NCBI GenBank assembly: GCA_965219845.1
Contig: CBDCOP010000007.1
Span: 236,442-300,441, forward strand
Direction: 5' to 3'
DNA length: 64,000 nt
Origin: Dehalococcoidia bacterium
Lineage (GTDB): Bacteria > Chloroflexota > Dehalococcoidia > Lucifugimonadales > Australimonadaceae
Shown here: positions 1-64,000 of the stretch, in pieces
How the letters are laid out: every line of letters begins with the position of its first letter
Position numbering within the stretch: the first letter of the stretch is position 1
The notes under the pieces: model-generated
The model's database searches: none
Seen by the model: the letters and a program-made list of their open reading frames with translations, nothing else
Told to the model about the DNA's origin: nothing
Position numbers and translations under genes: made by a program

Positions 1-1
1 G

Positions 2-985
2 GTCATCGTCGACACGTCGCGGGGCTACTCCATGCCCCCCCACAGCCGCGACGTGGGGATGGTTTTCCAGTCCTATGCCATCTGGCCCCACATGACGGTT
101 GAGGACAACGTCGGCTTCCCGTTGAAAGTCAGACGCGAGAAGAAGGCCGCGGTCAAGGAACGAGTGACCAAAGCGCTGGAACTGGTGGGACTCGCCGGCT
201 TGGAGAAGAGGCCGGCCCCGATGCTCAGCGGTGGACAGCAGCAACGAGTCGCTCTCGCTCGGGCGCTCATCTACGAGCCCAACGTGCTCCTGCTGGATGA
301 GCCTTTCAGCAATCTCGACGCAAAGCTTCGGGAACAGATGCGGTTGGAAGTCAAGCTGCTGCAGAGGAAGACCGGAGTCACCATCGTTTTCGTCACCCAC
401 GACCAGGTCGAGGCACTCAGCCTCTCCGACCGGATCGCCGTGATGGACCTGGGCGTTGTACAGCAGATCGGGACTCCACACGAGCTATATCAGAACCCGG
501 CGAACGCTTTCGTTCGCGACTTCCTGGGTAAGACGGTCCTCCTCACCGGTACCGTGAAGGTATCCAACCCTTCAGGCCAGGTTGCCGTGGAGATAGATGG
601 GGCGCCGGGGTCCGCGGTGTTCGGAAGGAGCTCCACTGCCGAAGAGTTGGGAGTCGGGCAGGCAGTCAACGTAGCGATGCGGCCGGAGGACGTGAAGCTC
701 ACTGCCAACGATGGGCGCCAGGAGCCATCGACCGGCCTGCCGGGAGTTATCGAAACCCAGCAGTTCGTCGGTGAGAGGACCGAATACCGAGTCAAGCTGA
801 GCGGGCAGCCTCCGCTGCTCGCGTATAGCGACTGGAGGCAGGCGTTCAGTGAAGGCGAAAGAGTATGGGTCAAGATCGAGGCTGATGCCGTGACGGTATG
901 GCCTGGCTGGGCTACGGCGACCCGCATCGAAAAAGACTCGGATGAACCTTCGCTGGCATCCGCGGAGGCGGCGGCAAAGGTGTAG
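2..985 (+). CDS. ABC transporter ATP-binding protein (PotA/FbpC-like), 5'-truncated by window edge
   Basis: LSGGQQQR signature, Walker B LLLDEP, H-loop VTHD, C-terminal TOBE-like region; frame open from base 2; Walker A lies outside the window. Confidence 0.93.
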   Translation, partial: VIVDTSRGYSMPPHSRDVGMVFQSYAIWPHMTVEDNVGFPLKVRREKKAAVKERVTKALELVGLAGLEKRPAPMLSGGQQQRVALARALIYEPNVLLLDEPFSNLDAKLREQMRLEVKLLQRKTGVTIVFVTHDQVEALSLSDRIAVMDLGVVQQIGTPHELYQNPANAFVRDFLGKTVLLTGTVKVSNPSGQVAVEIDGAPGSAVFGRSSTAEELGVGQAVNVAMRPEDVKLTANDGRQEPSTGLPGVIETQQFVGERTEYRVKLSGQPPLLAYSDWRQAFSEGERVWVKIEADAVTVWPGWATATRIEKDSDEPSLASAEAAAKV

Positions 986-1060
986 TGGCCGAAGCGACTT
1001 GCCACGCGAGGCAGGATATCTCGAGAGTTGAGAAGCACGAAAAAGCTTGGGAGGACAACG

Positions 1061-2236
1061 ATGAAGAGGCTGATTTCGGTTCTACTTGCAGGTGTGATCA
1101 GCATTCTGGCGCTAGGTGCTTGTGGCGCCGACCCCACAGCAACGCCGATACCCACGGCAACACCGATCCCGATGGAGCCCTGGGAGATTGAGTGGAACGA
1201 GGTCGTTGCAGCCGCGCAGGCTGAAGGAACAGTGAGTGTATGGGTGGGCGGGGGCGGCCAGGCAGCAGTCGACCACCTCAAGGGCGCGTTCGAGGCGGCG
1301 TACCCGGGGATCACCGTCGACCTCTTCCAGGCCGCACGCAGCTCGGAGCGGGACTCCCGGTATCTCGAGGAATGGCGAGCCGGCATCACCAACGTTGACT
1401 TGTTCAACGGCGGCTCCTCCGGCGGTGACGGCCGCTTGAAGCCTGCCGGGGCACTCCAACCGATAAGGCCCTTCTGGATACTCCCCGACTCGTTTGACGA
1501 AGCCAAATGGGAGAACGGGTACTTGTTCGTTGACATTGAGAAGCAGTACATGCTGATGGGCGGCGCTTCGGCGGCGCCTGCAGTCGCGATCGCCGATGGC
1601 GTGGACCCCAACAGCCTGCAGACATGGTCAGACCTTCTGAAACCCGAATTCCGAGGGCAGATCGTCATGAACGACCCACGCACGTCAGGGAATGGCGCCG
1701 CGCGAGCGGGCTTCTGGTTCTGCGCGCCCGACCCGCGGTGCTTTGAGCCGGTGATGCGTGACTTCATGGAGCAGCTCTTCAGGGAATCCGGCATAGTCCT
1801 CTCTGACGATGACCGAGCCAACCTCGACTCGATCATCAACGGCGAGAAGCTGGTCCTTATCAGCCCCGCGTCGGACGAGCTTCAACTGACCGACGAGATC
1901 GGTGCAACGCCTACCCTCATCCAAAAGCTGACGCTCCCGGACGGCAGTGACCTAGACCAGATCTCCGACAGTGCCGGCATCCTCTTCGTGCCGAACCATG
2001 ATCTCCCGCATCCGAATGCGGCCACGGTGTACATCAACTGGTTCTACTCGAAGGAAGGCCAGCAGGCGATGATCGACGCCCGTAACCAGCCCTCGACGAG
2101 GACCGATGTGGATAACTCCAACCTGCCCGAGTACGTTATCCCCTTCGCGCCGGCATACAGCGTCAACCAGACGATCCGTATGCTGAACATAGAAGGCGGG
2201 ACCCGGGAGAAAGTCGACGAGTGGCTGCCGCAGTAA
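1061..2236 (+). CDS. ABC transporter substrate-binding lipoprotein (Fe3+/thiamine/polyamine-type)
   Basis: GGGAGG SD; signal peptide with lipobox LGAC; PT linker; HPNAA..YINWFYSKEGQ motif. Confidence 0.88.
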   Translation: MKRLISVLLAGVISILALGACGADPTATPIPTATPIPMEPWEIEWNEVVAAAQAEGTVSVWVGGGGQAAVDHLKGAFEAAYPGITVDLFQAARSSERDSRYLEEWRAGITNVDLFNGGSSGGDGRLKPAGALQPIRPFWILPDSFDEAKWENGYLFVDIEKQYMLMGGASAAPAVAIADGVDPNSLQTWSDLLKPEFRGQIVMNDPRTSGNGAARAGFWFCAPDPRCFEPVMRDFMEQLFRESGIVLSDDDRANLDSIINGEKLVLISPASDELQLTDEIGATPTLIQKLTLPDGSDLDQISDSAGILFVPNHDLPHPNAATVYINWFYSKEGQQAMIDARNQPSTRTDVDNSNLPEYVIPFAPAYSVNQTIRMLNIEGGTREKVDEWLPQ

Positions 2237-2245
2237 GGCAGTAGT

Positions 2246-2286
2246 GGCCGGGGCAGGCCGCCGTGGAACGGCGGCCTGCCCCGGCC
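2246..2286 (+). terminator. 19-bp GC-rich hairpin after the SBP gene (mRNA stabiliser or attenuator)
   Basis: GGCCGGGGCAGGCCGCCGT-GGA-ACGGCGGCCTGCCCCGGCC perfect inverted repeat, no U-tract. Confidence 0.6.
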
Positions 2287-2353
2287 CGAACGATGCGGTT
2301 CCAGGAATCACTCATCCACAATTAGGTGGATGTCCCTGGGTATCGAGGGCTAA

Positions 2354-4081
2354 ATGGCTATCAATGCTGGAGCACTTCGAGGACGGCTGGATTGGACGGA
2401 CGCACGTAATCGTCCGAGCCCGCTTTGGCTGGTGCTCATCGGTTCGGCCATACTCGTTCTCGGTCCGATGAGCTTGCTCGTTTACATCAGCTTCGATGTG
2501 TCCGGCCCTCAGGAAGCCTATCGATTCGGTTTCACCCACTACCGGTCGGCGCTGGGCGATCCGGATGTCGGCCCTGCGTTGTGGAACACGCTCAGGATAG
2601 TTGGGACGCGCATGTCCATCGGCTTCGTCGTCGGCGTATTTCTCGCATGGCTGGTTACTCGTACGAACATCCCACACGCCAACTGGCTGGACTTCGGCAT
2701 GTGGATATCGTTCTTCATGCCAAGCCTGGCTGTCATCCAGGGTTGGACGTTCCTGTTCGGAGGCAACGCCGGCCTCGTCAACCAGTGGCTCGTCAGGCTG
2801 CCCTTCGTCGACGAGAGTCCCTTCGATGTCTACTCATTCTGGGGGGTGATCTGGGTACACCTGATGGCGCAGGTGCTTTCGACGCACTTCGTCCTATTCA
2901 CTCTCGCGTTCCGAAACATGGACGGCCAGCTGGAAGAGGCAGCCCGGGTATCGGGAGCGACCGTACCCGAGATGGCTCGTCGAGTGACCCTTCCCCTGTT
3001 CCGGCCCATCCTGGCCATGGTTGCGGTGCTCGCGATCATCCGGGGTATGCAGTCGTTCGAGATCGAGCGGATCCTGGGCGTACCTGCCGGGATCGACGTC
3101 TACGCCACGTTGCTGGTGACCATGATCAGCGACGAAGTGCCGCGCATCGAGGAAGGCGTCGTCTTATCCGTCGTCATCCTGACGATCCTGGTCCCGTTGA
3201 TATTCATCCAGCGTGTCTACGTTGGGAAGCGGCAATACACGACAGTCTCAAGCAGGATGAAGCCGACAACCACGAACCTCGGCCCATGGCGTTGGCCAGC
3301 TTTCAGCTTTGTCGCGGTGACTATAGCCCTGCTGACAATCGCTCCGTTTATCTCCCTGGTCGCTGGAAGCCTGATGACCCGCTGGGGCTTCTTCCATATA
3401 GACCAGGTCTGGACACTGAAGCATTGGGCTGCTGTCTTCTCCAACGACCAATTCGTGAATGCATTCTTCACGACGATACGGCTGGGTGTGATCGCCGGGT
3501 TCGTGAGCATGGTGGTGCTCTTCGTCATCGCTTACGTTCTGGTGCGAACGAAGTTCCGCGGCAACCCCACGCTGGACTTCATAGCCTGGCTTCCGTGGGC
3601 ATTGCCCGGCGTGCTGCTCAGCCTGGGGATACTGATGATTGTGCTGAGGATACCGCTGCTGCATTTCCTCCACGGCACTTCGTTCGTCCTGATCCTGGCG
3701 CTGCTGCTGTTCCGCTTCCCGATCGGGGTGCACCTGCTGCGTACCGGCATGATGCAGGTGAGCAAGGAGTTGGAGGAGGCGGGACAGATAGCAGGCGCAC
3801 GGTGGTGGTACGTCCAGTTGAAGATCGTGCGACCGATCCTGATGCCGATGCTGTTGGGCGTGGGGTTGATATCGTTCATCGCGACGCTCAACGAGGTGAG
3901 CGGCGTGATCCTGCTTGCATCGACACAGACGAAGACGCTGTCACTGTTGACATTGGACTACCTCATCGGAGCCGGCGGTTCGAAGGAGGCGGCGTCGGTG
4001 ATCACGGTAGTCATCGTGTTGCTTGCGTTCCTGGCGGTAGTGGTGGGGCGTCGATTCGGGCTCAAACTGAACACCCAATAG
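2354..4081 (+). CDS. ABC transporter permease, fused double domain (FbpB-like)
   Basis: Two EAA motifs (LEEAARVSGA, LEEAGQIAGA); many hydrophobic segments. Confidence 0.92.
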   Translation: MAINAGALRGRLDWTDARNRPSPLWLVLIGSAILVLGPMSLLVYISFDVSGPQEAYRFGFTHYRSALGDPDVGPALWNTLRIVGTRMSIGFVVGVFLAWLVTRTNIPHANWLDFGMWISFFMPSLAVIQGWTFLFGGNAGLVNQWLVRLPFVDESPFDVYSFWGVIWVHLMAQVLSTHFVLFTLAFRNMDGQLEEAARVSGATVPEMARRVTLPLFRPILAMVAVLAIIRGMQSFEIERILGVPAGIDVYATLLVTMISDEVPRIEEGVVLSVVILTILVPLIFIQRVYVGKRQYTTVSSRMKPTTTNLGPWRWPAFSFVAVTIALLTIAPFISLVAGSLMTRWGFFHIDQVWTLKHWAAVFSNDQFVNAFFTTIRLGVIAGFVSMVVLFVIAYVLVRTKFRGNPTLDFIAWLPWALPGVLLSLGILMIVLRIPLLHFLHGTSFVLILALLLFRFPIGVHLLRTGMMQVSKELEEAGQIAGARWWYVQLKIVRPILMPMLLGVGLISFIATLNEVSGVILLASTQTKTLSLLTLDYLIGAGGSKEAASVITVVIVLLAFLAVVVGRRFGLKLNTQ

Positions 4082-4204
4082 TGCCGACGCATACCGCCGC
4101 AGCCGGCACATGAGCAGAGCGAGTACCCTTGACGAGAGACGAGCGAGCCAGCGGGCCTGTCGCAGCATCGAGCGCCTTGAAACGAGCGTCTCTGGAGGTG
4201 GATT

Positions 4205-5173
4205 ATGCCTATCGGATTGGGTTTAGCGTCGAGCCACAACGGCTTCGTAATCACGAAGACGGCCGAGGGCTGGCAGAATTACTACCAGGTGCTCATCCGC
4301 AATACGCCGCAGCCTGCGTCGGCTGCACTGGAGACGGCGACGGTCCTCGAGGACTACATCCACCGAGTCGACGCGGCCTTCGCGGAGCTCCGCGAGCAGA
4401 TCCGCCAGTACGACCCGGAGCTGATCATCGTGATCGGGGGAGACCAGAGCGAGACGTTCGACCGGACCAACGTTCCCAACCTGATGATGTATCTCGGGGA
4501 CGAGATGTGGGGACACAGCACCCGGATGGGCCAGGAGCCGAGCGAGGAGACAGAGGTCCACCTCAAGGTGGACGTGGAGACGTCGCGAATGCTGCTTGAA
4601 CAGCTCGTGACCCGGGAGGGGTTCGACATCGCATTCAGCACCCTGCAGCGCCCACTGGGGAATGCTGTCCGCACGGGTCGCAACATGTCGCACGCGTTCT
4701 CTCGGCCGGTCCCGTTCCTCATTCAACGCTCCGACCTGCCGATGGTGTTGATCTTCGAGAACACGTACGACCCGCCTTCACTGTCGGCGACACGCTGCTA
4801 TGACCTCGGGCAGGCCCTGGCCCGGCTGCTGAGGGATGATCCACGCCGCATCGCCATCTTCGGCTCCGGCGGCCTCTCCCATGATCCTGGTGGGCCCCGC
4901 TCCGGATGGGTCGATGAGCCGCTGGACCGGTGGGTGCTCAAGCAGTTCGCGTCGGGCAACGGCGCGGCAACCAGGGACCTGTACCGGTTCGACTCGCTCA
5001 CGATGCGCAGTGGCACCGGCGAGATCCGCGCCTGGGTAACCGTGGCGGGCGCGATGGAAAGCATCGGGGCGCACGCTGAGGTGGTCGAATACATCCCGGC
5101 GAACCATGCCGTGACCGGTCTCGGGTTCGCGTATTGGAAACCTGCGCCCATACCGGTTGGCGTCGGGAGTTGA
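4205..5173 (+). CDS. Class III extradiol ring-cleavage dioxygenase (LigB/DesZ-like)
   Basis: N-terminal ASSH, GGDQ.E, SHAF, GSGGLSH and GEIRAW motifs; GGAGG SD. Confidence 0.85.
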   Translation: MPIGLGLASSHNGFVITKTAEGWQNYYQVLIRNTPQPASAALETATVLEDYIHRVDAAFAELREQIRQYDPELIIVIGGDQSETFDRTNVPNLMMYLGDEMWGHSTRMGQEPSEETEVHLKVDVETSRMLLEQLVTREGFDIAFSTLQRPLGNAVRTGRNMSHAFSRPVPFLIQRSDLPMVLIFENTYDPPSLSATRCYDLGQALARLLRDDPRRIAIFGSGGLSHDPGGPRSGWVDEPLDRWVLKQFASGNGAATRDLYRFDSLTMRSGTGEIRAWVTVAGAMESIGAHAEVVEYIPANHAVTGLGFAYWKPAPIPVGVGS

Positions 5174-5177
5174 AGCC

Positions 5178-5912
5178 GTGAACGACAACAAGATTGCCAT
5201 AGTCACCGGAGGCGGGTACGGCATCGGGCGAGGCGTCGTATTGGCGCTCGCGAAGTCGGGCTGGACGCCTGTCGTCTACGAGCTGAATGAGGAGCGGGCC
5301 CAGCGGACCCGAGATCTGGTGATGGAAGCCGGCGGCCGCTGCGAGATATTCCAGGGCGACGTCACCGACTGGGAGCGCGTCCAGGAGGGTGTTGCGTACG
5401 TGATGGACGAGTTCGGTCGGCTCGACGGCCTCGTCAACAACGCGGGGGCCCGGTACGCGGGATCGGTGCTGGACGTCACCGAGGAACAGTGGGACTTCAC
5501 CGTGAACATCGTGCTGAAGGGGCCCTTCCTGATGTGCAAGGCGGTGATACCCCACATGATCAGCGCCGGGGGAGGATCGATCGTCAATATCTCGTCAGGC
5601 GACTCCTACGGGAGGAAGGGGATGATTCCGTACGCCGCCGCGAAAGGCGGGATCAACACCCTCACCTTATGCCTGGCAGCAGACCACCTGGAGCACCACA
5701 TCAGGGTCAACGCGGTGCTCCCGGGTTTCACCGTCACGGGCATGACCGAACACTACGCACCCGAACGCCTGGCAGCGTCGGGAGCGCGCCTGGTGGCTGC
5801 CCGGCCCGGGCAGCCCGAGGACGTGGCCAACATGGTGGAGTTCCTCATGTCGGACAAGGCCGAAACCATAACGGGAGCGATCTTCGGGGGCCTCCCGCTG
5901 GCGAACCGTTAG
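5178..5912 (+). CDS. SDR family oxidoreductase
   Basis: TGGGYGIG, NNAG, YAAAK motifs; GTG start assumed. Confidence 0.92.
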   Translation: MNDNKIAIVTGGGYGIGRGVVLALAKSGWTPVVYELNEERAQRTRDLVMEAGGRCEIFQGDVTDWERVQEGVAYVMDEFGRLDGLVNNAGARYAGSVLDVTEEQWDFTVNIVLKGPFLMCKAVIPHMISAGGGSIVNISSGDSYGRKGMIPYAAAKGGINTLTLCLAADHLEHHIRVNAVLPGFTVTGMTEHYAPERLAASGARLVAARPGQPEDVANMVEFLMSDKAETITGAIFGGLPLANR

Positions 5913-6028
5913 GCTGCGTCCCTGCACAGACCGTCTCGCTGCCCGCGAGGGCAGATGGAGCCGCCCGGATAGCGGTGACCCCGTTTGGCGCTACGCAAGC
6001 CCCATGGATGAGCGATTGGTCAAGATAC

Positions 6029-7480
6029 ATGCGCGCGAGGCTCGAATTCACCCCACGGAGCAAAGCGCTCGTCCTGCTGATGATGTTTCAGTCCACGATG
6101 CACATCGGCACGACGGCCGGGTTGAACGTGGCGTTGCCCCAGATGGTCGAGGACTTCAACGCGGACGTTGGCATCGTGGTCTGGGTGCAGGTGGCGTACG
6201 GAGTGGGGCTGATCGGGACAGCGTTGCCCCTGGGCCTGTTGATCTCTCACTTCGAGCCTCGGCGCGTCATCGTATTCAGCCAGGTCTTCGAGTTGGCGGT
6301 CTGCCTGGTGATAGCGCTGACGCCGAACGTCTACGGCGTGATCGTGCTGCGGGTGCTCCAAGCCTCGGTCCGCTCCCTGCCATGGCTGAGCCTCCAGATG
6401 CTCAGCATCGGCCAGTTCCCCCCAGAACAACGCGGCCGAGTCCTCGCCGTAACCACCTTCGCCGTGGGCGCGTCGATGCTGGTGTCGCCGCCGTTGGTCG
6501 GTCTCGTCACCGACCGATGGGACTGGCGCTGGGTATTCGTCGGAACAGGCCTGGTGATGGGGCTGATCGGCGTGCTCGCGGCTTCCTGGCTCAAACCGTC
6601 GGGAGTGGAGCGCCCTCCGATACGAGAGCGGCTGGCAGGTTTCGACCTGTTGGGCAGTCTCTTGCTGATGGCCGGAGCGGTCGGCCTGATCGTCGCCCTC
6701 CAGTTGACCATCCGCGTGTCGCTGGGACTTGGCCTGGGCATCGCCGCTTTGTCAGTGCTGGCGCTGGCCGGTTCAGTGCGCGTGGAGATGCGGCACCCGG
6801 ACCCGGTGATCCCCATCCGGCTCTTCCGCATCCCAGGTGTTTTCCTGGGCGCGAGCCAGGCAGTCATGATGGGATGGGTAACCGGTGCGTTCCTGTTGAT
6901 CCTTCCATTCCTCTTCATCAACGGGTACGGATGGTCGGCGGCCTACGCCGGGAGCATCCTCTTCTTCGTCAGCGCCGCGAGGCCACCAGGGAGCTTCGTG
7001 TCCGGGTGGCTCTCGGACCGGTTGGGGAGCACTGCGATCGTCATCCCCGCCGCGGCGTGCATCGTTGCAGCCCAACTGTTCATCGCGACGCTTGGGCTCG
7101 CGCCCTGGCTCGTGCTCATCATCGTCGGCGTGCTGGTCGTCGGTTTCGCACAGGCGATAGGTCAGACGGCCAACCTGAGACAGATGTACGCGTCCGTGCC
7201 CCAGGAGACGCTCCGGCTCGCTCCCGGGTTGAACGTCGTGCTGATGTCCCTGGGCAGCACTACCGCGCAGGCGGTCGTCGCATCCACCATCGCCGCAGCG
7301 ACGATCACCGTCGGGGGCGGAGGCAGCCCGGACCTCGTGAGTGCAGCGTCGCGGGCCATAGTCATGACGACCGCCGTGTACGGATTCGGGATGGTGGCAA
7401 GCCAATTGTGGCCGAGGTTCGCCATGAGGCGAGCTGCGACGGCCGAAGAGGTAAGTGAGAAGCCAGGCCGCTCCGATTGA
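6029..7480 (+). CDS. MFS transporter (DHA2/EmrB-like, about 14 TM)
   Basis: LNVALPQM, FPPEQRGR, GWLSDRLG motifs; start may instead be 6008. Confidence 0.85.
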   Translation: MRARLEFTPRSKALVLLMMFQSTMHIGTTAGLNVALPQMVEDFNADVGIVVWVQVAYGVGLIGTALPLGLLISHFEPRRVIVFSQVFELAVCLVIALTPNVYGVIVLRVLQASVRSLPWLSLQMLSIGQFPPEQRGRVLAVTTFAVGASMLVSPPLVGLVTDRWDWRWVFVGTGLVMGLIGVLAASWLKPSGVERPPIRERLAGFDLLGSLLLMAGAVGLIVALQLTIRVSLGLGLGIAALSVLALAGSVRVEMRHPDPVIPIRLFRIPGVFLGASQAVMMGWVTGAFLLILPFLFINGYGWSAAYAGSILFFVSAARPPGSFVSGWLSDRLGSTAIVIPAAACIVAAQLFIATLGLAPWLVLIIVGVLVVGFAQAIGQTANLRQMYASVPQETLRLAPGLNVVLMSLGSTTAQAVVASTIAAATITVGGGGSPDLVSAASRAIVMTTAVYGFGMVASQLWPRFAMRRAATAEEVSEKPGRSD

Positions 7481-7537
7481 GCGAGCCTGCACTGCGCAGT
7501 ATGATACGGACAGCAAAGAGTAGGTCGGGAGGGCATC

Positions 7538-8494
7538 ATGGCACGTCTAACGGCAGGTATGGCATCTTCCCACGCTTTCGCGCTGCGAAACCCGCAGGAC
7601 TGGGACGAAGGTCGGACGAAGAACAGGAAGGGTTACGAGCGCCAGTACGGCACACTCCCGCCCGAACATCCGAAGACCGCCGCTGAGACGGACTCGGACG
7701 TGGAACAGCGCTATGCCGACATCTCCGGCGCTCTGGACAATCTGGGGGCAGAGATCGCCCGACAGTCCCCCGACGTTCTGATCGTCGTAGGCGACGACCA
7801 GAACGAACTGTTCTTCGATCAGTCCCCCCAGCTTGCCATCTACAAGGGAGGGCCTTTCGTCGTGCCTCCTCGTGACGACCAGACGGAGGAGATCACCTAC
7901 CAGGGAGCGCCCGAGCTGGCCAGCGCCATACTCAATGAAGCGGTTGAGTCCGGCATCGACCTCGCGTTCGTCAACAAGTTCCCCCGCGACCTGCTGGTCT
8001 CACATGCGTTCGGTCCAGTGCTGTTCAGGATCGCTACGCCTACTGTGCCGGTGATTCCGGTATTCGTGAATGCCGTGAACCACCCCGGGCCTTCGCCGAG
8101 CCGGTGCATCAAGTTGGGCGAGGCGATCCGGCGCGCCGTCGACAATTTCCCCGGCGACCAGCGCGTAGTGATCTGCGGCAGTGGCGGGCTCTCCCACTTC
8201 ACCGCGGGATACCCCTACAGCGCGGGGAACTTCCAGTACAACGCGATCGACATCGACTTCGACCGCAGGAACGTGGAACTCATGCGGGAGGGTCGCACAC
8301 GGGAGTTCGAGCAGCTGACCATCCGGGACCTGGTCGATGCCGGGAATATCGAATTCCGGTCCTGGCTGGTGATGCTCGGCGCCATTGGGTCAGTCAAGCC
8401 CAACTTCATCGTGTATCAGCCCTTCCACCGCGGCCTCATGGGGATGGGGGTTGGCTTGTGGCGGATCGAAGAACGCGAGGCGGCGTTAGCTTGA
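7538..8494 (+). CDS. Class III extradiol dioxygenase (MhpB/LigB-like)
   Basis: ASSH, GDDQNE, SHAF, GSGGLSH, EFRSW motifs. Confidence 0.87.
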   Translation: MARLTAGMASSHAFALRNPQDWDEGRTKNRKGYERQYGTLPPEHPKTAAETDSDVEQRYADISGALDNLGAEIARQSPDVLIVVGDDQNELFFDQSPQLAIYKGGPFVVPPRDDQTEEITYQGAPELASAILNEAVESGIDLAFVNKFPRDLLVSHAFGPVLFRIATPTVPVIPVFVNAVNHPGPSPSRCIKLGEAIRRAVDNFPGDQRVVICGSGGLSHFTAGYPYSAGNFQYNAIDIDFDRRNVELMREGRTREFEQLTIRDLVDAGNIEFRSWLVMLGAIGSVKPNFIVYQPFHRGLMGMGVGLWRIEEREAALA

Positions 8495-8639
8495 GTAACG
8501 ATACGCGCGACTCTGGGCGGGGCCTGGTACACCCAAAGCGCTGGACATCGGCGTCGAACAAGCCCTTGTTGCGTTATGATGGTCACCGATGGCTGCATCC
8601 GCGACGATGTGTAACTATGTTTAGACGCAGGGAGGCCCA

Positions 8640-9959
8640 ATGACTACATCTCTCCCAGACGCGCACGACCTGGTGGATTTCGATCAGGGACTCGTCAGCC
8701 GGAAGATCTTCTCCGACCCCGACATCTACCGGCTGGAGCTGGAGCAGATCTTCGCACGCTGCTGGCTCTACCTGGGCCACGAGTCCCAACTCCCCAATCC
8801 CGGCGATTACATCAACGTGTTCATGGGTGAAGAGCCCGTGCTCGTCGTCCGGAACCGCCAGGGCAAGCTCAACGCCTTCATCAACAGTTGCCGCCATCGG
8901 GGCAACCGTGTCTGCCGGGCGGACGCCGGCAACACGGCTTCCTTCCTGTGCACCTACCACGGCTGGACGTACGACCTGGACGGGAAGCTGATCGGGGTAC
9001 CGGGGCACCAGGAGCTGTACCACGGCGAGTTGAACCGCGAACAGTGGGGGTTGGCGCACGTTGCCCAGGTGGCCAGCTACGGTGGGCTGATCTTCGGCAC
9101 GTTCGACCCGGACGCGCCGTCACTGGACGAGTACCTGGGCGACATGCGGTGGGGCCTGGACCTGCTGGTGGGCCAGGGCGACATGGTGGCCGTGCCCGGC
9201 GTCATCCGTTGGCAGATGAACGTCAATTGGAAGTTCGCCGCCGACAACGCCATCGGCGATAACTACCATGGCATCACCCACATCTCCTCGCAGATTGCCG
9301 GGCACTCCAGCGCGGAAGGGACCCGTAGAGGAGCCGGTCTGCGCAAGGCGGGCGAACGGACCGGCTTCTCCGTAGTTACGGAGTACGGCCACGGGTTCAA
9401 CGCCGACTACATCAACGAAAACACGTTCAACTGGGACTCCCCAGGCGCCTATTGGCGTAAGGACCCCGAGGTACAGAGGTTCATGGGGCCCCTCAGGAAT
9501 CGGGTCAACCGGACGAACCAGAATGTGTTCCCGAACCTGTTTGTCAACTCAGGCTCACGGGAGTTGATGCTCCGTAATCCGCTGGGGCCTACGAAGATGG
9601 AGATATGGAAGACTATGTTGATTGACCGCAATGGGCCCATGGACTCACGCCGCATGATGATGCGAGGAGCAAATCGGCACTTCGGTCCTGCTGGCATGTT
9701 CGAGCAGGACGATGGCGAGAACTGGGACCAGAGCACCTACGGGACGCGCGGTTTCGTCTCCCGGCAGTACGACCTCAACTACAGCATGGCCATCGGTCAC
9801 GGCGAGCTCATTGTCGATGAGCTAGGCCCGCCACGCATTGAGTCCCTCTCGAATGAACACTGCCAGCTGTGGCATTACCGGTGCTGGGCCGAGTACATGG
9901 CTGCGCCTAGTTGGAAAGATCTGATGGCCAATCACTCCAAGCCGGTTGGCGTCCTCTAG
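8640..9959 (+). CDS. Rieske ring-hydroxylating oxygenase alpha subunit (copy 1)
   Basis: CRH...CTYH Rieske motif; NWK..DN..D.YH..TH and DDGENW mononuclear Fe motifs. Confidence 0.95.
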   Translation: MTTSLPDAHDLVDFDQGLVSRKIFSDPDIYRLELEQIFARCWLYLGHESQLPNPGDYINVFMGEEPVLVVRNRQGKLNAFINSCRHRGNRVCRADAGNTASFLCTYHGWTYDLDGKLIGVPGHQELYHGELNREQWGLAHVAQVASYGGLIFGTFDPDAPSLDEYLGDMRWGLDLLVGQGDMVAVPGVIRWQMNVNWKFAADNAIGDNYHGITHISSQIAGHSSAEGTRRGAGLRKAGERTGFSVVTEYGHGFNADYINENTFNWDSPGAYWRKDPEVQRFMGPLRNRVNRTNQNVFPNLFVNSGSRELMLRNPLGPTKMEIWKTMLIDRNGPMDSRRMMMRGANRHFGPAGMFEQDDGENWDQSTYGTRGFVSRQYDLNYSMAIGHGELIVDELGPPRIESLSNEHCQLWHYRCWAEYMAAPSWKDLMANHSKPVGVL

Positions 9960-9984
9960 GCGGAGACGGGAAGAGAGACCAAGC

Positions 9985-11331
9985 ATGGCTACGTTAGAGG
10001 ATGGCCGAGCGATAGCGAAATTAGTCGACCATGAGCAGGGACTTGTCAGCCGGAAGATCTTCTCCGACCCCGACATCTACCGGCTGGAGTTGGAGCAGAT
10101 CTTCGCCCGCTGCTGGCTCTACCTCGGCCACGAGTCCCAACTCCCCAGTCCCGGCGATTATATCAACGTGTTCATGGGCGAGGAGCCCGTGCTCGTCGTC
10201 CGCAACCGCCAGGGCAAGCTCAACGCCTTCATCAACAGCTGCCGCCATCGGGGCAACCGCGTCTGCCGGGCGGACGCCGGTAACACAGCTTCCTTCCTGT
10301 GCACGTACCACGGCTGGACGTACGACCTGGACGGCAAGCTGATCGGTGTACCGGGGCACCAGGAGCTGTACCACGGCGAGTTGAACCGCGGGCAGTGGGG
10401 CTTGCCCCCGGTCGCGCAGGTGGCCAGCTACAAGGGGCTGATCTTCGGCACGTTCGACCCGGACGCGCCGTCGTTGGACGAATACCTTGGCAATGCTCGG
10501 TGGGCGCTCGACCTGCTGCTGGAGCAGGGCGACATGGTGGCGGTGCCTGGGATCGCCCGATGGCAGATGAATGCCAATTGGAAGTTCGCGACCGACAACG
10601 CAGGCGACATGTACCACGGCAACATCACGCACCGGTCTGCCAGGATCGCGGGCCACAGGGCTGCCGACGGAGAGCGTACACCTGACCTGACTGACAATCG
10701 AAAGCGGTCGATCATCTCGGGCAAGGTTGGCGGCCCGGGGATCGTCATGCTCGCCGAGTACGGACATCACGCCCTCGGGGTGTACGACGACGACGATCCG
10801 AACGGAGCGACCAACTACTGGAAGCGAGACCCGGAAGTTGCGAAGCGGTTGGGGCCACTGCGTCTGCGTCTGTCACGGAGTAACCAGAACATCTTCCCCA
10901 ACCTGTGGGTGAACACCGGCTCCCGGGAACTGACATTGCGTCAACCCATCGGCCCGACACAGTTGGAGATCTGGAAGACGACGCTGGTGGACCGTAACGC
11001 TCCGCCCGACGCCCGGCACGAGTTCAGGCTCTTCTCGAATCGGCACTTCGGCCCCGCCGGCATGTTCGAGATGGACGATGGTGAGAACTGGGACCAGAGC
11101 ACGTACGGAAGCCGTGGCGAGGTCGTGCGGCAGTATGACCTGAACTATACGATGGGCGTCGGCCACGGCGAGATCATCGAAGACGAACTGGGGCCGCCCC
11201 GGATCGAGGTCCTTTACCACGAGTACGCCCAGCGCTGGCTCTACGGCAACTGGGCCGACTACATCGCCGCGCCAGACTGGCGGTATATCCGCGAGCACCA
11301 CAAACGTCCGAAAGCTGGGATGATCCTTTGA
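9985..11331 (+). CDS. Rieske ring-hydroxylating oxygenase alpha subunit (copy 2)
   Basis: Same motifs as copy 1; ATG 9985 preferred over the overlapping 9946. Confidence 0.94.
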   Translation: MATLEDGRAIAKLVDHEQGLVSRKIFSDPDIYRLELEQIFARCWLYLGHESQLPSPGDYINVFMGEEPVLVVRNRQGKLNAFINSCRHRGNRVCRADAGNTASFLCTYHGWTYDLDGKLIGVPGHQELYHGELNRGQWGLPPVAQVASYKGLIFGTFDPDAPSLDEYLGNARWALDLLLEQGDMVAVPGIARWQMNANWKFATDNAGDMYHGNITHRSARIAGHRAADGERTPDLTDNRKRSIISGKVGGPGIVMLAEYGHHALGVYDDDDPNGATNYWKRDPEVAKRLGPLRLRLSRSNQNIFPNLWVNTGSRELTLRQPIGPTQLEIWKTTLVDRNAPPDARHEFRLFSNRHFGPAGMFEMDDGENWDQSTYGSRGEVVRQYDLNYTMGVGHGEIIEDELGPPRIEVLYHEYAQRWLYGNWADYIAAPDWRYIREHHKRPKAGMIL

Positions 11332-11347
11332 GGCAACGGAGGGAGCG

Positions 11348-12679
11348 ATGACAACAATCAACCCCGGCATGGCGCAGGAATCCGCTCGGCTTGTGAATGT
11401 CGAGCGAGGACTCGTCAGCCGCAGGATCTTCTCCGACCCTGACGTCTACCAGTTGGAGCTGGAGCAGATCTTCGCCCGCTGCTGGCTGTACCTCGGCCAC
11501 GAGTCCCAACTGCCCAACCCCGGCGACTATATCAACGTCTTCATGGGCGAGGAGCCCGTCCTCGTCGTCCGCAACCGCCAGGGCAAGCTCAACGCCTTCA
11601 TCAACAGTTGCCGCCACCGCGGCAATCGCGTCTGCAGGGCGGACGCCGGCAACACGGCTTCCTTCCTGTGCACGTACCACGGCTGGACATACGACCTGGA
11701 AGGGAAGCTGATCGGAGTGCCGGGGCACCAGGAGCTGTACCACGGTGAGTTGAACCGCGGACAGTGGGGCCTGCCCCAGGTTGCGCAGGTGGCCAGCTAC
11801 AAGGGGCTGATCTTCGGGACGTTCGACCCGGACGCACCGTCGTTGGACGAATACCTCGGCGACATGCGGTGGTGGCTGGATGTCCTCCTGGAGCAGGGCG
11901 ACATGGTGGCGGTGCCCGGCGTCGTTCGCTGGCAGATGAATGTCAACTGGAAGTTCGCGGCAGATAACGCCTACGACAACTACCACGGCATGACCCACAT
12001 CTCTTCGATAATTGCAGGCCACAAGGGCGCCGCCGGGACGACGGGGCGCGAACGCTTGGCGGTCTCCGGCGACCAGACCAAGGGCATCAGCGTAGTCACC
12101 GAGTACGGCCACGGCTTCAACGCACCCTACATCGTTGACGAGAGCTTCGATTGGGACGTCCCGACCAACTACTGGCGGAAGGACCCGGAGGTGCAGAGGC
12201 GCCTGGGGCCCGAGCGCATACGGCTGGCCCGGGGCAATGGGAGCGTATTCCCCAATCTGTTCGTCAACCCGGGCTCTCGTGAGTTGATGATCCGGCAACC
12301 GCTCGGTCCGGGCAAGATGGAGATATGGAAGACCACGCTCGTGGACAGGAACGCCCCTCCCGACGCCAGAGAGATGTTTCGGTACGGCTCCAACCGTCAC
12401 TTCGGGCCCGCCGGCATGTTCGAGATGGACGACGGCGAGAACTGGGACCTGAGCACATACGGAACGAAGTCGCCCGTAGCCAGGAGGAACGACCTCAACT
12501 ACTCGATGGGGCTTGGGCACGGCCATATCGTTGAGGACGAGTCGGGCCCCCCTCGCATCGAGAACGTTCGGAACGAGCATGGCCAACTGTGGCACTACCG
12601 TTGCTGGTCGGAGTACATGGCTGCACCGGACTGGAGATACCTCCGCGAGCACCATTCAACACCCAAGGGCACGTTGTAA
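11348..12679 (+). CDS. Rieske ring-hydroxylating oxygenase alpha subunit (copy 3)
   Basis: Same motifs; GGAGGG SD. Confidence 0.95.
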   Translation: MTTINPGMAQESARLVNVERGLVSRRIFSDPDVYQLELEQIFARCWLYLGHESQLPNPGDYINVFMGEEPVLVVRNRQGKLNAFINSCRHRGNRVCRADAGNTASFLCTYHGWTYDLEGKLIGVPGHQELYHGELNRGQWGLPQVAQVASYKGLIFGTFDPDAPSLDEYLGDMRWWLDVLLEQGDMVAVPGVVRWQMNVNWKFAADNAYDNYHGMTHISSIIAGHKGAAGTTGRERLAVSGDQTKGISVVTEYGHGFNAPYIVDESFDWDVPTNYWRKDPEVQRRLGPERIRLARGNGSVFPNLFVNPGSRELMIRQPLGPGKMEIWKTTLVDRNAPPDAREMFRYGSNRHFGPAGMFEMDDGENWDLSTYGTKSPVARRNDLNYSMGLGHGHIVEDESGPPRIENVRNEHGQLWHYRCWSEYMAAPDWRYLREHHSTPKGTL

Positions 12680-12813
12680 CGCGCACAGAGCACCCGGGCG
12701 CACGCGTTCGTCCGGGTGCTTCCATACTCCCAGGAGGGCTTGGCCATGACATGGCGGGAAGACCCTTCGTTCCGTTCCCAGAACCAGCAGTTCCAGCCGA
12801 AGGCGGACTACGA

Positions 12814-14040
12814 ATGCAGCGAAGTGAGTGTCGCATACTGACCACCCACGTCGGAAGCCTGGTCCGCACGCCCGAGATAATCCAAGCCATGGAGGCGCTG
12901 GACCAGGGCATGCCATACGACGAGCAGACGTACCGAGACGACCTGCGCCAGGGAGTGGCAGATGCGGTGCGGAGGCAGGCGGAGGTGGGGATCGACGTCG
13001 TGAGCGACGGCGAGTACGGCAAGCGCGGATGGAGCCAGTATGTTATCGAACGGTTCACCGGGCTGGAGCCGGAGCAGCGCGAAGAGTCACGTACCTTCAT
13101 GGACCGCGGCCCACGGGAAGGCCGGTTCGTGGACTTCTGGAGCCGCTATCGCAAGCTTGAAACGGTGATCTGGCTGCCGGAGCATGCCTTCGGCAACGCC
13201 GTCAGAGCGGGCAAGCTCGGCTCAGGCCTCACGCAGACGGCCTGGGTTTGCACAGGCCCAGTGACGTATCGCGGCCACGATGCGGTCGCGAGAGACATCG
13301 AGAACTTCAAAGCAGCGCTGGGGACGGTGGAGGTCGTGGAGGCGTTCATGCCCGTCGTGGCGCCATGCAGCGCCGAGGTCACCCGCGAGAACCGTTACTA
13401 CGACTCCGACGAGGACTACCTCTCCGCCGTCGCCGCGGCCCTCAGAGAAGAGTACCGCGCAATCGTCGACGCGGGCCTGCTGCTCCAGGTCGACGACGCA
13501 CACCTGCCGATGCGGTTCAGTACGATGGCCGCCCAGGGGCGGGCCGACGAGTGGGAGCGTTGGGCTGCGCTCCGGATCGACGCGCTCAACGCGGCGCTGG
13601 AGGGGATACCACCAGACAGGGTGCGGTACCACATCTGCTGGGGCAGCCAGAATGCTCCGCACCTGGATGACGCTCCCCTCCGAGCTGTCATAGCCCAGGT
13701 GTTGCGGGTCAATGCGGATGCCTTCGTCATCGAATCGGCGAACCCGCGCCATGAGCACGAGTGGACGGTCTGGAAAGACGTGAAACTCCCGGCAGGCAAG
13801 ACGTTGGTCGCGGGAGTCGTGAGCCACGCAACCAACATCGTCGAGCATCCGGAACTCGTCGCCTCGAGGATCAAGAACTTCGCTCATGCACTTGGCAGGG
13901 AGAACGTAATGGCGGGGACCGACTGCGGTTTCTCGCAGAACTGGAACCTCATCAGAGTGCACCCATCCGTGCAGTGGGCCAAGCTGGAGTCACTGGCTCA
14001 GGGCGCGGAGCTTGCGTCCAGGGAACTGTGGGGAAGATAG
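12814..14040 (+). CDS. Cobalamin-independent methionine synthase II family (MetE C-terminal-like) Zn enzyme
   Basis: TTHVGSL, SDGE, HICWG, and DCG Zn-ligand motifs. Confidence 0.88.
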   Translation: MQRSECRILTTHVGSLVRTPEIIQAMEALDQGMPYDEQTYRDDLRQGVADAVRRQAEVGIDVVSDGEYGKRGWSQYVIERFTGLEPEQREESRTFMDRGPREGRFVDFWSRYRKLETVIWLPEHAFGNAVRAGKLGSGLTQTAWVCTGPVTYRGHDAVARDIENFKAALGTVEVVEAFMPVVAPCSAEVTRENRYYDSDEDYLSAVAAALREEYRAIVDAGLLLQVDDAHLPMRFSTMAAQGRADEWERWAALRIDALNAALEGIPPDRVRYHICWGSQNAPHLDDAPLRAVIAQVLRVNADAFVIESANPRHEHEWTVWKDVKLPAGKTLVAGVVSHATNIVEHPELVASRIKNFAHALGRENVMAGTDCGFSQNWNLIRVHPSVQWAKLESLAQGAELASRELWGR

Positions 14041-14226
14041 CAGGTTGAGCATCATCCCTACATGCGCCGCCGTTTGCGCTATGATGGGCGTGGTTTCGTC
14101 CCGGACGTAGCGGAGGTCCGATAGCGACACTGTTCCAAGCCGCGCGACACACGGGCGCGTCTGATCGGCCCCATCGAGGCAAGAGAGCGGGATGGTCTTC
14201 TGAAGCACCGAAGCGGAGGGACAGCG

Positions 14227-15567
14227 ATGACAACGACTGACCTGGACACGACGGGAGAACCCGGCCAACTGGTGAATGTGGAGCAGGGACTCGTCAACCG
14301 GAAGATCTTCTCTGACCCGGACGTCTACCAGCAGGAGCTGGAGCAGGTCTTCGCCCGCTGCTGGCTCTACCTCGGCCACGAGTCCCAACTTCCCAACCCC
14401 GGCGACTACATCAACGTCTTCATGGGCGAAGAGCCTGTCCTCGTAGTCCGCAACCGCCAGGGCAAGCTCAACGCCTTCATCAACAGCTGCCGCCACCGGG
14501 GTAACCGCGTCTGCAGGGCGGACGGCGGCAACACGGCCTCATTCCTGTGCACGTACCACGGCTGGACATACGACCTGGAAGGGAAGCTGATCGGCGTGCC
14601 GGGACACCAGGAGCTGTACCACGGCGAGTTGAACCGTGGACAGTGGGGTCTGCCCCAGGTCGCGCAGGTGGCCAGCTACAAGGGGCTGATATTCGGCACG
14701 TTCGACCCGGACGCGCCATCGTTGGACGAGTACCTCGGCGATATGCGGTGGGGGCTGGACATGCTCCTCGACCAGGGCGACATGGTTGCGGTGCCCGGCA
14801 TCGTCCGCTGGCAGATGAATGTCAACTGGAAGTTCCCCTCAGACAACGCGATCGGCGACACGTACCACGGACGCGTCTCTCACCTCTCGGCCGTCGTCGC
14901 TGGTCACACCGGGGCCAACACGACCACCGCAGCCAACGCGCGACCGCCGGCCATCGGCAAACGGCCGGGCATGTCGATGGTCATGGAGTACGGCCACGGC
15001 CTCAACGCCGACTACATAGACGAGTCGCGGTTCAACTGGGACGCACCGGGCGCTTATTGGATGAAGGACCCGGAGACCGTCAAGCGCCTCGGCCCCATGC
15101 GCAGCCGGATCCCTCGGAGCAACCAGAACGTATTCCCGAACCTGTTCGTGAACTCTGGCTCGCGCGAACTCATGCTGCGTAACCCGCTCGGCCCACGAAA
15201 GCTCGAGATCTGGAAGACGACGCTGATCGACCGCAACGCGCCCCCTGAGGCCGCCCGCGCCCAGTTGTTCGGGTCGAACCGGCATTTCGGCCCCGGCGGT
15301 GTGTTCGAGCAGGATGACGGCGAAAACTGGGACCAGAGCACGAATGGCTCCTCAACCACCGTCGCACGGCGCTACGACCTGAACTACTCGATGTCGCTCG
15401 GGTACGGCGAAGTCGTTGAGGACGAACTGAGCCCCCCACGCATCGAGACGATCACCAACGAACACTGTCAGCTGTGGATGTACCGGTGCTGGGCCGAGTA
15501 CATGGCCGCTTCGAGCTGGAAGCACTTGAGAGAGCACCATTCACGGCCGCACGGCCAGCGCCTGTAG
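14227..15567 (+). CDS. Rieske ring-hydroxylating oxygenase alpha subunit (copy 4)
   Basis: Same motifs; GGAGGG SD. Confidence 0.95.
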   Translation: MTTTDLDTTGEPGQLVNVEQGLVNRKIFSDPDVYQQELEQVFARCWLYLGHESQLPNPGDYINVFMGEEPVLVVRNRQGKLNAFINSCRHRGNRVCRADGGNTASFLCTYHGWTYDLEGKLIGVPGHQELYHGELNRGQWGLPQVAQVASYKGLIFGTFDPDAPSLDEYLGDMRWGLDMLLDQGDMVAVPGIVRWQMNVNWKFPSDNAIGDTYHGRVSHLSAVVAGHTGANTTTAANARPPAIGKRPGMSMVMEYGHGLNADYIDESRFNWDAPGAYWMKDPETVKRLGPMRSRIPRSNQNVFPNLFVNSGSRELMLRNPLGPRKLEIWKTTLIDRNAPPEAARAQLFGSNRHFGPGGVFEQDDGENWDQSTNGSSTTVARRYDLNYSMSLGYGEVVEDELSPPRIETITNEHCQLWMYRCWAEYMAASSWKHLREHHSRPHGQRL

Positions 15568-15650
15568 CAGGATCAGGGGGATATGACTACGACGCCATCC
15601 GCGCCCGCGTTCGGGTAGACCACCATTCCGACCACAGGAGGGAAACTGCG

Positions 15651-16238
15651 ATGACGATGAACTACGTAGACCCAAGTGAGCTCAGGCTCAGCGGTGAGAA
15701 CCCCTACATGATGCTCTACAGCGAGCCGGGTGGGCCGGTTACGACGTTCGTCAGCCTTTGGCGCGTCTACCTCTCTCCCTATGGGGAGGGCCACACGCTC
15801 TTTCTACGCAGCGAGCTGACCGGCGACGAGCCTATGGTGTGGACCGACAACATCATGCTGACCCGTTGGATCCAGGAAGAGATCACAGCGAAGAACAACC
15901 CCTTCAGCGACTCAACCCTCAAGGCGGTCGACGCCACGTTCAGCAGGAGCGGCAACTGCCTCACCGAGGTGACCCACGCCGTCATCTCCCGTGATGACGA
16001 GATAATGCTCACCTGGTACGACTTCCTGCCCGCGTTCGCCGGCATCAGGGGCCATGACCTTTCGGCCGGAGTGACTCACGGCCACTACGCCACCTACGTC
16101 CCCGCGCAGCGGGTCAAGGTGACCCGCAACGGCGACGACTGCGTTGGGCAGCCCATCGAGCGGGACCGGGAAGGGTGGAAATCCTCCAGCGCCTTCCTCG
16201 CACTGGCGGAGACCTGGGTGAGGGCCCGGCCCGAGTAG
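15651..16238 (+). CDS. Hypothetical protein (MTMNYVDPSELRLSGENP...)
   Basis: AGGAGG SD, typical codon usage, followed by a terminator; no recognised domain. Confidence 0.75.
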   Translation: MTMNYVDPSELRLSGENPYMMLYSEPGGPVTTFVSLWRVYLSPYGEGHTLFLRSELTGDEPMVWTDNIMLTRWIQEEITAKNNPFSDSTLKAVDATFSRSGNCLTEVTHAVISRDDEIMLTWYDFLPAFAGIRGHDLSAGVTHGHYATYVPAQRVKVTRNGDDCVGQPIERDREGWKSSSAFLALAETWVRARPE

Positions 16239-16257
16239 CCGAGGACCGACGACACAG

Positions 16258-16288
16258 AGAAAGGCCGCCTCGACGAGGCGGCCTTTCT
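16258..16288. terminator. Bidirectional intrinsic terminator
   Basis: GAAAGGCCGCCTC-GAC-GAGGCGGCCTTTC between convergent genes. Confidence 0.8.
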
Positions 16289-16313
16289 GTTTGCCGAATT
16301 CACGTCGGCCCGC

Positions 16314-17099
16314 TCAGGCCAGCGGCGCGATATCAACGTCGCCCCAGACAACTCCCCACTGAGCGTCCCTGCTGAGCCCGCACAGGATCTGTCCGCTCAT
16401 GAACGACTCGTTGACGAGCGGCGCTTCCAGGTAGGTGCGAAACACCGGACCCCAGCACCACTTGCCGTCGTCCCGGTGCTCGAGCACGCGGTGGTGCGCC
16501 TGGGACTCTTCATCCTTGTACGCCATCATGTGCAGGTATTCGGCGTGGCCCTTGGTCGGCTGGGGAAGGAACGTCGAGCCCTCAGCGGGCCGCCTGCACA
16601 TGGTGTACAGCACCGTCCCCGGCTCGCCCTTGGTCACCACGCCGATCTGGTGAGAAGCATGACCCTCGAACTCTTCCTCCGTCCCCTCCTTGATATAGAA
16701 CCGGTGGAAGGCGAAGCGGTACTGATTGGCATCCCAGGTCCAGTCTCGTGTGAGCCCCGTTGTGATGTCCGGGGTGTAGTAGCGCTCAGACTCCCACAGG
16801 CCGTCGAGGTACTTCCTGAAGGTTGGCCCCCACCATTCCTGCTCCAGGTCGGTGTGGTGCTTGTCGTCTTCCTCGCTAAGATACGCTTGGACATGGATGT
16901 ATTCAGAGCGGTTGTTCTTCGGTTTTCCCAGGATCGTCGAGCCATCCGGGCCGCGCTTGCAGAACGCGTACAACGCCGTGCCAGGCTCGTTCTCCCGCAC
17001 GCGCGACACCTGCTCGGCGCAGGCGCGCTCGAACTCTTCGGCGTTCTCATCCAACACGGTCATCCGCATGATGCTGACTCGGTACATGCCTGCCTCCAT
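16314..17099 (-). CDS. Tandem ABM-like (dimeric alpha/beta barrel, putative cofactor-free monooxygenase) protein
   Basis: Two internal repeats of EEFE...EPGT.LY..C.R...G; lies downstream of the beta subunit. Confidence 0.7.
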   Translation of the reverse strand: MEAGMYRVSIMRMTVLDENAEEFERACAEQVSRVRENEPGTALYAFCKRGPDGSTILGKPKNNRSEYIHVQAYLSEEDDKHHTDLEQEWWGPTFRKYLDGLWESERYYTPDITTGLTRDWTWDANQYRFAFHRFYIKEGTEEEFEGHASHQIGVVTKGEPGTVLYTMCRRPAEGSTFLPQPTKGHAEYLHMMAYKDEESQAHHRVLEHRDDGKWCWGPVFRTYLEAPLVNESFMSGQILCGLSRDAQWGVVWGDVDIAPLA

Positions 17100-17148
17100 G
17101 ACTGGGGAGCCGCTCGAGTGATCCCCGGATACGAACCTGCCGGTCCGG

Positions 17149-17712
17149 TTAGAAGAAAACGCTCAGGTTCTTCGATCGCAGACTAACCTGGTCGAGGAAG
17201 ATGTGCCGGCGGGAGACCCTCCACTGCCCGTCTTCTTTGCGAAGCGTGTCCTCGCGGCGCCCCACCCACATATCTTCGTCCGAAGCAAGCCGGGAGCGGT
17301 AGACGAGGATGCTCGAGCTGACGTCGACCTCTTCGGGGTCCTCCCGGCGGGCCAGGATACGGACGCCGTGCACGAAGTGGCGGCTGCGCGAAGGGGGGTC
17401 CTCCGACCACGAGTAGCCGGTATCGAGCTTCCTGACGCGCTCCTCTATGAATTCCTTGTTGTCGTCGAACAGGGCGGATTCGCCCATCTTGGTGAACTCG
17501 AACTCCTCGTCGCCCACCTGGCGCGTGCTCCGGACGGGCATCCAGTACTCGAGGTCATCGGTCAGCAGCGTGAGCCATTCGTGGAACTTACGCCCGTCGA
17601 GCAGAGCGGACTCTTCCGCTAAGAACCGCTCTATCTCGTATTGCAGCAGCATGTCTTCGACAGTGGCGCGCTGCGTACCAACCTTGCTTGGAATCGTCTC
17701 TTCGATCGCCAT
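17149..17712 (-). CDS. Ring-hydroxylating dioxygenase beta subunit
   Basis: E..LLD.R...EWL, YWMP, WSEDPPSRSRH, REDTLR, KNLSVFF; TGATG coupling to the upstream alpha. Confidence 0.95.
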   Translation of the reverse strand: MAIEETIPSKVGTQRATVEDMLLQYEIERFLAEESALLDGRKFHEWLTLLTDDLEYWMPVRSTRQVGDEEFEFTKMGESALFDDNKEFIEERVRKLDTGYSWSEDPPSRSRHFVHGVRILARREDPEEVDVSSSILVYRSRLASDEDMWVGRREDTLRKEDGQWRVSRRHIFLDQVSLRSKNLSVFF

Positions 17713-19055
17713 CACAGCACCTGATCATGGGGTTTGATGTGATGATCGCGCAGGTGCTTCCAGTTCGGAGCGTCCATGTACTCCGCCCAGCACCGGTACA
17801 TCCACAACTGCGCGTGCTCATTCGTGAGGCTGTCGATCCGAGGCGGACCAAGCTCGTCGACGATCACTTCGCCATGCCCCACGGACATGGAGTAGTTCAA
17901 GTCGTACTGCCGCGAGGTCAGTCCCCTCGCCCCGTAGGTGCTCTGGTCCCAGTTGTCGCCGTCGTCCTCTTCGAACATGCCCGCCGGTCCGAAGTGACGG
18001 TTCGCGCCGTATGTCATCCCCCGTTGGGCCTCGGGGGGCGCGTTGCGGTCGATAAGGGTCGTCTTCCAGATCTCCATCTTCATCGGGCCGAGCGGGTTGC
18101 GCAGCATCAACTCGCGAGAGCCGGAGTTCACGAACAGGTTCGGAAACACGTTCTGGTTGCTCCGTGCTACCTTGCTCCGCAACGGGCCGAGCCGATTCTG
18201 GATCTCCGGGTCCTTCCGCCAGTACGCGCCAGGTGCATCCCAGTTGAATTCGTCCTCCAGGATGAAGTTGGCGTTGAACCCGTGGCCGTATTCCGTGACC
18301 ACGGTGAACCCGGGCCCGCCCAGGCGGCGTTGCCCTGGCTTCGCGTCAGGCCCCACCTTCCGGCTGCCCTCCGCTCCCCGGTGCCCTGCCAGGAAGGCTG
18401 AGCGGTGAGCGACATTGCCGTGGTACATGTCGCCGATCGCGTTGTCGGCCGCGAACTTCCAGTTGACGTCCATCTGCCAGCGGATCACGCCCGGCATCAC
18501 AACCATGTCGCCCTGGTCGAGGAGCAGATCGAGGCCCCATCGCATATCGCCGAGGTACTCGTCCAAAGACGGTGCGTCCGGGTCGAACGTGCCGAAGATC
18601 AGCCCCTTGTAGCTGGCCACCTGCGCGACCTGGGGAAGGCCCCACTGTCCGCGGTTCAACTCGCCGTGGTACAGCTCCTGGTGCCCCGGCACACCGATCA
18701 GCTTCCCTTCCAGGTCGTACGTCCAGCCGTGGTACGTGCACAGGAAGGCGGCCGTGTTGCCGGCGTCCGCCCGGCAGACGCGGTTGCCGCGGTGGCGGCA
18801 GCTGTTGATGAAGGCGTTGAGCTTGCCCTGGCGGTTGCGGACGACGAGCACGGGCTCCTCGCCCATGAACACGTTGATGTAGTCGCCGGGGTTGGGAAGT
18901 TGGGACTCGTGGCCGAGGTAGAGCCAGCAGCGGGCGAAGACCTGCTCCAGCTCCTGCTGGTAGACGTCCGGGTCCGCAAAGATCTTGCGGTTCACCAGTC
19001 CACTCTCCTGATCTACGAGCCTGGAATACGTCCCGTGTCTAACATCTGTTGCCAT
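17712..19055 (-). CDS. Rieske ring-hydroxylating oxygenase alpha subunit (copy 5)
   Basis: Same motifs; start MATDVRHG. Confidence 0.95.
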   Translation of the reverse strand: MATDVRHGTYSRLVDQESGLVNRKIFADPDVYQQELEQVFARCWLYLGHESQLPNPGDYINVFMGEEPVLVVRNRQGKLNAFINSCRHRGNRVCRADAGNTAAFLCTYHGWTYDLEGKLIGVPGHQELYHGELNRGQWGLPQVAQVASYKGLIFGTFDPDAPSLDEYLGDMRWGLDLLLDQGDMVVMPGVIRWQMDVNWKFAADNAIGDMYHGNVAHRSAFLAGHRGAEGSRKVGPDAKPGQRRLGGPGFTVVTEYGHGFNANFILEDEFNWDAPGAYWRKDPEIQNRLGPLRSKVARSNQNVFPNLFVNSGSRELMLRNPLGPMKMEIWKTTLIDRNAPPEAQRGMTYGANRHFGPAGMFEEDDGDNWDQSTYGARGLTSRQYDLNYSMSVGHGEVIVDELGPPRIDSLTNEHAQLWMYRCWAEYMDAPNWKHLRDHHIKPHDQVL

Positions 19056-19077
19056 CGCGAAACTCCTGTGCCTCGGA

Positions 19078-20376
19078 CTAGAGCACCATCCCTGGCAATG
19101 GCCTGGAATGGTGCTCACGGAGGTGCCGCCATGAGGGCGCGGCCATGAACTCGGCCCAGCAGCGGTACATCCACAGTTGGGCGTGCTCGTTGTATGCGAC
19201 CTCCACGCGAGGCGGGCCGAGCTCGTCATCGACGATTACCCCGTACCCGAGCGCCATCGTGTAGTTCAAGTCGTTGCGGCGCGCCACCACGCCGCGCGTG
19301 CCGTCCGTGCTCTGGTCCCAGTTCTCACCGTCGTCCATCTCGAACATGCCTGCAGGGCCGAAGTGACGGTTCGAGTTCCCCAGCTGCGCACGTACCGCCT
19401 CCGGTGGAGCGTTCCTGTCCACCAGCGTCGTCTTCCAGATCTCCATCTTCGCGGGGCCGAGCGGGTTGCGCAGCATCAACTCGCGCGAGCCCGAGTTGAC
19501 GAAGAGATTCGGAAACACGTTCTCATTGGCCCGCGCCACCCTGTTCCGCAACGGCCCCATCCGCTTCTGCACCTCCGGGTCCTTGCGCCAGTACGCAGCG
19601 GGAGCATCGGGGTCGAAGTCGTTGCGGAGATAGTCCGCGTTGAACCCGTGGCCGTACTCCGTCACCACCGTGAAGCCAGGCCTGCCCAGCCCCTGGAGAG
19701 CCACGCGGCGGCCCTCAGGCGTGTTGATGTCGATGCCCCGACCGGCGCCGTGACCGGCGAGCTTCGCGGAGCGGTGCGTGATATTGCCGTGGTACATGTC
19801 GCCGATAGCGTTATCGGCCGCGAACTTCCAGTTCGCGTCCATCTGCCAGCGAACAACGCCGGGCACCACCACCATGTCGCCCTGCTCCAGCAACAGGTCG
19901 AGGCCCCATCGCATGTCGCCGAGGAATTCCTCCAGCGACGGCGCATCCGGGTCGAACGTCCCGAAGATCAGCCCCTTGTAGCTAGCCGCCTGCGCGACCG
20001 GAGGCAAGCCCGGCGCAGCCGTCAGCTTCCCGTCAAGGTCGTACGCCCAGCCGTGGTACGTGCACAGGAATGAAGTTGTATTGCCGGCGTCCGCTCGGCA
20101 GACGGGACTACCGCAGTGCGGGCAACTGTTGATGAAAGCGTTAATCTTGCCCTGGCGGTTGCGGACGACGAATATGGGCTGCTCGCCCATGAATACGTTG
20201 ATATAGTCGCCGGGGTTGGGAAGTTGCGATTCGTGACCGAGATAGAGCCAGCAGCGGGCGAAGACCCGTTCCAGTTCCAACCGATAGATGTCAGGGTCAG
20301 CGTAGATGCGACGACTGACCAGCCCCCTCTCGTGGTCGACAAGGGCGCTGAGTTCCTCTCGCGAGATGGTGGTCAT
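19078..20376 (-). CDS. Rieske ring-hydroxylating oxygenase alpha subunit (copy 6, divergent Rieske domain)
   Basis: CPH...CTYH; catalytic motifs intact; internal deletion after the Rieske motif. Confidence 0.92.
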   Translation of the reverse strand: MTTISREELSALVDHERGLVSRRIYADPDIYRLELERVFARCWLYLGHESQLPNPGDYINVFMGEQPIFVVRNRQGKINAFINSCPHCGSPVCRADAGNTTSFLCTYHGWAYDLDGKLTAAPGLPPVAQAASYKGLIFGTFDPDAPSLEEFLGDMRWGLDLLLEQGDMVVVPGVVRWQMDANWKFAADNAIGDMYHGNITHRSAKLAGHGAGRGIDINTPEGRRVALQGLGRPGFTVVTEYGHGFNADYLRNDFDPDAPAAYWRKDPEVQKRMGPLRNRVARANENVFPNLFVNSGSRELMLRNPLGPAKMEIWKTTLVDRNAPPEAVRAQLGNSNRHFGPAGMFEMDDGENWDQSTDGTRGVVARRNDLNYTMALGYGVIVDDELGPPRVEVAYNEHAQLWMYRCWAEFMAAPSWRHLREHHSRPLPGMVL

Positions 20377-20653
20377 ACGGCTCTCTCCTGGGGGTCGCCT
20401 GCGCAGGCCCGCCACAGCCGACAGTAATACATCTCCAGAGCAAGACTGTTCCGCAAAGTCGTTCCTAGCGGTACTTTGCCATAGCCGGATTCCTGTGTCA
20501 AACGAGACTGGCGATTCGTCGCTTCGCCGAAAAAGGGCTCATGCATGACGGTTTGTCGTACAACAACTGCGTATCCGACTCTCTCTACATTGTGATACTG
20601 CGCAGTCCACGCCGGACCAGAGTGGCATACCGACCAAATTGTGGCTGTCTGCA

Positions 20654-21946
20654 CTACGCATTCAAATCCGCGAGCCCCTGGTTGGGAGGCCGAGGCTTGG
20701 GCGTAAGCAGCATCAGGACCGACCCCACGACAAGCAGCGCGATCGAGGCCCACCACACCGGCAGATAGGAACCCGTGGCGTCGCGGACCATACCCGCAAC
20801 CGGAGCGCCTATGGCCGCGAATGGCAGCGTCACCGCCAGCGATGCTCCCCGGATCGCGCCTATATGCCGCGAACCGAAGTACGACGGCCAGATGAAGTTC
20901 TGCACCACAACGAAACTGGCCGCCGCCAGGCCATTCAGGACCGTAGCGGCGACAGCATATAACACCGTCGTCGCGTATATCGTCGCGAGCACGGACAGGA
21001 CCCTCGGGATGATCGTCGCGCTAGCCAGGTAGCGTGCCTGGAACCGGTCCAGGGCGAAGCCGATGGGCAAGCCCGCGACCACGCTCGCGATGGCTTCGCC
21101 CTGGTACGCGAACCCGATCAGCGCCGGGTCGATCCCACGCTCCACGAAGTGGGGGATTCGGAACAGGCCGACGCTGCTGGTGCTGAACTGAAGCAGGCCG
21201 AGGATCAGGGCAAGCCGCCAGAACGTCGGAGACCTCAGCGCCTGAGCGCGCGTCCATGAGTACTCCGCAGGGGGTGGAGATGATTGCGTGTCATCCGGGC
21301 CCTCCTCGTTTGCAACTGGCGGGTCGCCGTCAGGAAGCAGGCCGTAGTCGGATGGCTGTCGGCGCATGATGAAGAGGCCGACAAAGATCAGCAAGGGGCC
21401 GGCGAACGCGGCGAGGACCAGCCAGGCGGTTTGCCATCCCCACCTGGCGATGAGGAACTGCGTCAGTATCGGAAACACGAAGATGCCCGCAGGAATGCCA
21501 AGAAAAGCTATCGCCATGGCTTGTCCGCGCCGGCGGCGGAACCAGTTCGAGATGGGAACGCTGATGTAGAGGCTCGCTCCGGCGCCCTGGATACCGATAC
21601 CTCCGATGAGCGCGAAGAGGAGAATGAGTTGCCAGCCGTTCGTTATCCGCGAGAATGCGATGAGTACGAGGCTGGCGACCACGCCGGTCACAACCAGCGG
21701 CACGCGCGCGCCGAACCGGTCGAGGATCCTCCCGAGGACGAAGCCGGATGCCGCGAAAGCGAGCATGCGAGCCGTGAAGGCCCAGCCGAAGAACGACTGA
21801 TCGATACCCAACTCTTCACCCATGGGAATGATGAAGAAGCCGAAATTGAGACCGGCCATGGCCGATGCGGCCAAACCGATGAGTGCCGCGCCTGATACGA
21901 TCACCCAGCCATAGAAGATACGGGGTTTGCGCGGCTCATTCAGCAT
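20654..21946 (-). CDS. MFS transporter
   Basis: FYGWVIV start, GRILDRFGAR motif A, about 12 TM. Confidence 0.9.
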   Translation of the reverse strand: MLNEPRKPRIFYGWVIVSGAALIGLAASAMAGLNFGFFIIPMGEELGIDQSFFGWAFTARMLAFAASGFVLGRILDRFGARVPLVVTGVVASLVLIAFSRITNGWQLILLFALIGGIGIQGAGASLYISVPISNWFRRRRGQAMAIAFLGIPAGIFVFPILTQFLIARWGWQTAWLVLAAFAGPLLIFVGLFIMRRQPSDYGLLPDGDPPVANEEGPDDTQSSPPPAEYSWTRAQALRSPTFWRLALILGLLQFSTSSVGLFRIPHFVERGIDPALIGFAYQGEAIASVVAGLPIGFALDRFQARYLASATIIPRVLSVLATIYATTVLYAVAATVLNGLAAASFVVVQNFIWPSYFGSRHIGAIRGASLAVTLPFAAIGAPVAGMVRDATGSYLPVWWASIALLVVGSVLMLLTPKPRPPNQGLADLNA

Positions 21947-21997
21947 TGGTGTTGCGACGATACCATAGGCGCGATGCGCCCGTAGGAGGTTTTGCAG

Positions 21998-23200
21998 ATG
22001 AGGCGAAGCACCGACCGCATCCTGAGCACCCATGTAGGCAGCCTCGTCCGTACGCCCGAGATCGTCGCCGACATGCTGGCGGCGGAGCGCGGCGAAGCTC
22101 CCGACGACCGGACCATCAGCGAACACCTGCGCGAAGGAGTTGCCGACGTGGTCCGCCGCCAGATCGAGGCGGGTGTCGACGTCATCAGCGATGGCGAGTA
22201 CGGCAAGCGCGGTTGGACTCAGTACGTTGCAGACCGCCTCGAGGGACTCGATCTCCAGGAACTTGGGCCCGGTGAAGGGCCTCAGGCCCAGGGCAGCGAC
22301 CGCCAGCGTTTCGCCGACTTCTACGCGACGTACAACCGGCTCGAGCAGACGATATGGATGCCCACGGAGGGGCAGACACCTGCGCGCCAGGGTCGTTCCG
22401 GCTGGGCATGCACGGGCCCCATCCGATACAAGGGGCAGCCCGCCATCCAACGCGACATCGAGAACTTCAAGGCAGCCCTGGATGGCGCAGAGGTCGAGGA
22501 GGCGTTCATGCCCGTCGTCGCTCCATGCAGCGTCGAGACGAGCCGCCCCAACCGCTACTACCCGACCAGTGAGGAGTTTCTGTTCGCGGTCGCCGATGCG
22601 CTCAAGGAAGAGTACCGGGCCATCGTGGACGCCGGTTTCCTCCTGCAGGTGGACGATGCCTGGCTGCCCATGAAGCACAGCATGATGGCGCCGGGCAGCA
22701 CGCTGGAAGACTACCGCCGGTGGGCGCAGGTCAGGGTCGATGCACTGAATGCGGCGCTGGACGGCATTCCGGAAGACAGGGTGCGCTACCACATCTGCTG
22801 GGGCAGCCAGAACGTCCCCCACATGCAGGACGTTCCACTGCGCGACGTCGTCGGACTCGTGATGTCCGTGCACGCCGGCGCGTACTGCATCGAGGCCGCC
22901 AACCCCCGCCACGAGCACGAATGGCAGGTCTGGGAGGACGTCAGGCTCCCGGACGGCAAGGTCCTGATCCCAGGTGTCGTGACGCACTCAACGAACATCG
23001 TCGAGCATCCGGAACTGGTCGCGTGGCGGCTGGAGAACTTCGCCCGGTTGGTTGGACGCGAGAACCTCATGGCGGGCACCGACTGCGGTTTCTCGCAGAA
23101 CTGGAACCTGATCCGGGTCCACCCGTCGGTGCAGTGGGCGAAGCTCGAGGCGCTGGCCGAGGGCGCCCGAATAGCCAGCGAGCGGCTGTGGAGGCAGTAG
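21998..23200 (+). CDS. Cobalamin-independent methionine synthase II family Zn enzyme (paralog 2)
   Basis: STHVGSL, HICWG, DCG; GGAGGT SD. Confidence 0.88.
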   Translation: MRRSTDRILSTHVGSLVRTPEIVADMLAAERGEAPDDRTISEHLREGVADVVRRQIEAGVDVISDGEYGKRGWTQYVADRLEGLDLQELGPGEGPQAQGSDRQRFADFYATYNRLEQTIWMPTEGQTPARQGRSGWACTGPIRYKGQPAIQRDIENFKAALDGAEVEEAFMPVVAPCSVETSRPNRYYPTSEEFLFAVADALKEEYRAIVDAGFLLQVDDAWLPMKHSMMAPGSTLEDYRRWAQVRVDALNAALDGIPEDRVRYHICWGSQNVPHMQDVPLRDVVGLVMSVHAGAYCIEAANPRHEHEWQVWEDVRLPDGKVLIPGVVTHSTNIVEHPELVAWRLENFARLVGRENLMAGTDCGFSQNWNLIRVHPSVQWAKLEALAEGARIASERLWRQ

Positions 23201-23231
23201 GCAGCGTCGTGGTCGGCGCGGCAATCGCGCG

Positions 23232-24428
23232 CTAGGTCCTGAGGTCGGCGTAGGTGCGCGGGCCTTCGGTGTTCAGGTGGAAGTGCGTGATGGCGTTGCC
23301 TCTAACCATCATGAAGAGCTCCCGCTCGTCGACGCCCTCGAATTGTTCATCAGCTTTGGTCATGGAGTTGGGGTAGTCGGAATGGAAGTGGGGCATGTCT
23401 GTCGACCACAGGCACTTGTCGACGCCTATCACGTGGCGCAACTTCACCCCGCTCGGGTTGAAGATGAACCCCCACCAGGTGTGGTCCAGGATGTACTCGC
23501 TCGGCTTTCGGGCGAGCGGCTTGATGTCCAGGAACCGCTCCATCCATGCCATGTGGCGGTCGTATTCGTCATCGACGGTGTCCAGCCAGTGGGGGATCCA
23601 GCCGATCTGGTTCTCGAGGTGACCGATGGTCAACCGTGGGACGCGGTCGAAGATACCCGAGAAGATGAGGGGAAGCGTCCCCCAGCCGCTTCGTTGCGCG
23701 AACTTGTTGATCCTGCGGATGGGGTCCTCCCCGAATGAACTCTCAACCCGATGCGGGTACTTGAACGAAGGCCCCGAACCGGGAACACCCCAGGATAGGT
23801 GGGTCGTAGTCGCAATGCCCGCTTCGACCGCCGCCTCCCAGAAGCGGTCGTCCTCCGGCGCCGGGTATGGCGCGCCGCTGGGGAAGCCCTGTAGCCACAC
23901 CCCCTTGAAACCCGCCCTGGCGCAGTATTTCAGTTCGCGAAGGGCGGCGTTCAAGCCTGAGTCCGGGATAACGCCCATGGGCACCAGTCTCTCAGGCGCC
24001 GCCGAGGCATAGTCCTCGATGCAAAACTCGTTCCAAGCATGGATGATGGACTCGTAGGCCTCGTTGTTGGCCACGCCCCGCCAGAAACCCGGGCCCCCGG
24101 TCCCGGCGAACAACACCTCCGCTTCCAGGTTGTCGCGGTCTTGTTCGAGCAGCCGCTGTTCGGGCGAGCCGGTTCCCGGCGCCTCGTCGTAGGACATCTG
24201 GTGTGCACTGATCCGGTGGTGGTCCCCGCCGCCGGTGCTGATGTCCAGCCCGCTGATCACCAGCGGACGGTTCTCGATGAGGGTGGCAGTGCTGCCGTCG
24301 CTCATGCTTATCCGGCGCGGCGCGCGATCGCGCCACTTCAGCGGCACCCGCTTCGTCCATCGTTCCGGCGACACTTCCATGTGCGAGTCCGCAGAGATGT
24401 AACGGTAGTCGCGATCCGTCGCGTTCAC
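23232..24428 (-). CDS. Amidohydrolase_2 family protein (decarboxylase/hydratase-like)
   Basis: ISADSH, WSTD.PH motifs; AGGAGG SD before GTG. Confidence 0.88.
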   Translation of the reverse strand: MNATDRDYRYISADSHMEVSPERWTKRVPLKWRDRAPRRISMSDGSTATLIENRPLVISGLDISTGGGDHHRISAHQMSYDEAPGTGSPEQRLLEQDRDNLEAEVLFAGTGGPGFWRGVANNEAYESIIHAWNEFCIEDYASAAPERLVPMGVIPDSGLNAALRELKYCARAGFKGVWLQGFPSGAPYPAPEDDRFWEAAVEAGIATTTHLSWGVPGSGPSFKYPHRVESSFGEDPIRRINKFAQRSGWGTLPLIFSGIFDRVPRLTIGHLENQIGWIPHWLDTVDDEYDRHMAWMERFLDIKPLARKPSEYILDHTWWGFIFNPSGVKLRHVIGVDKCLWSTDMPHFHSDYPNSMTKADEQFEGVDERELFMMVRGNAITHFHLNTEGPRTYADLRT

Positions 24429-24534
24429 GGGTATCCTCCTCACAGATTCGTCCTCGGTTCGTTGGCCAGCGTTCGCAATCGCCGGTGGACCGTCTGCAAT
24501 ATACGCCATCCGGCGGTGGAGAGTGAGGAGTGTC

Positions 24535-25320
24535 ATGGCAGGCACATTGGAAGGCAGGGTTGCTATCGTAACGGGCAGCACGCGCGGCATCGGCAAGGCG
24601 GTCGCAGTCGCGATGGCGAGGGACGGGGCACGCGTGGTGGTATGCGGGAGAAGCAGCGGGCCGGACACGGGTGAGGGCGTTGGCTCCATCGAGGCAACAG
24701 TCGCTGAGATCGAGAGCGACGGCGGAGAGGCTATCGGTATCAGGTGTGACATCTCGCGCGAGGAGGATGCAACAGGAATCGTCGCGGGAGCCTTGGAACG
24801 CTGGGGCCGGGTCGACGTCCTCGTGAACAATGCCGCATCACTGTGGCGCCAGGGCCTTCTCAATACCACTCCGGCCAAATGGCGCGAGCTCCTGCACACC
24901 AATCTGGACGGCGTCTACTACTGCACCCACGCCGTGCTCCCCTCGATGATGCAGCAAGGCGGTGGTTCGATCATCAGTCTCACTTCGGGCCGTTCCAACG
25001 CGATCGACGGTAAGACAACGGCATACACGATCGCAAAGACAGGGGTCGAGAAACTCACCGCCAACCTCGCCGAGGAAGTGAGGGAGCACCGGATCGCTGT
25101 CAACGCCGTCGACCCCGGCCCCGTACTCACCAAGGGCGTGATGGACAACATTGAGGAGGAGCGGTACGCCCAGTTCTATGCCATCGACGACGAGCACGTG
25201 AAGATTGTCCCCGCGTGCATGTACCTGGCAGCCATGTCGGCGGACCCTGCGCGGTTCATCACCGGCCAGGTGCTCAAGGCGTCGGAGTACCCGGCGTGGG
25301 TCCCTATAGACACCGCCTGA
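24535..25320 (+). CDS. SDR family oxidoreductase
   Basis: TGSTRGIG, NNAA, YTIAK. Confidence 0.92.
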   Translation: MAGTLEGRVAIVTGSTRGIGKAVAVAMARDGARVVVCGRSSGPDTGEGVGSIEATVAEIESDGGEAIGIRCDISREEDATGIVAGALERWGRVDVLVNNAASLWRQGLLNTTPAKWRELLHTNLDGVYYCTHAVLPSMMQQGGGSIISLTSGRSNAIDGKTTAYTIAKTGVEKLTANLAEEVREHRIAVNAVDPGPVLTKGVMDNIEEERYAQFYAIDDEHVKIVPACMYLAAMSADPARFITGQVLKASEYPAWVPIDTA

Positions 25321-25521
25321 GTCGTACCTTCGCGTCGATTCATCCGTCCCTCTCGCAGACTCCCGGCGCGCCGGCGCGGCAGGTGGTTCACGCCGTGACG
25401 CGCTTCCTGCTAGAATGTTTCTTCGATGCGCCGTGCGCTTCACTTGTGCGCGGCGCATCTTGTGCGACGCGTACGGGCGCATACCCCGCCGTCCCACCTT
25501 CGCAGACCGAGAGACTGGATA

Positions 25522-26880
25522 ATGCTGCGTCAACTGCGCTGGAAATCGCTCCTCGCCATCATCGTCATCGTCGGAGTCGCCGCCGCTGCCCTCGCGGTGC
25601 CGGACTACGACATCCCCGGCATCGGCGAGCGCGGGTCTGACGACATCCTCGGACTGCGCCTCGGGCTGGACCTAGCGGGCGGCACCCAGCTCATCTACCA
25701 GGCCGGAATCGAGGGCGAGGCACCGACGGAAGAGCAGATGGAGGGCCTCGTCGGCACCATCACGCGGCGGATCGACCGCCTCGGCGTGGCGGAACCGTCC
25801 ATCCAGCGCCTCGGCGAGGACCGGCTGCTCATCCAGCTTCCCGGCGTCGAGGACGCCCAGCAGGCGAGGGACCTCATCGGCCAGACTGCACAGTTGGAGA
25901 TCGTCGAGCGCGTCTGCGAGGACGTCAATTGCACCGCCTTCGAGGATCGCCCGAGCGGCCTCACCGGCGGCGACATGGCCCGCGCCTTCCCCAGCACGGA
26001 CCAGACGACGTCCCTCCCGGTCCTGAGCTTCGAGTTGAACCGGGACGCGGCGCAGCAGTTCGCCGAGATGACGCAGCGCATCTTCTCCACGAACCTGACG
26101 GACAGCCCAGACCAGCTCGCGTTCGTGCTGGACGGCGAGGTGTTGGTGTCCGCAATCGTGAGGAGCCCCATCCTCGCAGGCGTGGGAGTCATCCAGGGTA
26201 GATTCACGGCGGACGAGGTGCGGCAGCTCGCGATCCAGGTTGAGTCCGGACGTCTGCCCGTGGACATCGAGGAGATATCCTCCAGCGTCGTTGTCGGGTC
26301 GCTCGGTGCGCAGTCGCTGGATGAGGCGCTCATCGCGGGAGGCGTCGGGCTGCTGCTCGTGCTCCTCTTCATGGCGGCCTACTACCGCGTGTCCGGGATC
26401 GTCGCCGGCATCACGCTCGTCTGCTACATCATCATCGTGCTCGCCATCTTCAAGCTCATCCCGGTTACGCTCACGCTGGCCGGGCTGGCGGGCTTCATCC
26501 TCTCGCTCGGCATGGCGGTTGACGCCAACATCCTCATCTTCGAGCGGCTGAAGGAGGAGTTGCAGATAGGCCGCACCGTGCAGCTGGCCATGCAGATCGG
26601 CTTCAACCGCGCCTGGCCGTCCATCCGCGACGGCAACGTCTCCACCATCCTCATAGCGCTCGTGCTCTTCTTCTTCGGCAGCGGCTCGGCGAACTCGGCG
26701 GTCACCGGCTTCGCGGTCTCCCTGCTCATCGGCGTGCTCACGAGCATGTTCACCGCCATCTTCATCAGCCGGAACCTGCTGGGCATCGTCGCAGCGACGT
26801 GGCTGCGGCGCTCCGCGCGGCTGTTCACACCGGATGCGGGCAGGCGCGACCGCGCCCCGCAGGCGGGAGGGGGCGGCTGA
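25522..26880 (+). CDS. secD: Protein translocase subunit SecD
   Basis: LGLDLAGG, GMAVDANILIFER. Confidence 0.96.
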   Translation: MLRQLRWKSLLAIIVIVGVAAAALAVPDYDIPGIGERGSDDILGLRLGLDLAGGTQLIYQAGIEGEAPTEEQMEGLVGTITRRIDRLGVAEPSIQRLGEDRLLIQLPGVEDAQQARDLIGQTAQLEIVERVCEDVNCTAFEDRPSGLTGGDMARAFPSTDQTTSLPVLSFELNRDAAQQFAEMTQRIFSTNLTDSPDQLAFVLDGEVLVSAIVRSPILAGVGVIQGRFTADEVRQLAIQVESGRLPVDIEEISSSVVVGSLGAQSLDEALIAGGVGLLLVLLFMAAYYRVSGIVAGITLVCYIIIVLAIFKLIPVTLTLAGLAGFILSLGMAVDANILIFERLKEELQIGRTVQLAMQIGFNRAWPSIRDGNVSTILIALVLFFFGSGSANSAVTGFAVSLLIGVLTSMFTAIFISRNLLGIVAATWLRRSARLFTPDAGRRDRAPQAGGGG

Positions 26881-27827
26881 TGCGCATCGCCAACTACCGC
26901 AAGCTGTTCTTCGCCGTCTCCGCGCTGCTCGTGCTTCTCTCCGCGGGGTCGCTCATAGCCTTCCGGCTGAATCCTGGCATCGACTTCACCGGCGGCGCAG
27001 CTATCACCGCCGTCTACGAGACGGACGTCTCCTCCTCCCAAGTCGTGGATGCGCTCACCCGCGTGGGTCAGCCTGACGCCATCGTGCAGGGCGCGGGTGC
27101 CAACACGTACTTCATCCGCCTCGGCATACTGGAGCTGGACGAACGCGATGCAGCAGGAACCGTGGTGGGGCGCGGCGACGAGTCCCGCGTGCGTGACGCG
27201 CTCGCGGACATCGGCCCTGTTGAGATCAGCTCGTTCGACTCGGTCTCCGGCGTCATCGGCTCTGAGAACGTGCGCAACGCCACCATAGCCGTCATCGTGG
27301 CCTCGCTCGTCATCCTGCTCTACGTGACGTGGGCGTTTCGGCGAGTGCCCTCGCCGTTCCGCTACGGCGTCGCCGCCGTGATCGCGCTCGTGCATGACGT
27401 TTTCATCGTGCTGGGCGTCTTCTCGGTGCTGGGAGAGACGATCAACTTGGAAGTGAACGCCATGTTCATCACCGGCGTGCTCACCACCATCGGCTACAGT
27501 GTCAACGACACCATCGTCGTGTTCGACCGCCTGCGGGAGAACGTCGCCCGCTACACGGGCGCGACCACGCGCGAACTCGTGAACCTGAGCGTCCGCGAGA
27601 CGATAGCCCGCTCGCTGAACACGTCCATCACCCTCATCGTCGTGGTCGTCGCGCTGCTTCTGTTCGCAGGCCCCCCGATACGCCCGCTGCTCTACGTACT
27701 GCTGGCGGGCGTCACGGTGGGGACGTACAGCTCCATCTTCATCGCGAGCCTCTTACTCGTCTCGTGGGACGAGGGCGAGATCGGCCGCTTCTGGCGCCGC
27801 GTCCGTTTCAGGCGCGCCCCGGCGTAA
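26880..27827 (+). CDS. secF: Protein translocase subunit SecF
   Basis: GIDFTGG, GYSVNDTIVVFDR; coupled to secD. Confidence 0.96.
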   Translation: MRIANYRKLFFAVSALLVLLSAGSLIAFRLNPGIDFTGGAAITAVYETDVSSSQVVDALTRVGQPDAIVQGAGANTYFIRLGILELDERDAAGTVVGRGDESRVRDALADIGPVEISSFDSVSGVIGSENVRNATIAVIVASLVILLYVTWAFRRVPSPFRYGVAAVIALVHDVFIVLGVFSVLGETINLEVNAMFITGVLTTIGYSVNDTIVVFDRLRENVARYTGATTRELVNLSVRETIARSLNTSITLIVVVVALLLFAGPPIRPLLYVLLAGVTVGTYSSIFIASLLLVSWDEGEIGRFWRRVRFRRAPA

Positions 27828-27934
27828 CAGGCCTTCCTCCGCGCATCACCGTTACTTTCCTGGCTATTCCCGCGCAAGCGGGATTCTCGTATCCATTGAG
27901 TACCGTTTGTGGCGAGCCTGTCGAACCACGAACC

Positions 27935-28900
27935 CTACGGCCGCAGCACCACCCGTCCCACCACCTCGCGGCCCTTGACCATGCGGTAGGCACGCATCAC
28001 TGACTCGGCGGAGAGCGGCAACTCCTCGTGAACGAGCGGCGTCACCTGCCCGCTTGCCGCGAGCGACATCGCTCGCTCCACGTGCCGCCGCTCGACGCCC
28101 AGGCTCCCCACGAGCGTCAGCTCCCGGAAGACCGCCTCGGCGGGAGCGAACGGCGCGGCATCCGGCGACGTCTGACCCACCAGCGCGATGCGCCCGCCGC
28201 GCCGCATCGCCGTGACGAGCCGTCCCAGCGCCACGCCTGTCGTATCAAGCGCGGCATCCGCGCCTACGTCGCCGGTCAGCGCGGCGACAACCTCCTCCCA
28301 CGGCTCGTCGTCGAGCAGGACAGCGTCGAACCAGGGCTCGCTCGCCAGCAGCCGCGCCTTCTCCGGCGACCCGGTGATGCCGATGACGCTCGCGCAGAGG
28401 GTGTGCGCGGCCTGCGCAGCGTGCGCGCCGACACCCCCGCTGACCCCGGTCACTACAAACGTCTCGCCCTCAGTGACCCCGCACGATTCGAGCGCCTTCA
28501 GCGCGACGCCGATGGGCGAGGCGAGTAATGCGCCCCCAGTTGCTGCAACGCCCTCTCCCAATGGAACGAGCGATTCCACAGGCGCGGTCAACATCTCCGC
28601 GAACCCGCCGTCGCGCCGATGGCCGATGTCGCCAGGCATGACGACGGCCTCGGTCTCCACGAGACTCGCTGGCACGCCATCGCCGACGCCGCAGACGACT
28701 CCGGCCACCTCGTGGCCGAGCACGCGCGGCAGTGTAACGCCACGCCGAAGCGTGCCCTCCATGATGAGCGCGTCGTGGTGGGAGAAGCCGCAAGCCGTCA
28801 CGCGCAGCAGTGCCTCGCCGGGGGCAGGCTGCTGGTCGGGCAGGACGGCGTCGCGCAAGCGTGGCTCAGCTCCGGCTTTGTCGAGGATAACGGCGTGCAT
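27935..28900 (-). CDS. MDR/zinc-binding alcohol dehydrogenase-like oxidoreductase
   Basis: GHE motif, Rossmann GVSGGVG, C-terminal GRVVL. Confidence 0.85.
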   Translation of the reverse strand: MHAVILDKAGAEPRLRDAVLPDQQPAPGEALLRVTACGFSHHDALIMEGTLRRGVTLPRVLGHEVAGVVCGVGDGVPASLVETEAVVMPGDIGHRRDGGFAEMLTAPVESLVPLGEGVAATGGALLASPIGVALKALESCGVTEGETFVVTGVSGGVGAHAAQAAHTLCASVIGITGSPEKARLLASEPWFDAVLLDDEPWEEVVAALTGDVGADAALDTTGVALGRLVTAMRRGGRIALVGQTSPDAAPFAPAEAVFRELTLVGSLGVERRHVERAMSLAASGQVTPLVHEELPLSAESVMRAYRMVKGREVVGRVVLRP

Positions 28901-28988
28901 GGGACGATTCTAATGCGCCCCTGTGCCGGAGCGTGTACGTCGACTGCTTGGCGACGGGTGTACGATGTGCGCGTACAGGAGGTGCATC

Positions 28989-29747
28989 ATGCACGTAGAC
29001 GACTTCGTCGAGGAGCTCTGGACGTACGCGAACAGCTTCCCCATGCGGGGGCACCCGTGGTTCCGCGGCATCGCGGAACACCGGTGGACGCGCGAGCAGA
29101 TCATCACGGGCGAGGTGCAGCACTATCTGCGCGTCCGCGAGAACCCGGTCTATTTTGGCTACATCGCGGCGCACGCCGCTGAGGAGCGCCTCCCCGGCCT
29201 CACCGAGGCCGTGCTGGAGAACTACATGGAGGAGCTCTCCGGAGAGCGCAGCCACGTGGACATCATGTTCCAGTTCCTGGAGGAGGGCGGCGTTTCACGA
29301 GAGGACGCGGACAATGCGCAGCCGACGCCGGGAACGCTCGCCGCCATCGAGATGATCCTCGGCCACTGCCAGCGCCGCTCGGCGCTGGAGGGCGTCGCGA
29401 TGCTGGCATTAGTGGAGAGTCAGCATGGCGGGCCGGAAGGCGCGGCGGCGTCCGCCTACCCGGCGCTCGTCGGCCACTACGGCTTCTCTGAGCGAGCGGC
29501 GGAGACCTACCGCATCCATGCCGAGCAGGACGTGGGGCACGGTCAGAGCCAGATCGACGTGATTAAGCGCTACGCGACCACCGACGAGATGCAGGCGAAG
29601 GTGCGGCGCGCGGTCCGGCTCGGGCTGACGGCGTGGAACCTGGAGTACGACGGCCACGTGCAAGCGATGACCGGCCTCCGCGACCACTGGGACGGCGGCC
29701 ACCCGCTCGTCCACTCCAACCCGCCACTGCGGGTCCCTCTGTCATAG
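28989..29747 (+). CDS. Heme-oxygenase-like diiron protein (CADD/PqqC/TenA superfamily)
   Basis: EE......H, VESQ, H...D..H ligand pattern; AGGAGG SD. Confidence 0.8.
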   Translation: MHVDDFVEELWTYANSFPMRGHPWFRGIAEHRWTREQIITGEVQHYLRVRENPVYFGYIAAHAAEERLPGLTEAVLENYMEELSGERSHVDIMFQFLEEGGVSREDADNAQPTPGTLAAIEMILGHCQRRSALEGVAMLALVESQHGGPEGAAASAYPALVGHYGFSERAAETYRIHAEQDVGHGQSQIDVIKRYATTDEMQAKVRRAVRLGLTAWNLEYDGHVQAMTGLRDHWDGGHPLVHSNPPLRVPLS

Positions 29748-29841
29748 GGGCACGCGCACGTACGCTGCAATGTCGTCCCGCGACGCCTCGGTTTCCGCTG
29801 CGGTCTGACAGACCCAGGGAGAGGCATTCTCGAGTTGTTTC

Positions 29842-30114
29842 GTGAAGGAACAGCTTGACACCGTAAGCATCTTCGGACAGGTCGTCGCGACCTTGTTCGT
29901 GGCGTTCTTTTGTGGAGCGCGTCGCAAGCGCGCATCTCGGCGCGGTATGGGCGCAGCGTTCACGGTAGGATTGGTGCTGGCCGTCCTCGCTGGATTCGTG
30001 CTTTGGACGCGGTGGAAGCGCAAGGGGTACACGCGGCGCATGCACCTGATGCCGCCGCCGTGGTGGGCTATCCTCGCTGCACTCCCTCCTCGAGCATCGC
30101 TGCAGTCAGATTGA
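29842..30114 (+). CDS. Possible small membrane protein
   Basis: Two hydrophobic stretches with basic flanks; atypical codon usage. Confidence 0.35.
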   Translation: MKEQLDTVSIFGQVVATLFVAFFCGARRKRASRRGMGAAFTVGLVLAVLAGFVLWTRWKRKGYTRRMHLMPPPWWAILAALPPRASLQSD

Positions 30115-30156
30115 AAAGAGAGCCCGGGTGAGAAGTGCCTGGCAGAGCACCGGGTC

Positions 30157-30372
30157 CTAGAACGGGAACTCAACGGGCAGCGCTGACCTAAGCTCGGCGT
30201 ACTCAGCGTCGCCGGCATATTCGTTTGCGATGCTTTCGAGGCGCTCAACGAGCTCCTCGACCGGCATCCGGAACACGCTCGAGACCATACCCGTGGTCTC
30301 CTCGAAGTCTCCCCTTCAGTTCCGGTATCAGCCGCGCATCCGCTCCATGAGGTAACGGTCTTCCTCGCGCAT
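30157..30372 (-). CDS. Putative 71-aa selenoprotein with U-x3-U motif (two in-frame UGA)
   Basis: MREEDRYLMERMRG-U-YRN-U-RGDFEETTGMVSSVFRMPVEELVERLESIANEYAGDAEYAELRSALPVEFPF*; TACAAT -10 box 6 nt upstream; SECIS-like hairpin; tRNA-Sec in window. Confidence 0.8.
30281..30300 (-). promoter_or_regulatory. Candidate bacterial SECIS hairpin
   Basis: GAGACCA-CGGGUA-UGGUCUC; loop starts 22 nt after the second UGA and 34 nt after the first. Confidence 0.6.
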
Positions 30373-30415
30373 GGCGCTATTGTAGCCGCATCCGCAAGCT
30401 GTGGAAGGGTCCTGG

Positions 30416-30808
30416 CTAGCGGGAGAAGCCCACTGGATGGAACGTGATCAGTTCCGTGGCCGCGAGCGGGCTGCCATCGGCTTCCGACGTCACCGCGAGC
30501 CGCGTCAGCACACGCCACTCCTGGCCTCGCCATAACACCCGGAGGATCACGAACGCATTCTCGACGAGTTCGCCGGGCGGCTCGTCGAACCAGACGGTGA
30601 ACGCGAGTTGGGTGCTCGCGCCGGATGCCAGCAACGGCTGCTCGCTCAGCGACACTGCATCCGCCCGGAACCGCCCGTGCGGCAGCCATGCTTCGAGCAG
30701 CTCGGCCGGCTCGTCCCCCGCATTCCGAACCTCGAACACGACGCGCCACGCGCCCGCCTCACCGGAGGATCGGCCTACTTGCAGAGCGCTGAGAGACGGG
30801 TTCGTCAT
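30416..30808 (-). CDS. Hypothetical protein (beta-rich, Ig-like pattern)
   Basis: WRVVFEVRN..., LPHGRFR; leaderless start; directly upstream of the candidate selenoprotein. Confidence 0.7.
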   Translation of the reverse strand: MTNPSLSALQVGRSSGEAGAWRVVFEVRNAGDEPAELLEAWLPHGRFRADAVSLSEQPLLASGASTQLAFTVWFDEPPGELVENAFVILRVLWRGQEWRVLTRLAVTSEADGSPLAATELITFHPVGFSR

Positions 30809-30885
30809 GGCGTGAGGATATATCCGCTGGCGCGCCGCGCGGCGGTTCGGGATAATGGGCTATCGCTGGATTGCGGAGGAGTGTG

Positions 30886-31746
30886 TTGCGCATAGGAGCT
30901 CACGTTTCCGGAGCGGGTTCACTGGACAAGGCCATCGACAGGGCGCTGGACATCGGCGCGGAGTGCATCCAACTCTTCCCTTCCGCTCCGCAGGGGTGGG
31001 GGTTCAAGGTCCCCGACGAGCTGATCGTCGCCGAGTTCAAGCGCAAGGCGTTCGAACACGGCGTGGGCCCCAACGTCTTCCACGGCATCTACCTCGTCAG
31101 CCTGGGCGCCGACGACCCCGGGCTCGTGCAGCGCGGCAAGGCGTCGCTCACCAAGTACATGAACGTCGCGGGCGACATGGGCGTGCAGGGCGTCATCTTC
31201 CACCTGAACAGCCACAAGGGACGCGGGTTCGATGGGGTGTTCGGGCAGGTCATCGAGGGGATACGCGAAGTGCTGGCCGGCTCCCCGCCGGACGTGCAGC
31301 TCATCCTGGAGAACAGCGCGGGCATGGGCAACCACATCGGCTCCAAGTTCGCGGAGATCGGCGTGTTCATCCGCGAGCTGGACGACCCGCGCGTGCAGGT
31401 CTGCCTCGACACCCAGCACTCCTTTGCGGCGGGCTACGACCTCCGAACCCCGGACGGCGTCGACGCCGTCATGGACGAGTTCGACCGCGACATCGGCGTC
31501 GAGCACCTCATCGCCGTGCATTGCAACGACTCGAAACCCCCGCTGGGCGGCGCGCTCGACCGGCACGAGAATATCGGCGAGGGGCAGATGGGCATCGGCG
31601 CATTCGAGTCGATACTCGGCCATCCCGCGTTCGCCAACGTGCCGTTCTACCTGGAAGTGCCCGGCTATGAGGGCAAGGGGCCGGACGAGCCGAACGTGAC
31701 CACCATGAAGTCGGTGCGGGAGCGGGCCGCGCCGGACGCAGGCTGA
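30886..31746 (+). CDS. nfo: Endonuclease IV
   Basis: IGAHVS, LENSAG, CLDTQH, HCNDSK, DRHENIG. Confidence 0.95.
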   Translation: MRIGAHVSGAGSLDKAIDRALDIGAECIQLFPSAPQGWGFKVPDELIVAEFKRKAFEHGVGPNVFHGIYLVSLGADDPGLVQRGKASLTKYMNVAGDMGVQGVIFHLNSHKGRGFDGVFGQVIEGIREVLAGSPPDVQLILENSAGMGNHIGSKFAEIGVFIRELDDPRVQVCLDTQHSFAAGYDLRTPDGVDAVMDEFDRDIGVEHLIAVHCNDSKPPLGGALDRHENIGEGQMGIGAFESILGHPAFANVPFYLEVPGYEGKGPDEPNVTTMKSVRERAAPDAG

Positions 31747-31752
31747 TCCGCG

Positions 31753-32157
31753 ATGCGCAAGCGGCAGTTCGAGGAACTGGTCAGACGCGCGGTCGAGGAG
31801 GTCGCGGATGACTGGACGGACGAGAAGAAGGAGGGGTGGCCCGTCTTCGTGGAGAACCTCCTGAGCAACAACGTGGACATCCAGGTGCGCCGCCAGCCTA
31901 CGAAGCGGCAACGCAAGTCGGTGGGACTCGGGCCGGACGAGACGTTGCTTGGCCTCTACGAGGGCGTGCCGCTCACGGACCGCGACGGGTACAACATGGT
32001 CCTGCCGGACGTCATCACCATCTTCCAGCTGCCCATCGAGGAGATGTGCTCAACGGAAGAAGAGGTGATGGAGGAAGTGCGCAAGACGCTGGTGCACGAG
32101 GTCGCGCACCACTTCAGCATCACGGACATGGAACTCGAAGCCTGGGGCGTTGCGTAG
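31753..32157 (+). CDS. Zincin-like metallopeptidase family protein
   Basis: LLGLYEGVPL, PD.ITIF, HEVAHHF. Confidence 0.9.
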   Translation: MRKRQFEELVRRAVEEVADDWTDEKKEGWPVFVENLLSNNVDIQVRRQPTKRQRKSVGLGPDETLLGLYEGVPLTDRDGYNMVLPDVITIFQLPIEEMCSTEEEVMEEVRKTLVHEVAHHFSITDMELEAWGVA

Positions 32158-32163
32158 GGTCGC

Positions 32164-33216
32164 TTACCCCTGCCGCGCTGCTGCGAGGCGAGCCTCAGCG
32201 AGTCGGTCCGCCGCTTCCGCCGTCGTGATGCCTTCCGCGTCGGCGATCGTAAGCACCCGCTGCATCGTCTGGTAGATGGTAGTGGTGTGGGCACGCGCCC
32301 CTTCGCGGTCGTAGGGCTGCCCAATCTCGAAGTAAACGTTCGTCACGCCGCCCGCGTTCGCGATGAAGTCCGGCGCGTAGACGATGCCGCGGTTCACGAG
32401 CCGCCGCGCGTCCTGCGGGGTGGCGAGTTGGTTGTTTGCCGCGCCGCAGACCACCTGGCACCGCAGCCGGGGCAGCGTCGCAGCGTTCAGCACGCCGCCC
32501 AGCGCGCACGGTGCGAACACGTCGCAGTCGGCGTCGTAGATGGCATCAGGCGACACGAGAGACGTGCGCGGCAGGCCCGCAGCGCGTTGCAGGGCGTCGT
32601 CGTGGATGTCGGTCACGATGAGCTCGGCGCCCACCTCCACAAGGTGCGACGCGAGCGACGATGCGGCGTTGCCGAATCCCTGGACGGCGACGCGCCGCCC
32701 TTCCAGCGATTCATTGCCCCACGCCGCCTCGGCGCAGGCACGCATCGCCTGGAACACGCCGAACCCGGTCATCCCCGCGGGATTGCCACTGCCGCCCATT
32801 TCCTCCGGCAGGCCCACGACGTGCTGTGTCTCCTCGGCTATCCACGCCATGTTCTGCGCATTCGCGCCTACGTCCTCCGTCGTGACGTACCGTCCGCCAA
32901 GCGACTCGACGAAGCGTCCGTAGGAGCGGAACATCGCCTCCGTCTTGTCGGTGCGTGGGTCGGCGACGATGAGGCCCTTACCCCCGCCGAGGAGGAGGCC
33001 CGCCGCCGCGGACTTGTACGTCATCGCGCGGGAGAGACGGAGCACGTCCATGATTGCGTCCTCGTCCGTGGGATGTGGCCAGATGCGCGTGCCGCCGAGC
33101 GCGGGGCCCAGCGTCCGGTCATGGATGGCGATAAACGCCTTCACGCCGTTGGCGGGGTCCGTCCAGACGGCCAACTCTTCGTGCCCGCTCGTCTGCATGT
33201 ACTCGATGAATTCCAC
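32164..33216 (-). CDS. Glu/Leu/Phe/Val dehydrogenase (leucine dehydrogenase-like)
   Basis: LGPALGGTR, MTYK, GGGK, VQGFGN, ANAGG. Confidence 0.93.
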   Translation of the reverse strand: MEFIEYMQTSGHEELAVWTDPANGVKAFIAIHDRTLGPALGGTRIWPHPTDEDAIMDVLRLSRAMTYKSAAAGLLLGGGKGLIVADPRTDKTEAMFRSYGRFVESLGGRYVTTEDVGANAQNMAWIAEETQHVVGLPEEMGGSGNPAGMTGFGVFQAMRACAEAAWGNESLEGRRVAVQGFGNAASSLASHLVEVGAELIVTDIHDDALQRAAGLPRTSLVSPDAIYDADCDVFAPCALGGVLNAATLPRLRCQVVCGAANNQLATPQDARRLVNRGIVYAPDFIANAGGVTNVYFEIGQPYDREGARAHTTTIYQTMQRVLTIADAEGITTAEAADRLAEARLAAARQG

Positions 33217-33284
33217 GGGTTGTACCCCTTCCGGTGCTATGTTAATCGTAGCAGGTTCGGCGGATACGTGCACGCACGAAGACT

Positions 33285-34280
33285 TCATTCCTCGTGTGGC
33301 TTCGCGTGCAGGAACCCCTGCCAGCCCTGCATGAGGCCGATGCCCTCTCGGGGCAGCACTACGAGCGCGAATAAGGTCGTCGGCCCCAGTAGCACGAGGT
33401 GCAGGATGAGGCCGAACCCGATCGCCAGCTCGCGCGGAACGTCCCATATCGCGAGTATCGCCACGACTGCGAGTTCGAACGTGCCCACGGCGCCCGGCAG
33501 TCCCGGCAGCGACGTGGCGAAGAAGATCGAGCCGAGCGCGACGATGGTCGCCTGGAAGATCGAGATCTCCACACCCATCCCCTGGGCAAGCACCCAAGCG
33601 CACGGCCCGAGCATGAGCGAGTAGATGATGGTGAGCGCTCCGGTGACGGCCACCTCCTTCTTGCGCCGCATCGCCTCGTTCACCGTCTGCTCGTAGGTGA
33701 GCAGGCCCGGTATCTTCCCCAGGAAGGCGAAGCGCCTCGCGATCCGCCCCAGGTTCAGGAGCAGAACGAAGAACACTATCAATATGCCGCTCAGGTAGAC
33801 CGCGGGGCCTGCCAGCCGAGCGATCTGGGGCTCGAATGCGATGGACCCCGCCGCGAACACCATCGTGAACATGATGTCCTGCACGCGCGTCATCACAACG
33901 GTCGCAACCACCGTCGGCGCGGGGTGCCTGTCGCGCAGCGTCAGCATCGTCAGCACGGCGGGCTCGTCCATCAAGCGCACCGGCGCGAAGTTGTTCAGCC
34001 CCAGCGCCGCCATCTCCACCAAGAAGAGCCGCCAGGTATTGACACGCTCCGACACCCACATCAGCCGCCACCGGTAGGCGCGCAGGAGGCTGGAGAAGAG
34101 CATGATCGCGACAGCGCCAGTTACCGCCAGGAGCGACGTTTCCGCTAACTGTTCGCGCACCTCCGCCCAGTCGATGCCGCGTATCGTCAGATAGAGGAAG
34201 AACCCGCCGAGGGTGAACCCGAACGGAACGAGGAAGCGCGGGTGCTTGATGATGGAGAGGAGCGTTGAGAGGAAAGGCAT
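33285..34280 (-). CDS. Lysylphosphatidylglycerol synthase TM / flippase-like membrane protein
   Basis: LRAYRW, NN..P.R, PG..GTFE. Confidence 0.85.
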   Translation of the reverse strand: MPFLSTLLSIIKHPRFLVPFGFTLGGFFLYLTIRGIDWAEVREQLAETSLLAVTGAVAIMLFSSLLRAYRWRLMWVSERVNTWRLFLVEMAALGLNNFAPVRLMDEPAVLTMLTLRDRHPAPTVVATVVMTRVQDIMFTMVFAAGSIAFEPQIARLAGPAVYLSGILIVFFVLLLNLGRIARRFAFLGKIPGLLTYEQTVNEAMRRKKEVAVTGALTIIYSLMLGPCAWVLAQGMGVEISIFQATIVALGSIFFATSLPGLPGAVGTFELAVVAILAIWDVPRELAIGFGLILHLVLLGPTTLFALVVLPREGIGLMQGWQGFLHAKPHEE

Positions 34281-34290
34281 AGGCGCGGTC

Positions 34291-35928
34291 TCAGCCGAAC
34301 AGGTCGCTCCTCGATGGAGTGGAGGCCGAACCCGGCGCAGCGCTGTGTCCCGGAACAGTCATATCCGCGTAGAAGGCCTCGTCGTAGGCCCGCGTCCGCA
34401 CGACCACCGGCATCGGCAGCGCGTGTCCGAACATGAGCGACTGCTGCTGCGACTCCAGCCGCGACAGTACGGTGCGCAGCTCTCGCGCTCCCGGCGCGCC
34501 GGTCAGCACCGCGTCGACGTCGCGGTCGTTGTCAAGCTGGCAGACGATGCGCGTGCCCACCTGGCTCAGCACTTCGCCGTCGATGCCGGACGGGCGCTGG
34601 TCCACCACGAGCAGTGTCACCCTGTACTTCCGCATCTCCCGCGCGATCGTCCCGAAGATCGTCTGCCCCGCGACACCGGGGTCGAGGAAACGGTGCGCCT
34701 CCTCGATGGTGATGAGGAGCGGCGTGGGCTGGGGTCTGCCCTCGGCCAGCGCCTTCTCCGTGCGCTCACGGTACTCTGCGTGGATGCGCCGTGTGATGAG
34801 GTTGGCCACCAGCAGGTAGGCCGTGATGTTGTCGCCGTAGCTGCCGAACTCCAGCACGACGTGGCGGTTGTCTTGCAAGTGCTCCAGCACCTGGCGCACG
34901 GCGCTGCCGCCGGTCGAATGCTCTGACATGAATCCGAACCGATGCAAGACGGAGAGCCTGCGCCGGAGCGCCCCGAGCGTCCCCGCGTTCTCCCCCATCG
35001 AATCGGCCAGCGATGCCAGGTCCTCCTGGGAGTGGTTCAGGAAGTCCAGCAGCCAGTCCCGGCCGAAGCGGCGCTCCAGCGAATAGCACGACTGCACGCC
35101 CAGGTCCGTGACGTGCAACGTGGAGGCCAGTACCGCGATGTCGTCCGGCTCGATCTCGTCGAACCCGATGCGCACGTCGTAGTCCGTTTGCGCACCCCGG
35201 CGGCGCGACGACGCGGGGTCGAGCGTGAACACAGAGACACGGCTCCCGAACAGCTGCTTCAGCCCCTTCGCCGCATAACCGGACTCGGACGTGGACTGCC
35301 AGCCGTACTCGCTGTGCATGTCGAACACGAGGTTGATGGCCGCGTTGCGCTGCAGGATGCCCGCGAGCAGGATGCGCGTGAGGAAGCTCTTGCCGGAGCC
35401 GCTCTTCCCGAAGACCCCGTTGGAGCGCTTCACGAACTCCTCCAGGTTCAGGCAGACGCGCGTGTCTTCCATGTCCAGCGGGCTGCCTATCCAGATGTGG
35501 CGCGCGTCCTCGCTGCCGAAGATGGCGGCCACGTCGTCGTTGGACGCGCGGTAGGCGTTCGCGAAGTGCGGCGGCATCGAGCGCGCGGGCTGCGGCCCCT
35601 CGTCGCTCGCGCTCATCGTGAGCATCGGCGTTACGGACGCCGTCGAGTACGCTGTCGTGCCAGAGAGCGCCTCCGCCAGCGCCGCGCCTCCCCCGGCGGC
35701 AGCCGACGCCATGCGCGGATCGCTGCTTTCCAGCAGCAAGTCGGTCACGATGCCGAAGAAGCGGCTGAACTGCCCGTGCACCGTAACGAATGTCCCGACC
35801 TTCACGTCCTCCACAGCGCGTGCCGACTCCAGGCGCACGTCGAGCCCCCGCGAGAGCGAGCCACCCGCGACCGCCCCGATGCGTACGGGTGCGTCCGGCT
35901 CGGTGCCGTTGGAGGTCACGGTACTCAC
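34291..35928 (-). CDS. herA: HerA-family ATPase (HAS barrel + FtsK/HerA domain)
   Basis: GKSGSGKS, FDMHSEY, IEEAH, REMRKY, QRPS. Confidence 0.88.
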   Translation of the reverse strand: MSTVTSNGTEPDAPVRIGAVAGGSLSRGLDVRLESARAVEDVKVGTFVTVHGQFSRFFGIVTDLLLESSDPRMASAAAGGGAALAEALSGTTAYSTASVTPMLTMSASDEGPQPARSMPPHFANAYRASNDDVAAIFGSEDARHIWIGSPLDMEDTRVCLNLEEFVKRSNGVFGKSGSGKSFLTRILLAGILQRNAAINLVFDMHSEYGWQSTSESGYAAKGLKQLFGSRVSVFTLDPASSRRRGAQTDYDVRIGFDEIEPDDIAVLASTLHVTDLGVQSCYSLERRFGRDWLLDFLNHSQEDLASLADSMGENAGTLGALRRRLSVLHRFGFMSEHSTGGSAVRQVLEHLQDNRHVVLEFGSYGDNITAYLLVANLITRRIHAEYRERTEKALAEGRPQPTPLLITIEEAHRFLDPGVAGQTIFGTIAREMRKYRVTLLVVDQRPSGIDGEVLSQVGTRIVCQLDNDRDVDAVLTGAPGARELRTVLSRLESQQQSLMFGHALPMPVVVRTRAYDEAFYADMTVPGHSAAPGSASTPSRSDLFG

Positions 35929-36572
35929 TCGATGGGGAGCCGCCGCATGATTGCGGCGAGCCGGGCGGCGTCAGTAGGGAGTTGCACCGCTATCGCGCGG
36001 CATGCCTGCACGAGGAACGCGCGGGGGTCGTCGAACTCCGGCGCAGCCTCACGCAACGCCGCCGCGATCACGTCGTCTGCGGTCGGCAGCGCGCTCGCGA
36101 GCACGAGCGCCGTCCAATCGCTCCGCTCCATGAAGCCGCGGACCTCTGCGCCCGAGCAGGCGTAGAGGAACGTGTGGATGCGCGGCGGCAGCGGCGGCAG
36201 GTGCTGAAAGTAGCGTGCTCCCTCCTCGTGCCCGACGACGGTCAACGTGACGTCCGTGCGGAGCAGCCGCTCCAGTTGCGGGTTCTCGGCGTACACGTCC
36301 GACTCCGACGCCAGCTCCGCGCCGCGTGCGATGACGCGCCTGCCGGGGTCGAGCGCCGCCGTGCTCACGCCGTCCACGACGGCGAACAGCGATGCGCCCA
36401 CGCGCACGAGCGTTCCCAGCGGCGGCGCGCCGTATAACGTGTGGCATTGCCCGACGACCCGGTCCACCGACGCCTCGACGACCTCGCCGAACTTCGGGAG
36501 GCCGGGGGCTGCCGTCGGGAACGCTGGTCCGGTCGCGGGAGAAGGACTGCTTGCTGGCCGTGCAGCGGACAT
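35925..36572 (-). CDS. HAS-barrel domain protein
   Basis: GEVVEAS, PPLGTLVRV, LP..PPRIH; overlaps the herA start. Confidence 0.75.
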   Translation of the reverse strand: MSAARPASSPSPATGPAFPTAAPGLPKFGEVVEASVDRVVGQCHTLYGAPPLGTLVRVGASLFAVVDGVSTAALDPGRRVIARGAELASESDVYAENPQLERLLRTDVTLTVVGHEEGARYFQHLPPLPPRIHTFLYACSGAEVRGFMERSDWTALVLASALPTADDVIAAALREAAPEFDDPRAFLVQACRAIAVQLPTDAARLAAIMRRLPIE

Positions 36573-36610
36573 GCGGCTATTGTAGCGTAGCAACGCTGGA
36601 GGAGACGCCC

Positions 36611-37693
36611 ATGACGACGAACAACTCCAACGAGGCCCCGCACTTCACGCGCGAGTGGCTTATCGACGCGCTGCGCTACGTGCGGCGCGACTTCGAGGCT
36701 GCCGCCGCCGGCGAGGCTGGCCTCTCTGGCGATGGCGACGCCCGCGCCCGTTCGCGCATGGAAGCGGCGCGCCGCATGGGACTGGACGCCCTCGCCGACG
36801 AGGCGATGGTCGCGATAGACCGCGCCGTCGACGAGGCCGCGCGCCTCGAATGGCCGGGCGGGCTGGAGGTGCGCTACACCGCGCTTCTCGGCGCACTCAG
36901 GACGCTCGCGCAGGCGAGCAGCGCGCTCAACGATCACACGCCGGAGCGCCCGCACCTCACCTACCTGGCCGAGACGATGGCGCGGGCCGAACTCGCCGCA
37001 GCCAGCCTCGTCCGCAGGCGTCGTGCGGAGCGACTGCACGGGCTGTACGTCATCGTCGACCCATCGCTCACTCGCGACCGCGATCCCGTCTGGGTCGCGG
37101 AGCAGGGCATCGCCGGAGGCGCGACGGCCATCCAACTGCGCGTCAAGGAGACCGACAAGGGCCGCTGGCTGCCGCTCGCTGAAACCCTGCGCGGCATCTG
37201 CGCGCAGGCGGGCGCAGCCCTCATCATCAACGACCATCCGGACGTGGCCGTGGCCGTGGAGGCGGACGGCGTCCACCTCGGCCAGAACGACATGCCTGTC
37301 GCGGCTGCCCGCGCCTCGCTGCGCCCCTGGCAGATAGCAGGCACGTCCAACGCGCTCACGACCGAGGCCGATGTGTCGCTGCAGGCGGGAGCGGACTACG
37401 TCGCGGTGGGGCGCATGTTCCCCACCGGCTCGAAGGCCGACACGCGCCCGGCGGGACCGGAGACGCTGCGCGCCGTGCGCGACGTCATGCCGCCCGATGG
37501 CCCGCCGCTGCTGGCGATAGGCGGCATCACGCCGGAAAACGTCGGAGAGGTCGCCCGCGCGGGCGCTGACGGCATCTGCGTCATCGCTGCCGTCACCCAG
37601 GCCGACGACCCCCGCGCCGCCGCCGCCCGCCTGCTGGAAGCGTTCCGGGCTGCAGCCCGAGCAAACAAGGAGCTCAACGGGCCTGGATTTTGA
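36611..37693 (+). CDS. thiE: Thiamine-phosphate synthase with N-terminal helical extension
   Basis: IQLR.K, IINDHPD, GVHLGQND, T.SK, AIGGI. Confidence 0.92.
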   Translation: MTTNNSNEAPHFTREWLIDALRYVRRDFEAAAAGEAGLSGDGDARARSRMEAARRMGLDALADEAMVAIDRAVDEAARLEWPGGLEVRYTALLGALRTLAQASSALNDHTPERPHLTYLAETMARAELAAASLVRRRRAERLHGLYVIVDPSLTRDRDPVWVAEQGIAGGATAIQLRVKETDKGRWLPLAETLRGICAQAGAALIINDHPDVAVAVEADGVHLGQNDMPVAAARASLRPWQIAGTSNALTTEADVSLQAGADYVAVGRMFPTGSKADTRPAGPETLRAVRDVMPPDGPPLLAIGGITPENVGEVARAGADGICVIAAVTQADDPRAAAARLLEAFRAAARANKELNGPGF

Positions 37694-37917
37694 CCTTCTT
37701 GTTCCCTGTTTTACGAGTAAACCGGCCATGCCGTTTGAGTTCCTTGATCTCCTTGTTCGGAGCGTTTTCCATGGCCACGGCCTGCTTCCGGGGATTCCGA
37801 GGCAACAAGGCAACAAGATTTCATCGAGAACGAAGTTTTCGCGCCGGAGCCACAGGACCTGTTCTATAGCTGGGCCGTGAGGTGTAGACGTGGTCTATGG
37901 GTGGTGTGTGCGCGACG

Positions 37918-37972
37918 GTCATGGACCCAGCGTAGCGGACACGGGGGCGACCGCGTAAGCGGCGCATGTCAC
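37918..37972 (+). repeat. Conserved ~55-nt dispersed motif, copy A (copies at 45436-45490 + and 49039-49093 -)
   Basis: GTCA....CAGCGTA(C)GCGGAC....GGCGA....GTAAG.GGCG..TGTCAC shared by three loci. Confidence 0.7.
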
Positions 37973-38020
37973 AGTCCGAGAATCAACAGGGATGGACGGA
38001 ATGCACAGGATGGGGATGAG

Positions 38021-38149
38021 GGAGTGGGGCGCAGCACGCCCCACTCCAACCCTGCCACGCCATGCCGCGCCCAGCCTAACCGCACCCTACCGTGCCGGGC
38101 CTAGCCATGCCCTGCCGCGAATCTGAACCATGCCTTGCCTCGCCATGCC
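38021..38149 (-). ncRNA. Phased GGY-NN pentamer array with 3' hairpin (putative guide-like ncRNA)
   Basis: 5 units (38149-38125), 8-nt linker, 14 units (38116-38047), then GGAGTGGGGCG-TGCTG-CGCCCCACTCC. Confidence 0.75.
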
Positions 38150-38169
38150 CTGAAACAACCCAGTTGGGT

Positions 38170-38352
38170 CACTTCCGCCTCGAAGCGCCCGTAGGTGCCG
38201 GACTTCTCAGGCCGCCGGTCGCCCAAGCCGATCCTGCGCCCCGCGATGTCCAGCCACGACTCCAGCTGCTCCTTGTCGACGAGCTCGTCGTCGCAGTCCA
38301 GTGTGAATGTGCACGACCACTCATCGAACTTAGCCCTCGTCCGGAGGATGCA
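38170..38352 (-). pseudogene. C-terminal fragment of a RAMP/Cas7-like (phage-type) protein
   Basis: ILRTRAKFDEWSCTFTLDCDDELVDKEQLESWLDIAGRRIGLGDRRPEKSGTYGRFEAEV: beta-helix-Gly-rich loop-beta pattern; 5' part missing, REP palindrome at the break. Confidence 0.7.
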
Positions 38353-38361
38353 GGGGGCGAG

Positions 38362-38381
38362 GTTCCTGCCTCCGCAGGAAC
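38362..38381. repeat. REP-like palindrome GTTCCTGC-N4-GCAGGAAC
   Basis: Related copies near 46515 and 48273; ATTCCCGC-N4-GCGGGAAT variants near 27866, 44470, 46548. Confidence 0.75.
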
Positions 38382-38449
38382 GACGAGGCAGGGCGGACCG
38401 CGACACGCCCCTACAGGCTGCCCACCCCAATCCTGATACCATGCACCGC

Positions 38450-40345
38450 ATGCCCGATCCACTCTCAGGCGAGGAGACAACCACGCTTACGCTGCACCTG
38501 CGCGCGCTCGGCAGGCAGGGTGAGGCGCTCGCGGAGACGGACGACGGCAAGCCCGTTTTCGTCTTCGGCGGCATCCCCGGCGAGACCGTTACCGCGGAGG
38601 TCGTCGCGACCCGACGCGGCTACGTCGCAGCGCGCGTGACGGACGTGACGGACCCGTCGCCGCACCGCGTCGCCCCTGACTGCCGCTATTTCGGCGCGTG
38701 CACCGGCTGCCAGTGGCAGCACATCGCTTACGAGCGTCAGCTCGAGATGAAACGTGAAGCACTAGTCGACGCACTGAGCCGCGTCGGCGGGTTGGACGTC
38801 GAGCCGCTGCCCACGCTGCCCAGCCCCGACCGGCTGAGCTACCGGAATCACGCGCGCTTCACCGTGAGCAAGCAGGGCGGGCGGCTCGGCTACGTCCACA
38901 AGGAGCGCCGACGCCACGTGGAGGTGGAGGAGTGCCTGCTGATGGCGCCGTGGATCAACCACGCGCTGGCGTCGCTGCAGGGACACGTCGCTGAGACGAC
39001 CCAACTCTCCCTCCGTTACGGCGTACACACCGGCGACTACCTGCTGCAGCCGACCTTCCAGAACATGGACGTGCCGCTCGCGTCAGGCCAGAAGCACTAC
39101 CAGGAGGCGCTGCTCGGCCACCGCTTCCGCGTCAGTTCGCCGTCTTTCTTCCAGGTAAACACCCGCCAGGCGGAGCAGATGGCCGAGCTCGTCATGAGAG
39201 AACTGCGCCTGGACGGCTCGCAGACCGTCGTGGACGCCTACGCCGGTGTCGCGACGTTCGCCGTGCTCATGGCGGACCGGGCGCGGCACGTGATCGCGGT
39301 CGAGGAGTCTGCGGCGGCGGTGGCCGACGCCCGCGTGAACGTCGAGGGCATCCCGAACGTGGAGCTGCGGCAGGCGCGTACGGAAGACGTGCTCCTGGAG
39401 CTCACCGCCGGAGGCGTGGACGCGGTGCTGCTGGACCCACCGCGCGCCGGTTGCATGCCGGGGACGCTCGACGCGCTGCTGGACGTTCCGCCGGCGCGCG
39501 TCGTCTACGTCTCATGCGACCCCGAGACGTTCGCGCGTGACCTCGCCATCCTCACCGCTGGGCCGTTCCGCATCGAGCAGGTGCAGCCCGTCGACATGTT
39601 CCCCCAGACCTACCACGTCGAGGCCGTCGCGACGCTCGTCCGCGACGACGAGCGGCTCGCGCGGCTGCGAGCGCGGCAGGAGCTCGTGCTAGCGTCGTCG
39701 TCGCCGCGCCGCGCCGAGATTCTCGGACGATTGGGGTTCGCGTTCGAGACGGCGGAGCCGGGCGTCGACGAGCCTGACCCTCCTTCCGGCGCGGACGCCA
39801 TGGAGGTCGCTCGGGGGCTCGCGCTCGCGAAAGCCCGCGCCGTGGCGTCCCGCCGGAGCGCGGGAGCCGTGCTCGGCGCCGACACCGTCGTCGAACTGGA
39901 CGGCGTCGTGCTCGGCAAGCCCCGCGACGAGGACGACGCCGCGCGGATGCTGCGCGAACTCCGTGGCCGCGAGCACCGCGTCATCACGGCGGTCGCGCTC
40001 GTCGACGCCGCGACCGGCGAGACGGCGGAGGCGTACCGGGCGTCGCGCGTGCTGATGCGCGACTATACCGACGGCGAGATCGCGGCGTACGTCGCCTCCG
40101 GCGCGCCGATGGACAAGGCGGGCGCGTACGGCGTGCAGGACGATGCGTTCGCTCCGGCTGAGGAGGTGCGCGGCTGCTACCTGAATATCGTCGGGCTGCC
40201 GGTCTGCGAGACCCTCAAGCTGGCGGAGCGATTCGGCCTGCGGCTGCGCCCCCGGCTCGATGCGCCGTGGCCTGCGCTGGAGCGTTGCCCGGCGTGTGCA
40301 GAGCAGGTGCACCCGAAACCCCTCAACGGGCGCAGCAAGCGATGA
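38450..40345 (+). CDS. rlmD: 23S rRNA m5U methyltransferase RlmD/TrmA family fused to a Maf nucleotide pyrophosphatase
   Basis: TRAM domain, C..FG.C.GC 4Fe-4S motif, FFQVN, LDPPR.G, YVSC, DMFPQT.HVE, then LVLASSSPRR, GADT, GKP, DKAGAYG. Confidence 0.9.
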   Translation: MPDPLSGEETTTLTLHLRALGRQGEALAETDDGKPVFVFGGIPGETVTAEVVATRRGYVAARVTDVTDPSPHRVAPDCRYFGACTGCQWQHIAYERQLEMKREALVDALSRVGGLDVEPLPTLPSPDRLSYRNHARFTVSKQGGRLGYVHKERRRHVEVEECLLMAPWINHALASLQGHVAETTQLSLRYGVHTGDYLLQPTFQNMDVPLASGQKHYQEALLGHRFRVSSPSFFQVNTRQAEQMAELVMRELRLDGSQTVVDAYAGVATFAVLMADRARHVIAVEESAAAVADARVNVEGIPNVELRQARTEDVLLELTAGGVDAVLLDPPRAGCMPGTLDALLDVPPARVVYVSCDPETFARDLAILTAGPFRIEQVQPVDMFPQTYHVEAVATLVRDDERLARLRARQELVLASSSPRRAEILGRLGFAFETAEPGVDEPDPPSGADAMEVARGLALAKARAVASRRSAGAVLGADTVVELDGVVLGKPRDEDDAARMLRELRGREHRVITAVALVDAATGETAEAYRASRVLMRDYTDGEIAAYVASGAPMDKAGAYGVQDDAFAPAEEVRGCYLNIVGLPVCETLKLAERFGLRLRPRLDAPWPALERCPACAEQVHPKPLNGRSKR

Positions 40346-40674
40346 ACATCCTCGGCGTCGGCAACCTGGAGCTCATCTGGATACTCCTGCTCGCGCTCGT
40401 GCTGCTGGGGCCGGGACGCATGGTGGATGCGGCACGGGCAGCAGGGAAGTTCTGGCGCGAGGCGCAGCACGTACTCCGCGCCGCGGCGGACGCGGCCACG
40501 GTCAGCCTCGACGCGCCCCCGCCTCGCAGCGCGCCCGGCGACCCACTCCCCGGGCCGGAGGACGCCGTAGCGCGTGACGGGGAGGAGGAGGGGGTTCACC
40601 CTCACCCTAACCCTCTCCCCTCAAGGGAGAGGGGATCAGGCAGTGGCGGGGACGAGCAGCGGGAGGCCCGGTAG
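40342..40674 (+). CDS. tatB: Twin-arginine translocase TatB/TatA-family subunit
   Basis: G.LEL...LVLLGPGRM N-terminus; upstream of tatC. Confidence 0.8.
   Translation: MNILGVGNLELIWILLLALVLLGPGRMVDAARAAGKFWREAQHVLRAAADAATVSLDAPPPRSAPGDPLPGPEDAVARDGEEEGVHPHPNPLPSRERGSGSGGDEQREAR
40592..40643 (+). repeat. 52-nt REP-like element inside the tatB coding sequence
   Basis: GGGTTCACCCTCACCCTAACCCTCTCCCCTCAAGGGAGAGGGGATCAGGCAG; inverted copy at 42745-42796. Confidence 0.85.
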
Positions 40675-40676
40675 CG

Positions 40677-41519
40677 ATGGCCTCGAAGGAGATGACGCTC
40701 CGCGAGCACCTGGAGGAGCTCCGCCGACGGCTCATCATCGTCGTCTTGTTCGTCATCCTCGCGATGATCGTGGCCTTCGTCTTCCGCAACCCCATACTCG
40801 CCTTCCTGCTCGAACCCGGCTTCTCGCAACTGGACGAGAAGCCGATAGCGACCGAGGTGCTGGAGACGGTGGGGGTGACGTTCAAGGTCACGCTCCTCGT
40901 CGCGTTCGCCGCCTCGCTCCCCGTCGTGCTCTACCACGTCATCATGTTCGCCTCGCCCGGCCTCACCACGCGAGAGCGGCTCTACGTCTTCCTCTTCCTG
41001 CCGGGCGTCCTCATCGCGTTCGCGGCGGGCGTGGCGTTCGGCTACTACGTGCTCTTCCCTCCGGCGTTCTACTTCCTCTTCAACTTCGGCTCGGAGAACG
41101 TCAACCCGGAGATACGCATCGCCAGCTACGTCAACGTCATCACGTCGCTCATGTTCTGGATGGGCGTCGTCTTCCAGATACCGCTGGTGCTCTTCGCGCT
41201 CGGACGTCTCGGCGTCGTGAGTTCCGGATGGCTGATGCGCAGGTGGCGCTTCGCCGTCCTCCTGGCATTCGTCGCCGCAGCGATGATCACGCCGACGTTC
41301 GACCCTGTGAACCAGACGCTCGTGGCCGTCCCCATCATCGTCCTCTACCTGTTCGGCATCCTGCTGGCACGTCTGGGCGAGCGGCTGCGGCGCGGCACGC
41401 GGGCGAAAGAGGAGCGAGGCCCCGGCCTGCTGCGACGCGTGGGGCGGCGGCTCGCGTTCTGGCGGCTGCCCCGCTACCTCTGGCGCAGGCTGTTCCGGCG
41501 CGGGCGGGGCGGACCGTAG
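40677..41519 (+). CDS. tatC: Twin-arginine translocase subunit TatC
   Basis: EHLEELRRR, PGL...E, FQIP, AMITP..DP. Confidence 0.96.
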   Translation: MASKEMTLREHLEELRRRLIIVVLFVILAMIVAFVFRNPILAFLLEPGFSQLDEKPIATEVLETVGVTFKVTLLVAFAASLPVVLYHVIMFASPGLTTRERLYVFLFLPGVLIAFAAGVAFGYYVLFPPAFYFLFNFGSENVNPEIRIASYVNVITSLMFWMGVVFQIPLVLFALGRLGVVSSGWLMRRWRFAVLLAFVAAAMITPTFDPVNQTLVAVPIIVLYLFGILLARLGERLRRGTRAKEERGPGLLRRVGRRLAFWRLPRYLWRRLFRRGRGGP

Positions 41520-41520
41520 C

Positions 41521-42786
41521 GTGCGAACGCCGGAACGACTCGCCGGGGCCCTGCCGTTCTACTACGGCTGGATCGTCGTGGGCGTGGGCGCGGCTGCGGT
41601 CACTTCCCGGGTGGTGGGATCGGTCGAGGCGGCGAGCGTCTTCGTCGCCGCGCTCATCGCCGAGCACGGATGGAGCGCCACGCTGCTGGCTGTTCCGACC
41701 CTTATCGGCAGCTCCGGCAGCGCGCTGGGCGGTCCGTTCGTGGGACGCCTGCTGGACAAGCGCGGACCGCGCCTCGTCACCGCCGTGGGGACGGCGCTCG
41801 TCGGACTATCCTGTTTCGTGCTCGCAGCCACCAACTCCATCCTCTTCTACATCGCCTTCTACAGCCTGCTGCGCATGACCGGACAGGGCATGGTGCAGCT
41901 CTCCAGCCAGATCACCGCTGCGAAGTGGTTCGAACGCAGGCGCGGGCGCGCCATCGCGCTCATCACACTCATATCGAGCCTCGGCCTCGTCGCCGCGCCG
42001 CCCGTCGCGCAGGCTCTCATCGACGGCCCCGGCATAGCCGTGGCGTGGATGGCCTTCGGCTTCCTTGCGCTGGGGATCGGCACGGTGCCGTCCATGCTGC
42101 TCCTCATCCGCAGCCCGGAGGACCTCGGGCTCCAGCCGGACGGCGCGCCGCGTACACAGGCGCCTGTACGGCGGCAGAGCTTCACAGCGGGCCAAGCCAT
42201 CCACACCCCAGCGCTCTGGGCCATCGTCCTCAGCGTGTTCATGATCTCCTCGGTGATGACCGGCGTCGGCTTCCACCAGCTTGCCTACTACGTCGAGCGC
42301 GGCATCGACCCCACCGTCGGCGCGTACGTCGTGAGCAGTTTCGCGTTCGGGTTCTTCGCCGGCGGCGTCACCTGGGCTCCCCTGGCCGACCGCCTGCCCG
42401 TTCGCTTCATCCTCATGGGGCTCTACGTTTCAGGCGTGGCCACGATGGCGCTGCTGCTGCAGGTGCATGCTGCGTGGCAGGCGTTCGCGGCGGCGCTCGC
42501 GTTCGGCATGCTCGTGGGCGGTTCCATCCAGCTGCCCACCATGCTCCTCGCCAACTACTTCGGCAGGGCGCACATCGGCGCGATAGGCGGGACGGTGCAC
42601 GTGGCGCGGGGGTTCGGGCTCGGGAGCGGGCCGGTGATCGGCGGACTACTGAAGGACGCGCTCAGCTACGAAGCGGCGTGGACCGCGTTCGCGGTATTCG
42701 CGGGGTCGGCGGCGATATTGATGGGGTTTGCGCGGCGGCCCCGGCTGCCTGATCCCTTCTCCCTTGAGGGGAGAAGGTTAGGATGA
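41521..42786 (+). CDS. MFS transporter
   Basis: YYGW, GRLLDKRGPR, WFERRRGRA. Confidence 0.9.
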   Translation: MRTPERLAGALPFYYGWIVVGVGAAAVTSRVVGSVEAASVFVAALIAEHGWSATLLAVPTLIGSSGSALGGPFVGRLLDKRGPRLVTAVGTALVGLSCFVLAATNSILFYIAFYSLLRMTGQGMVQLSSQITAAKWFERRRGRAIALITLISSLGLVAAPPVAQALIDGPGIAVAWMAFGFLALGIGTVPSMLLLIRSPEDLGLQPDGAPRTQAPVRRQSFTAGQAIHTPALWAIVLSVFMISSVMTGVGFHQLAYYVERGIDPTVGAYVVSSFAFGFFAGGVTWAPLADRLPVRFILMGLYVSGVATMALLLQVHAAWQAFAAALAFGMLVGGSIQLPTMLLANYFGRAHIGAIGGTVHVARGFGLGSGPVIGGLLKDALSYEAAWTAFAVFAGSAAILMGFARRPRLPDPFSLEGRRLG

Positions 42787-42796
42787 GGGTGAACCC
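42745..42796 (-). repeat. 52-nt REP-like element containing the stop codons of the MFS gene and tatA
   Basis: 3 mismatches versus 40592-40643. Confidence 0.85.
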
Positions 42797-43005
42797 TTGT
42801 CGGACGTGGACTCGGCCTTCTCCGGCTCGCCGGAGTCGGCGGCCTTGCCCTCGACGCCTTCCTTGACCTCGCTGACGGAGCCTCGGAACTCGCGGATGCC
42901 CTTGCCGAGCGCGCGCCCGATCTCCGGCACGCGGCTCGCCCCGAAGATGACGAGCACGATGACGAGGATGATGACCAGTTCCGGCCAGCCCAGTCCGAAT
43001 GGCAT
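42778..43005 (-). CDS. tatA: Twin-arginine translocase subunit TatA
   Basis: GWPEL...IFGA.RVPEIGRALGKGIREF. Confidence 0.95.
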   Translation of the reverse strand: MPFGLGWPELVIILVIVLVIFGASRVPEIGRALGKGIREFRGSVSEVKEGVEGKAADSGEPEKAESTSDKGSPSS

Positions 43006-43067
43006 CGTGCAGACTCCCGCTCGTTAACGAGCACAATCAGCATACCACACAGGGGAATGTGCCCGGC

Positions 43068-43289
43068 CTAGCTGTTCAGCAGCCGGTTGAGCGTAAGCGT
43101 GATGCCCGACGCCATGCCCGCCGTGACTCCGACGCTTGCGAGTATCGTGCCCACCAACCAGCGCAGCAGCCTGCTCTCCATCTGGTAGAGCCTGCTCTCC
43201 AACTGATGGAGGTCGGCCTTGGTCGCGAGGTGCTCGTAAGCGCTTTCGAGACGTGCCACGCGTTGTTCGAGCGACGCGGTGGTGGTCAC
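43068..43289 (-). CDS. Small coiled-coil protein with C-terminal TM (DUF1640/CCDC90-like)
   Basis: LATKADL..LESRL heptads, then W.VG hydrophobic tail. Confidence 0.7.
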   Translation of the reverse strand: MTTTASLEQRVARLESAYEHLATKADLHQLESRLYQMESRLLRWLVGTILASVGVTAGMASGITLTLNRLLNS

Positions 43290-43388
43290 GATCCGTTACT
43301 CCGGTCTTATCTCGCTCCCAAGATACTCCGTGATGCTCATGCCTTGCAACACTGTGGTGCCATCAGTTCTGTATCACTTACCGATCCC

Positions 43389-44411
43389 CTACCGCCCCGA
43401 TCTGGCCCCCGACGGCAGCGCCGACGCGCCCGCCAGCATCTCCGTGAGTGCAAGCTCGTCCGACGTGCCGCTCTTCAGCGCGAGGTCGGTCTCCAGCAGC
43501 AAACGATAGAGCCCACGCACCGCCTCCGGTGGGAACCGGCGCGCCTGCTCCATCGTCTTGCGCACGACGAAGTCGGACGACGTCCCGAGCCGCGCGGGCC
43601 ACTCCGGCGGCGGCGCGCGGCGCGCGAGCAACTCCTGGGCGAGCGCGACCAACCGCGCCTGCCGTGCGACCATCGTCAGCAGGTACGGCCCTGCCGCGCC
43701 TTCGTCCAGCAATTGCCGCATCGTGCCGAGCGCCGCGCCTGTCCGGCGCTCCATGATGGCGTCCACCAGCGCAAACACGTTGGCGTCCTTCGTACTGCTC
43801 ACGAGCGCCTGCACGTCGTCCTCGCCGATCGGCCTGCCATCGCAGTAGATGGTCAGCTTCTCCAGCTCGGAGTCCACCACCCAGAGGTTCGGCCCTATCT
43901 GCTCCGCGAGCATCGCAGCAGTGCGGCGGTCGATAGTTCCGCCCTTCTGTTCCGCCCGCTCCGACACCCACGCGGCGAGTGCGTCCCGCCGCAGCGGGTC
44001 GAACTCGCGCACCCGCACCTGCGCGCCCTCGGCCCCCGCGACCGCTTTCAGGAACGGGTTGGCGGGCGAGAGTTTCCCCTCGAAGAAGACGACGTCCGAC
44101 GACGGCGGCAGTCCCGCGAGCAGCGCGGTCAGCTCCGCCGGAGGCCGGGCCTGTGCGCCGTCCTGTCCTCGCCTGCCGCGGCGCGGACCACCTTCCGCCG
44201 TTCCCATCAGCCCGCGCACGACGACAGCGCGACGGTCCGCGAGGAACGGCACCACCATCGCGGCGGCGGCAAGCTTGTCGACCGAGAACTCCCTTGCCTC
44301 GATGTCGGTGACGTTGGAACTGCGCACGTCCTCCGGCCCGACGGCGTCCAGCACCTCGCGGAGCGCCTCCGTGGCCGAGAACGAGTCTTCACCGTGCAGA
44401 ACGTAGATCAC
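43389..44411 (-). CDS. holA: DNA polymerase III delta subunit
   Basis: IYVLHGED, PFL..RR.V, SELEKL, VF.LVDA, D..LKSG. Confidence 0.93.
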   Translation of the reverse strand: MIYVLHGEDSFSATEALREVLDAVGPEDVRSSNVTDIEAREFSVDKLAAAAMVVPFLADRRAVVVRGLMGTAEGGPRRGRRGQDGAQARPPAELTALLAGLPPSSDVVFFEGKLSPANPFLKAVAGAEGAQVRVREFDPLRRDALAAWVSERAEQKGGTIDRRTAAMLAEQIGPNLWVVDSELEKLTIYCDGRPIGEDDVQALVSSTKDANVFALVDAIMERRTGAALGTMRQLLDEGAAGPYLLTMVARQARLVALAQELLARRAPPPEWPARLGTSSDFVVRKTMEQARRFPPEAVRGLYRLLLETDLALKSGTSDELALTEMLAGASALPSGARSGR

Positions 44412-44558
44412 GAGTCGTAAGCACCGCTGGGGAAGTGAGCACCGGAAGGAGCGCCCGCCCTATCCGTCATTCCCGCGAAAGCGGGAATCTCGCAGCCTGG
44501 TATCTGTCGTTCCGAGCAGAGCATCAACGGGCGTATACTCGTAGCAGGAGGGCTTGGC

Positions 44559-44927
44559 GTGGCGATGTTCCTGCTCCTGAGGCGGCTCCTCACGGTAGTG
44601 TACCTGATGACGCACCGGGCGGTCCCGGTGCACCTGAAGGCGCTGCCGGTGCTCGCGCTCATCTACCTGCTCTTCCCCCGCGACCTCTGGTTCGACTTCC
44701 GCCTCTTCGGCCTCCTCGACGATCTCATCATCGGCGGGCTGCTCATCGGCACATTCATCAACAAGGGCTGGGAGCGTGTGCTGACGGCGGAACGCAAGCG
44801 TGACGACACCATCCCCGCCGAGTTCCGTGTCATTGATGAGGACGATGCGCCCTCTGCCGAGGGTGCGCCCTCCACGGAGGGCGGCGCAGACGCGGACGGC
44901 GCGCCAAGGTCCGACCTGCGCGGCTGA
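44559..44927 (+). CDS. YkvA/DUF1232-like membrane protein
   Basis: Y...P.DL..DF..FG.LDD motif. Confidence 0.8.
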   Translation: MAMFLLLRRLLTVVYLMTHRAVPVHLKALPVLALIYLLFPRDLWFDFRLFGLLDDLIIGGLLIGTFINKGWERVLTAERKRDDTIPAEFRVIDEDDAPSAEGAPSTEGGADADGAPRSDLRG

Positions 44928-45056
44928 CACCCTTTTCCCTACTAGTCGCACCCTCTCCCCTTGTTGGGATGTTTGCATAACTCCATCGCACGCCCCACGC
45001 CCCGCCAACCCTCACCCCAGCCCTCTCCCGCCATCGGGAGAGGGAGCCTGCGGCCT

Positions 45057-45225
45057 CCGCCTACCTCCGTCCGGTTACGCAAGGGTCTCCTTTGTGGGGA
45101 GAGGAGCATGCGGCCTCCGCCTACCTCCGTCCGGTTACGCAAGGGTCTCCTTGTGGGGAGAGGGGACCAGGCACGCCCCGCCTACCTCCGTCCGGTTACG
45201 CAAGAGTCTCCTTTGTGGGGAGAGG
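45057..45225 (+). repeat. Three tandem ~48-nt repeats (period 60-61 nt)
   Basis: CCGCCTACCTCCGTCCGGTTACGCAAGRGTCTCCTT(T)GTGGGGAGAGG x3. Confidence 0.85.
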
Positions 45226-45601
45226 GGACCAGGAACGGCCCGCGGCGTTCCTACGTTTCTTTCTTGTGTCGCATCGTGTTGCATCCCGTTGCATCCACTC
45301 GTGGCGCCGTTGGGGGCTATGCAACGCATCTGCAACCTTTTGCCTCTGCGTTGCAACGGAATGCAACCGAAATGCAACAGATTGCAACGCGGGTCGGAGA
45401 GGTAAAGGAAGAGAGTGGGCTGCAGTCGGTTCGCCGTCATGGAGACAGCGTACGCGGACGGCAGGCGACCGCGTAAGAGGCGCGTGTCACGAGTCTGTCA
45501 TGCCGAGCGGAGTTGAGGCATCTCCCAGCCCTGTAGCTGCCATTCCGAGCGCAGCCGAGGAATCTCTCGGGAAGATACGCCGTCACGCACGGACGTTTCC
45601 T

Positions 45602-46722
45602 GAGAGATGCTTCGACTCCGCCTCCGGCTGCGCTCAGCATGACAACCCGTACACCTCCAGGACGTTGCCTCCGCGGGTGTAAGATTCCCCCGATGCCCTG
45701 CATCGGACCGATGCCCCCGCGCCGGGCACGAGGAGGTCGACGTGGGCGCACACGAGGTCTACCTGCTCCCCAACGGAGTCCTGAGCCTGCCCCGCTCGCG
45801 CGTCATCTACGGCGAAGCGAGCGACGAACGGCTGCTCACGCCCGTCTACAGCGTCCTGATCCGTACCGACGAGGGCGACATCCTGTTCGACACCGGCATC
45901 GACCCCGACGCCGCGTGGGACCCCAGGGCGCTCGAGGGCGTCACTCGCAACCTCCACTCGTTCACCGAGGAGGACGACGTCCGCAGCCGCCTGCGCGACG
46001 CGGGCACGACCGAGGACAAGATCGGGACGGTCATCGCGTCGCACTTCCACTACGACCATATCGGGGGGCTCCGCTACTTCAGGAACGCGAAGGTCTACGT
46101 GCAGAACAACGAGCTCCGCGCCGCGCGCCACCCCGACATGGGGATGGACCGCGTCCTCCGCAAGCAGTACTTCGACCACCCGCTCGACTTCGAGACCGTC
46201 ATGGGCGACACCGAGATCGTGCCGGGCGTATGGGTGCTGCAGACGTACGGCCACACGCCGGGACACCAGAGCCTGCTCGTGGAGCTACCGTCCGGCCCGA
46301 TGATCTTCAGCGGCGACGCCATCCACGTCTGGGAGAATGCCGAGAAGGAGCGCCCGTTCAACGGCTTCTACAACCTCCAGGACGCCTTCGAGTCCATCCG
46401 CCGCCTCAAGATGCTCGCCGCCGTCACGAAGGGCACCCTCGTCCCCAGCCACGACCCCGCCCTCTGGGAGACGTTCAACCCTGCGCCTTACCGGTACACG
46501 TAGGGCCGTCGTCTGCGGAGGCAGGAACCTCGCAGCCCCTTCCCGTCATTCCCGCTTTCGCGGGAATCTCGCAGCCGATGTTCCGTCATTCCAGCGGAGG
46601 CTGAATCCAGTCGCGCGGCGCAGACGCGCGCATGCGCAGTCAGCGCACGCGGTCGCGCTGTGGGGCTGTGCGGTGAGCGCGTCATGCTGAGCGCAGCCGG
46701 AGGCGGAGTCGAAGCATCTCTC
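45602..46722. repeat. Perfect 42-bp inverted REP-like repeats (45602-45643 and 46681-46722) flanking the lactonase gene
   Basis: GTCATGCTGAGCGCAGCCGGAGGCGGAGTCGAAGCATCTCTC and its exact reverse complement. Confidence 0.85.
45742..46503 (+). CDS. N-acyl homoserine lactonase-like MBL-fold hydrolase
   Basis: SHFHYDHIGG, GHTPGH, GDA, PSHD; AGGAGG SD. Confidence 0.88.
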   Translation: MGAHEVYLLPNGVLSLPRSRVIYGEASDERLLTPVYSVLIRTDEGDILFDTGIDPDAAWDPRALEGVTRNLHSFTEEDDVRSRLRDAGTTEDKIGTVIASHFHYDHIGGLRYFRNAKVYVQNNELRAARHPDMGMDRVLRKQYFDHPLDFETVMGDTEIVPGVWVLQTYGHTPGHQSLLVELPSGPMIFSGDAIHVWENAEKERPFNGFYNLQDAFESIRRLKMLAAVTKGTLVPSHDPALWETFNPAPYRYT

Positions 46723-46815
46723 GGGACTCCCCTCGCCCGCTAGGCGGGAGAGGGGCTGAGGGGTGGCGGTACACGCCCGTGCTACACTCCCCACCACCTT
46801 GACCGGAGACGCGCC

Positions 46816-47889
46816 TTGCGAACAGCTGCCGTCCGCATAGTACTGACCTTCCTTGCGCTCGCGCTCGCGGCATGTGCCCAGGCGACGCCAACACCGTCGC
46901 CCACTCCAACTCCTGCGCCCACGTCCACTCCTACACCCACGGCGACGCCAATGCCCACGGCAACCGCAACACCGGCGCCAACGCCCACTCCTGCGCTCCC
47001 ATACCTGACGGAAGAGATTCCTCCGTGCACACCCGTCGCCGGCTCCTCGATTGACCCGTGCGAGTTCGATGCCGTCCCGCTTTACGCCGACTATGGGATT
47101 GAGTATTACCCTGACGAGGACGAGCCCGCAGACCTGCGGGAAGTGTTTACGAACGACTGGCCACTCTTTGCGCCCTACCTGGTGCTGCGCGGGACATACC
47201 TCCCCGACACGTGGCGCTGTACAGCAGGCGATCGTTACCGTCCGCCGCCTTACCTGAGTGAGGAAGACCGGGCGTATTTCGAGGATTCCCGTGCGTTCAA
47301 ATGCTATGTCGATGTGCGAGTGAATGCATATATCGTAGGTGAAGGCCCGCCCAACTTGACGGTCCTGAGGATGGGGCTCGAGTACCGGGACGACTGGTTC
47401 TCGGAGCCGGGTTTAGATAGAGACGAGGCTATAGAGGAGATGAGGCAGCATTTCGAAACCTTTGACGACGATCGATACGGCGGGATCGACGACATCCTCC
47501 TGGGGAAAGAGGACATCCTGTTCCTTGGGACACCGCGTGACTTTTCCGCTGAAGTATGGCAATTCCTTGGGTCCTGGGGCGTGGAGCAGCGGCAAGATGG
47601 CGTGGTGGTCGCTACCCATCCTGCCAAACCACTGTGGAAGCAATACAGACTCGATGAGTATGAGACATTCCTCTCCGTGTTCGAGGTGGAATTGGATGCC
47701 TTCGCGCAAACGGTAGTTGAAGTCAATCACGCCCGCGTCAGCGAATACGGCGGTCGCATCGGCGCGGACGCCGGTCTCCCGATGCTGCTCACCGACGCAC
47801 ACCAGTTGCGCCCGTTCTTCATCGAGATGGGGGCGTACGACCACCCCGACGGCCCGCCCAGGCAGCCTCCGCCCGTACCGGCACCGTAG
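46816..47889 (+). CDS. Hypothetical lipoprotein with PT-rich linker
   Basis: Lipobox LAAC, PT repeats, lower-GC central part. Confidence 0.8.
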   Translation: MRTAAVRIVLTFLALALAACAQATPTPSPTPTPAPTSTPTPTATPMPTATATPAPTPTPALPYLTEEIPPCTPVAGSSIDPCEFDAVPLYADYGIEYYPDEDEPADLREVFTNDWPLFAPYLVLRGTYLPDTWRCTAGDRYRPPPYLSEEDRAYFEDSRAFKCYVDVRVNAYIVGEGPPNLTVLRMGLEYRDDWFSEPGLDRDEAIEEMRQHFETFDDDRYGGIDDILLGKEDILFLGTPRDFSAEVWQFLGSWGVEQRQDGVVVATHPAKPLWKQYRLDEYETFLSVFEVELDAFAQTVVEVNHARVSEYGGRIGADAGLPMLLTDAHQLRPFFIEMGAYDHPDGPPRQPPPVPAP

Positions 47890-47922
47890 TAGCCATCCCG
47901 CCTGTCATTCCCCCGGAAACGG

Positions 47923-48198
47923 TGGGTGCTGCAGACTTACGGCCACACGCCCGGACACCAGAGCCTGCTCGTGGAGTTGCCCGACTCCGGGACGATGATC
48001 TTCAGCGGCGACGCCATCCACGTCTGGGAGAACGCGGAGAAGGAGCGCCCCTTCAACGGCTTCTACAACCTCCAGGACGCTTACGAGTCCATCCGCCGCC
48101 TCAAGATGCTCGCCGCCGTCACCAGGGGCACGCTCGTCCCCAGCCACGACCCCGCCCTCTGGGAAGCGTTCAACCCTGCGCCGTATAGGTATACGTAG
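47923..48198 (+). pseudogene. Duplicated 3' third of the lactonase gene
   Basis: Near-identical to 46231-46503; lacks the HxHxDH motif. Confidence 0.85.
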
Positions 48199-48455
48199 GG
48201 GAAACGTACATCGATGGACAGGATTTACAGGATAGGGTGAGCACGGCCATTCGCGGTGAGCCTGTCGAACCACGTTCCTGCGGAGGCAGGAACCTCGCAG
48301 CCCGGTGCCCCCTTTCCCACCGCGTACGCTGTTCCCCGAGGGACGAACCGGCGGCGCAGTGAACTGACTACGACTGTGCTACGCTCTCACCTGTACGCTG
48401 GCCGAAGGAACGCTTCCTACAAACCCCCGCCATCCGGCCCTGAACGGAGGGAACG

Positions 48456-49025
48456 ATGTTCTTAGTCTTCGGCCCATTCTATGTTCTCTTCCTTCTCGCC
48501 GGTTGGATTGCCCTCGGGTTGGCTTGGGCTCCATTCGCGGCCTTCATCTCGATGCGAAAAGCACGTCGGTTTGGGCTTAACCCGCTGAAGTTCGCAGCAC
48601 TCGCGTTCCTGCTCTCGTTGTTCTTCATATTCCCGTGGTTGTATCTCAACGATGCCTTGAATGGCACAAAACCAAATGAACTTCGCAAGTCTCTGGCCGA
48701 CGGAGTGGAGCCCTGCTCACTGTTCGTCCTCTATGCAACCTGGTTGCTCGGGCCGATTGCTTTGATGGGAGTATTGATCATGGTTACAGCGTCACCGCCG
48801 CCTTCATTCGTTGATGACCAGACATCGGGACCGTTAGCGCCGGTGCTGCTGATCGTGTTCTTGCTGATGTGGGTCGGTTCATTGATGCATTTCACGACTC
48901 GCGAACCTGGACATCGGAAGCAAGTAAATCTCGTCTATCTTGCGCCAGACTACATCCGTATCATGCCGTACGTGTACGCCTTCGTATGCTTTGTCGTCGC
49001 GTACGTGTGCCTGCCGTTGCTCTAA
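48456..49025 (+). CDS. Hypothetical membrane protein (lower GC)
   Basis: GGAGG SD, 4-5 hydrophobic segments. Confidence 0.7.
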   Translation: MFLVFGPFYVLFLLAGWIALGLAWAPFAAFISMRKARRFGLNPLKFAALAFLLSLFFIFPWLYLNDALNGTKPNELRKSLADGVEPCSLFVLYATWLLGPIALMGVLIMVTASPPPSFVDDQTSGPLAPVLLIVFLLMWVGSLMHFTTREPGHRKQVNLVYLAPDYIRIMPYVYAFVCFVVAYVCLPLL

Positions 49026-49455
49026 GCGCCCCCCACGTGTGACACCCGCCCCTTACCCCATCGCCCCCTGTCCGCGTACGCTGTCTGTGTGACCGGCGGC
49101 GCGTCCGGCGCGGGACTGTTCAGCGAGCGCGCAGAGGGTTGGCCGGAATGGGCTGTAATGGACCGCAAATGACCTGGGATGGACCGCGGATGGGCCGTTT
49201 GGGACCTCTCAATGGCCCGTCTGCCACCCCGTTTTCAGAGGTGATTCCGGGCAGATGAGCCGAAATGGACCGCTGTTCCCCCCCTGACTTCCCTCGCCCT
49301 CCCCATGGAAAGCCGGCCGGCATGGTTCGACAAGCTCACCACGAACCCCATGCCCCCCATCCTGTCCATCCTGTGCATCCCCGTTGATTCCCGTCCGGGG
49401 CGCCCCCGGCAACGCAGGCTATAATCGTCAGGCGTATCCACTCGGAGGAGTCCTC

Positions 49456-51156
49456 ATGGCAACCAACCCGCTCAAGAAGCACTCAGCAGAGATGACCGAC
49501 GGCCCGTCCCGCGCTCCGGCGCGCGCGATGCTCAAGGCCATCGGCTTCACCGACGACGACCTCGCCAAGCCCCTCATCGGCGTCGCCACGACGTGGATCG
49601 AGACGATGCCGTGCAACTACAACCAGCGCGAGCTCGCCCAGTACGTGAAGGAAGGCATCCGGGAGGCCGGAGGCACGCCCATGGAGTTCAACACGATCTC
49701 CGTCTCCGACGGCGTCGCGATGGGCACCGAGGGCATGCGCGGCTCGCTCGTCAGCCGCGAGGTCATCGCCGACTCCATCGAGACGGTCGCGCGGGGCCAC
49801 TCGTTCGACGGCCTCGTTGTGCTCGTCGGCTGCGACAAGACGCTCCCAGCGGGCGCGATGGCGCTCGCGCGGCTCAACCTGCCGGGCCTCGCCTTCTACA
49901 ACGGCTCCATCTCGCCGGGCAGGCTGGACGGCAAGGACATCACCATCCTGGACGTGTTCGAGGCCGTCGGCGCGCACGGCGCGGGACGCATCGACGACGC
50001 CCGCCTCAAGGCGGTGGAGGACGCGGCCTGCCCCGGCGCGGGCGCGTGCGGCGGCCAGTTCACCGCCAACACGATGGCGATGGCGCTGGAGTTCCTCGGC
50101 ATAAGCCCCGCAGGCGCGAATGCCGTCCCTGCCGTCTTCAGCGCGAAGGCCGAGGCCGCGCGGAACGCGGGCAGGCTCGCAATGGACCTGCTCCGCAGCG
50201 GCACGATGCCCTGCGACATCATGACGCGCGAGGCGTTCGAGAACGCCATCGCGGGCGTCGCCGCGACCGCAGGCTCGACGAACGCGGTGCTCCACCTTCT
50301 CGCGATAGCGCGCGAGGCGGGCGTCCCGCTGTCCATCGACGACTTCGACGAGATAGCGTGGCGCACGCCCATCGTCGCGAGTATGAAGCCGGGCGGCGCG
50401 TACGTCGCGGAAGACCTCTACAACGCGGGCGGCTACGGCCTCGTCTCGAAGGAGCTCGTCGGTGCGGAGCTGGCGCACGCTGGCGCGGCCAACGTGAGCG
50501 GCCAGAGCTTCGGCCAGATCGCGGCGGCTGCGGTCGCCGAACCCGGCCAGCAGGTCGTCGTCTCCGCCAATGAACCCATCAATCCGCATGGCGGCGTCGC
50601 CATCCTGCGCGGCAACCTCTCGCCCGACGGCTGCGTCGTCAAGCTCGCGGGACACGGTCGCAGGCTGCACCGCGGCCCCGCCCGGATCTTCGACCGCGAG
50701 GAGGACTGCTCCGCCGCCATCCGGGCCCGTGAGGTGAAGGACGGCGACGTGGTGGTCATCCGCTACGAGGGGCCGGTCGGCGGACCGGGCATGCGCGAGA
50801 TGCTGGCCGTCACCGCGGCCATCCAGGGCGCGGGGCTCGGCGACACCGTCGCGCTCATCACCGACGGACGCTTCTCCGGCGCGACGCACGGATTCATGGT
50901 GGGCCACATCACACCGGAGGCCGCGAAGGGCGGCCCGCTCGCCTTTCTGTGGGACGGCGACACCGTCGTGTTGGACGTCGAGCGCCGTGTGCTGGAGACC
51001 GAGACGCCGGACGAGGAGATTGCGCGACGCCGGGAGGGTTGGAGCGCTCCGCCGCCGCGCTACACGACCGGCGTCTTCGCAAAGTACGCGCGCAGCGTCG
51101 CCTCCGCCAGCGAAGGCGCCATCACCAGCCCCGGCCTCACCGGCAGCGTCTGGTAG
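49456..51156 (+). CDS. ilvD: Dihydroxy-acid dehydratase
   Basis: [40 protein letters not shown]. Confidence 0.96.
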
Positions 51157-51444
51157 AAGACCCGCTCTCTCAGCGAGGGGACTCTTGCGTAACCGGTATT
51201 CTTACCGCCCCCGTCCGGCGCACACAGGGCCCTCACCCTAGCCCTCTCCCTCAGGAGAGGGGATCAGGCTCCCTGCCATGCCCTGGCAAGGGCACCCTCG
51301 CCGACTTACGCGAGGACGCCTTGAGGGGAAAGTGCGCCGCTGAGCGGCGGGGGTGAGGGTGCCCCCTTACGCCACGGAGGGCGGCGCGCCCGCCGTCACC
51401 CGCACGGACGGCCCGCCGCTCTCCTCCTCCTCGACGAACGCGGC

Positions 51445-52539
51445 CTACGCCGGGAGCACCCGGCAGTCGCCTGCGCTCATCGCCAGGAACACCCGATCGC
51501 CCCGAGCGATCGGCTGCGAGGCGTGCACGAACGCGCGGATGAGCGCGCCGCCAACGTCCACGCGGCAGTCCTGCGAGTCGCCGAGGAAGACGACGGTCTC
51601 GACCTCGCCCTCCAGCACGTTGTCGGCCTCGCGCCGCTCGGTGGAGACGCCGATGTTCGCAGCACGGATGGCGACCGCCGCGCTGTCGCCCGGTCCTAGC
51701 GTCTCGACCGCGGCGCAGGAGAGCGTCCCCTGCGGCGTCTCGACGCGCATCACGTCGCCGTCGCGGGAAGCCACCGTCCCCTCGAGGAGGTTCGTCATGC
51801 CGATGAACTCCGCCGTGAACCGCGAGTTCGGGTCGTCGTAGATGTCCTTCGGCCCGCCGAGCTGGACGATCTCGCCGTCCCGCATCACGGCTATCTTGTC
51901 GGAGAGCGTCAACGCCTCCAACTGGTCGTGCGTCACGAAGAGGGTCGTGATGTTCAGCCGCTCGGTGATCGCCTTCAGCTCGACGCGCATGTCGTCGCGG
52001 AGCTTCGCATCGAGGTTGGAGAGCGGTTCGTCGAGCAGGAGCGCCTTCGGCTGTCGCACGAGCGCACGGGCGAGCGCAAGCCGCTGCTGCTGGCCGCCGC
52101 TCAACTGCGGCGCGGGGCGCCGCTCCAGCCCGTCCAACCGGACGAGGCCCAGGGCCTCCATGACTCGCTCACGCACCTGGGCCTTCGGCAGCTTGCCCCT
52201 GCCATGCGAGATGGGGAATGCGACGTTGTCGTACACGTCCATGTGCGGCCAGATGGCGTACGACTGGAACACCATGCAGGCGGGACGCCCGTGCGCGGGG
52301 ACGTGCTGGCCGCTGCGGGAGAGTACGACGAGGCCGTCTATCACGATCTCGCCACCGTCCGCCTTCTCCAGCCCGGCGATGCACCGGAGCGTCGTGGACT
52401 TGCCGCAGCCGGACGGACCGAGGAGCGTGAAGAATTCGCCCTGCTCCACCTCGAACGACACGCCCCGCAGGGCCTGCACCGACCCCTCGACCGTGGCGTA
52501 CCGCTTCTCCAGGTCCTCGACTCGTACCGCTACAGGCAT
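51445..52539 (-). CDS. ABC transporter ATP-binding protein
   Basis: GPSGCGKST, LSGGQQQR, TOBE-like C-terminus. Confidence 0.93.
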   Translation of the reverse strand: MPVAVRVEDLEKRYATVEGSVQALRGVSFEVEQGEFFTLLGPSGCGKSTTLRCIAGLEKADGGEIVIDGLVVLSRSGQHVPAHGRPACMVFQSYAIWPHMDVYDNVAFPISHGRGKLPKAQVRERVMEALGLVRLDGLERRPAPQLSGGQQQRLALARALVRQPKALLLDEPLSNLDAKLRDDMRVELKAITERLNITTLFVTHDQLEALTLSDKIAVMRDGEIVQLGGPKDIYDDPNSRFTAEFIGMTNLLEGTVASRDGDVMRVETPQGTLSCAAVETLGPGDSAAVAIRAANIGVSTERREADNVLEGEVETVVFLGDSQDCRVDVGGALIRAFVHASQPIARGDRVFLAMSAGDCRVLPA

Positions 52540-52587
52540 GTGGAGACGACCCGATGCACTGCTGACGAAACGCTGTCCGGCGCTGCG

Positions 52588-53760
52588 CTATCCGGCGTCA
52601 GCGGTTTCGGTGTGCGTCCAGTCGGACGACCAGACGCTGTGGCCGTCAGGACGCAGCGTGAGTGTCACCTTGTTGCCTTCGGAGGCAGGAGAGTGGCGCT
52701 CGCCGAAGACCTGCAGCGTCCCCTGGCCGTCCACCTCCACCTGGTACTCGAAACGCTCGCCGGTGAAGAGGGCCGCGGTGACTACCCCGCCGATGGCCCC
52801 GGGCGGAACCTCGTTGCCGGACATCGGCTGGACAACGATGTCCTCGGGGCGGATGGCGGTGTAGACGTTCTGGCCCGTCGAGAGCCCGTCCGGGTTGTAT
52901 GAGCGCCCGAATATGACGCAGTCCGGGCCTCCACCGATGGCCACGGAGACCTGTCCCGAGGGATTGCTGCTCTGCACCGTGCCCCGCAGCAGGACGGTCT
53001 TGCCTATGAAGTCGCGGACGAACTCGTTGGCGGGCTCCTCGTAGAGCAGCTGCGGTGGGCCCTGCTGTTGCATCTCACCAAGGTTCATGAGCGCGATGCG
53101 GTTGGAGAGGCTGAGCGCCTCGATCTGGTCGTGCGTAACGAACAGGACCGCGATGTTGAGCCGCTTCTGCAGCAGCTTCAACTCGATGCGCATCTGCTCG
53201 CGGAGCTTCGCGTCCAGGTTGCTGAACGGCTCGTCGAGGAGCAGCACCTTGGGTTCGATGACGAGCGCACGGGCGAGGGCGACGCGCTGCTGCTGGCCGC
53301 CGCTGAGCAGCGGCGCGGGGCGTTTCTGCAGGCCGGGCAGGTTCACGAGGTCCAGCACGTGCGCCACTCGCTCGCGTATCTCTGGGCGCTTCATGTGACG
53401 CGTCGCGAGCGGGAACGCCACGTTCTCCTCGACCGTCATGTGCGGCCAGATGGCGTAGGACTGGAAGACCATGCCGAGGTCGCGCTTGTCCGGCGGCAGC
53501 CGGAGCCGCTTGCTGGTGACAACCACTTCGCGACCGCCGAAGTAGATGTCGCCCTCGTCGGGCACTTCGAGGCCGGCAACCATGCGGAGCGTCGTCGTCT
53601 TCCCGCAACCGGATGGGCCAAGGAGGGTGTAGACCTCGCCATCCTCCACGTCGAGCGAGAGTTCATTCACCGCCCGTACCTGCGCGCCGGGGTACGTCTT
53701 CGAGAGCCCCTCGAGCTTTACCGCTGCGTTCCGTACGGTTGTTGCGCTGGCTGTCGTCAT
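52588..53760 (-). CDS. ABC transporter ATP-binding protein (paralog of 2-985)
   Basis: GPSGCGKTT, LSGGQQQR; shares SNPSGQV with the first gene. Confidence 0.93.
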   Translation of the reverse strand: MTTASATTVRNAAVKLEGLSKTYPGAQVRAVNELSLDVEDGEVYTLLGPSGCGKTTTLRMVAGLEVPDEGDIYFGGREVVVTSKRLRLPPDKRDLGMVFQSYAIWPHMTVEENVAFPLATRHMKRPEIRERVAHVLDLVNLPGLQKRPAPLLSGGQQQRVALARALVIEPKVLLLDEPFSNLDAKLREQMRIELKLLQKRLNIAVLFVTHDQIEALSLSNRIALMNLGEMQQQGPPQLLYEEPANEFVRDFIGKTVLLRGTVQSSNPSGQVSVAIGGGPDCVIFGRSYNPDGLSTGQNVYTAIRPEDIVVQPMSGNEVPPGAIGGVVTAALFTGERFEYQVEVDGQGTLQVFGERHSPASEGNKVTLTLRPDGHSVWSSDWTHTETADAG

Positions 53761-53979
53761 GGCTCTTACCTCAGGTTGAAATACAGGGCAACCGATGTAG
53801 CCCGCCCGTCTCCCCCACTGAGCGGACATCACACGCCCGTCCGTACAGCAAAGTGGCGTTCACGCTACCCGCATGCGGTACGAACGTCAAGCGCAGACTC
53901 CTCTAACAGCGTAGAAGGAGGATATCTGCACCGAAACACGGCGTTATTCGTCACGGATGCGCGACGTATCGGTGCGGCT

Positions 53980-54077
53980 TGGCGGGAGTGCGAGGGAGTC
54001 GAACCCTCCCCGAACCAGGAAGCTGGCCCGGCAACGGTTTTGAAGACCGCGAGACCCACCGGGACCCATCCACTCCC
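53980..54077 (-). tRNA. selC: tRNA-Sec (anticodon UCA)
   Basis: 6-bp D stem with CGGU loop, CUUCAAA anticodon loop, 9-bp variable arm, GTTCGA T-loop, GCCA 3' end. Confidence 0.95.
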
Positions 54078-54215
54078 GCGAATCCGGAAGCGCCGCGCGC
54101 AGTACAAGACTACGTAACCGCGCGGAGGACGCATCCCTGCGAGTTAAGCGCAGAAGGCGGCGCCCCTTGCGGGAAGAGGCGCCGCCCCGTGTGCTCGATC
54201 CTATGGAGGAGAGGC

Positions 54216-54545
54216 CTACGCCTCGAGCACCTTGTCTATCTTCTTCTTGAGGACTGCCTTCGGCACCGCGCCGATGACGTTCTCCGCCACCTTGCCGTCC
54301 TTGAACAGGAGCAGCGCCGGGATGCTGCGGATGCCGAACTGCATCGCCGTCTGGGGGTTGGCGTCCACGTCCAGCTTGGCGAACGCGAAGCGGCCCTCGT
54401 ACTCGTCGGCCAGTTCCTCCACCACGGGCGCGATCATCTTGCAGGGGCCGCACCAGTCAGCCCAGAAGTCGACCAGTACAGGCTGGTCGCTCTCGAGGAC
54501 GGTCGACGCGAAGTCAGCATCGCTAACGGGCTGGGGCTTTGCCAT
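54216..54545 (-). CDS. trxA: Thioredoxin
   Basis: WCGPC, SIP motif; GGAGG SD; hairpin downstream near 54157-54187. Confidence 0.97.
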   Translation of the reverse strand: MAKPQPVSDADFASTVLESDQPVLVDFWADWCGPCKMIAPVVEELADEYEGRFAFAKLDVDANPQTAMQFGIRSIPALLLFKDGKVAENVIGAVPKAVLKKKIDKVLEA

Positions 54546-54643
54546 CTCAGGACCTCCGTTCACTTGCGCCAGGGCGTGAGCGCCCATGTGCGTCCAGACT
54601 GGGTTTCTCATCCATCGCCCAGTATAACCCAATCCACAACCGC

Positions 54644-56257
54644 TCATCCCGTTTCGACGTCCGCAACGCTCACCAGCGCCCAGAGGTCGCCCGACCCCAT
54701 CGGCATGCGGGGCACGAATCCCTCGACGCGCTCGCTGAAAGCCCACCGCTCCGCTGCGCCCGCGGCCATGAAGAAGAGCGCCTCGCTCAGCATCTCCCGC
54801 TGTATGTCGCGCGCCAGTTCCGCGCGAGCCGCGCCATCTGTTTCCGCCGACTGCCGCTCGATGAGGGTATCGAGCGGCGCGGCTCCGCCCGTCACGTTGA
54901 ACGCTCCCTCGGAATGCACGAGGCCAAGCAGGAAAGCATTCGGCGTATCGGTGGGCGGCACCGGGCCGACGAACGCATCGAAGTCCCGCTCCTCCCACAC
55001 CTGGCGAAGATATGCGGCGCGGCTGAGCACCTCGACCGTAACGTCCAACCCCGCCTCCTCCAGTTGCTTAGCGAGCAGCCGCCCGTGCTCTACGTACGTC
55101 TCCCCGAAGTTGGCGACGGTGACCGTGACCGACCCCCCCGAACCGGCGTTGAGCGCAGCCCGTGCCTGCGCCGCGTCGCCGAAGGCGGCCTCCACTTCCT
55201 CTCGCGGGATGGCCCACGTGCCGTCGGCGAGCGGCAGTCCGGTCGAGACCCAACCGATGCCGAACGTCTGGCGCAGCGCAGCCTCCGGGGAGAGGGCCAG
55301 GAACGCCGCGCGACGCGCAGCCCGATCGTTGAACGGAGGCCGCGACGCGTTCAGGCCGAACAACACGCCTCTGCCGGAGCGCAGCACCACCTCAGACGAG
55401 AACCCCTCTGCTTCGAGTGCGGGCCAATCGGACTCGGACACCTGGGCAAGGTCCACGCGGCCCTGCCGGAGCAGGCGCGGCATCAACGCCTGGTTCGAAG
55501 CCGGATGGAACACGATGCGCTCGACCTTCGTCCCCGTGCTGTGGCCGTCCCACGCAGTGAGCGTCACCTGGCCGGTGCGACCCCGTTCGTACAGCCAGGG
55601 GCCTGCTCCAGGCGCGCCGCTCCGGCGGACGTCGACGCCGTCCAGCGAGTCCGGCGCGAGTATCACCGCATACGGACTCGCCAGCTTGATAGGCAGGTCC
55701 GGGTCCGGATGCCGCAGGTTGAACCGGACGACGTCCTCGCTCACCGATTCGAGGCTTTGGACGGAGTCGAGCAGGGATCTGTGCGGCAGGCCGGACATCC
55801 GCAGCCGGTCCATGCTGAACACCACGTCCTGCGGGGTTACCGGCCTCGATTCGAAACCCTCGGCGGGCTGCCAGCTCGCCCCCCGGCTCAGCCGGAAGTC
55901 GACGGTCAGGTCGTCCACGAACCGCCATGACTCGCATAGAGCGCATTCCACACCCAGCGTGGGTGGTCCGCCCGCTTCAACAACGAACCGCATGAGCCGT
56001 CCGTGGCTGGGGCCGGGACCGAACAGCGACGCCCACTCGGAGATCATCGCGTGCATGTCCTTGTGCGGCGCCGCGCCCGTGACGCCCACACGGAGTGTGC
56101 CTTCGGGCGGCGGAAGAGGCGCCGGCTCGACAGTGGGCGTTGCCGCCGGTTCCGGCGTGGGCGTAGGCGTGGGGTCGCCGCAGGCGGTGAGGCCCGCTAC
56201 CAGCAATACTACTGCGGCGGAGAGCACTGCTCCCCGTATGCTGAGGTGGATACGCAA
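54644..56257 (-). CDS. ABC substrate-binding lipoprotein, family 5 (peptide/nickel)
   Basis: Lipobox LTAC, L.ESW, VT..DVVFS..R, GAGPW; TTG start assumed. Confidence 0.85.
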   Translation of the reverse strand: MRIHLSIRGAVLSAAVVLLVAGLTACGDPTPTPTPEPAATPTVEPAPLPPPEGTLRVGVTGAAPHKDMHAMISEWASLFGPGPSHGRLMRFVVEAGGPPTLGVECALCESWRFVDDLTVDFRLSRGASWQPAEGFESRPVTPQDVVFSMDRLRMSGLPHRSLLDSVQSLESVSEDVVRFNLRHPDPDLPIKLASPYAVILAPDSLDGVDVRRSGAPGAGPWLYERGRTGQVTLTAWDGHSTGTKVERIVFHPASNQALMPRLLRQGRVDLAQVSESDWPALEAEGFSSEVVLRSGRGVLFGLNASRPPFNDRAARRAAFLALSPEAALRQTFGIGWVSTGLPLADGTWAIPREEVEAAFGDAAQARAALNAGSGGSVTVTVANFGETYVEHGRLLAKQLEEAGLDVTVEVLSRAAYLRQVWEERDFDAFVGPVPPTDTPNAFLLGLVHSEGAFNVTGGAAPLDTLIERQSAETDGAARAELARDIQREMLSEALFFMAAGAAERWAFSERVEGFVPRMPMGSGDLWALVSVADVETG

Positions 56258-56259
56258 CG

Positions 56260-57255
56260 CTACTCGCCTGACGCGCCCCGTGGCGCGTTGGACGGGTTGC
56301 GCATCGTTCCCAGGCTCATCCTGCCGGTCATGAAGAGGGCGATGGCCGTCGGCGGCAGCACGATCAGCAGATGCATCATGAGCGCGAAGTTGAGCGCCGC
56401 CGCCTGTTCCGTCCCGGACTCGGTGAGCATCGTCACGACGGCGAAGTGGTACGTCCCCACGCCGGACGGCACGGACGGAACGGCGGACGTAAAGAAGGTC
56501 GCGGCCACCAGGATGGTCGCGATCGTCACGGGATGTACGTCCATGCCCAGCCCGAGCCCCAGCACCCATCCGGCGACGCCCAGAAGCATCCAGTGGACGA
56601 TGTTGACGCCCAGGGAGAGCCACAGCCGCGCGGGCTCCTCCTTGAGCGCCGTGAACCCCTGGACGATGCGCTGCAAGAAAGCGAACCTGTTCTGCCACGG
56701 CACCGCGCCGCGCACGACGGCGACGAGTATCAGAGCGCTGACGATGAACATGATGATCGCGCCGAAGAGCTGAATGTTTGCGTTGCTTGCGCGGACGCCC
56801 GGGCTGAGGATGACGCCGAGCCCCATCATCAGGGCGGTCGCAAAGATGTCCAGCACGTTCTCCCCCACCAGCGTCGCGAACGCCTGGGGGAACGGCACGC
56901 CGTAGCGGCGGTTGATCATCGCCAGCTGCACCGGCTCGCTCACCATCCGCACGGGCGACAGGTTGTTCAGACCGAGGCCGGTGTTCTGCGTCAGCAACAC
57001 CTGGAGGAATGAGACGCGCTCCCGGTGCAGCAGCACGTGCCAGCGCGACGCACGGAGTGCGATAGCCGCCGCCAGCGGGACGAACGAGAGGAGCGCGAGT
57101 GCGGGCGGAAACGCGAGGAACGCGTCCGCCACTTCCTTCCAGACGATGTTGTGGGCCGCGAGATAAGCGAGCGAGCCGCTGGCGACAACGCCGAACGCGG
57201 CCTGCATCCACTTGTTCCTGAGGAGTCGCAATGCTGGCTGTGCCCACGAAGGCAT
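56260..57255 (-). CDS. Lysylphosphatidylglycerol synthase TM / flippase-like protein (paralog 2)
   Basis: LRASRW, NNLSPVR, PSGVGTY. Confidence 0.85.
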   Translation of the reverse strand: MPSWAQPALRLLRNKWMQAAFGVVASGSLAYLAAHNIVWKEVADAFLAFPPALALLSFVPLAAAIALRASRWHVLLHRERVSFLQVLLTQNTGLGLNNLSPVRMVSEPVQLAMINRRYGVPFPQAFATLVGENVLDIFATALMMGLGVILSPGVRASNANIQLFGAIIMFIVSALILVAVVRGAVPWQNRFAFLQRIVQGFTALKEEPARLWLSLGVNIVHWMLLGVAGWVLGLGLGMDVHPVTIATILVAATFFTSAVPSVPSGVGTYHFAVVTMLTESGTEQAAALNFALMMHLLIVLPPTAIALFMTGRMSLGTMRNPSNAPRGASGE

Positions 57256-57305
57256 GAAGACCGCAATCCTCCCTCAGTCTTCCTTCCATCGTCTACAATC
57301 CGGCC

Positions 57306-58130
57306 ATGGAGGCAGCCTCGGCCCAGGGTTACCGGACCAACCACCCGCTGACCGACGGGCACACGCACATAGACCAATTCGCACCCGAAGACATCGGCCC
57401 GCTTCTCGACAGAGCGCGAGAGGCGAACGTACGGCTGATTATAGCAGCAGGCGTCACCCTGGACTCCTGCCGCCGCGTGCTGACGCTCGCCGAGGCGCAC
57501 CCCCACGTGTACGCGGGCGTCGGCCTGCATCCGGCGGACCTCACCGGCTGGGTGGACGACCGCACCACCTCCGAACTCCGCCGACTCGCCAGCAATCCAA
57601 GGGTCGTCGAATGGAGCGAGACCGGGCTCGACTACATGCCCCACTCTCCCGCCTACGACCTGCAGCAGGACGCGTTCCGCCAGCAGATACGACTCGCACG
57701 TGAGTTCGGCCTCCCCCTCGTGACCCACTCCCGCGAAGCCGACGACGACACGCTCCGCCTGCTGCGCGAGGAGGGCGCAGGGGAGGTGGGCGGCGCGTGG
57801 CACTACTTCCAGGGCGATCTGCGGCTGGCCGAGCGCGTCATCGAGCTCGGCTTCTTCATCTCCCTCGCCAAGCCGCTGCTCCGCATACCGGAACTGCAGG
57901 CCGCGGTGGAACAGCTCCCGCTCGACCGTATCGTCATCGAGACCGACTCGTACCCGCAGCCGTTCAAGAAGAACCCCATCCGCCGCACGGAGCCGTGGCA
58001 CCTCCCGCAGGTCGCCGAGAAGCTCGCCGAGCTCCAGCGCACCGATGTCGAGACCGTCGCCGCCGCGACCACCACGAACTACCTGCGGATGTTGCGCGGC
58101 CGCGTGGACTTGCCTGCCAGCGAGGACTAG
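57306..58130 (+). CDS. tatD: TatD family hydrolase
   Basis: DGHTH, GLHP, ETGLDY, HSR, ETDS. Confidence 0.92.
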   Translation: MEAASAQGYRTNHPLTDGHTHIDQFAPEDIGPLLDRAREANVRLIIAAGVTLDSCRRVLTLAEAHPHVYAGVGLHPADLTGWVDDRTTSELRRLASNPRVVEWSETGLDYMPHSPAYDLQQDAFRQQIRLAREFGLPLVTHSREADDDTLRLLREEGAGEVGGAWHYFQGDLRLAERVIELGFFISLAKPLLRIPELQAAVEQLPLDRIVIETDSYPQPFKKNPIRRTEPWHLPQVAEKLAELQRTDVETVAAATTTNYLRMLRGRVDLPASED

Positions 58131-58726
58131 ATACTTCCCGGCGGGACCCCGAATACCGACCAGCCCGGGCGCATCTCGAACGAATCATGGTGTGAGATGA
58201 ACCCGCCGCCGTGGTCGGCGGTGAGTGCAAGCCCGATCGCCCACAGCGACAGCGCCTGCACCCCTTCCTTCTTGCCGAGCTCCTCCAGCGAAAAGAAGCC
58301 TGCGCCCATCGTTTCGACGCCATCCCAACGCGGTTCGCCCGAGACCAGGTCCAGCCGGAAGACCACATAGATGTTGGCGTTCGGACGGTCAGGAGTGCCG
58401 GCCGAGTGCCGGAAGCCGACAACCTCCCGCACCCTCGCAACGATCCCGGCCTCCTCGGAGACCTCACGCTCCACAGCGGCAGGGATCGCCTCGTCCGCCT
58501 CCACGTACCCCCCGGGTATCTGCCAGGTCCCCCGGCCTGGGTTGAGCCCCCGCTGGATGAGGAGAGCCTTGCCGTCCCGGATGACGACGCCCCCGCAACC
58601 GATCGACGATTCGCCGAAGTGCAGGAACCCGCAATCGTCCGACAGACACGCTGGCCGGTCGCGGCCCCCGTCGAACTTCGAGGCCAGCACCGATCCGCAC
58701 CGCGGGCAGTAGACAGGTGGACTCAT
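58127..58726 (-). CDS. Nudix hydrolase with N-terminal zinc ribbon
   Basis: CPRCG...C..CG; Nudix box GGYVEADEAIPAAVEREVSEEAG. Confidence 0.9.
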   Translation of the reverse strand: MSPPVYCPRCGSVLASKFDGGRDRPACLSDDCGFLHFGESSIGCGGVVIRDGKALLIQRGLNPGRGTWQIPGGYVEADEAIPAAVEREVSEEAGIVARVREVVGFRHSAGTPDRPNANIYVVFRLDLVSGEPRWDGVETMGAGFFSLEELGKKEGVQALSLWAIGLALTADHGGGFISHHDSFEMRPGWSVFGVPPGSI

Positions 58727-58927
58727 CACATCAACTCCTCGAGACTCCGGGCACCCGCACATCCTATCCTGCCTGTAAACCCGCACCGGATCCCCAAGGG
58801 AATGCCCCTGCCAAAGCCTCTTTCCGCCTCGTGATACGCCTCTGGGAGGGGATGGCCCTGCGTTGCGCCTGGCCGAACGACCCCGTACAGTGGGGTGAAG
58901 TTCCACTTGCGGCGCAAGGAGAGAGCC

Positions 58928-60025
58928 ATGGCCATCTGGGACAAGATACGAGGCGAATTCGTCGACATCGTCGACTGGACAGACGATTCGCAAGACACGC
59001 TCGTCTACCGCTTCCAGCGGTACGACAACGAGATCAAGTACGGCGCGCAGTTGATCGTGCGCGAAGGGCAAAACGCAGCTTTCGTGAACATGGGCCAGCT
59101 GGCCGACGTTTTCGAACCCGGCATGCACGTCCTGGAGACCGGCAACCTGCCTATCCTTTCGACCCTCCAAGGCTGGAAGTACGGCTTCTCCAGCCCGTTC
59201 AAGGCAGAGGTCTACTTCGTCAGCACGCGGCGGTTCACCGACCTCAAGTGGGGCACCAAGAACCCCCTCATGCTCCGCGACGCCGATTTCGGACTCGTGC
59301 GCCTGCGCGCGTTCGGCACCTACGCCATGCGCGTGCACGACACCGCCGTCCTGCTGCGGGAACTCGTGGGCACCTCCGGTCACTACCGTACCGATGAGAT
59401 CACCGACCAGCTCCGCAATATCATCGTCTCGCGGTTCGCCGACCTCCTGGGCGAGAGCAACATCCCCGCCCTGGACCTCGTCTCGAACTACGACGAGCTG
59501 GGTTCCTTCATGGCCTCCAAGGTCAGGCCCGAGTTCAACGCCTACGGGCTCGAGCTCACGAAGCTGCTCGTGGAGAACATCTCGCTGCCCGCGGAGGTCG
59601 AGGCGGCACTCGACAAGCGCACCAGCATGGGCGCCGTCGGCAACCTGAACGCGTTTACCCAGTTCCAGGCGGCGACCGCCGTGGAGGCCGCGGCCAACAA
59701 CTCGGGCACCGCAGGCGGAGCGGTCGGTCTGGGCATGGGAATGATGATGGGCGGCCAGCTCGGTCAGACAGCCGCGCCCCCGGCAGCGGCGCCGGCCCCG
59801 CCTCCCATACCCCAGCCGGCGCAGTTCTTCGTGGCCGTCAATGGACAGCAGGCCGGACCGTTCGGCATGGACGTGCTCGCTGCGCAGGTGCAGCAAGGAC
59901 AGCTCACTCGCGACACGCTCGTGTGGCAGACAGGCATGGCGCAGTGGGCCAGGGCAGCGGATGTCGGAACGCTCGCCGCGCTGTTCGGCGCTACCCCGCC
60001 CCCGCTGCCACCGCAGGCTCCCTAG
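58928..60025 (+). CDS. SPFH (band 7) domain protein with C-terminal GYF_2-like domain
   Basis: VRE.Q.A.F, PF.AEVYF, KWGT..P; C-terminal GQQAGPF...TLVW..GM..W. Confidence 0.88.
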   Translation: MAIWDKIRGEFVDIVDWTDDSQDTLVYRFQRYDNEIKYGAQLIVREGQNAAFVNMGQLADVFEPGMHVLETGNLPILSTLQGWKYGFSSPFKAEVYFVSTRRFTDLKWGTKNPLMLRDADFGLVRLRAFGTYAMRVHDTAVLLRELVGTSGHYRTDEITDQLRNIIVSRFADLLGESNIPALDLVSNYDELGSFMASKVRPEFNAYGLELTKLLVENISLPAEVEAALDKRTSMGAVGNLNAFTQFQAATAVEAAANNSGTAGGAVGLGMGMMMGGQLGQTAAPPAAAPAPPPIPQPAQFFVAVNGQQAGPFGMDVLAAQVQQGQLTRDTLVWQTGMAQWARAADVGTLAALFGATPPPLPPQAP

Positions 60026-60059
60026 GAGCGTCCATCCCCGGTCCTGCATCAGGAGCGCC

Positions 60060-61169
60060 ATGACAACGGAAACCCAGGTAGAGCGCGGCCCCGATGAGTT
60101 CTCGTGCGAGCAGTGCGGCTCGTTGCTGGAGTTCCAGCCGGGCGCAGGGATGCTCGTGTGCGGGCACTGCGGCTTCCAGTCTCCTCTCCCCGAGTCCAAC
60201 GAGGAGATCGAGGAGCTGGACTTCCATGAGCGGCTGGCCTCGCTGGAGAGCGGTGAGGACCTCGAAGAGGTCATCACGATCTCCTGCCCCAGCTGCGGCG
60301 CGGAATTCGAGCGGGACGCGAACCTCTCCTCCGAGGAGTGCCCCTTCTGCGGCACCACCATCGTGGCGGCGGGCGGCTCCCACAAGCAGATCAAGCCCCG
60401 CTCGCTCCTGCCCTTCAAGATGGAGCGCGAGCGGGCCCGTGCGTTGTTCCGCCAGTGGGTATCCAAGCTCTGGTTCGCTCCCAACGATTTCAAGGAGCGC
60501 GCCCGCCTGGACACGACCCTCTCCGGCATGTATGTCCCGCATTGGACCTACGATGCTTCGGTAGCCACGGAGTACACCGGCCAACGCGGGGTCTACTACT
60601 ACGTGCCGGTGGTGATATCTACAGGCAAGGGCACGACTACGGTCATGCAGCGGCGTACGGCATGGACGCCGGTGAGCGGCGTGGTGGACAACGCGTTCGA
60701 CGACATCCTGGTGCTCGCGAGCCACTCCCTCCCTCGGACGTACATGGAGAAGCTGGAGCCATGGGGACTCTCCGACCTCGTCCCGTTCCAGAGCGAATAC
60801 ATGAGCGGCTTCCGTGCCGAGAGCTACCAGGTCGGCCTCGAACAGGGTTTCGCCGAGGCCCGCACGCAGATGGACAGGCCGATACGGCAGACCATCCGGT
60901 ACGACATCGGCGGCGACGAGCAGATGATCCAGTGGATGCACTCGGAGTTCAACGAAATCACCTTCAAACACATCCTGCTGCCCGTGTGGATCAGCGCCTA
61001 CCGGTACAAGAACAAGCCATTTCGCTTCCTGATCAACGCCCGCACGGGAGAGGTGCAGGGCGAACGGCCCTGGAGCTGGATGAAGATAGTCTCGGCCGCA
61101 GCCGGTGTTGCCGCGGTGTTGGCGGCGGCTGTGGCAGCTTTGATCCAGGCCCAGCCGTCAGGAGTCTGA
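60060..61169 (+). CDS. Double zinc-ribbon protein with C-terminal TM (SPFH partner)
   Basis: CEQCG..CGHCG, CPSCG..CPFCG; LLPVW, NARTG.V.G.RP. Confidence 0.8.
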   Translation: MTTETQVERGPDEFSCEQCGSLLEFQPGAGMLVCGHCGFQSPLPESNEEIEELDFHERLASLESGEDLEEVITISCPSCGAEFERDANLSSEECPFCGTTIVAAGGSHKQIKPRSLLPFKMERERARALFRQWVSKLWFAPNDFKERARLDTTLSGMYVPHWTYDASVATEYTGQRGVYYYVPVVISTGKGTTTVMQRRTAWTPVSGVVDNAFDDILVLASHSLPRTYMEKLEPWGLSDLVPFQSEYMSGFRAESYQVGLEQGFAEARTQMDRPIRQTIRYDIGGDEQMIQWMHSEFNEITFKHILLPVWISAYRYKNKPFRFLINARTGEVQGERPWSWMKIVSAAAGVAAVLAAAVAALIQAQPSGV

Positions 61170-61198
61170 CGCGCCCCGCGCCGACTCTCTCCACCCCC

Positions 61199-62404
61199 TT
61201 ACGCCACCGCCCCGGACGCGCGAAGGCCGGCGGCCTCCTCCTCGCCGATGCCCGCCTCGGCCAGCACGGCGTCCGTATGCTCCCCCAGTTCCGGCGCCCC
61301 GCGGCGGACTCCGCCCGGCGTGCGCGAGTGCTTCACCGGCGTGTTCGTGAACGTCACCGGGCCCGCCTGCGGCGTCTCCGCCTCGATGAACATGCCGCGG
61401 AAGTTCAACTGCGGGTCGCCGGCCACCTGCGACACGTCCTGCACGGGGCCGACCGCGATGCCCGCCGGGCCGAGCAGGTCCACCCACTCGCCGGTGGTGC
61501 GCTGCGCCAGGGCGGCTTCCAGCTGTGGCCGCAACTCGTCGTAGTTGACCCGCCGCAGCCAGCCGGACGTGAAACGCTCGTCGTCCGCGAGTTCAGGCTT
61601 GCCGATGAGAGCCGCGAACCGCCCCCAGTGGCCGGTCGGGCCGTCCGACACCGCAACGGCGACGTAGCCGTCCTGCGTCGGCAGCGCCTGCACCGGCGCA
61701 GTGACCGGATGACGCGTGCCGATTCGCTCCGGCATCTCGCCGACGGCGAAGTAGCGCATCAGCGGGTTCTCCAGTATCGCTGCCTGGCAGTCGAGCATCG
61801 ACATGTCGATGTGCTGGCCGAGACCGGAGCGGTCGCGCTCGACGATCGCGGAGAGCACGCCGATCGTTGTGAACAGCGCGGCGGTGATATCGCCCATGCT
61901 GACGCCGGGGCGCACGGGCCCGCCGCCCTCGTCGCCGGTGATGCTCAGCATCCCGCCCATCGCCTGCACGATCACGTCGAGCGCGGCGCGCTTCGCGTAC
62001 GGCCCGTTCTGACCGAAGCCGGACACCGACGCCATGATGAGCCTGGGGTTCCGGGCGCTCAACGTCCCATAGTCCATGCCCAGGTTGCCCATCGTCCCCG
62101 GCCTGAAGTTCTCCGTCACCACGTCCGCGCCGTCCACCAGGCGCAGCAACGCGTTCTTCCCCGCCGGGTTCTTCAAGTCGATGACGATGCTGCGCTTGCC
62201 CCGGTTCACGCTCGTAAAGTAGGTGCTGCGCTGCTCGCCGTCCCTCCCCGTGAAGAACGGCCCGTTGCGGCGCGCCTGGTCGCCCCCGGGCTGCTCCACC
62301 TTCACCACGTCCGCGCCGAGGTCGGCGAGGATCATCGTGCAGTAGGGGCCGGCGAGGATGCGGGTGAGGTCGACGACGCGTAACCCTTCGAGCGGGCCGG
62401 GCAT
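61199..62404 (-). CDS. CoA transferase family III (CaiB/BaiF)
   Basis: DLTRILAGP, LADLGADV.KVE, NRGKRS, ENFRPG. Confidence 0.94.
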   Translation of the reverse strand: MPGPLEGLRVVDLTRILAGPYCTMILADLGADVVKVEQPGGDQARRNGPFFTGRDGEQRSTYFTSVNRGKRSIVIDLKNPAGKNALLRLVDGADVVTENFRPGTMGNLGMDYGTLSARNPRLIMASVSGFGQNGPYAKRAALDVIVQAMGGMLSITGDEGGGPVRPGVSMGDITAALFTTIGVLSAIVERDRSGLGQHIDMSMLDCQAAILENPLMRYFAVGEMPERIGTRHPVTAPVQALPTQDGYVAVAVSDGPTGHWGRFAALIGKPELADDERFTSGWLRRVNYDELRPQLEAALAQRTTGEWVDLLGPAGIAVGPVQDVSQVAGDPQLNFRGMFIEAETPQAGPVTFTNTPVKHSRTPGGVRRGAPELGEHTDAVLAEAGIGEEEAAGLRASGAVA

Positions 62405-62485
62405 GGGGCGCCTCCTTCACGGCGGACCGGATGGCGCGATTGTAGCCGCTGCGCAGGAAGGCAGACCGGAGTGGAGGGGCGTTCG

Positions 62486-63259
62486 CTAGACGCCCATCAC
62501 GTTGTAGCCCGCGTCCACGTACAGGACGTGGCCGGTGATGCCGGACGCGAGCGGGCTCGCCAGGAAGAGCGCCGCCGAGCCGACCTCTTCCTGCGTGATG
62601 TTGCGCTTCAGCGGCGAGCGGCTCGCATGTATCTCGTGCATGTTCGTGAAACCGGAGATTCCGCGGGCGGCCAGCGTGTTCAGCGGCCCCGCGGATATCG
62701 CGTTCACGCGCACGCCGAGCGGCCCGTACTCCGCCGCCAACTGCTTCACCTCATTCTCCAGCGCCGCCTTCGCCACACCCATCACGTTGTAGCCGGGATA
62801 CACCTTGTCCGCCGCGTGGAACGTGAGGGTGAGGATGCTTCCACCGTCGTCCATCTTCGCCGCGGCGGCCCGCGCCACCGGCAGAAGCGAGTACGCGCTC
62901 ACCTCGAGCGCGGTGCGGAAGCCATCCACCCCCGTCCGGGAGAACGCCCCTTCGAGGTCGTCCCGGTTCGCAAACGCCACGCTGTGTACGGCAACGCCGA
63001 GCGGCGCAACCGACGACGACGCATCTACCGCCGCCATCACCGACGCCTCGTCGAGCACGTCGCACTCCACCGCCTGCGTCCGTTCCATGCCCTCCACGAG
63101 GCCGAGCACGGAGCGGCCCATGCGCTCGTTCTGGTAGGTAACCGTGAGCGCGGCGCCCGCCGCGTGCAGGTGCTGCGCGATGGCCCACGCGATGCTCCGC
63201 TGGTTCGCCACGCCGAACACCACGGCGCTGCGGCCTGAGAGATCTATCGCCACCGCCAT
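62486..63259 (-). CDS. fabI: Enoyl-ACP reductase
   Basis: GVANQRSIAW, YNVMGVAKAALE, ISAGP..TLA. Confidence 0.95.
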   Translation of the reverse strand: MAVAIDLSGRSAVVFGVANQRSIAWAIAQHLHAAGAALTVTYQNERMGRSVLGLVEGMERTQAVECDVLDEASVMAAVDASSSVAPLGVAVHSVAFANRDDLEGAFSRTGVDGFRTALEVSAYSLLPVARAAAAKMDDGGSILTLTFHAADKVYPGYNVMGVAKAALENEVKQLAAEYGPLGVRVNAISAGPLNTLAARGISGFTNMHEIHASRSPLKRNITQEEVGSAALFLASPLASGITGHVLYVDAGYNVMGV

Positions 63260-63260
63260 A

Positions 63261-63803
63261 TCAGGCGCTCTCGCCGGGCCTGCCGGCGTACTGCGCCTCG
63301 CGGGCGTGCGGGCCGTGCCTCGGGTCGGAAACGAAGGAGACATCCGGGCGGCGGCGTCCTCGCCGCATCTCGTGCTCGATCAGCTGGAAGTCCCGCTTGG
63401 GGATGAGGTGCAGCAGGCCCTGGAACGCAAGTGGCCAGTCCTCCGGGGGCCAGCGCTTGACGTACTCCATGCGGGGCGCGATCAGCCGCGCGTCCAGCAC
63501 GTGGTCGTCGTCCGGCACGACATCGGGCTTCGTCTTCACGCGCCACGCCAGCGGGTCTGCCCCTTCGAAGCCGGGCCAGAGCGGCGTCTTGTCCTCGTAG
63601 TGCGTGCCCGAGATGGAAGCGATGGCGCCGAACACCAGCCGGTGCGTCACGTAGAACAGCACGCGGTCGCCTATCTCCATGCGCTGAACGCGCCGACGCT
63701 GCTGACGCCCCATCGCGAGCACCGAGAAATTCTTCTCGGCGCACGCGTCGAAGTACTCCGGCCAGACGGAGACCATCCAGTAGTTGCGCGGTGCGTTTGC
63801 CAC
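63261..63803 (-). CDS. EVE/PUA-like domain protein
   Basis: NYW...., GDRVLFY, D..PLW, ..DF..I pattern. Confidence 0.75.
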   Translation of the reverse strand: MANAPRNYWMVSVWPEYFDACAEKNFSVLAMGRQQRRRVQRMEIGDRVLFYVTHRLVFGAIASISGTHYEDKTPLWPGFEGADPLAWRVKTKPDVVPDDDHVLDARLIAPRMEYVKRWPPEDWPLAFQGLLHLIPKRDFQLIEHEMRRGRRRPDVSFVSDPRHGPHAREAQYAGRPGESA

Positions 63804-63903
63804 GAGCCCATACTACCATGCACCCGCTGCTCCTCTGGCAGTCTCCCTTCATGGATCGAACGCATATGGCAACGAGAAGAGTCAGTGAGGCCCCGCTCCG
63901 ATC

Positions 63904-64000
63904 ATGCGCGTGAAACCCATCATTCCCCTTGAGATGGTGTACGCGGTCTCCCCAACCGCTGCGGTGATCATGGGCGACTCACTGATGTATGTCGTGCTGC
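63904..64000 (+). other. Possible start of an MFS gene, frameshifted or starting at 63970, cut by window edge
   Basis: TAAVIMGDSLMYVVL resembles an MFS TM1; upstream MRVKPIIPLEMVYAVS is in another frame. Confidence 0.3.

Follow-up and report, generated by a model that had tools for sequence, protein, structure and literature searches.

The window, a stretch of 64,000 nucleotides from a Dehalococcoidia bacterium, contains a short frame in which two TGA codons lie in phase. Its features are listed below.

30157–30372, minus strand: small gene, putatively for a selenoprotein; 71 codons, ATG at 30372–30370, TAG at 30159–30157
30328–30330, minus strand: UGA1, predicted selenocysteine (Sec) 15, aligned with an invariant Cys
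30316–30318, minus strand: UGA2, predicted Sec19, aligned with an invariant Cys
30379–30384, minus strand: −10-like hexamer TACAAT, with 6 nt (agcgcc) between it and the ATG
30281–30300, minus strand: candidate bSECIS hairpin, with GAGACCA at 30300–30294, the loop CGGGTA at 30293–30288 and TGGTCTC at 30287–30281
30303–30318, minus strand: small hairpin containing UGA2, UGAAG / 6-nt loop / CUUCG
30416–30808, minus strand: gene for an Ig-like beta-sandwich partner, upstream of the small gene; 130 aa, all-beta
28989–29747, plus strand: gene for a CADD-like heme-oxygenase-like enzyme (HDO; PF14518), convergent with the small gene; its ORF may start at GTG 28923
53980–54077, minus strand: tRNA-Sec, anticodon TCA

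The small gene and its predicted product

The frame at 30157–30372 is present as described in the original prediction, and both TGAs (30330–30328 and 30318–30316) are in phase with it. Translated with TGA as U, the product reads MREEDRYLMERMRG-U-YRN-U-RGDFEETTGMVSS...EFPF*. We consider it very likely that this is a real, unannotated gene encoding an acidic four-helix protein of 71 residues, with both UGAs read as Sec. What has been annotated so far in public protein sets (P0003–P0015) is only a 43-residue ORF (30157–30288). Its internal ATG (30288–30286) is preceded by GAGGAG, 9 nt to the 5' side, and given this motif the short ORF could be initiated independently as well. The tryptic peptide GDFEETTGMVSSVFR lies upstream of Met29 in the full frame.

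The TACAAT hexamer noticed originally is indeed seen 6 nt before the ATG, at 30384–30379, and is kept just 5' of the ATG, with single-base variants, in 19 loci from the same genus. A leaderless start is thus putative for the small gene in this genus. A sigma-70 consensus scan detected no full −35/−10 promoter at the small gene, and a promoter/terminator scan detected no terminator at its locus. In place of the hexamer, distant Sec homologs have a Shine-Dalgarno sequence and a GTG where the full frame begins. Short contigs of relatives from two metatranscriptome runs cover 30268–30473 and 30174–30324; with less than 95% likeness to the small gene, and as they could be DNA carry-over, they give a weak hint of transcription.

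The sequence had been read by eye as that of a helical protein. The AF2 model (pLDDT 94.6) agrees, as it is all-alpha with helices at residues 3–19, 23–33, 38–51 and 56–63, which predicts a bundle of four helices. In this model U15 and U19, in the motif G-U-x3-U, would form two selenols near the C-terminus of helix 1, with one turn of the helix between them. A Pfam scan of P0001 returned no families at E up to 0.1, and the lone NCBIfam match scored 13.4 bits against a cutoff of 462. Neither library gave a match above cutoff for ten Cys homologs. Foldseek found no match to the small protein at E up to 0.001, and an ESM Atlas search with P0018 found none at a value of at least 0.9. The top VIA-align match was a de novo design (Z 7.5); helix-turn-helix (HTH) domains (MntR/DtxR, LuxR/GerE and sigma region 4) aligned over 47–68 residues with Z 5–6.4 and an rmsd of 1.7–4 Å, Z values that are within the stated noise range for helical models.

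A list from 2026 gives 119 prokaryotic selenoprotein families (PMC13188914); in the part of it that was covered here, no U-x3-U entry was found, and the covered parts of PMC12013277, PMC2398784 and PMC13326102 make no mention of such a family. The original view that a helical U-x3-U family is not a known one therefore holds across Pfam, NCBIfam and these portions of the selenoprotein literature. To that extent the family is undescribed.

Conservation of the TGA codons and their cysteine counterparts

Homologs from other organisms that use Sec retain the two TGAs. They are in frame in all 23 strong matches among 61 related genomes (51–97% amino-acid identity). An even sampling of the phylum (401 genomes) gave 15 matches, of which 14 keep both. 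A species-level genome collection yielded 80 loci from other species, and 78 of these have both TGAs, a proportion that overstates the Sec share of the family, as the search pattern (FEETTGMV) is biased to Sec forms. In these loci UGA1 is TGA in 78/80, the exceptions being TGT in L048 and TGC in L064, and UGA2 is TGA in 79/80, the exception again being L048 (TGT). As the family occurs in 187 stretches of a one-genome-per-species collection and is represented in public protein sets by the 43-residue fragment only, it is systematically mis-annotated.

Cysteine, not Trp or Arg, is found at both positions in homologs, which is the outcome on which the original prediction depended. One homolog, P0002, has TGT at both sites and reads RMRGCYSNCHGDFEETTGMVSS; L048 likewise has TGT/TGT. 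The 71-residue proteins of L064 (TGC/TGA) and L077 (TGA/TGA) are identical except for residue 15. Fifteen remote homologs of about 60–133 aa all contain C-x3-C, and in a 20-sequence alignment C15 and C19 are invariant. Metagenome loci of the Cys clade have Cys/Cys in 80/80 cases, and the internal Met29 does not vary in the Cys forms either. A comparison of the Sec profile with the Cys profile (hhalign) gave a probability of 99.6% and an E of 1.2e-23. Cys homologs therefore align to the UGAs with conserved flanks on both sides, and such pairing of Sec and Cys homologs is the standard criterion for selenoproteins in the covered parts of PMC12013277 and PMC13188914. The family consists of a Sec clade, mostly from Chloroflexota metagenome-assembled genomes (MAGs) with some from other phyla, and a C-x3-C clade from metagenome contigs.

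The original prediction also implied that conservation spans the TGAs. Before UGA1 (codons 1–14), variants at codon positions 1/2/3 number 12/10/21; from UGA1 to the internal ATG (codons 15–28) they number 3/2/11, and 3' of the internal ATG 37/26/72. Third-position variation thus continues through codons 15–28. This bears on a reading in which both UGAs are ordinary stops and the locus holds two cistrons: a 14-codon upstream ORF (MREEDRYLMERMRG) that ends at UGA1 and a separate 43-residue protein from ATG 30288, with the stretch between them acting in translational coupling or as a regulatory RNA. Gene callers do give only the 43-residue ORF, GAGGAG does lie 9 nt before its ATG, and the intervening stretch is strongly conserved in nucleotides and forms hairpins. 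However, the full-length homologs with Cys at both TGA sites are one continuous protein in which Met29 is internal and invariant, and the third-position bias of codons 15–28 is that of coding sequence. At codon 15 L077 has TGA and L064 TGC, a one-base change that is easily explained only by a codon that is read, and helix 1 of the AF2 model spans residues 3–19 with high confidence. We therefore regard two cistrons as very unlikely, and favour a single gene that is translated through both UGAs.

Selenocysteine machinery and the candidate SECIS hairpin

A tRNA-Sec was originally placed in the window, and it is found there at 53980–54077 on the minus strand. The same genome has matches to selA and selB above cutoff, as well as a selD that also has a TGA in phase and, 3' of it, a GACC.CGG hairpin of similar kind, so that selA, selB and selD are all present. 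Among the 61 relatives, the carriers of the small gene all have selB, and all but G023 have selA.

The 7-bp hairpin with a G-containing loop was found as first described. Its 6-nt loop, CGGGUA, has G at position 2, followed by another G, and begins 22 nt downstream of UGA2 and 34 nt downstream of UGA1. Folded alone, the hairpin has an energy of −9.2 kcal/mol, which was equalled by 1 of 200 shuffles. The limits for bSECIS elements in the covered part of PMC13188914 are a loop of 3–9 nt, a stem of 4–16 bp, a G in the first two loop positions, a distance of 16–37 nt from the UGA and an MFE of at most −7.5 kcal/mol. The hairpin at 30300–30281 falls within these limits, and the distance that had been thought plausible for both UGAs is within the published range for each.

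Across 65 distinct sequences the candidate bSECIS hairpin is 100% paired and invariant. Codons 25, 26, 27 and 30 (GAG, ACC, ACG and GTC) each occur as one codon only in 78/78 Sec forms, and other conserved residues of the Sec forms are encoded by 2–6 codons each. In the Cys clade, T26 and V30 use 4 codons each, and the full 7/7 hairpin pairs are found in only 4/65 sequences. The mini-hairpin that contains UGA2 has 5 pairs and is 100% paired, with two pairs whose sole change is to G-U; AGN and GGC are the only forms of codon 20, and codon 22 is NNC throughout. Folded alone, the mini-hairpin is weak (−4.0 kcal/mol), and it is just 14 nt away from UGA1. Compensatory covariation was found in neither hairpin (0 pairs changed on both sides) because both are invariant. 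An alternative hairpin (alignment columns 7–12 with 20–25) is 71% paired and shows some covariation, which is confounded by two large clades. As it is mutually exclusive with the mini-hairpin, more than one structure may form around UGA2. A larger stem around both hairpins, UACCGGAAC/GUUCCGGAU, appeared in the MFE fold of the window (z −1.5). We rejected it as a family feature, as its complement is missing by eye in distant loci and the consensus fold lacks it.

Nucleotide conservation of this kind could also mean that the core is mainly a non-coding RNA, and that protein conservation upstream of Met29 is incidental. Columns 16–53 of alignment A4 are its most conserved stretch and are conserved as nucleotides, which fits such an RNA. 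There is no Rfam match, though; the best score, 16.3 bits for Cyano-2, is below the cutoff of 40, and we take it as chance. Codons 1–14 show third-position periodicity and conservative replacements, and in the Cys-clade homologs it is the protein and not the nucleotides that is conserved. We find this explanation exceedingly unlikely and retain that of a coding sequence with an embedded decoding signal.

We infer that Sec is inserted at both UGAs. SelB with Sec-tRNA(Sec) would be recruited by the coding-region SECIS hairpin GAGACCA-CGGGNA-UGGUCUC, and as this hairpin lies at a permitted distance from each UGA, one element probably serves both, which are 12 nt apart. We know of no tested bacterial precedent for one SECIS serving two UGAs at this spacing. 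Translation through both UGAs might instead involve neither SelB nor Sec, with near-cognate readthrough or another recoding event inserting Trp, Cys or Arg and the hairpin being merely a readthrough stimulator. Other systems do have hairpins that stimulate readthrough downstream of leaky stops, the case for selenium is built from sequence, and the hairpins here are without covariation. Nonetheless, Cys at both sites in homologs is the standard Sec/Cys signature, the genome has the complete Sec machinery together with a Sec-containing selD, and the hairpin conforms to the bSECIS model and is similar to the hairpin that follows the UGA of selD. The distribution of selB and selA among the carriers also argues for Sec. 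Recoding of this other kind is therefore highly unlikely, and insertion of Sec is the reading that we follow below.

Partner genes, proposed function and known systems

The beta-sandwich gene is found in 77 of the 80 Sec-form loci, mostly directly upstream and on the same strand. Pfam and NCBIfam scans assigned its 130-residue product to no family. The AF2 model (pLDDT 95.8) has 8 strands, and a fold search returned generic Ig-like sandwiches only, with ApaG as the best match (Z 9.7). In the Cys clade, 73 loci had enough DNA upstream for a search, and tblastn detected this partner in none of them. The HDO neighbour scores 67.9 bits against PF14518 (cutoff 28.9) and matches solved chains of 4-aminobenzoate synthase (CADD) at an E of about 5e-11. 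Its gene is present in 71/80 Sec-form loci, in 69 of these on the opposite strand. In the Sec clade it is thus convergent with the small gene, without co-transcription of the two. A homologous HDO gene is present in 71/80 Cys-clade loci, there on the same strand and a median of 22 nt downstream.

Among the 61 genomes, the small gene, the beta-sandwich gene and the HDO gene occur in one and the same set of 23. Judging from this distribution, the three are gained and lost together in the Sec clade. Alcohol-dehydrogenase-like, AP-endonuclease-like and zincin-like neighbours were considered as further members of the module and rejected, as they are conserved in only 5–6 of 38 groups. A complex prediction for the HDO enzyme with an alignment of the Cys homolog scored 0.23, against a mark of 0.32, which speaks neither way on binding.

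As the likeliest function, though one that we consider less probable than not, the U-x3-U site would be a redox-active or metal-ligating centre that serves the neighbouring di-metal oxidase. The centre would be a diselenide/diselenol couple or a bis-selenolate Fe/Mn site, and the protein could act as an electron donor or a metal donor for the oxidase. Three results weigh against this function: the small protein matches no fold above noise, the HDO gene is convergent in the Sec clade, and the beta-sandwich partner went undetected in the Cys-clade loci. A more specific proposal, which we hold to be rather unlikely as a whole, is that the CADD-like oxidase has in this protein a dedicated partner, of the bis-selenolate or diselenide type, and that one SECIS serves both UGAs of the small gene. 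Such a partner could supply electrons or Fe/Mn, or could be a protein substrate for the HDO, and the three genes would form a module that moves between phyla as a unit. If true, this would be the first selenoprotein tied to the heme-oxygenase-like di-metal oxidase class.

With this family, the known selenoproteins would gain an all-helical, non-thioredoxin scaffold that bears a U-x3-U pair. Few paired-Sec sites occur in nature, and the small protein may provide a foldable model in which to study the chemistry of diselenides or of metals bound by two selenolates. The strict genomic link to a CADD-like enzyme is a lead to an accessory factor for a class in which little is understood of how the metals are loaded or what the reductants are. 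Two UGAs with one frozen hairpin could also serve as a natural system in which to study the spacing rules of bacterial SelB–SECIS decoding.

CADD (Chlamydia CT610, 4-aminobenzoate synthase) and other HDOs are the nearest known kin of the partner enzyme and not of the selenoprotein. Unlike CADD, the neighbour enzyme is within PF14518 but below the cutoff of the CADD subfamily model TIGR04305 (62.6 versus 200 bits). To our knowledge, no small Cys/Sec accessory protein has been described for CADD, and a search of the literature that combined selenoproteins with HDO enzymes found none.

Small Tim/CHCH proteins have helical Cx3C or Cx9C twin motifs on two antiparallel helices that are joined by interhelical disulfides. 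The protein described here resembles them in being very small and helical and in having a Cys pair at i, i+4 on a helix, but it has a single C/U-x3-C/U motif and matches them in neither sequence nor fold. The eukaryotic SelL contains a UxxU diselenide. In UxxU/UxxC proteins of the thioredoxin fold (Prx-like and SelL-like), which is alpha/beta, a beta-strand precedes the helix that has the redox motif at its N-terminus. Compared with these, the small protein is all-alpha in its AF2 model and its spacing is x3 rather than x2.

By motif, its two-Sec relatives in the covered part of Table 1 of PMC13188914 are a Prx-like thiol:disulfide oxidoreductase (UxxC/UxxU), the NF041115 metal-binding protein (UxxU), an FmdB-family regulator (UxxU), TsoB (UxxxxU) and VhuD/FrhD, with two Sec. 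As in these proteins, a Sec pair a few positions apart replaces a Cys pair, Cys-form homologs exist and a redox or metal role is presumed. Unlike them, the small protein has its U-x3-U on one face of an alpha-helix in a predicted small four-helix bundle, and no Pfam or NCBIfam model of the listed families matches it. Its proposed decoding is similar to canonical bSECIS decoding in that a coding-region stem-loop lies 3' of the UGA, with a spacing within the 16–37 nt given in the covered part of that source. It differs in that one hairpin would serve two UGAs, the second of which is itself inside another conserved mini-hairpin.

A conserved reading frame across two UGA codons

The gene under study lies on the reverse strand. 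The two-TGA frame, TACAAT hexamer, 7-bp hairpin and selenocysteine (Sec) tRNA described in the original prediction are all present in the sequence:

30372-30157 (-): frame of 72 codons including the stop (ATG, 13 sense codons, TGA, 3 codons, TGA, 52 sense codons, TAG)
30330-30328 (-): UGA1, TGA in frame
30318-30316 (-): UGA2, TGA in frame, separated from UGA1 by TAC CGG AAC
30384-30379 (-): TACAAT hexamer, six bases 5' of the ATG
30300-30281 (-): hairpin 2, 7 bp, GAGACCA-CGGGTA-TGGTCTC; distance to the loop start, 22 nt from UGA2 and 34 nt from UGA1
53980-54077 (-): tRNA-SeC, the sole tRNA found within the window by ARAGORN

By table 11, the ORF is limited to the final 43 codons, from the ATG at 30288 (-). 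The N-terminus of the full frame is preceded by a Shine-Dalgarno sequence and begins with GTG in distant loci (e.g., GGGAGG or AGGAG 6-7 nt upstream), and in the window's genus the ATG directly follows a -10-like hexamer. A 335-aa ORF at 29742-30749 (-) spans the whole locus. It is one of several long frames that overlap real genes on both strands. Such frames are common in DNA rich in G+C (here roughly 61-74%), and these ones look spurious.

Using the frame translated with U as C, we searched 61 related genomes in six frames. Strong matches (E 4e-41 to 1e-15) were found in 23: the window's own genome, 18 of the 21 others of its genus, three from other genera of the family and one from another family of the order. 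Ten further listed places, at E 0.037 or worse, were disregarded. All 23 matches contain exactly two internal TGAs and read ...MRG-TGA-xxx-TGA-..GDFEETTGMVS... when aligned. A scan of one genome per species gave 199 pattern matches, 187 of which encode a relative, and the best 80 of these were retained as the Sec-form locus set. TGA occupies both sites in 78 of these best 80, a Sec share that is biased because FEETTGMV, one of the two scan patterns, favours Sec forms. The remaining two loci carry TGT at both sites (L048) or TGC at the first and TGA at the second (L064). By record title, most of the 80 loci come from Dehalococcoidia, SAR202, other Chloroflexota and Limnocylindria MAGs. Labels such as Deltaproteobacteria, Binatia, Dormibacterota and Armatimonadota appear on a few more, and MAG binning may err for short contigs. 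In an even phylum sample of 401 genomes searched with the family profile, 15 had matches, 14 of them with two TGAs; the exception is the same Cys form as P0002, the full-length Cys/Cys homolog described below.

The proteins at L064:2482-2694 and L077:3498-3710 are identical over 71 residues except for residue 15 (TGC, Cys, versus TGA). Judging from these sequences, this looks like a very recent switch between Sec and Cys at a single site. The titles name Nocardioidaceae for L064 and Chloroflexota for L077, so one of these short contigs may be mis-binned.

Variant nucleotides were counted at codon positions 1/2/3 over the 23 relatives:

Codons 1-14, before UGA1: 12/10/21
Codons 15-28, UGA1 to the internal ATG: 3/2/11
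Codons 29-71, after the internal ATG: 37/26/72

An excess of variants at third positions, a mark of coding sequence, is found on both sides of the TGAs and continues through the TGA region. Replacements 5' of UGA1 are conservative (E/D, L/M/I/V).

Protein searches revealed which residue replaces the UGAs in homologs. Of 14 matches from a word-indexed search of 5.8 billion proteins, 13 (clusters P0003-P0015) correspond to the 43-residue ORF from the internal Met (30157-30288, -), which is what gene callers report for the locus. Because of the UGAs, public collections systematically carry the gene only in this truncated version. The one full-length match, P0002, named a hypothetical protein from a Chloroflexi MAG by NCBI, has 73 aa, an identity of 55% and a Cys in place of each UGA: RMRGCYSNCHGDFEETTGMVSS. 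Searched exhaustively with phmmer, 1.84 billion representatives gave 22 proteins at E up to 0.001, of which 19 were fetched for inspection. Fifteen of the 19 (60-133 aa, 31-45% identity) all have C-x3-C at the aligned place, and two are 43-aa fragments. P0029 and P0035, which are repetitive and lack the motif, were taken as false matches. When 20 Sec-form and Cys-form sequences are aligned, C15, C19, F23, T26, M29, L45, R62, P66 and P70 are invariant. A metagenome scan with the Cys profile gave 111 relatives; all 80 of those retained are Cys/Cys, 75 by pattern and five by eye. The profiles of the Sec and Cys clades align end to end (99.6% probability, E 1.2e-23). The conserved, translated two-UGA frame is thus aligned to Cys at both sites, and such Sec/Cys pairing is the field's criterion for selenoproteins, according to the available portions of PMC12013277 and PMC13188914. 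The gene very probably encodes a selenoprotein with Sec at both UGAs; the observation behind the original prediction is real, and its interpretation is supported.

Hairpin structure and selenocysteine machinery

RNAalifold predicted two adjacent hairpins from 65 distinct Sec-form sequences: hairpin 1 (UGAAG / 6 nt / CUUCG; 30303-30318, -), with UGA2 inside, and hairpin 2 (GAGACCA / CGGGNA / UGGUCUC). All 12 pairs of the two hairpins are formed in 65 of 65 sequences, against 28-45% pairing in slid controls. Ten of the 12 pairs never vary and the other two vary only to G-U; no covariation was found in either hairpin among these 65 sequences. Support comes from frozen synonymous sites in the aligned sequences rather than from covariation. 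A single codon serves each of E25, T26, T27 and V30 (GAG, ACC, ACG and GTC, respectively) in 78 of 78 Sec forms, compared with two to six codons for all other conserved residues, and the Gly in the hairpin 2 loop uses all four. Codon 20 encodes Arg, Ser or Gly, yet it is always AGN or GGC (Arg never CGN, Ser never TCN), and codon 22 is always NNC. In the Cys clade, by contrast, T26 and V30 use four codons each, and only 4 of 65 sequences have all seven hairpin 2 pairs. The codons are frozen in the Sec forms and free in the Cys clade, which reveals a nucleotide constraint that exists only where the UGAs are.

The available part of PMC13188914 gives the limits of a bacterial SECIS element (bSECIS) as a loop of 3-9 nt, a stem of 4-16 bp, a G in the first two loop positions, a distance of 16-37 nt from the UGA and an MFE at or below -7.5 kcal/mol. 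Hairpin 2 lies within all of these (loop 6 nt, stem 7 bp, G at loop position 2 followed by another G, MFE -9.2 kcal/mol), and its spacing of 22 and 34 nt bears out the predicted suitability for both UGAs. Taken by itself, hairpin 1 is weak (-4.0 kcal/mol), and its distance of 14 nt from UGA1 is too short. An alternative hairpin, mutually exclusive with hairpin 1, is 71% paired with some covariation. Given this alternative and the weakness of hairpin 1, the structure around UGA2 is not settled. Both UGAs would be decoded by SelB-dependent Sec insertion, with hairpin 2 probably the sole director.

At 30250-30335 (-), a longer stem of UACCGGAAC with GUUCCGGAU can enclose both hairpins (MFE fold z -1.5). 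It is confined to this genus: its complement was not seen by eye in distant loci and is missing from the consensus fold.

The Sec machinery is complete: selA and selB each exceed their curated cutoffs in 56 of 61 relatives as well as in the window's genome, selD is present in the window's genome, and the tRNA is in the window. Sec use is nearly universal in the order, so the presence of this machinery alongside the gene does not discriminate here. The selD gene (G000:C1:496585-497505, locus L198 of the window's genome) encodes a selenoprotein itself, with one in-frame TGA. Its hairpin, AGGACCUC-GGC-GAGGUCCU, sits 16 nt after the UGA and has a GACC.CGG core in common with hairpin 2.

Gene neighbourhoods of the Sec and Cys clades

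The Sec forms belong to a conserved gene module. A protein of ~130 aa (30416-30808, -, in the window) is encoded in 77 of the 80 Sec-form loci, nearly always immediately upstream and in the same orientation; of the three loci without it, two have <410 nt of DNA on that side. Of the 80 loci, 71 (34 of 38 sequence groups) encode a CADD-like heme-oxygenase-like oxidase (28989-29747, +, in the window), and for 69 of those 71 the gene is convergent just downstream (median 94 nt, 58-81% identity). Other neighbours in the window are conserved in only 5-6 of the 38 groups. Exactly the same 23 of 61 genomes carry all three genes. Although kin genomes are not independent, the three are clearly acquired and lost together. 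With these queries, none of the three was found in G002, G004 and G009, single-contig genomes of the same genus that are 95-96% complete.

The model of the ~130-aa protein is an eight-strand sandwich (pLDDT 95.8) with only generic Ig-like fold matches, ApaG best at Z 9.7, and no known family. For the oxidase, PF14518 scores 67.9 bits, and chains from solved structures of 4-aminobenzoate synthase (CADD) are matched at E about 5e-11; its score with the CADD subfamily model is below the cutoff. In two assemblies of the same genus the beta-sandwich gene is not directly upstream: G010 (L003/L025) has it on a separate contig, and in G006 (L005/L029) it is 564 nt away with different intervening sequence. 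Either a rearrangement at the locus or a break in the assembly could account for this. Between the selenoprotein and oxidase genes, a 90-aa ORF (29842-30114, +) looks like a small membrane protein, with weak DUF5518 and CcmD-like matches below cutoff. As it is present in only 2 of 80 loci, from one group, it was rejected as a module member and may not be a gene.

Cys-clade loci (L118-L197, metagenome contigs) have a different, co-directional operon (e.g., L189:1191-1964, L125:1337-1738). The beta-sandwich gene was found by tblastn in none of the 73 loci with enough upstream DNA. In 71 of 80, a protein with zf-C2H2_9 and TenA/PqqC/PF14518 domains is encoded on the same strand, a median of 22 nt downstream, and a Ta0938-family Cys-rich protein comes next in 54 of 80. 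The TenA/PqqC/PF14518 enzyme and the window's oxidase are homologs (26% over 180 residues, E 5e-9). The small protein is therefore linked to a heme-oxygenase-like enzyme in both clades. A partnership with the neighbouring oxidase is a tentative reading, less likely than not; in such a role, the small protein might serve the di-metal enzyme as reductant or metal donor.

Predicted structure and relation to known selenoprotein families

The protein is rich in Glu and Asp, and AlphaFold2 (20-row alignment) predicted four helices (3-19, 23-33, 38-51, 56-63; pLDDT 94.6, pTM 0.80), in agreement with the acidic helical protein proposed originally. In this model a single turn separates U15 from U19, both at the C-terminal end of the first helix, and the U-x3-U site may be redox-active or metal-binding. 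Fold searches with the small protein gave no solved-structure match above noise, and no Pfam or NCBIfam match above cutoff was found for the selenoprotein or ten Cys homologs. The models from these databases cited in the available part of PMC13188914 do not match the selenoprotein either, and accessible full-text literature yielded nothing relevant on the motif. Table 1 of that 2026 review covers 119 prokaryotic selenoprotein families; its available entries bear a domain identifier and include UxxU and UxxxxU but no UxxxU, consistent with the initial impression of an unfamiliar helical U-x3-U family, which may have been listed earlier as an unnamed candidate. Compared with the families in these available sources, the recoding mechanism is ordinary, and what is new is the family, its motif, the fold context and the association with an enzyme.

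What the first reader, a model, noticed from the sequence alone, without database searches (positions are those of the whole stretch)
38021..38352. RAMP/Cas7-like gene remnant followed by a phased GGY-NN array and terminal hairpin: candidate non-contiguous RNA-guided system
Seen in the sequence (minus strand, directly 3' of ...GRFEAEV): GGC-AT GGC-GA GGC-AA GGC-AT GGT-TC, the linker AGATTCGC, then 14 units at exact 5-nt period: GGC-AG GGC-AT GGC-TA GGC-CC GGC-AC GGT-AG GGT-GC GGT-TA GGC-TG GGC-GC GGC-AT GGC-GT GGC-AG GGT-TG. A perfect 11-bp hairpin follows (GGAGTGGGGCG-TGCTG-CGCCCCACTCC). The GGY triplet is invariant while the dinucleotide varies freely, which is unlike a slippage microsatellite, and a period of 5 cannot be a codon pattern. 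Established: the peptide end G-x-G-D-x-R...G-x-Y-G-R-F is the glycine-rich loop of RAMP (Cas7/Csm3-type) RNA-binding proteins, which polymerise along guide RNAs with a fixed step. Inference: each protomer binds a GGY and the NN pairs (AG AT TA CC AC AG GC TA TG GC AT GT AG) together spell a gapped target, with the hairpin defining the 3' end. From memory, this resembles a recently reported phage-borne 'VIPR' architecture; I have not verified this. No cas1/cas2 or CRISPR array is nearby.
Basis: partly seen in the sequence, partly recalled or inferred. Interest (0 to 1): 0.95.

Follow-up and report, generated by a model that had tools for sequence, protein, structure and literature searches.

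The report
Decayed VIPR locus with solo guide
This is the leftover of a recently described phage-type RNA-guided system (VIPR): the last third of its protein gene plus one intact-looking guide RNA gene, stranded between two housekeeping genes and most likely no longer working by itself.

Summary
On the minus strand, a 5-unit and an exact 14-unit GGY-NN array follow the ...GRFEAEV peptide and end in an 11-bp hairpin. It is the only run of 6 or more units in the 3.54-Mb genome.

Three bioRxiv preprints of 2026 describe a Vipr RAMP protein plus vrRNAs of 9-16 GGY/NN repeats that read DNA with a one-base skip.

The peptide is residues 135-198 of a ~198-aa family. Its profile matches the solved SUSP1 Vipr protein (PDB 36pp, E 5e-22). 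Of 72 homologous loci, 62 carry such arrays beside the gene.

Here the gene is dead:
- two thirds are deleted at a host REP-like repeat;
- the Trp that stacks on G2 of GGY is Arg;
- the stop codon is lost;
- the 98%-complete genome has no intact vipr.

No target was found for the guide.

Most likely this is a young relic. Less likely, it is a "solo vrRNA" served by a foreign Vipr, a class already published in October 2026. It is a new but degenerate member of a known kind, of modest interest.

The parts
38158..38351 (-). vipr pseudogene remnant: codons about 135-198 of a ~198-aa Vipr (RAMP) gene. It holds the thumb Arg (RTR) and the G-loop GLGD[W>R]RPEKSGTYGRF. The stop codon is lost.
   Evidence: tblastn of P0001, P0010 and P0064 finds only residues 135-197/198, at C7:274790-274599. 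DNA homology to 39 related loci starts at 38351 at the earliest. The fragment alone hits PDB 36pp_D 'SUSP1 Vipr protein' at E 4.8e-5, residues 136-190. phrog_4652 matches at E 2.5e-13, profile positions 136-192 of 194. W179 is invariant in 26 of 26 aligned homologs.
38125..38149 (-). Short 5-unit GGY-NN run (GGCAT GGCGA GGCAA GGCAT GGTTC). It starts where the first vrRNA starts in relatives, so it is a shortened or degenerate first vrRNA.
   Evidence: Near-identical 5-unit blocks occur inside the arrays of L002, L003 and L004.
38117..38124 (-). 8-nt linker AGATTCGC between the two runs. It shifts the phase by 3.
   Evidence: 'gttcgc' also precedes the first unit in L001.
38047..38116 (-). vrRNA guide region of 14 exact GGY-NN units. 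NN = AG AT TA CC AC AG GC TA TG GC AT GT AG TG. It ends in the family-typical ...GGCAG GG motif.
   Evidence: the only run of 6 or more units in the genome. In relatives, the last NN is AG in 29 of 76 runs, against 7% of internal units. Run lengths in relatives have a median of 12 units, and the published range is 9-16.
38021..38047 (-). Terminal hairpin (11-bp stem, 5-nt loop) directly after the last unit. It is the likely 3' structure or terminator of the last vrRNA.
   Evidence: I5. MFE is -25.2 kcal/mol. Strong GC hairpins follow the last array run in many relatives (for example L003, L006, L008, L016, L017, L019, L025, L030). Of the 56 loci with a downstream run and 45 nt after it, 36% fold at -18 kcal/mol or lower, against 12% of random 45-mers from the same loci.
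38353..38386 (.). Host REP-like palindromic repeat (core GTTCCTGC-CTCC-GCAGGAAC) abutting the point where the vipr gene is cut off.
   Evidence: About 270-310 BLAST matches in the genome cover this stretch. There are 133 + 130 copies of the 20-nt core at 2 or fewer mismatches, and only one in the window. Summed contig depth is 4600-9100 in bin 38344-38427, against tens elsewhere.
37664..38015 (.). Host dispersed repeats on the other side of the relic: a ~310-bp element (37664-37972) and a ~40-nt element (37976-38015).
   Evidence: 46 BLAST matches in the genome, with about 25-36 copies covering 37750-37970. There are many copies in genomes of the same genus and none in the 72 vipr loci.
36392..37693 (+). 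Flanking housekeeping gene, thiamine-phosphate synthase (thiE-like). Its last codons are replaced by the insert.
   Evidence: Pfam TMP-TENI, E 8.4e-53.
38441..40345 (+). Flanking housekeeping gene, a TRAM / tRNA(U5)-methyltransferase / Maf fusion. It is divergent from the relic.
   Evidence: Pfam Maf 2.7e-54, tRNA_U5-meth_tr 3.9e-18, TRAM 2.3e-6.

Best explanation
The finding is the remnant of a VIPR (Viral Interference Programmable Repeat) locus.

In an intact locus, a ~198-aa Vipr protein (a minimal RAMP) polymerises on its vrRNA, one protomer per GGYNN repeat. The protein holds the GGY bases. The NN bases are left free to pair with double-stranded DNA, skipping every third base, and this silences the target. 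These steps are published, not shown here.

In this genome a deletion ending at a host REP-like repeat removed codons 1-134 and everything upstream. What is left is the last 64 codons, a 5-unit array stump, one complete 14-unit vrRNA gene and its terminal hairpin. All of it lies inside a 767-bp patch of repeats between thiE and a rumA-maf gene.

The protein part is dead. The RNA part is structurally intact, most likely only because the loss is recent. By itself the locus cannot act.

My odds: the identity as a VIPR remnant is about 0.95. Given that, it is a functionless young relic at about 0.7, a solo vrRNA still used with a Vipr supplied in trans at about 0.2-0.25, and something else for the rest. 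The confidence figure of this field (0.68) is for the whole statement, identity and inert relic together.
For: Family identity:
- A profile of 26 full-length homologs hits PDB 36pp_D 'SUSP1 Vipr protein' at E 5.2e-22 over 4-195 of 199 positions.
- The window fragment alone hits the same chain at E 4.8e-5.
- An AlphaFold model of the homolog P0001 (pLDDT 91.2) has type VII Cas7 and Csm3 as its best PDB folds (E 6.6e-6, TM up to 0.53).

Link between array and gene:
- 62 of 72 homologous loci have a phased GGY run of 6 or more units on the gene's strand. In 57 it lies within 1.5 kb downstream, in 5 within 0.7 kb upstream.
- That is 125 runs in 193.5 kb near the gene, against 2 runs in 1.26 Mb of strand elsewhere.
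- In the genus, runs of 9 or more units occur in 5 of 22 genomes. These are the 4 with an intact vipr, always beside it, plus this one.

Decay:
- Only residues 135-198 are encoded, and there is no other copy in the 98%-complete genome.
- Trp179 is invariant in 26 of 26 homologs. It is equivalent to SUSP1 W178, which stacks on G2 of GGY. Here it is Arg.
- The TAG stop is lost.
- H17, helix-1 and the first RRM strands are deleted.

Origin:
- Five genomes of the same genus (G005, G013, G014, G015, G016) have thiE and rumA only 21-82 bp apart. The insert here is 767 bp, and the relic is bounded by host repeats on both sides.

Youth:
- pN/pS against four intact relatives is 0.09-0.18, so nearly all divergence arose under selection. 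By my arithmetic a neutral 42-position GGY set then has roughly even odds of being untouched.

Decay is common in the genus: 3 of the 7 vipr-bearing genomes have broken genes.
Against: - All 14 GGY triplets and the hairpin are perfect, which could also reflect selection on the RNA.
- Solo vrRNAs left by vipr deletions are reported to be functional and common in enterobacterial phages and satellites.
- The genome is a 9-contig assembly. An intact vipr on an unbinned phage or plasmid cannot be excluded.
- A second, different vipr allele is present at higher depth in the best-matching run (record 4).
- No expression data of any kind were available.
Confidence: 0.68

Rival explanations
1. It is a functional solo vrRNA. 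The array is still transcribed and loads onto Vipr proteins brought in by invading or co-resident VIPR-carrying elements. It then redirects them to a target or decoy, as published for satellite and phage solo vrRNAs.
For: - The array is intact at 14 of 14 units, has the family-typical 3' end and keeps its terminal hairpin.
- Solo vrRNAs that arose by deletion of vipr are published.
- Intact vipr occurs in 4 of 22 genomes of the genus, and a second vipr allele is present in run X1.
Against: - The locus is not on a recognisable mobile element. It is a 767-bp patch between housekeeping genes.
- The leftover third of the gene, with its mutated Trp and lost stop, looks like an accidental deletion.
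- The guide shows no excess of matches to host repeats or to any site in its own genome compared with shuffled guides. It also shows none to the 72 vipr loci.
- The simple consensus scan found no promoter-like site (weak evidence for this phylum).
- Arrays of 9 or more units were not found away from a vipr gene or vipr remnant in any of the 22 genus genomes.
Confidence: 0.2
2. It is an active cis system. The short RAMP remnant itself still polymerises on the adjacent GGY-NN RNA.
For: The remnant keeps the thumb Arg and most of the G-loop. An ORF (38101-38574) is formally open.
Against: - The N-terminal 134 residues are absent. They include strand 1 with the G1-contacting His, and helix-1, which forms the Y3 pocket.
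- The upstream part of the open frame is antisense to the rumA-maf start and matches nothing.
- The G2-stacking Trp is Arg.
Confidence: 0.02
3. It is a slippage microsatellite or a chance G-rich tract unrelated to the peptide.
For: None beyond the high G+C content (0.65).
Against: - The tract is unique in the genome.
- TRF finds no pentanucleotide tandem repeat there, because the NN vary.
- The same architecture lies beside the homologous gene in 62 of 72 loci.
Confidence: 0.005
4. It is a fragment of a CRISPR-Cas type III or type I effector gene (Cas7/Csm3).
For: The Foldseek neighbours of the full-length homolog are Cas7 and Csm3 chains.
Against: - Sequence membership is with Vipr (E 5e-22). 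No Cas protein appears in the PDB sequence search even at E up to 10.
- There is no Pfam Cas family hit.
- There is no Cas1 in the genome.
- The repeats have period 5, not the repeat-spacer units of CRISPR.
Confidence: 0.005

Closest known systems
VIPR systems (Vipr protein + vrRNA). Sources: bioRxiv 10.64898/2026.04.26.720920 (read: outline, Results, Discussion, methods sections 18, 20, 26, 27) and the cryo-EM companion 10.64898/2026.04.26.720927 (read: abstract, section 5).
   Same: - The protein family is the same (PDB 36pp match), with the same RAMP fold.
- The conserved G-loop Asp-Trp-Arg and the thumb Arg are shared.
- The guide has GGY/NN pentanucleotide repeats within the published 9-16 unit range, followed by a structured 3' end.
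- Arrays lie directly beside the gene.
- There is no CRISPR array or cas1.
   Different: - The gene here is truncated to its last third and mutated.
- The 3' structure is a simple GC hairpin at the end of the array, whereas the SUSP1 clade has a ~40-nt pseudoknot tail.
- No conserved accessory (vap) gene was found next to this clade's vipr in 58 loci with full flanks.
- The hosts are Dehalococcoidia and other MAG lineages, not enterobacterial or Pseudomonas phages.
- Which of the seven published types this clade belongs to could not be determined, because the supplements are closed.
Solo (orphan) vrRNAs of VIPR-null phages and F5 satellites. Source: bioRxiv 10.64898/2026.10.15.759431 (read: abstract, sections 7, 8, 29).
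   Same: One or two vrRNAs are left without a working vipr after a deletion that removed the gene.
   Different: - The published cases sit on phages or satellites and lack vipr and vap1 entirely. Their predicted targets are host REP elements, rival vipr genes, rival vrRNAs or satellites.
- Here the RNA sits in a chromosome between housekeeping genes, and a third of the gene remains.
- No REP-type, vipr-type or other target was detected.
Cas7/Csm3 backbone subunits of class 1 CRISPR-Cas effectors
   Same: They share the RRM core, glycine-rich loop and thumb, and they polymerise along a guide RNA with a fixed step. The mechanism is as stated in the preprints.
   Different: - There is no detectable sequence membership.
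- The step is 5 nt, with three bases held and two presented. Class 1 crRNA has base pairing disrupted at every sixth position.
- There are no cas genes and no CRISPR array.

Membership tests
VIPR system | Encodes a Vipr protein, meaning sequence homology to characterised Vipr | tested here: met
   A profile of 26 homologs hits 36pp_D 'SUSP1 Vipr protein' at E 5.2e-22 over nearly the full length. The window fragment alone scores E 4.8e-5.
VIPR system | The vipr gene is complete and could give a folded RAMP (RRM core, thumb, G-loop) | tested here: not met
   Only residues 135-198 of about 198 are encoded, and there is no second copy in the genome. The full-length homolog folds as a RAMP, but the remnant lacks strands 1-2 and helices 1-3.
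VIPR system | GGY-contacting residues are conserved (SUSP1 H17, R138, D177, W178, R179) | tested here: not met
   The family conserves all of them. In the window R138, D177 and R179 have equivalents. The W178 equivalent is Arg, and the H17 equivalent is deleted.
VIPR system | vrRNA gene: tandem YNNGG/GGYNN repeats (9-16 published) with invariant GGY and variable NN | tested here: met
   There are 14 exact units plus a 5-unit stump. The 14 units carry 9 different NN dinucleotides.
VIPR system | A structured, conserved 3' tail follows the repeat tract | tested here: inconclusive
   An 11-bp hairpin directly follows unit 14. Relatives often have a strong hairpin after the last run, but with a different sequence. 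No pseudoknot tail like that of SUSP1 was identified, and there is no Rfam model.
VIPR system | Arrays are physically linked to vipr across homologs and are not scattered in genomes | tested here: met
   62 of 72 loci carry arrays, with 125 runs near the gene against 2 far from it. In 22 genus genomes, arrays occur only beside an intact vipr or this vipr remnant.
VIPR system | Accessory vap gene next to vipr | tested here: not met
   No neighbouring ORF family is shared by more than 8 of 58 full-flank loci, apart from antisense artefacts of vipr and of the arrays. Some published loci are stand-alone genes.
VIPR system | vrRNA is expressed and bound by Vipr | not testable with these tools
   No RNA run was listed for this stretch.
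VIPR system | A natural target obeys the 1-nt skip rule (80% or more NN match) | tested here: inconclusive
   See Tried and rejected. The best match was 19-20 of 28 in every search, no better than controls.
Solo vrRNA (VIPR-null carrier) | vrRNA with a family-type 3' end is present while the carrier lacks a functional vipr | tested here: met
Solo vrRNA (VIPR-null carrier) | Carried by a phage or satellite and directed at REP elements, rival vipr or vrRNA, or satellites | tested here: not met
   The flanks are thiE and rumA-maf. There is no excess of matches to host repeats or to vipr loci.
CRISPR-Cas class 1 (Cas7/Csm3) | Cas7-family sequence membership, with cas genes and a CRISPR array | tested here: not met
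   No Pfam hit. No Cas chain appears in the PDB sequence search at E up to 10. There is no Cas1 in the genome. Only fold similarity exists.

The most novel reading that the evidence does not exclude
A bacterial chromosome, not a phage or satellite, keeps a solo vrRNA after losing vipr. It uses the RNA to capture the Vipr protein of invading VIPR-armed elements. This would turn the invader's own silencing machinery against it, or park it on a harmless site. It would be a host-side counter-measure in a lineage (Dehalococcoidia) far from the enterobacterial systems studied so far.
Probability: 0.12. Interest if true: 0.6.

Novelty: new member of a known kind. Interest (0 to 1): 0.3.

Why it matters
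VIPR was described only in 2026, and almost everything known about it comes from enterobacterial and Pseudomonas phages. This locus adds three points.

- A well-populated Vipr clade exists in Dehalococcoidia and other uncultured lineages. It carries large arrays and no conserved accessory gene.
- These loci are patchy and decay often. In this genus 7 of 22 genomes carry vipr, and 3 of those 7 copies are broken.
- Decay can leave a structurally perfect guide gene stranded in a chromosome.

This gives a natural case for asking how long an unprotected vrRNA gene survives, and whether chromosomal solo guides are ever used. As a system it is not new, and this copy is probably inert.

Tried and rejected
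Target search for the 14-unit guide. I followed the published convention of replacing each GGY by one wildcard.
- Own genome, skip rules 0-3: the best match was 19 of 28 under every rule. The only 28 of 28 was the array itself, under skip 3.
- Compared with 30 shuffles of unit order there was no excess at any score. 8-unit sub-windows showed none either, so a REP-decoy reading gets no support.
- 22 genus genomes and 401 class genomes, at 3 or fewer mismatches: 0 matches.
- Viral contigs, exact units 1-10, 5-14 and 3-12: 0 matches.
- Metagenome contigs, exact units 3-12: 0 matches.
- All 96 fetched loci, except the two from this genome: the best was 20 of 28.
- These public scans cannot see the 80% matches that the papers accept, so the blank is weak.

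Positive control. I scanned this genome with 51 guides of 10 or more units from related loci. The best fractions were alike under all four skip rules (0.70-0.72), so the skip rule was not validated for this clade.

Parent element. A search for the guide with Y at the wobble of GGY in metagenome contigs gave 0 matches. No related locus carries a guide like this one; the best was 19 of 28.

RNA evidence. No RNA holder was listed. The laid runs were contigs only, so nothing can be said about expression.

Other blanks.
- Rfam found nothing but two sub-threshold miRNA-like hits on the hairpin. It found nothing, including no hammerhead, in 9 related loci.
- The promoter scan found 0 sites.
- Pfam on the ORF and on the fragment found 0 families.
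- TRF did not report the array.
- There is no Y1/RAYT transposase that would explain the REP-like element.
- The VIPR type (I-VII) could not be assigned. The main text names no Chloroflexota, sponge, orphan or truncated loci, and the supplements, which may list this clade, are closed.
- Complex prediction, the protein atlas and the representative search were not used.

Full report
**1. What is in the sequence**

The finding lies on the minus strand of window 38021-38352. The reading frame ends ...LGDRRPEKSGTYGRFEAEVTQLG. It runs on into five units, GGCAT GGCGA GGCAA GGCAT GGTTC, then the linker AGATTCGC, then fourteen exact GGY-NN units. The 11-bp hairpin GGAGTGGGGCG/TGCTG/CGCCCCACTCC follows.

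Over both strands of the whole 3.54-Mb genome, phased GGY runs number 43 of four units, 4 of five units and one of fourteen. There are none in between. A relaxed scan adds nothing convincing. Tandem Repeats Finder does not report the array, because only three of every five bases repeat.

**2. The recalled system exists**

A literature search found three bioRxiv preprints of 2026.

The first (10.64898/2026.04.26.720920) describes VIPR systems.
- A ~20-kDa RAMP protein, Vipr, works with vrRNAs made of 9-16 YNNGG repeats plus a constant 3' tail.
- GGY is invariant and NN is hypervariable.
- The NN pairs read double-stranded DNA with one skipped base per repeat, and binding represses transcription.
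- The loci are 56% proviral and 25.5% in prokaryotic chromosomes.

The cryo-EM companion (10.64898/2026.04.26.720927) gives the structural basis.
- One protomer sits on each repeat.
- G1 is read by H17 and D177.
- G2 is held between R138 and W178.
- Y3 sits in a pocket that includes R179.

The third preprint (10.64898/2026.10.15.759431) describes 'solo vrRNAs' on satellites and on 346 phages that have lost vipr and vap1 by deletion. Some of them redirect a foreign Vipr to host REP elements or to rival VIPR loci.

**3. The peptide is the end of a Vipr gene**

- The 61-aa fragment has 388 longer homologs among 392 candidates. Most of the 120 listed are 195-201 aa long, with up to 97% identity.
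- tblastn with three of them finds only residues 135-197/198 in this genome, at window 38349-38158. There is no other significant match.
- PHROGs places the fragment at positions 136-192 of a 194-position family of unknown function. Pfam has nothing.
- A profile of 26 full-length homologs matches exactly one PDB sequence, 36pp 'SUSP1 Vipr protein', at E 5.2e-22 over almost the whole length. The window fragment alone matches residues 136-190 of that chain at E 4.8e-5.
- An AlphaFold model of homolog P0001 (pLDDT 91.2, pTM 0.85) has type VII Cas7 and type III Csm3 chains as its best PDB folds (E 6.6e-6 and up, TM 0.45-0.53). That is a RAMP fold. The Foldseek library copy predates the Vipr entries.

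**4. The array belongs to that gene family**

I fetched 72 loci encoding relatives from named MAG records of Dehalococcoidia, other Chloroflexota, Caldilineaceae, Binatia, Alphaproteobacteria, Acidimicrobiia, Vicinamibacterales and others.
- 62 of the 72 have at least one phased GGY run of six or more units on the gene's strand. In 57 it is within 1.5 kb downstream, in 5 within 0.7 kb upstream.
- That gives 125 runs in 193.5 kb near the gene, against 2 runs in 1.26 Mb of strand elsewhere in the same loci.
- In close relatives the first array starts about ten bases after the stop codon. Several arrays follow one another, and the last is followed by a GC-rich hairpin.
- The 3' ends are stereotyped. 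The last NN is AG in 29 of 76 runs, and the next bases are GGAA, GGAC or GGAG in 38 of 76. The window's guide ends ...GGCGT GGCAG GG, like the last guide of L003.

In the 22 genomes of the genus, runs of nine or more units exist in five. These are the four with an intact vipr, always beside it, and this genome.

**5. This copy is broken**

- DNA and protein homology to all relatives starts abruptly at window 38351/38349.
- Immediately beyond lies a 33-nt palindromic element. Its 20-nt core has 133 + 130 copies in the genome and only one in the window. It also has enormous summed depth in four metagenome runs.
- On the other side, just past the hairpin, lie a ~40-nt and a ~310-bp dispersed host repeat.
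- Five genomes of the same genus have thiE and rumA only 21-82 bp apart. Other genus genomes hold unrelated inserts there. The insert here spans about 37653-38419, or 767 bp.
- Within the remnant, the Trp that is invariant in 26 of 26 homologs is Arg. This Trp is equivalent to the G2-stacking W178 of SUSP1.
- The TAG stop has been lost, so the frame runs into the array.
- The rest of the formally open 157-codon frame is antisense to the rumA-maf start and matches nothing.
- No intact vipr is present in the 98%-complete assembly, and there is no Cas1.

**6. Age and fate**

Against four intact relatives, the remnant differs mainly at synonymous sites (pN/pS 0.09-0.18). It has therefore spent little time as a pseudogene. 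A perfect 14-unit array is then expected about half the time without any selection (my estimate). Within the genus, vipr occurs in 7 of 22 genomes. Four copies are intact and three are broken. The two other broken copies share a locus and have lost their arrays entirely. VIPR loci in this lineage are thus patchy and short-lived.

**7. Does the stranded guide do anything?**

No target was found in any of the following:
- this genome, under any skip rule or against shuffled guides;
- 22 genus and 401 class genomes, at 3 or fewer mismatches;
- IMG/VR or JGI metagenome contigs, exact 10-unit sub-patterns only;
- the related vipr loci.

The published decoy idea, a guide aimed at host REP elements, gets no support here. 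A control with 51 guides from relatives also found nothing in this genome. The likely targets of this clade are therefore absent from what I could search, and the blank is weak. No RNA data exist.

I rate a functionless young relic at about 0.7. I rate a solo vrRNA used with a Vipr supplied in trans at about 0.2-0.25.

**8. Comparison and novelty**

By sequence, fold, guide architecture and gene-array linkage, this belongs to the VIPR family. As a system it fails the test of a complete protein. Its state, a guide without a working vipr, matches the published 'solo vrRNA' condition. It does not match the published carriers or targets.

The following are not covered in the main texts I read, though the closed supplements may cover the clade:
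- the clade's hosts;
- the lack of a conserved accessory gene in 58 loci;
- the simple hairpin ending;
- the chromosomal, REP-bounded relic.

Verdict: a new but degenerate member of a known kind, of modest interest.

Noticed in passing
window 38353-38386; also G000 C7:412650-413420 (outside the window): A 33-nt palindromic REP-like element (core GTTCCTGC-CTCC-GCAGGAAC) has about 263 copies in the genome. Some form tandem clusters at ~45-nt spacing on both sides of a small ORF. No Y1/RAYT transposase was found. Summed depth is very high in four metagenome runs.
   Followed up: partly
window 37664-37972 (and 37976-38015): A ~310-bp dispersed repeat has about 25-36 copies at 67-84% identity in this genome and many more in the genus. 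It replaces the last codons of thiE here. There is no Rfam hit, and its nature (MITE or RNA gene) is unknown.
   Followed up: partly
thiE-rumA gap in L083 (G008), L084 (G010), L085 (G012), L086 (G003), L087 (G014): The same intergenic site varies from 21 bp to 2.6 kb among genus members. It carries unrelated cargo: an acetyltransferase-like ORF plus a 12-helix transporter-like ORF in G012, and a small coiled-coil membrane ORF in G008 and G012. It is an insertion hotspot.
   Followed up: partly
L093 (G031:C12) and L094-L096 (G010:C21): Two other genus genomes carry vipr pseudogenes with stops and frameshifts at a shared locus. They have no GGY-NN array left.
   Followed up: partly
L001-L072: This Vipr clade is 55-93% identical across MAGs labelled as different phyla, for example 76% between Dehalococcoidia and Alphaproteobacteria records. 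It has no conserved neighbouring gene. This suggests a mobile, stand-alone vipr-plus-array module.
   Followed up: partly
window 38106-38092 (minus strand, units 3-5); L004/G009 sixth guide; L001/G032 first guide: Guides in three genomes share the block GGCTA GGCCC GGCA. They may be diverged copies of one ancestral guide.
   Followed up: no
window 38203-38307, run X1 record 4: The best-matching run holds a second vipr allele, with 15 differences in 105 nt, at about five times the depth of the window's own contig. A Vipr-encoding element therefore co-occurs in that sample.
   Followed up: no
window 38441-40345: A single 634-aa ORF fuses TRAM, a tRNA(U5)-methyltransferase domain and Maf.
   Followed up: no
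window 34291-36593 (minus strand): A HerA-type ATPase (DUF87 plus HAS barrel) is followed by a 222-aa ORF with no Pfam family. The pair lies just upstream of thiE.
   Followed up: no
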